Below are positions 1 through 13,052 of a stretch of DNA of 13,052 bases, piece after piece (position 1 is the stretch's first letter; the number at the start of each line of letters is the position of its first letter). The stretch is taken from contig WJMJ01000140.1 of assembly GCA_014728035.1 (NCBI GenBank), forward strand, positions 1 to 13,052, in the 5' to 3' direction. The stretch comes from Promethearchaeota archaeon (GTDB lineage: Archaea > Asgardarchaeota > Thorarchaeia > Thorarchaeales > Thorarchaeaceae). The notes under the pieces were generated by a model that was not told where the DNA came from, searched no databases, and saw nothing but the letters and a program-made list of their open reading frames with translations. The position numbers and the translations under genes were made by a program.

Positions 1-245
1 AACCCACCAAGAGAGTCCAGTATCGAACCCAGCTCAGCGTACTCCTTAGGCGGAATCCCTGCCCATGCGGGCTTAACTCCGTCAAGAACACGAAAGAGCT
101 GTTTGAGATCATCAAAGAAGTCCTTCCAGTCCTGACCACCCCTAGCCCCTGCTAATCGCGTTCCGGCCTTTGCCCCTGATAACCAGAGGATATCGGGAAC
201 ATGGCAGTATTCGAAGACAGAGATTCCATCGTTAGCTGATAACAT
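1..245 (-). CDS. Possible partial CDS running off the window start (MLSANDGISVFEYCHVPDILWLSGAKAGTRLAGARGGQDWKDFFDDLKQLFRVLDGVKPAWAGIPPKEYAELGSILDSLGG...)
   Basis: Manual translation: ATG at 245-243, open to position 1, protein-like composition. A competing + strand frame (3..155, ...RRNPCPCGLNSVKNTKELFEIIKEVLPVLTTPSPC*) is also open, so the coding strand is ambiguous. Confidence 0.3.
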   Translation of the reverse strand, partial: MLSANDGISVFEYCHVPDILWLSGAKAGTRLAGARGGQDWKDFFDDLKQLFRVLDGVKPAWAGIPPKEYAELGSILDSLGG

Positions 246-435
246 ACTGATAGTTATGTATTAACAGTCTTAGCATCATCGAAAACCCGTTACGCGGCCG
301 TATCTGCCATTTTTAGTTATAATGAGCATTATGACCTTTCTACTACAGTTAATACGGTCTTATAACCTCGCTATCCATAATATAGAATCAATGATGTGTT
401 ATCATGGTATCCCTTTGCCAATTCGTTGCGGTTTT

Positions 436-463
436 TGGATAGGTTTTGGTCAAAAACTATCCA
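436..463. repeat. 28-bp imperfect palindrome TGGATAGGTTT-TGGTCA-AAAACTATCCA
   Basis: The 11-bp arms match at 10/11 positions as inverted repeats. It overlaps the stop codon of the 457..621 minus-strand ORF. Confidence 0.7.
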
Positions 464-621
464 TGTATGAACCTTAATAGAAAGTCAAAGAACCACTTTC
501 GCTTGTAGTACTGCCAGTTCAGTATCTCATCCAGACTGGCAACAGCCTCACGATGGACCAACCATGCCTTAAATGCAAGTTCAATATCTTTCTCTTTGTC
601 TTGGTGGCGTATCTCCAACAT
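457..621 (-). CDS. Small hypothetical protein (54 aa, MLEIRHQDKEKDIELAFKAWLVHREAVASLDEILNWQYYKRKWFFDFLLRFIHG)
   Basis: The ORF track gives 457..663, but AGGAGAGG lies 4 nt upstream of the ATG at 621, which favours that start. Confidence 0.5.
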   Translation of the reverse strand: MLEIRHQDKEKDIELAFKAWLVHREAVASLDEILNWQYYKRKWFFDFLLRFIHG

Positions 622-786
622 TATTCCTCTCCTTGAATGTCGCTGGAGATTGTTAGACTTCACACCTTATGTCTCTTTCGCTTGATAGTCTCGGAACTCT
701 CTCGCCCCCGTAACGGTCCGTTTGAACGGATAGACCAGATGAAAAAATCTCTTGGGGATAAGAATATTGTATCGATGTGATTGACC

Positions 787-1128
787 ATGTCTAGAATTCC
801 AACCAATAGATCGCTCAACTCGAATAGAACACGAATCGGATACGCAAGACAGAGGCCTGAGAGCAAGAGTGAAGATGAACCTGAGAGGAAATACTTTGAG
901 CAAAGGTCCATAACGACAGACCCCAATCCCGAAAACTTGAGCAGAGAAGAAATCCTGGAATTGGTCAAGTTCTGTCCTCTCTGTGGGGTTGAGTGGCCTG
1001 AGGGAGGGTATGTCTGTTCGAACAAAGACTGCGGAGCGAAGGTGCGAATCGAACCCAAGGCCCATAACTGGTTCCTGTTCTACCCGAAACATAACGGATG
1101 GGTGTTTCTAGAACCAAAGCATAGATAA
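787..1128 (+). CDS. Small zinc-ribbon protein
   Basis: CPLC-x10-CSNKDC four-Cys motif after a charged, probably disordered N-terminus. ATG at 787 is preferred over TTG at 781. Confidence 0.7.
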   Translation: MSRIPTNRSLNSNRTRIGYARQRPESKSEDEPERKYFEQRSITTDPNPENLSREEILELVKFCPLCGVEWPEGGYVCSNKDCGAKVRIEPKAHNWFLFYPKHNGWVFLEPKHR

Positions 1129-1171
1129 AGCGAATACAGAAGAAGTGTATTTATTGTACTGCTTTATCCCA

Positions 1172-1180
1172 TTTTATATA
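1172..1180 (+). promoter_or_regulatory. Putative archaeal TATA box for a leaderless transcript
   Basis: TTTTATATA ends about 22 nt upstream of ATG 1203, and no SD is visible. Confidence 0.4.
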
Positions 1181-1202
1181 GTTATGACAATCTCGTTCTT
1201 TG

Positions 1203-2093
1203 ATGCAAATGAATCAATATAATTACAAAAATGCGATTTATGATTTATTCATACAACTGTATCACAGTCAGCTACTTGATTGTGAATTAGTCGCGATTGA
1301 GCTAGAGCTATTCAAAAAGAATGATTTGCGTTCTGTCAAATTCTTCGAGTATTCCAGAATTGAATATGATGATGAATTCTTACTAATAATCAAATACATC
1401 AGATCGTTCTTGTTTGATTTTTCTGAGATAGATCAACGAAAGAAACGTGATTTAGTTGATAAAATACTCTCAAAAGAGTCAGAACAACTAGATAATATGC
1501 TAATCAGTTTTCTCAACACACTGCAAATACAACAGTATCTTACTGAAAAAGCTCAAGAACTACTGAAGTCAAACACTGATATCCGTCTTACAAGACTTGT
1601 CATCTTAGATTTTATTGCATTCATAATACGATATCAAAGAGTTATTTCAATCGAGTCAGATGATGACGTTGTGAATTTTGCATGCTCCGCTATTGAGCTT
1701 GCTTGCTCTGTTGTTAGATCTATTCAGAAGTACTATATTTATTCAGAATTGGCACAGTTCAAGATAGAACAAGATATACGAATGAGATCAGAACTTGACA
1801 AGATTCAGTGTGTTGAACAACATACTGAGATTGTGAAAAGATTACATAAGCTGTCTGAAATAAAGACAAAAGAAGACTTCCTAACATACGAAATCTGGGC
1901 AGCATTGATGTATTTCATTTATTATCTAGAACAAATACACTATGAAGAACATCTACAAATGCTAGAACGTAAAAAAACTGAATTCATGTTCCTTTTTGAG
2001 AGTGTTACGAAGCAGTTAGATAAGATGATCTCTAAACAAAAAGAACTAGATGAGTTGAATTTAGACGAAGACGAAGGGACATATAGAATCTAG
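1203..2093 (+). CDS. Hypothetical alpha-helical protein (about 296 aa)
   Basis: Long ORF in very AT-rich DNA, rich in E/K/L/I/Y, with an acidic tail. No family recognised. Confidence 0.75.
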   Translation: MQMNQYNYKNAIYDLFIQLYHSQLLDCELVAIELELFKKNDLRSVKFFEYSRIEYDDEFLLIIKYIRSFLFDFSEIDQRKKRDLVDKILSKESEQLDNMLISFLNTLQIQQYLTEKAQELLKSNTDIRLTRLVILDFIAFIIRYQRVISIESDDDVVNFACSAIELACSVVRSIQKYYIYSELAQFKIEQDIRMRSELDKIQCVEQHTEIVKRLHKLSEIKTKEDFLTYEIWAALMYFIYYLEQIHYEEHLQMLERKKTEFMFLFESVTKQLDKMISKQKELDELNLDEDEGTYRI

Positions 2094-2155
2094 CTCTGTC
2101 AGTTGTCAAATAAAAGGTGAACCCGGACATCCAGGGTTGGTGTTACCATATGCGA

Positions 2156-2175
2156 AATAGACTATCTAGTCTATT
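2156..2175. repeat. Perfect inverted repeat AATAGACTA-TC-TAGTCTATT
   Basis: 9-bp perfect arms with a 2-nt spacer, in an intergenic region. Confidence 0.75.
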
Positions 2176-2344
2176 GAAACTTGGTGAGAACTCGAAGTTC
2201 CTATTCAGATTCATTATCCATTTTCAATCCCTCAATCAGCTAGTATCAATGGTCAATAGTGATTATTGGTTTTAAGGTAGTACTCAGACAGAAAAATCCA
2301 GAAACATTCATACATCCACCAATAGATACTACCTACTAGTAATT

Positions 2345-2350
2345 GAGGTG
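2345..2350 (+). promoter_or_regulatory. Shine-Dalgarno site GAGGTG
   Basis: Lies 8 nt upstream of ATG 2359 and matches the canonical archaeal SD. Confidence 0.6.
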
Positions 2351-2358
2351 TGTATAAT

Positions 2359-2789
2359 ATGATTCCTGACGGAACTCCAGCTCACGAGGATATCATCATT
2401 GATAAAGAACAGATGCCTAGCTTTTCGGATGAATTCCAACGCATTCCGGACTTTCTAGGAGATAAAAAAGATTCAATAGCCCAATACAGAGGCCCAAACA
2501 ATATTCACATCCTAGAGTATGAAACTTATTGGAGTGTTCACTGGGATTGGGGTGACCCACGGACTATCCCTGGTGCTATTGTCCACATTTTCGCGGATGA
2601 TCCCGATGTTGGGTTGAGTCTGCTCATTGCAGCAGGTGCAGCTAAAGCAACCTATGATAAAACGAAATCCCCCCACGAGCACTACTGGTATTCGGTGCTG
2701 TGGCCTTTGGTACCTATAATCTTACAAAGGGCATCAGAGAACTGTTCTCCGTTCTTGCAGAATGGCTAACATCATTGATGAACACATAA
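2359..2789 (+). CDS. Small archaeal membrane-associated protein, apparently frameshifted at a C6 run (2669-2674)
   Basis: The N-terminal motif QYRG..IH..EY...W.VH.D..DP...HI..D.P resembles small uncharacterised archaeal proteins (from memory). The unshifted frame ends at 2769. The -1 frame after the C run reads PRALLVFGAVAFGTYNLTKGIRELFSVLAEWLTSLMNT* (stop 2787-2789), a more convincing transmembrane plus amphipathic C-terminus. Confidence 0.65.
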
Positions 2790-2916
2790 GGACCTATATC
2801 GCCTTGAGCTTACCCCGCATGAATATGTCCTCGAAGAAGAAGGCACTTGGGTCTTGATGACCTCGACCAAGTTGGGTCGTTCCAGTTCTAGTAGGTACTC
2901 CCGTGTTGCCAAAAGG

Positions 2917-3666
2917 TCACTCGGGTTCATCTGTTTCTGTATCAAACAGATCAAGAACCAATCGATAATTCAACTCGATACTGATCTCACGAACATCATC
3001 TTCATCAAAGAAATTCTGTGACATGTTTGGAAAGCGGCATAGAGCAACAGCAATACATATCTCCACCAGTCTATCAAAGAACCGCTCGCATTCAAGTTGT
3101 GACATCATCCTTCGGTGGCGAAGCAAATCGGTGAAATGTCCACTTGTTTTCAATACACTCTCTCCAGGATGAACGTAATCAGATAATTTTCCATATAGCT
3201 TAGCAATCCCTTCATTCAACTTAGTTGGAAAACCACATTCTGAATTCAGCGCACGTCCACGTATTCTATTCTCTTTTAGTGCGGTTATCTGTTCTTCCAG
3301 ACTCCTCTCTCTATGTGTTATGTCAATATAGTATGCCTCAACAAGGGACTCTAAGATGAACCTCATCTCACGTGCTGCAGGTTCAAACATTCCAGAGAGA
3401 ATAGTATAGATAGTCCACCATACATACACTTGTAGGTCTACATAACGCGAGAAGAATATGGTATCACTCCCTCTGGTATCTTGTTCATACTTTCCGACAA
3501 GAGACATTGGTATCATATAGAGTTTCAATCGCCTTCGCCATCTCTCTAACACTTCCGGATTCTTTCTAAGCTTCTCCGAATCTATTTCAAAGATTTCAAA
3601 TATTCCTCCTCTTGACTGTCTGGGTTCTATCACCTCTTCATCTTCTCCTAGTTTTATAACATCCAA
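2917..3666 (-). CDS. Hypothetical protein with DUF5677/HEPN-like helical motifs
   Basis: AAREMRFILES and LYGKLSDYVHP match the 'R..lE ... Y..LS..vH' pattern of DUF5677-type, HEPN-related proteins. Overlaps the upstream gene by 13 nt. Confidence 0.6.
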   Translation of the reverse strand: MDVIKLGEDEEVIEPRQSRGGIFEIFEIDSEKLRKNPEVLERWRRRLKLYMIPMSLVGKYEQDTRGSDTIFFSRYVDLQVYVWWTIYTILSGMFEPAAREMRFILESLVEAYYIDITHRERSLEEQITALKENRIRGRALNSECGFPTKLNEGIAKLYGKLSDYVHPGESVLKTSGHFTDLLRHRRMMSQLECERFFDRLVEICIAVALCRFPNMSQNFFDEDDVREISIELNYRLVLDLFDTETDEPE

Positions 3667-4226
3667 AAGATTTCGCCTGTGGGAAAATTCATGGGTTCGA
3701 TTGCAGATGATCTAAATTTCAACTTGTAGGTCTTTTCTAGTGTTTCCATGATATGAATAGATAATGTGACCTCTGAAGGTACCTGTTTGAAGTATTGATT
3801 GACAAAGAAACAACGCCAGATTCGTTTAGATTTTTCCAACATTTTGAAAGAGGTAATTGGTGCTGTATGTCCCTTTGCTATAAGCCTTAATTCTCTCTTT
3901 CCATCAAATATTGCGACATCTTCAATTCTGATCACTCGTTCTGTATTGTTACACAGTTTCAGTTCAATGAAGTGAATAGCCATATTGTGTTGTGCCTCAA
4001 CAGTGTGGATTGCATCTCGTACTATCACATCCAAGTCTTTCTTTTTCTCATATGCTAAAGATTCATCTCGAATGCAAATGCAGACTTGGATGACATTAGC
4101 TGATATCCCTAGCACAAGAAGAACTAGTAGAACAGTGGGATTATCGGGAATGAGAAGACCTATGACCACAAGAGTAGATGTGACTACCAACACTCCGCCT
4201 ATCCATATCCATTTTCGCGAAAACAC
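3654..4226 (-). CDS. Membrane-anchored protein: two N-terminal TM helices plus a beta-rich (possibly Ig-like) domain
   Basis: Two hydrophobic segments in aa 6-50 and a C-terminal strand pattern (FIELKLCNNTERVIRIEDVAI). GAGGG lies upstream of the GTG start. Confidence 0.7.
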   Translation of the reverse strand: MFSRKWIWIGGVLVVTSTLVVIGLLIPDNPTVLLVLLVLGISANVIQVCICIRDESLAYEKKKDLDVIVRDAIHTVEAQHNMAIHFIELKLCNNTERVIRIEDVAIFDGKRELRLIAKGHTAPITSFKMLEKSKRIWRCFFVNQYFKQVPSEVTLSIHIMETLEKTYKLKFRSSAIEPMNFPTGEIFWML

Positions 4227-4324
4227 GTATTTTCCCTCAATTATTCATGATTCTTTGATTTTATGTACTTTTTCACATTTGATGGACCCTAGCACAAAGG
4301 TTTATCCTCTTTCACTCAAAGCCT

Positions 4325-5632
4325 TTGGTGAGGAAATACTCTCATTGTCTAGCAGGAGTTCTTGAATCTGAATTGCATGGAGTAAAACGTAAAGATACCG
4401 AGGGAACATCGTGGGGGTTTTATTTTGTACTATTTTTGATCTTCATATTTGTATTTACCCTATCTTCTTTCCTGTTCTCTCCAATATTGGGACAATTACA
4501 AAACGTATCAACTGATTCATCCACTTTCGCCTTTGTTTTCATTTTCTTTCAGTTTATGTTAATGATTCTGCTCGTTGCCATACCCTCCTTTACAACTGCT
4601 ACAATTCATTATCTATTTCATAAGAGTTCTGAAGATTCAGAAGACCAGAGGATTCCAACAGTGAAGGAGCAAAGACAGGTTCTTTGGAATCTTGTTGATA
4701 GAGACTCAGTTGAGGCCTTAGATGAATACTGGGAGATATTCATCTCACTCATGGCGGTGTTTTTTGTCGCTATTGCCTTGATTGATGTGACCATCCAAGG
4801 GATTGCTGATTGGATTCAAATTCTGGTGACGGTGGTCTTCTGGGTATCCTACAAGGTTGGAAAGGCAAGACAGAGTATAGACCTTAGAATCATGACGATA
4901 GGAGCAGCAGTACAATTCCTTGTGCTGATAAGTTCTCTTCTCCTGATGTTCGGCTTGATTCAAGATGTTGTCATATTCTGGTTGAATACTGATGCCTACC
5001 TTGATCCCATTACAAACTTTCCCTCCCTCTATTGGTACTTCCGTGTGCTTGGAGCCTTCTTGATAGGTGCTTTCGGAGTTGGAGTCAGCAAGTATGTTGG
5101 AGTAGAAATCGGAATTCGCTGTTATCAGACCATCAAACTTGACACAACCTCCGATAAGAAAGAGGAATTGGATGTATTTGGTCTTCATCTGGTAAAGGGA
5201 GCTCTCCCATCCTATCTGTTCTATGGACTGCTATGGTTCATAGCATTCATTATTCCATTTACTGTGGCAACCGGAATGACTGATAATGCGTTTGCTATCT
5301 TTTTAGGTACCGCAATCCTGAGCCTTCTTCTGGTATTTGGATGGCTAGCTAAGATCTGGTATGCTAATAGAGTATTACAAGGAATCACGTTTTCAGGATT
5401 CTGGATTGTATTGATTCGATCCATCAAGTTTTCACAAAAGATTCTTAGCGGTTTCTTTCTGATATTGATTGGTCCAATTACGTTCTATGCTTTACCCCTC
5501 CTGATCTTCAGTTATGCGGTACAGATGGGTAGTATCGGAACCGCCATATTGTCTGGCATGGGGTGTGGACTTGTTCTCCTGACTGTTCATCTACTCTCTT
5601 TTCTACGTCCCACTAAAAAACATAGACGGTAG
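4325..5632 (+). CDS. Polytopic integral membrane protein of unknown function
   Basis: 435 aa with roughly ten hydrophobic segments. No transporter signature recognised; start codon uncertain. Confidence 0.8.
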   Translation: MVRKYSHCLAGVLESELHGVKRKDTEGTSWGFYFVLFLIFIFVFTLSSFLFSPILGQLQNVSTDSSTFAFVFIFFQFMLMILLVAIPSFTTATIHYLFHKSSEDSEDQRIPTVKEQRQVLWNLVDRDSVEALDEYWEIFISLMAVFFVAIALIDVTIQGIADWIQILVTVVFWVSYKVGKARQSIDLRIMTIGAAVQFLVLISSLLLMFGLIQDVVIFWLNTDAYLDPITNFPSLYWYFRVLGAFLIGAFGVGVSKYVGVEIGIRCYQTIKLDTTSDKKEELDVFGLHLVKGALPSYLFYGLLWFIAFIIPFTVATGMTDNAFAIFLGTAILSLLLVFGWLAKIWYANRVLQGITFSGFWIVLIRSIKFSQKILSGFFLILIGPITFYALPLLIFSYAVQMGSIGTAILSGMGCGLVLLTVHLLSFLRPTKKHRR

Positions 5633-5687
5633 ATCTCTGAGAAGATATCACGCCTCAATTCTCTGTTTCTAGAAAACAATCAATCTC

Positions 5688-5834
5688 ATGATCACTGCAC
5701 TACAAGTATTAACTCATCGAACCATCGATTTACACCTGAAGCAAATTCTCGAAGAATTGAAATCCTTCAACTCTGAACGATATATCTTCATAGTCCAGTT
5801 AGGAACGCTAATCTTCCTGAGATCATGCAAGTGA
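5688..5834 (+). CDS. Possible small ORF (48 aa, MITALQVLTHRTIDLHLKQILEELKSFNSERYIFIVQLGTLIFLRSCK)
   Basis: Manual translation; contains an amphipathic-looking LKQILEELKSF. No SD seen, and it is too short to appear in the ORF track. Confidence 0.2.
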   Translation: MITALQVLTHRTIDLHLKQILEELKSFNSERYIFIVQLGTLIFLRSCK

Positions 5835-6073
5835 AAGTTCGCTGACAAATCATGGAGATACGCCTTTAGCCATGAGATAGAGTAACATCTAGTCTAAACA
5901 TATCCATCAAAAAATCTAAATTCATTACTCTCGTAATCTATCCAAAGATGTAGGATGGATCAGGAATTTCTGAACGTGTTCGTAGTGTATTTTCTAATAT
6001 ACATTCTATTCTCCAAGCGATCAAAGACAGTGGAACACAAGCAACCATTGCTGTAGCTGAGAAGGTTGGGGTT

Positions 6074-9000
6074 TTGATTGCAGATGTGATTCAAAATGCT
6101 CCTGAAACGGGTTATGTTGTTGATGGAGTTGATTTTCTATCTAATATTTCAGGAATAATTTCCTCTCTTCGTTCATTCAAAGAGGAGAGAGATATCAGAA
6201 AATCAACAAAGAAATCTCTTGAAGATAGTTTACAGAGTCAAGGTATTACCTTATCCACTTCTCAATGGGAACTTTTAGAGCCGCTGATACGATGGGATGA
6301 TCCAGTAGTTCAACAGATATTCTTGTCTGGTTCTTTTTCCGGAGGTGTTACAGTCTGGTTAAGTGGTGTAAATGAGGAGGATATATTCACAACTGAGCAA
6401 ATTCAAGCTATATCTTCGATATACCGTGATGTGTTGGTTCATCGTGTTGTAAATGATCCCGTGATTGTAAGCTTTCAAACATCTGAGAAGCTTCAAGAAC
6501 TTGAAGCTTCCATCAATAAAATTATCAAGATTCTGCTGAGTCGCAATCTGGAAAGTCAGGGTGATATCAAACAGGCTGAACTGATTGGGTTGAAGACCTT
6601 TCGTTCAGTAGTGTTAGAGAATGAAAATGATGAACCTGATCCATTTAGAGGTTTGAAGACTGGCACTCCTCGTATGATTGACTTTGATAATGGGTATGTC
6701 ATTGACCCCCCTTATCTCTCTGAAGTGATCCGAAAATTTGACCTTTATTCCGCACAGAAACCCTATGCGGATTTTCTACTTCTGGGTCCCACTGGATCTG
6801 GAAAGACTTGGGGTTCGCTCTCCATTGGCTATCATTTTATCAAAAATGATTGGGTTGTATTTCAAATTGACCTCGAAAATATTGTACGGTATAACCTAAC
6901 TCCTAATCTAATACCCTTTCTTTTGAAACAATCTCAACGGACTGTATTGTTTGTAGAAAATGTTCATCTATATGTGGATTATGCGCGGGAGTTGATTGAA
7001 CAGATTCGTATGAATACTATTCTTCTTCAAAACCCGCTACGAATTCTAGTGATAGGTAGAAGCTCTATTGAATCTGATAATGAACGAATTCAACCCTTGT
7101 CTGAGCTGTTTGATACTGAGACTATTCTCTTTCTAAAACCAAATCCTAATTTTGCGGAGACCTATCTGACTCGATTAAGACAAGAGTTTGAGATCCATGA
7201 GGATTTCAAGGCAATATCTCTTCTTGAGCAGAGTGGTTCTTTTGCAATCTACTGTGAAGTACTTAGAAGAATCATAGAGGAATCTCAGGGATGTGGACCT
7301 GAAGATTATGATCCATGGGAGGAAATCTCGAAATATTCACTCCAGCGAAGGCTGGTTGATGTCTATGCCACCGATAGAAGAAAAGGTGCTATCATTCTCT
7401 CTGCAATTTCTGCTTTCTCTCGAATTGAATCTCCCTTGTTGGAAGATTTCTTGTTAGAGTACTTGGGAGATGCATATCAAGATACTTTGGGAGTACTAAT
7501 TTCTCACCAACAGCTATGGGTTCATGAAGTTTCTGATGTATTCCTTCGTAGATTGGGACTTCCACATCCTCGTCTAGCTGAGAACCTGTTTGAGTGGGGT
7601 AGAGAAGTACTTGGTATGTACTTGAAGCAAAAAGACACTCCTATCGAAGAAACGATCTATTTCGATTATCTTGATTATCTTGAAACACTTGATTCTGCAC
7701 TAAGACAAGATGAAGACTGTGTCTATGTTCACCGAATAACTACTCATTTAGGACTTGTTGAAGGTACGAGTGTGGTCGAGAAGATATTTCAATATCTTCT
7801 TCAGAAAATCGAAACCAGTACAGAGGAACTCTCTGACAGAGTGCGGACACTTACAGCTGGGTCGTTATACAATATTGGGAATTTTTACCGACAGCAAGAT
7901 GATTTCTGCAAAGCTATAATCGCATATACTTCAGCACTGCTTCTGCAAGATGATTTTGTACAAGCATGGAATAATCTTGGGGCTGTCTATCTACAGATGA
8001 AAGAGTATTCTTCAGCGACTGAGTGTCTTATACATGCAATTGAAGTAGATGATTCCCAATCATCCCCCTTTGCAAATCTATCCGCTGCTTATTTTAAACA
8101 GGAACTATCATGTCTTGGCTATATCACTGGTAAGATTGCTATCGAATTGGATCCAAACAATGCAACTGGTTGGTTCAATCTTGCTCGCTCTTGTCAGTTG
8201 AAGAAACGATACGAGGAAGCAATGGAATATCTCCATATAGCGATGGATCTTCATGAAACCATTTCTGTTCATTTGTATGAAATGGAATTGGAACTTCTTC
8301 ACGGGTTGAAAGAATATCGAAGAGCTTTACAGCGAGCAAAAGAAATTGGCAAATTAGGACATGAAACAGCTGTAATTTTTCTTCGTATTGGTGTCAGCAT
8401 GCTAAGACTGGAATGTTTTGACTCATCTGTAAAATGGCTAAAGATTGCATTGAAGAAGGATTCCGGTATCTATGAAGCATGGCTTTTCCTTGCGGAAGCT
8501 GAAACAAAACGGAATAATTGGGATTTAGCTGTGAAATACACCGAAAAAGCATTAGACATCTATCCTGACAGAGATATTGGTTTAGGATTCATGCTGACCA
8601 TATTTCTTCGTAATAAACAGAATCATTCTGATTTGTTGAAGCGATATTTAAGGGCAAAACCTACTGATATCAGTTTAGCAACACAGATAATTCGTTATCT
8701 ACTACATCTCAACTATACTTCCGATGCAGAACATATTGTGGACTGGTTGCTACAATCTCAAATTCAAGAGCAACTTGCACTTTTGGAGATATGTCACGAG
8801 TTCCTAAAGAAGAATTCATTAGAACCAGCTAACGATATTCTCCAAACATTTGAAAAAATACCTGAACCACCCATTGAGTTTTACGAAGCGAAGGCTGTTT
8901 TCATGTTCATGAGAAAAGAGTATGAAGCCTCCATAGAATTTGCAGAGAGAGTGTTATCTGACAACAGGGATAATTTACACTCCTTACTAGCTTGTGGATT

Positions 9001-9538
9001 ATCTCATCTCAGGTTGAAGCGTTTCAATGAAGGTATATCCTTGCTTGAAGAATCTCTGGTTCTAGACCCAGAATATATCCCTGCCATTCATGCTCTTGGA
9101 GATGCGTACTATTCCCAGAAAGAATGGAAAAAGGCTGAGGTCGAATACCAGAAACTTACAAAATTGAAACCCAAACATCCTGGTTATTGGATTAACTACG
9201 GAAGTAGTCTTGCTAGACAGGGAATGCTGAAGGTAGCAAAGAGGATGTTCAATAGGGCTCGTGGATTAGTACCAAATGACGGGAGATCTTGGCTCAATTT
9301 TGGTCGGTCTTATGAGGATTTAGGCAATCTTGCACAAGCTGAATCATGTGTTCGAAAGGCCCATAGCCTGAAACCTAATAATGTCACGATATTGAGAATA
9401 CTATACACTATCCTGAAGAAACGTGGGAAACATCGTCATGCAGACACAATTGCCGCTCAGATTGATGAACTTGTTGCCGAGGGTGTTGCAGAATATTATG
9501 AAGAAACAGATGGAGATGAATCTACCAATTGGGCATAG
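6074..9538 (+). CDS. STAND-like P-loop NTPase with a C-terminal TPR array
   Basis: Walker A LLLGPTGSGKT, Walker B-like VLFVENVH, sensor-like RILVIGRS and a PHPRLAE motif. Many TPR repeats follow (AWNNLGAVY, GWFNLARS, AIHALGDAYY, YWINYGSSL, SWLNFGRSY). The frame stays open upstream to 5954, so the true start is probably earlier. Confidence 0.88.
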   Translation: MIADVIQNAPETGYVVDGVDFLSNISGIISSLRSFKEERDIRKSTKKSLEDSLQSQGITLSTSQWELLEPLIRWDDPVVQQIFLSGSFSGGVTVWLSGVNEEDIFTTEQIQAISSIYRDVLVHRVVNDPVIVSFQTSEKLQELEASINKIIKILLSRNLESQGDIKQAELIGLKTFRSVVLENENDEPDPFRGLKTGTPRMIDFDNGYVIDPPYLSEVIRKFDLYSAQKPYADFLLLGPTGSGKTWGSLSIGYHFIKNDWVVFQIDLENIVRYNLTPNLIPFLLKQSQRTVLFVENVHLYVDYARELIEQIRMNTILLQNPLRILVIGRSSIESDNERIQPLSELFDTETILFLKPNPNFAETYLTRLRQEFEIHEDFKAISLLEQSGSFAIYCEVLRRIIEESQGCGPEDYDPWEEISKYSLQRRLVDVYATDRRKGAIILSAISAFSRIESPLLEDFLLEYLGDAYQDTLGVLISHQQLWVHEVSDVFLRRLGLPHPRLAENLFEWGREVLGMYLKQKDTPIEETIYFDYLDYLETLDSALRQDEDCVYVHRITTHLGLVEGTSVVEKIFQYLLQKIETSTEELSDRVRTLTAGSLYNIGNFYRQQDDFCKAIIAYTSALLLQDDFVQAWNNLGAVYLQMKEYSSATECLIHAIEVDDSQSSPFANLSAAYFKQELSCLGYITGKIAIELDPNNATGWFNLARSCQLKKRYEEAMEYLHIAMDLHETISVHLYEMELELLHGLKEYRRALQRAKEIGKLGHETAVIFLRIGVSMLRLECFDSSVKWLKIALKKDSGIYEAWLFLAEAETKRNNWDLAVKYTEKALDIYPDRDIGLGFMLTIFLRNKQNHSDLLKRYLRAKPTDISLATQIIRYLLHLNYTSDAEHIVDWLLQSQIQEQLALLEICHEFLKKNSLEPANDILQTFEKIPEPPIEFYEAKAVFMFMRKEYEASIEFAERVLSDNRDNLHSLLACGLSHLRLKRFNEGISLLEESLVLDPEYIPAIHALGDAYYSQKEWKKAEVEYQKLTKLKPKHPGYWINYGSSLARQGMLKVAKRMFNRARGLVPNDGRSWLNFGRSYEDLGNLAQAESCVRKAHSLKPNNVTILRILYTILKKRGKHRHADTIAAQIDELVAEGVAEYYEETDGDESTNWA

Positions 9539-9567
9539 ATATCAAAGTTGGTGTTTCATGAAAGCAT

Positions 9568-10622
9568 TCAGAAGGGGTAGTTGACCCTCTCAAGTAGATG
9601 CAATACATCTCCCATCTATGTAATCAATTCGACTATGGTTCTATCAACATGACCTCTCTTTGTTTCGTCAAGTTTCTCGGATTGAATAACTTTGTTGATT
9701 CAATCCATCAGAAGTTTTCCAACTCGTTTGATATGGGTTCTTTCACTCTTCAGTTCTCTTCCCAATTTGGTAACTGCCTGTTCTTTTACCCAATTAAGAA
9801 GGCTACCTATTTTGGTTCCTACTACATGCAAAGAAAGAGGTTCATCGTCTGAAGAATGCATCTCCTCTAATAACATGACAGATGTGAATTGACGTACTAT
9901 TGTCCGTAGGTCTTCCATAATCTGCATAAGATGGAGACCCTCGGTACTCCTCTCATGTTTCGAAATTGAGTCATTGAACATTGTCAGAAGTGTAGGATCT
10001 ATTGTTTCAAGCTTTGCCAATACTAATTCCCTTGTAGCACTTAATAGATTGGAAACACCCATCTCGAATTTCAATGCGATATATTGTTGCAGCGCAAAGT
10101 TATGAAGTCTAGAGCGTATTGCTGAAAGAATCCCCTTTGCTTTTAATTTCGTAAAGACAGCATGAACTGCCATTGGAGCAATAACTGAATCACTATAGGT
10201 TCTTTTGTATTTGATTTTGATATGCTTTGTCAGAGTCGTCTTCCTAATCACTTCAAGTTGCCCTACTGGGAATCTGATTTCAAACCATACTGGTGTGGGA
10301 TTTGCGGCTCGACGAATTTGCTCCTGGTATACATCATCACGAATATCAGAAAAAAATGGCATATTGGGGGCAGCTGCTAATTCGATTTGCCGGTAATGTG
10401 GTGCAAGAAATCGCTTGTATTTTTCTCTAGCTTCTATATCTTCGATTTTCATATAACCCTCCAATTCAAGATGTATCCAAACGAGTTCTTCATCAGAGAG
10501 TTCTAACAAATCGATTACTTTTTTGCCTTTAGTAGTAATGGTTCTAGATACTTTCCGGGCTTTTCACATCCTTCTATAATTTCCTCTCTTATATCCAAAG
10601 CCATCATTCGTTTTTTGCTCAT
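9568..10622 (-). pseudogene. Interrupted AbiTii-domain protein gene
   Basis: ATG at 10622 follows GAGGGG. Adding one A to the A6 run (10519-10524) joins ...LEPLLLKAKK to VIDLLELSDEELVWIHLELEGY...PHYRQI, matching the AbiTii pattern 'LL.KA...L....W...EL.GY...P.YR'. The frame continues past TGA (9700-9702) and TAG (9616-9618) as LMD*INKVIQSEKLDETKRGHVDRTIVELIT*MGDVLHLLERVNYPF to TGA 9568. Confidence 0.7.
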
Positions 10623-10681
10623 TTCATCCCCTCTATTACAATTGTATGATTTGTGTATCAAGGTGGGCCCGAACAGACAGA

Positions 10682-10842
10682 TGGCGAACATCAGTGCATA
10701 AAACAAAGATGTATCTGCTGTCGAACCCGACATTCCTGAGACCTGTGGGGTTATGTAGCTTTCGAGACGGACATAATAACTTGGCAGTAAGATATATTAG
10801 GTGAGACGCCCTTTTAATTGATTGGCGAACAATAGTGCATAA
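10682..10842 (+). repeat. 20-bp direct repeat TGGCGAACA(TC/AT)AGTGCATAA at 10682-10701 and 10823-10842
   Basis: 18/20 identity, 141 bp apart. The second copy contains the GTG start of the 10835 ORF. Confidence 0.8.
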
Positions 10843-11632
10843 TGAGACCTATCAAGAGGTCTCGTGTGAGAGTAAGGTCTCTGAGTTCATTCAGAGTCAT
10901 CTTCCTCTCTCAGTTGAGACCTTATCGGGTGTACTCGAACGAGTACGAGCTGCATGTGTAGACGGAATCCTCGACCCATTGTTCCGTGTCACCGTTGAGG
11001 GTGGCGAAATCGGGTCGATAGAACATCACCACTTCATCGAGGACTTTTCCTATTCCTTTTTGCTCTGGCTTATGGAACAACACGGAGTCTGTAGTTGTGG
11101 ATCCACAGACCTATCCCTGCATGGAACCGATGAATGGATAGAGTATGTTACATGCGAGGCCTGTGGGAATCAACTTCACAGAGGCCGATTAGCATGGACC
11201 TCTCTGGCTGAGCAGCAACGGGTAGAACGGGCTTTAGCGAAGTCGGGTTTTTCACCAGAGCTTATCCTGACTCCACCAGTCAAGACACAGAACGACCTCT
11301 GTTTCCTGTTCATGCGATTGTTCGAGGTAGCGTTAGAGCATCAGGTGTATGACGAGCGTTTTCAGGCAAGTTACCTTGCTCCTCTCTATTCTCGTGAACA
11401 TATTCGATTCGTGGAGAGAAATATCAAACGAAGTCTGTTTGGGTTACTAGGAGATGGACTGGCGACCTGTCCCTGTGGAGGATTCGATTTCAGGGTACAA
11501 CCGTTACTGATAACCTGCCACAGGTGTGGGTTGAAGCTGGCCTATGAGAACTACTACAGGATGGAGTGGAGGGCTCCGCATGACCTCTTAGACCATGAGA
11601 ACGGCCGTGGGAGGGTCTTGAGTGACCATTGA
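10835..11632 (+). CDS. Protein with two TFIIB-like zinc ribbons (internal duplication)
   Basis: CSCGSTDLSL...YVTCEACGNQL and CPCGGFDFRV...LITCHRCGLKL, each preceded by a similar helix (HHFIEDFSYSFLLWL / IRFVERNIKRSLFGL). Overlaps the TBP gene by 11 nt. Confidence 0.75.
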   Translation: MHNETYQEVSCESKVSEFIQSHLPLSVETLSGVLERVRAACVDGILDPLFRVTVEGGEIGSIEHHHFIEDFSYSFLLWLMEQHGVCSCGSTDLSLHGTDEWIEYVTCEACGNQLHRGRLAWTSLAEQQRVERALAKSGFSPELILTPPVKTQNDLCFLFMRLFEVALEHQVYDERFQASYLAPLYSREHIRFVERNIKRSLFGLLGDGLATCPCGGFDFRVQPLLITCHRCGLKLAYENYYRMEWRAPHDLLDHENGRGRVLSDH

Positions 11633-12170
11633 ATACAGGTTGGTCAATGCTGTCTGGTCTGGAGATTTCGGAAAACGGATCGATCTGGACGAGATAGCAG
11701 CGTCATTCCCATTCAGAGCTACCTTCGAGGTTGAAAAGTTTCCAGGGATGAGATGGAAAGACAAGGAGGGCAAGAACATTCTCCATGTCTTTGCATCGGG
11801 AAAGTTCATCGTGACCTTGTATATCGAGCCCGAACAGGTCAGGTTTATGCTTCAGGACTTTATCGAGTGCTACAACTCGCTCTATTTCTTCCGCAAGGAG
11901 TCACACCTCTCCATGCCTGATGTCGAGCTGCAGAACTTGGTGGCAACGGGTAAGATTGAGAAGAGTCTGAATCTGGAACTCCTATCCCTAGAGTTAGAGA
12001 ACACTGTTTACGAACCAGAACAGTATCCGGGATTGGTGTGGCGGATTCGGAGATACAATGTCACAGTTATTCTGTTCGGGTCTGGTGCCTTCACCATCAC
12101 GGGGGCAGAGTCAGAGTCCATTATCAAACAGACACTAGAGCTGATTGATGAAGTGGGGGGTTCCTCATGA
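11622..12170 (+). CDS. tbp: TATA-box-binding protein, divergent paralogue
   Basis: Two TBP repeats: LVNAVWSG...IDLDEIA...FEVEKFPGMRW...VFASGKFIVT and LQNLVATG...LNLELLS...YEPEQYPGLVWR...LFGSGAFTITGA. GGAGGG lies upstream of the GTG start. Confidence 0.92.
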   Translation: MTIEYRLVNAVWSGDFGKRIDLDEIAASFPFRATFEVEKFPGMRWKDKEGKNILHVFASGKFIVTLYIEPEQVRFMLQDFIECYNSLYFFRKESHLSMPDVELQNLVATGKIEKSLNLELLSLELENTVYEPEQYPGLVWRIRRYNVTVILFGSGAFTITGAESESIIKQTLELIDEVGGSS

Positions 12171-12874
12171 CCTATGAACGGAACAAGCAGTACAAGGCCG
12201 ACCTTCTTCCGGTCATCGAACAGCACCTATCCCTGATTCGAGAGAGCGGTCTGTTTGATGACCATCCTGACAGGATAACCTATGATAGACTGGAACAATG
12301 TGCCTTTGAACTATTGAAGCGACACGACTTTGGAGTACGGATGCTTCCTTCTTGTGCTAATGCTTCAGTGATACTAATCTACGAATGTATTGTCCGATAC
12401 ACATCCATAAAATTTCGACCGAAGAAGAAGGACCTCGAAGAGATTTTTCGGAGACGGATTCCAAACAAAGGATACATCAACCATTTTGGACGAGTACCAA
12501 AAATCTTACTCAGCGACATCACGTCATGTGAATACAATGAGAATGATTCGATTCGTGAGTTGATCATACTCCTCATCGATTCACTAAACAAGATAACTGA
12601 ACAAAGATTCAATGAGTACCTACGGAAAATTGAGAATCTTGCTCTGACTATCGGCACATTGACCCCTTCAAGTGAGTTTAGAACCTGTAGACTTGCTGGT
12701 GCGTGTGTATATCTTGCACACCGTTACCGAATAGGGAAGGAGCGTATCTGGCTCACTCAGAATATCCTCTCATACTTGTTTGGAAAAAAATCTACTCTAA
12801 CCGAAGAGGTGCGATTCATCGAAGAACATGTGGACATCTTTGCACTGCGAAACAGACTCGATGATAGGAACTGA
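12167..12874 (+). CDS. TFIIB/TFB-like cyclin-fold protein lacking the N-terminal zinc ribbon
   Basis: The C-terminal LAGACVYLAHR...LTQNILSYLFGKKSTLTEEVRFIEE resembles the second TFB cyclin repeat (AAA.lY.A....TQ..iA...g....Ti). A weaker first repeat is ANASVILIYECIVR...KKKDLEEIF. ATGA overlap with tbp. Confidence 0.65.
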   Translation: MTYERNKQYKADLLPVIEQHLSLIRESGLFDDHPDRITYDRLEQCAFELLKRHDFGVRMLPSCANASVILIYECIVRYTSIKFRPKKKDLEEIFRRRIPNKGYINHFGRVPKILLSDITSCEYNENDSIRELIILLIDSLNKITEQRFNEYLRKIENLALTIGTLTPSSEFRTCRLAGACVYLAHRYRIGKERIWLTQNILSYLFGKKSTLTEEVRFIEEHVDIFALRNRLDDRN

Positions 12875-12895
12875 CTGGCATCGCAGGAGTGACGT

Positions 12896-12930
12896 TTGGT
12901 ATTACGGGATAGTATACCAATCTCTTTTCT
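12896..12930 (+). terminator. Putative terminator: hairpin plus pyrimidine tract
   Basis: TTGGTAT (12896-12902) pairs with ATACCAA (12914-12920), followed by TCTCTTTTCT, starting about 20 nt after the operon's last stop codon. Confidence 0.4.
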
Positions 12931-12942
12931 ATCTAAAACAGC

Positions 12943-12982
12943 TACTAGATGTCATTCCAAATGAAATCCGTAACATCTAGTA
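12943..12982. repeat. Perfect 10-bp inverted repeat TACTAGATGT-N20-ACATCTAGTA
   Basis: Seen directly in the intergenic sequence. Confidence 0.7.
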
Positions 12983-13052
12983 CTTTCTATTCACCAAGAA
13001 TCCATTAGATATGTACGAATTTACAATACGATTAACAATTGTTAAATAACAC

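Follow-up and report, generated by a model that had tools for sequence, protein, structure and literature searches.

What does an archaeon with a housekeeping TBP and six TFBs do with an extra TBP gene, set between two overlapping genes for small proteins? The window, that is, the whole 13,052-nt stretch of Thorarchaeota DNA analysed here, contains such a set. The accessory TBP module is real, while its reading as a split TFB is unproven. We tentatively favour the view that this archaeon carries the locus as an accessory module for transcription, built on TBP and probably acquired horizontally. The elements of the module are as follows.

10682..10842, forward strand: 20-nt direct repeat TGGCGAACAnnAGTGCATAA, two copies 141 nt apart
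10792..10799, forward strand: TATA-like box ATATATTA, read from sequence, ~39 nt upstream of the gene 1 GTG
10835..11632, forward strand: gene 1 (P0001), GTG start, 265 aa
11622..12170, forward strand: gene 2 (P0002), GTG start, 182 aa
12167..12874, forward strand: gene 3 (P0003), ATG start, 235 aa

Three overlapping genes under purifying selection

The original prediction of an operon-like, translationally coupled three-gene set was supported. The co-oriented genes overlap by 11 nt (gene 1/gene 2) and by 4 nt (ATGA, gene 2/gene 3). GGAGG is found at 11610-11614, 7 nt ahead of the TBP start, and a G6 run at 12155-12160, 6 nt ahead of the gene 3 start. Comparison with relatives gave dN/dS values of 0.15-0.35 for P0001, P0002 and P0003 (0.165 for P0001 against the L020 copy, 0.154 for P0003), indicating purifying selection; the values were obtained from intact copies at three loci, with saturated dS. 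Overlapping junctions recur at other loci: in L020 the overlap is 11 nt long, and in L053 the overlaps are of 4 nt. Because all three ORFs have such low dN/dS values and the overlapping junctions recur elsewhere, they are real genes and not chance ORFs.

The TATA-like box is identical in L020 and constitutes a candidate promoter of the operon. The second copy of the 20-nt repeat overlies the start codon of gene 1. Both copies are retained in L020 and no further copy was found elsewhere in the genome at <=2 mismatches; the pair is a candidate operator. No Rfam family or tRNA was detected in the window. The upstream intergenic region was also considered as a conserved RNA or other element, and rejected. 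Its 93-95% identity to L020 extends 70 codons into P0001, beyond which it falls to ~62%; this denotes a recombination mosaic rather than noncoding constraint.

A divergent TBP besides the housekeeping copy

By its profile matches and phylogeny, P0002 is a bona fide TBP, yet a divergent, fast-evolving paralogue. It is a two-repeat protein matched by Pfam PF00352 over two stretches (1.8e-33; 114.6 bits, cut-off 22.9), and scored 71.7 and 45.7 bits in the genome scan with the TBP profile. It lacks an acidic tail and lies under every NCBIfam TBP cut-off (PRK00394 models; best score 113.5 bits versus 181 or more). Together with the copies on C44, L053 and L020 it forms its own clade, with support of 100/99 and a stem of 1.86 substitutions per site. 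Several consensus residues of repeat 1 are lost in P0002 (VYRL to RWKD, TGAKS to TLYIE). In the alignment of the clade, the YEPE stirrup motif is invariant; of the four intercalating Phe, three are retained and the remaining position is a Tyr in all members. The roles of these saddle and stirrup residues are assigned by analogy with TBP structures from yeast and archaea. The C-terminal stirrup YEPE of TBP binds TFB.

Since the housekeeping TBP of the genome is located on contig C115, the objection that P0002 could be the only TBP copy fails. Six full TFB genes are present elsewhere in the genome. The prediction of a divergent extra copy thus agrees with the gene inventory as well as with the long branch of the clade. 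Among 300 genomes of the phylum, no TBP closer than 39% identity was found. Other divergent Asgard TBP paralogues (L025, L030, L031, L044) were considered as instances of the same module and rejected, as none of the four has an overlapping upstream zinc-ribbon gene.

Gene 1 founds a zinc-ribbon family

P0001 is a previously undescribed zinc-ribbon protein and the founder of a small orphan family. Its N-terminal domain (residues 1-85, poorly modelled) is followed by a first CxC...CxxC ribbon (C86/C88/C107/C110), a helical middle domain, a second ribbon of the same type (C212/C214/C228/C231) and a MEWRA motif. Zinc ligands and overlapping junctions are conserved across the family.

The ribbons had been predicted to be TFIIB-style, and this was retained weakly and for ribbon 2 only. 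With hhalign, residues 208-247 align to the TFB ribbon and the start of the B-reader with a score of 33.8, compared to a maximum of 24.8 for shuffled controls (n=120), and ribbon 2 remains in register with the TFB B-ribbon through EWRA. By contrast, the Pfam Zn_Ribbon_TF model (PF08271) matches ribbon 2 only over its second half and stays under its cut-off of 29 bits (14.1 bits, E=0.035); models of other ribbon families reach nearly the same score. Because shuffling wipes out the Cys pattern, ribbon 2 is possibly a generic zinc ribbon, and its TFB-like look may reflect generic zinc-ribbon similarity. The EWRA motif is absent from the family members in L020 and L053. P0006 and the L053 protein stop 4-5 residues past the conserved Trp, without a B-reader loop or linker.

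The AlphaFold model of P0001 has a mean pLDDT of 56, with ribbon 2 at 75-86. Structure searches with this poor model (Foldseek against the PDB, VIA-align wide, atlas search) returned generic ribbon or helical matches only (E ~1, Z <=4.3, TM <=0.30). Neither P0001 nor P0003 matched a known family or solved fold, and scans of IMG/VR and JGI metagenomes gave no relatives of P0001 or P0002.

Gene 3 encodes an orphan helical protein

As predicted, the third protein is devoid of a ribbon: P0003 has no CxxC pair and so no N-terminal B-ribbon. The only relatives found lie in its own genome, with a paralogue on C44 (55-56% identity) and a fragment on C82. A word-indexed search and an exhaustive one by HMMER, for which a profile of 3 sequences was used, covered protein sets of 5.8 billion and 1.84 billion and found only these own-genome copies; no copy of P0003 was found in 40 relatives, and tblastn against phages was also empty.

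The proposal that this protein is TFB-like, with a cyclin fold, was not upheld by sequence comparison. Pfam returned nothing for P0003, P0004 and their halves even at E<=10, the TFB core PF00382 included. An HMM built from the six TFBs of the genome scored P0003 and P0004 no better than shuffles (500 each), and hhalign of P0003 against the TFB profile gave 17.7, compared to a mean of 14.2 and a maximum of 24.1 for column shuffles. The internal-repeat test on P0003 was without signal, no TFB appeared among the sub-threshold matches when its profile was used to rank the ORFs of the genome, and PDB sequence searches with the family returned nothing. AlphaFold produced 11 helices at a pLDDT of 46.6, a model too poor for the empty Foldseek search to be meaningful. 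Only ESM-based hints favour the proposal. ESM Atlas feature matches of P0003 are all cyclin clusters (0.92), and its ESMFold model lies closest to a TFIIB repeat (TM 0.40) and to archaeal clusters of cyclin-like structure; however, P0003 shares 154 of 256 ESM features, fewer than the 170 typical of true family members. Judging from these models, P0003 is an all-helical orphan, possibly with a cyclin-like fold. Complex prediction for TBP and P0003 gave a score of 0.00, which speaks neither way on binding.

The conserved unit is a pair

Conserved synteny of the three genes had been proposed as a check. The trio as such was not seen elsewhere: the conserved core is the pair formed by the zinc-ribbon protein and the TBP with overlapping stop and start codons. 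This pair is found in the window and on two metagenome contigs, L020 and L053; the third place in L053 is occupied by an unrelated 90-aa protein. A decayed pseudogene pair is present on C60 in the same genome; its ribbon gene contains three stops, and its TBP gene is interrupted by further ones. Because this copy decayed, the module is dispensable. On C44, a change of the G6 run to G7 places the TBP and the P0003 paralogue in a single 427-aa frame. Because it depends on one G of a homopolymer, this fusion may be an assembly error. The possibility that C44 and C113 represent one locus from two binned strains was rejected, as the HerA clusters that flank them are only 34% identical over 89 aa.

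A foreign module in a variable neighbourhood

Two genes upstream of the module were annotated.

6074..9538, forward strand: STAND NTPase-TPR protein, 1154 aa (TPR families, nSTAND_NTPase5 2.2e-6)
9700..10622, reverse strand: AbiTii-like gene, divergent, split by a frameshift near 10515-10525; given as context, with no membership in the module implied

The AbiTii-like gene was detected with both Pfam AbiTii (2e-6) and PADLOC AbiTii (2.1e-8), and its frameshift by comparison with the L020 homologue, which also lies beside the module. By these annotations the neighbourhood is defence-island-like. The decayed C60 copy adjoins a Schlafen/AlbA_2 gene, and the L053 copy has other neighbours. Positions 735-10207 of the window are absent from L020 and thus define a variable upstream region. 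The GC content of the module is 0.48-0.50 compared to 0.395 +/- 0.024 for the genome, in which only 0.6% of 2-kb windows reach 0.47. A search of 80 family genomes yielded no member of the P0001 family, a tiny one restricted to its lineage. Neither an integrase nor terminal repeats nor viral hallmark genes were found at the locus. PADLOC gave no meaningful match for P0001 or P0003, the only one being a 14-bit, 21-residue match of P0003 to PDC-S05. In agreement with the original prediction, the module looks accessory and foreign: a GC outlier, present in several copies of which one is a pseudogene, not found in the relatives searched and adjacent to AbiTii and STAND genes. The module is probably of foreign origin and horizontally acquired.

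Possible functions of the module

We propose that the overlapping stop and start codons would yield the fast-evolving TBP paralogue and its dedicated zinc-ribbon protein in fixed proportion. With most of its DNA saddle apparently retained, and its TFB-binding stirrup with it, P0002 would still sit on TATA-like DNA. P0001 would bind this TBP, and its C-terminal TFB-like ribbon would recruit or block RNA polymerase; in this genome, P0003 would join as an additional TBP partner. The outcome would be control over a small private set of promoters, including that of the module itself, rather than over general transcription. Counting against this proposal are the lack of any match of P0001 and P0003 to a known family or solved fold, the possibly generic nature of ribbon 2, the residues lost from TBP repeat 1, the doubtful C44 fusion and the decay of the C60 copy. 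On sequence grounds, the module probably serves as a private kit for starting or controlling transcription. If so, an Asgard TBP paralogue hard-wired to a new zinc-ribbon partner would represent a new mode of building or controlling the pre-initiation complex. Since it behaves as an accessory, transferable gene set, the module offers a small test case (three proteins of <270 aa) for how a TBP gains partners.

Alternatively, the TBP paralogue and its partner could halt or divert initiation as a decoy or competitor and thus be a jammer or a defence or addiction module, a reading that we hold to be rather doubtful. Such a device could serve a selfish element, or could act during virus infection in the style of abortive infection. 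Host and viral blockers of archaeal initiation, TFS4 and RIP, provide precedents (PMC5715097, PMC5123050). The AbiTii-like and STAND NTPase-TPR genes adjoining the module, the Schlafen/AlbA_2 gene next to the decayed copy, the variable upstream region, and the GC bias, multiple copies, patchy distribution and fast-evolving TBP are all consistent with this function. However, the two AbiTii-bearing loci are close relatives and hence do not provide independent evidence, the L053 neighbours differ, and neither the PADLOC search with P0001 and P0003 nor the search for integrase, terminal repeats and viral genes lends it support. Were it correct, transcription-factor mimicry would be added to the archaeal repertoire of defence and counter-defence.

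In the split-TFB reading, the C-terminal ribbon/reader of P0001 and the whole of P0003 would be the two halves of a TFB encoded around the TBP gene, making a self-contained set, together with the TBP, that recruits host RNA polymerase to special promoters. We consider this unlikely. It accounts for the alignment of ribbon 2 plus EWRA to the TFB ribbon, for the ESM cyclin matches and TFIIB-repeat neighbour of P0003, whose 11 helices would fit two five-helix repeats, and for the single frame joining the TBP and the P0003 paralogue on C44. Against it, P0003 is indistinguishable from shuffles by HMMER and hhalign, shows neither a detectable internal repeat nor TFBs among the sub-threshold matches of its profile, and falls short of the usual number of shared ESM features; furthermore, the third gene of L053 is unrelated, and P0006 and the L053 protein end before any B-reader loop or linker. 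A self-contained minimal initiation kit, in which TFB is dismantled around a private TBP into a ribbon protein before it and a cyclin core after it, with TBP and core fused in one copy, seems less probable still. If true, promoter recognition and polymerase recruitment would be redistributed over three small, fast-evolving proteins travelling together between genomes.

By analogy with Sulfolobales TFB3 (PMC6101594, PMC7289017), the module could also be a dedicated regulator of a neighbouring DNA-end-processing cluster, which we regard as improbable. On C44 the copy is co-oriented with, and 1.7 kb upstream of, a very divergent (NurA)-HerA-Mre11-Rad50 cluster; when C113 is joined to C78, its copy is co-oriented ~6.3 kb upstream of another such cluster. 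These are the two copies whose downstream flank is visible, and HerA-type loci number only seven in the whole 4.3-Mb genome. However, the C113-C78 join consists of a 141-nt assembly overlap only, and both arrangements may stem from one old segmental duplication, in which case they would count once. Moreover, the L053 copy has no such cluster within 10 kb, and a search for a shared promoter motif found none.

Finally, functionless, decaying TBP paralogues with chance adjoining ORFs, as the C60 pseudogene pair and the tiny, lineage-restricted family might suggest, are very improbable given the dN/dS values at saturated dS, the intact copies at three loci and the conserved overlapping junctions and zinc ligands.

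Relation to known systems

Extra TBPs and TFBs have diversified promoter choice in archaea and later in eukaryotes (TBP-related factors TRFs, Brf, Rrn7). In Thermococcus, Tk-TIP26 (PDB 2CZR) is a TBP-interacting zinc-finger protein that modulates the DNA binding of TBP. Like P0001 it is an archaeal zinc-motif protein of ~26-30 kDa, and could by analogy serve as a functional model, although the P0001 family has no sequence match to any PDB chain.

Haloarchaea possess multiple sets of TBP and TFB paralogues, in which alternative TBP-TFB pairs confer promoter specificity (PMC3261711, PMC7289017). The Thorarchaeota genome likewise carries an extra TBP besides the housekeeping one and several TFBs (six here), with presumed promoter-specific use. 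Unlike in the haloarchaeal sets, the partner of P0002 is a novel, translationally coupled zinc-ribbon protein and not a recognisable TFB, and P0002 itself lies far below the NCBIfam TBP cut-offs, in a GC outlier confined to one species-level lineage.

In Sulfolobales, the truncated TFB paralogue TFB3 acts in trans to activate DNA-damage genes (PMC6101594, PMC7289017). Both cases involve a ribbon-bearing, incomplete TFB-like factor alongside canonical factors, and the module is also found near DNA-end-processing genes. However, TFB3 is a demonstrable TFB homologue that is not encoded with a TBP, whereas P0001 resembles a B-ribbon weakly. The poxvirus factor VITF-3 is an atypical TBP/TFIIB-like heterodimer (PMC12917281), and thus also pairs a highly divergent TBP-like protein of its own with a partner dedicated to it, for a subset of promoters. 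The partner in VITF-3 has a TFIIB-like structure and the factor acts with a viral RNA polymerase, whereas the module has neither an encoded polymerase nor a demonstrated TFIIB fold.

Basal factors are also encoded by archaeal viruses, with a TBP in Halorubrum virus HRTV-9 (gp39) and TFBs in Asgard viruses and rudiviruses (PMC13700489). Unlike these, the module has no viral hallmark genes or IMG/VR relatives, and the HRTV-9 TBP has no zinc-ribbon neighbour. Archaeal mobile elements do carry TBP or TFB genes, and the HRTV-9 TBP shares 30.5% identity with P0002.

Organization of the module

The window, contig C113 (13,052 nt), belongs to a 4.33 Mb assembly of 173 contigs, with a completeness of 97.9% and a contamination of 8.5%. 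The module and its divergent neighbour are arranged as follows:

9700-10622, - strand (divergent): AbiTii-like gene, frameshifted, upstream of the module
10835-11632, + strand: ORF, gene 1, zinc-ribbon protein P0001
11622-12170, + strand: ORF, gene 2, TBP P0002
12167-12874, + strand: ORF, gene 3, protein P0003

Genes 1 and 2 overlap by 11 nt, and genes 2 and 3 by an ATGA. A GGAGG motif is located 7 nt ahead of the gene 2 start and a G6 run (12155-12160) 6 nt ahead of the gene 3 start; gene 1 is devoid of a GGAGG-like motif and is preceded by a ATATATTA box about 39 nt upstream. This arrangement is that of a single transcription unit with coupled translation. Comparison with relatives gave dN/dS values of 0.165 for gene 1, 0.29-0.35 for the TBP gene and 0.154 for gene 3; synonymous sites are close to saturated. 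Since these ratios are low (0.154-0.35), all three ORFs are genuine genes. The original prediction of three co-oriented, overlapping genes, suggestive of translational coupling, is confirmed.

A 20-nt direct repeat (10682-10701 and 10823-10842, 141 nt apart), unique within the genome, covers the gene 1 start codon with its second copy. Both copies are retained in L020, a metagenome contig carrying relatives of the first two genes.

A divergent TBP

P0002 is a two-repeat TBP (Pfam, 1.8e-33). It is a true TBP, yet not the housekeeping copy of the genome, which sits on contig C115 (112 and 100 bits per repeat); six full-length TFB genes are present elsewhere in the genome. P0002 falls far below all NCBIfam TBP cut-offs and shares only 35-39% identity with any TBP of 300 genomes of the phylum. 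It groups with three relatives in one clade (support 100/99), the stem of which measures 1.86 substitutions per site. The YEPE stirrup motif is invariant in the alignment. Of the four intercalating phenylalanines, three are kept and the fourth is a Tyr throughout the clade; repeat 1 is more changed. The claim that this is a divergent extra TBP is supported both by the copy on C115 and by the long-stemmed clade.

In another genus of the same family, two complete TBP genes adjoin in tandem at L022 (G196:C26) and at L023 (G117:C2), so TBP duplication is recurrent within this family. At L029 (G145:C439; 108-1040 and 1405-2085), a 311-aa ORF that looks by eye like a tyrosine recombinase is directly followed by a long-branched TBP paralogue.

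The zinc-ribbon protein and the conserved pair

P0001 carries two CxC...CxxC ribbons. Its family comprises four members only: P0001 itself, P0006 encoded by L020 (72% identical), a 5'-cut ORF of the metagenome contig L053 (26% identity) and a pseudogene on contig C60 of the window genome. Ribbon 2 and its upstream helix constitute the best-conserved and best-modelled part of P0001 (AlphaFold pLDDT 75-86). In hhalign, ribbon 2 is in register with the B-ribbon and the first B-reader residues (EWRA) of the genome's TFBs, with a score of 33.8 compared to 24.8 or less for 120 column shuffles. The Pfam TFIIB ribbon reaches 14 bits only, with other ribbon families nearly equal, and the RA of EWRA is not kept across the family, two members of which stop 4-5 residues past the Trp. 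For these reasons we read ribbon 2 cautiously as possibly TFB-like, or else as a generic zinc ribbon.

In L020 and L053, two Logan contigs (SRR10018916/7), the ribbon gene is followed by a TBP gene, with overlaps of 11 nt and 4 nt. L020 ends ahead of any readable third gene, whereas the third gene of L053 encodes a 90-aa protein that is unrelated to P0003 and has a hydrophobic tail. The presence of the pair in the window, L020, L053 and C60, and the unrelated third gene of L053, show that the conserved unit is the ribbon protein with the TBP, P0003 being a lineage-specific addition. Conserved synteny is thus observed for the pair but not for the full trio. The P0001 family was not found in 80 genomes of the archaeal family, nor P0003 in 40 relatives, and IMG/VR and JGI metagenomes contained no relatives of either protein of the pair.

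Copies within the genome and composition

A second copy is located at the end of C44, a 209-kb contig, with a TBP 87% identical to P0002 and a P0003 paralogue 55-56% identical. There, both proteins are carried by a single 427-aa frame, which stems from a G7 (near 1480-1490 of L004, a stretch of C44) versus the G6 of the window in the run preceding the ATGA. The extra G may reflect a genuine fusion, a slippage site or switch, or a mistake in the assembly. Between the two copies, the TBP gene and codons 1-40 of gene 3 are young (dS ~0.2) whereas the remaining codons of gene 3 are saturated, a pattern suggestive of a gene-conversion tract. C60 (4161-5610) carries a decayed pair, in which a ribbon gene with three stops (two TGA, one TAG) precedes broken TBP repeats; these are followed by an ORF resembling a surface protein and by a Schlafen/AlbA_2 gene (6713-7963).

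GC content is 0.50 for gene 1, 0.48 for gene 2 and 0.47 for the C44 copy. The genome averages 0.395 (sd 0.024 between 2-kb windows), and 0.6% of these windows attain 0.47. Searches for an integrase, terminal repeats and viral or plasmid genes were negative. The occurrence of the module in several copies, one of them a pseudogene, its patchy distribution and its foreign composition point to a transferable accessory module, in keeping with the accessory character first proposed.

Contig C82 holds a 63-aa gene-3-family fragment that shares 39-44% identity with the C-terminal part of P0003. The fragment is carried by a 93-aa ORF (L019, a stretch of C82, 860-1141, - strand) between rpoB (1111-2580) and rpoA' (1-669). 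The ORF opens with 51 nt that duplicate the rpoA' 5' end at 90% identity, and looks like the scar left where a P0003-family gene inserted at the beginning of rpoA', the RNA polymerase A' gene.

The third protein

Two very large protein searches returned no P0003 relatives outside the window genome, only its own copies. The AlphaFold model of P0003, built with three sequences, is all-helical, with 11 helices, and of low confidence. The family-bearing feature neighbours of P0003 in the ESM Atlas are all cyclins (0.92), but only 154 of 256 features are shared; TFIIB-repeat and cyclin clusters are the closest matches (TM 0.36-0.43) of its stored ESMFold model (pLDDT 0.66). These model-based signals are the only positive signs of a possible cyclin or TFIIB likeness. 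By eye, the C-terminal half follows the TFB repeat 2 pattern A..A.Y.A ... TQ..I ... TE.VR, though only with two four-residue insertions, which we take as no more than a lead. No sequence-based test linking P0003 to TFB or cyclins exceeded shuffled controls. The proposal of a ribbon-less TFB-like protein thus keeps a structural hint but no sequence signal, and the chances of a cyclin-like fold are roughly evenly balanced.

Possible mode of action

Thermococcus TIP26 is a TBP-binding zinc-finger protein, and the archaeal virus HRTV-9 encodes a TBP. Haloarchaea possess alternative TBP/TFB sets (PMC3261711, PMC7289017), TFB3 is a truncated TFB acting in trans (PMC6101594), some archaeal viruses encode a TFB (PMC13700489), and poxviruses have a private TBP/TFIIB-like pair, VITF-3 (PMC12917281). 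In contrast to the window locus, these systems all lack a coupling of TBP with a P0001-family protein, and no published description of such a coupling was found in the literature. The locus is a real and apparently undescribed accessory TBP module.

We tentatively favour the general reading of an accessory TBP-based transcription module. The ribbon protein and the TBP would form a complex, as suggested by coupled translation at four loci. From its saddle and stirrup residues, P0002 may still bind DNA and meet a TFB-type partner, and the likeness of the P0001 ribbon to the B-ribbon is consistent with a contact with RNA polymerase. That P0003 could bind TBP is suggested by its place in the operon and by the C44 fusion. 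Either private promoters would be activated or host initiation would be disturbed.

The module is preceded by the AbiTii-like gene and a gene for a STAND NTPase-TPR protein; that the module itself acts as a jammer or in defence is unlikely. In L020, window positions 1-734 and 10208-11572 adjoin and 735-10207 is missing; this missing stretch is a variable island adjoining the module. It contains five family-less ORFs, the STAND gene and the 3' part of the AbiTii-like gene. Near 10515-10525, a 1-nt difference from L020 in a T/A run breaks the AbiTii-like gene, while its L020 counterpart is C-terminally truncated, at the edge of the 9.5-kb indel.

A strict split TFB, with ribbon and cyclin-like parts on separate proteins, is somewhat more doubtful still. 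The original prediction is supported as regards an accessory TBP module and stays hypothetical as regards the split, P0003 giving no TFB sequence signal above shuffles.

The last 141 nt of C113 (12912-13052) are identical to the end of contig C78 (15027-14887), an assembler k-mer overlap. If this join is right, a NurA-HerA-Mre11-Rad50 cluster (C78 1927-8593) is located about 6.3 kb downstream of the module. For the C44 copy, a very divergent HerA-Mre11-Rad50 cluster (C44 199500-206000) lies 1.7 kb downstream, co-oriented. Given the join, each of the two module copies is followed, in its own direction, by a very divergent (NurA)-HerA-Mre11-Rad50 cluster. The genome contains seven HerA-type loci. 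That the module is a regulator of the HerA clusters is improbable. Finally, that the locus is junk is highly improbable, the TBP paralogue being under selection and hard-linked to a zinc-ribbon protein.
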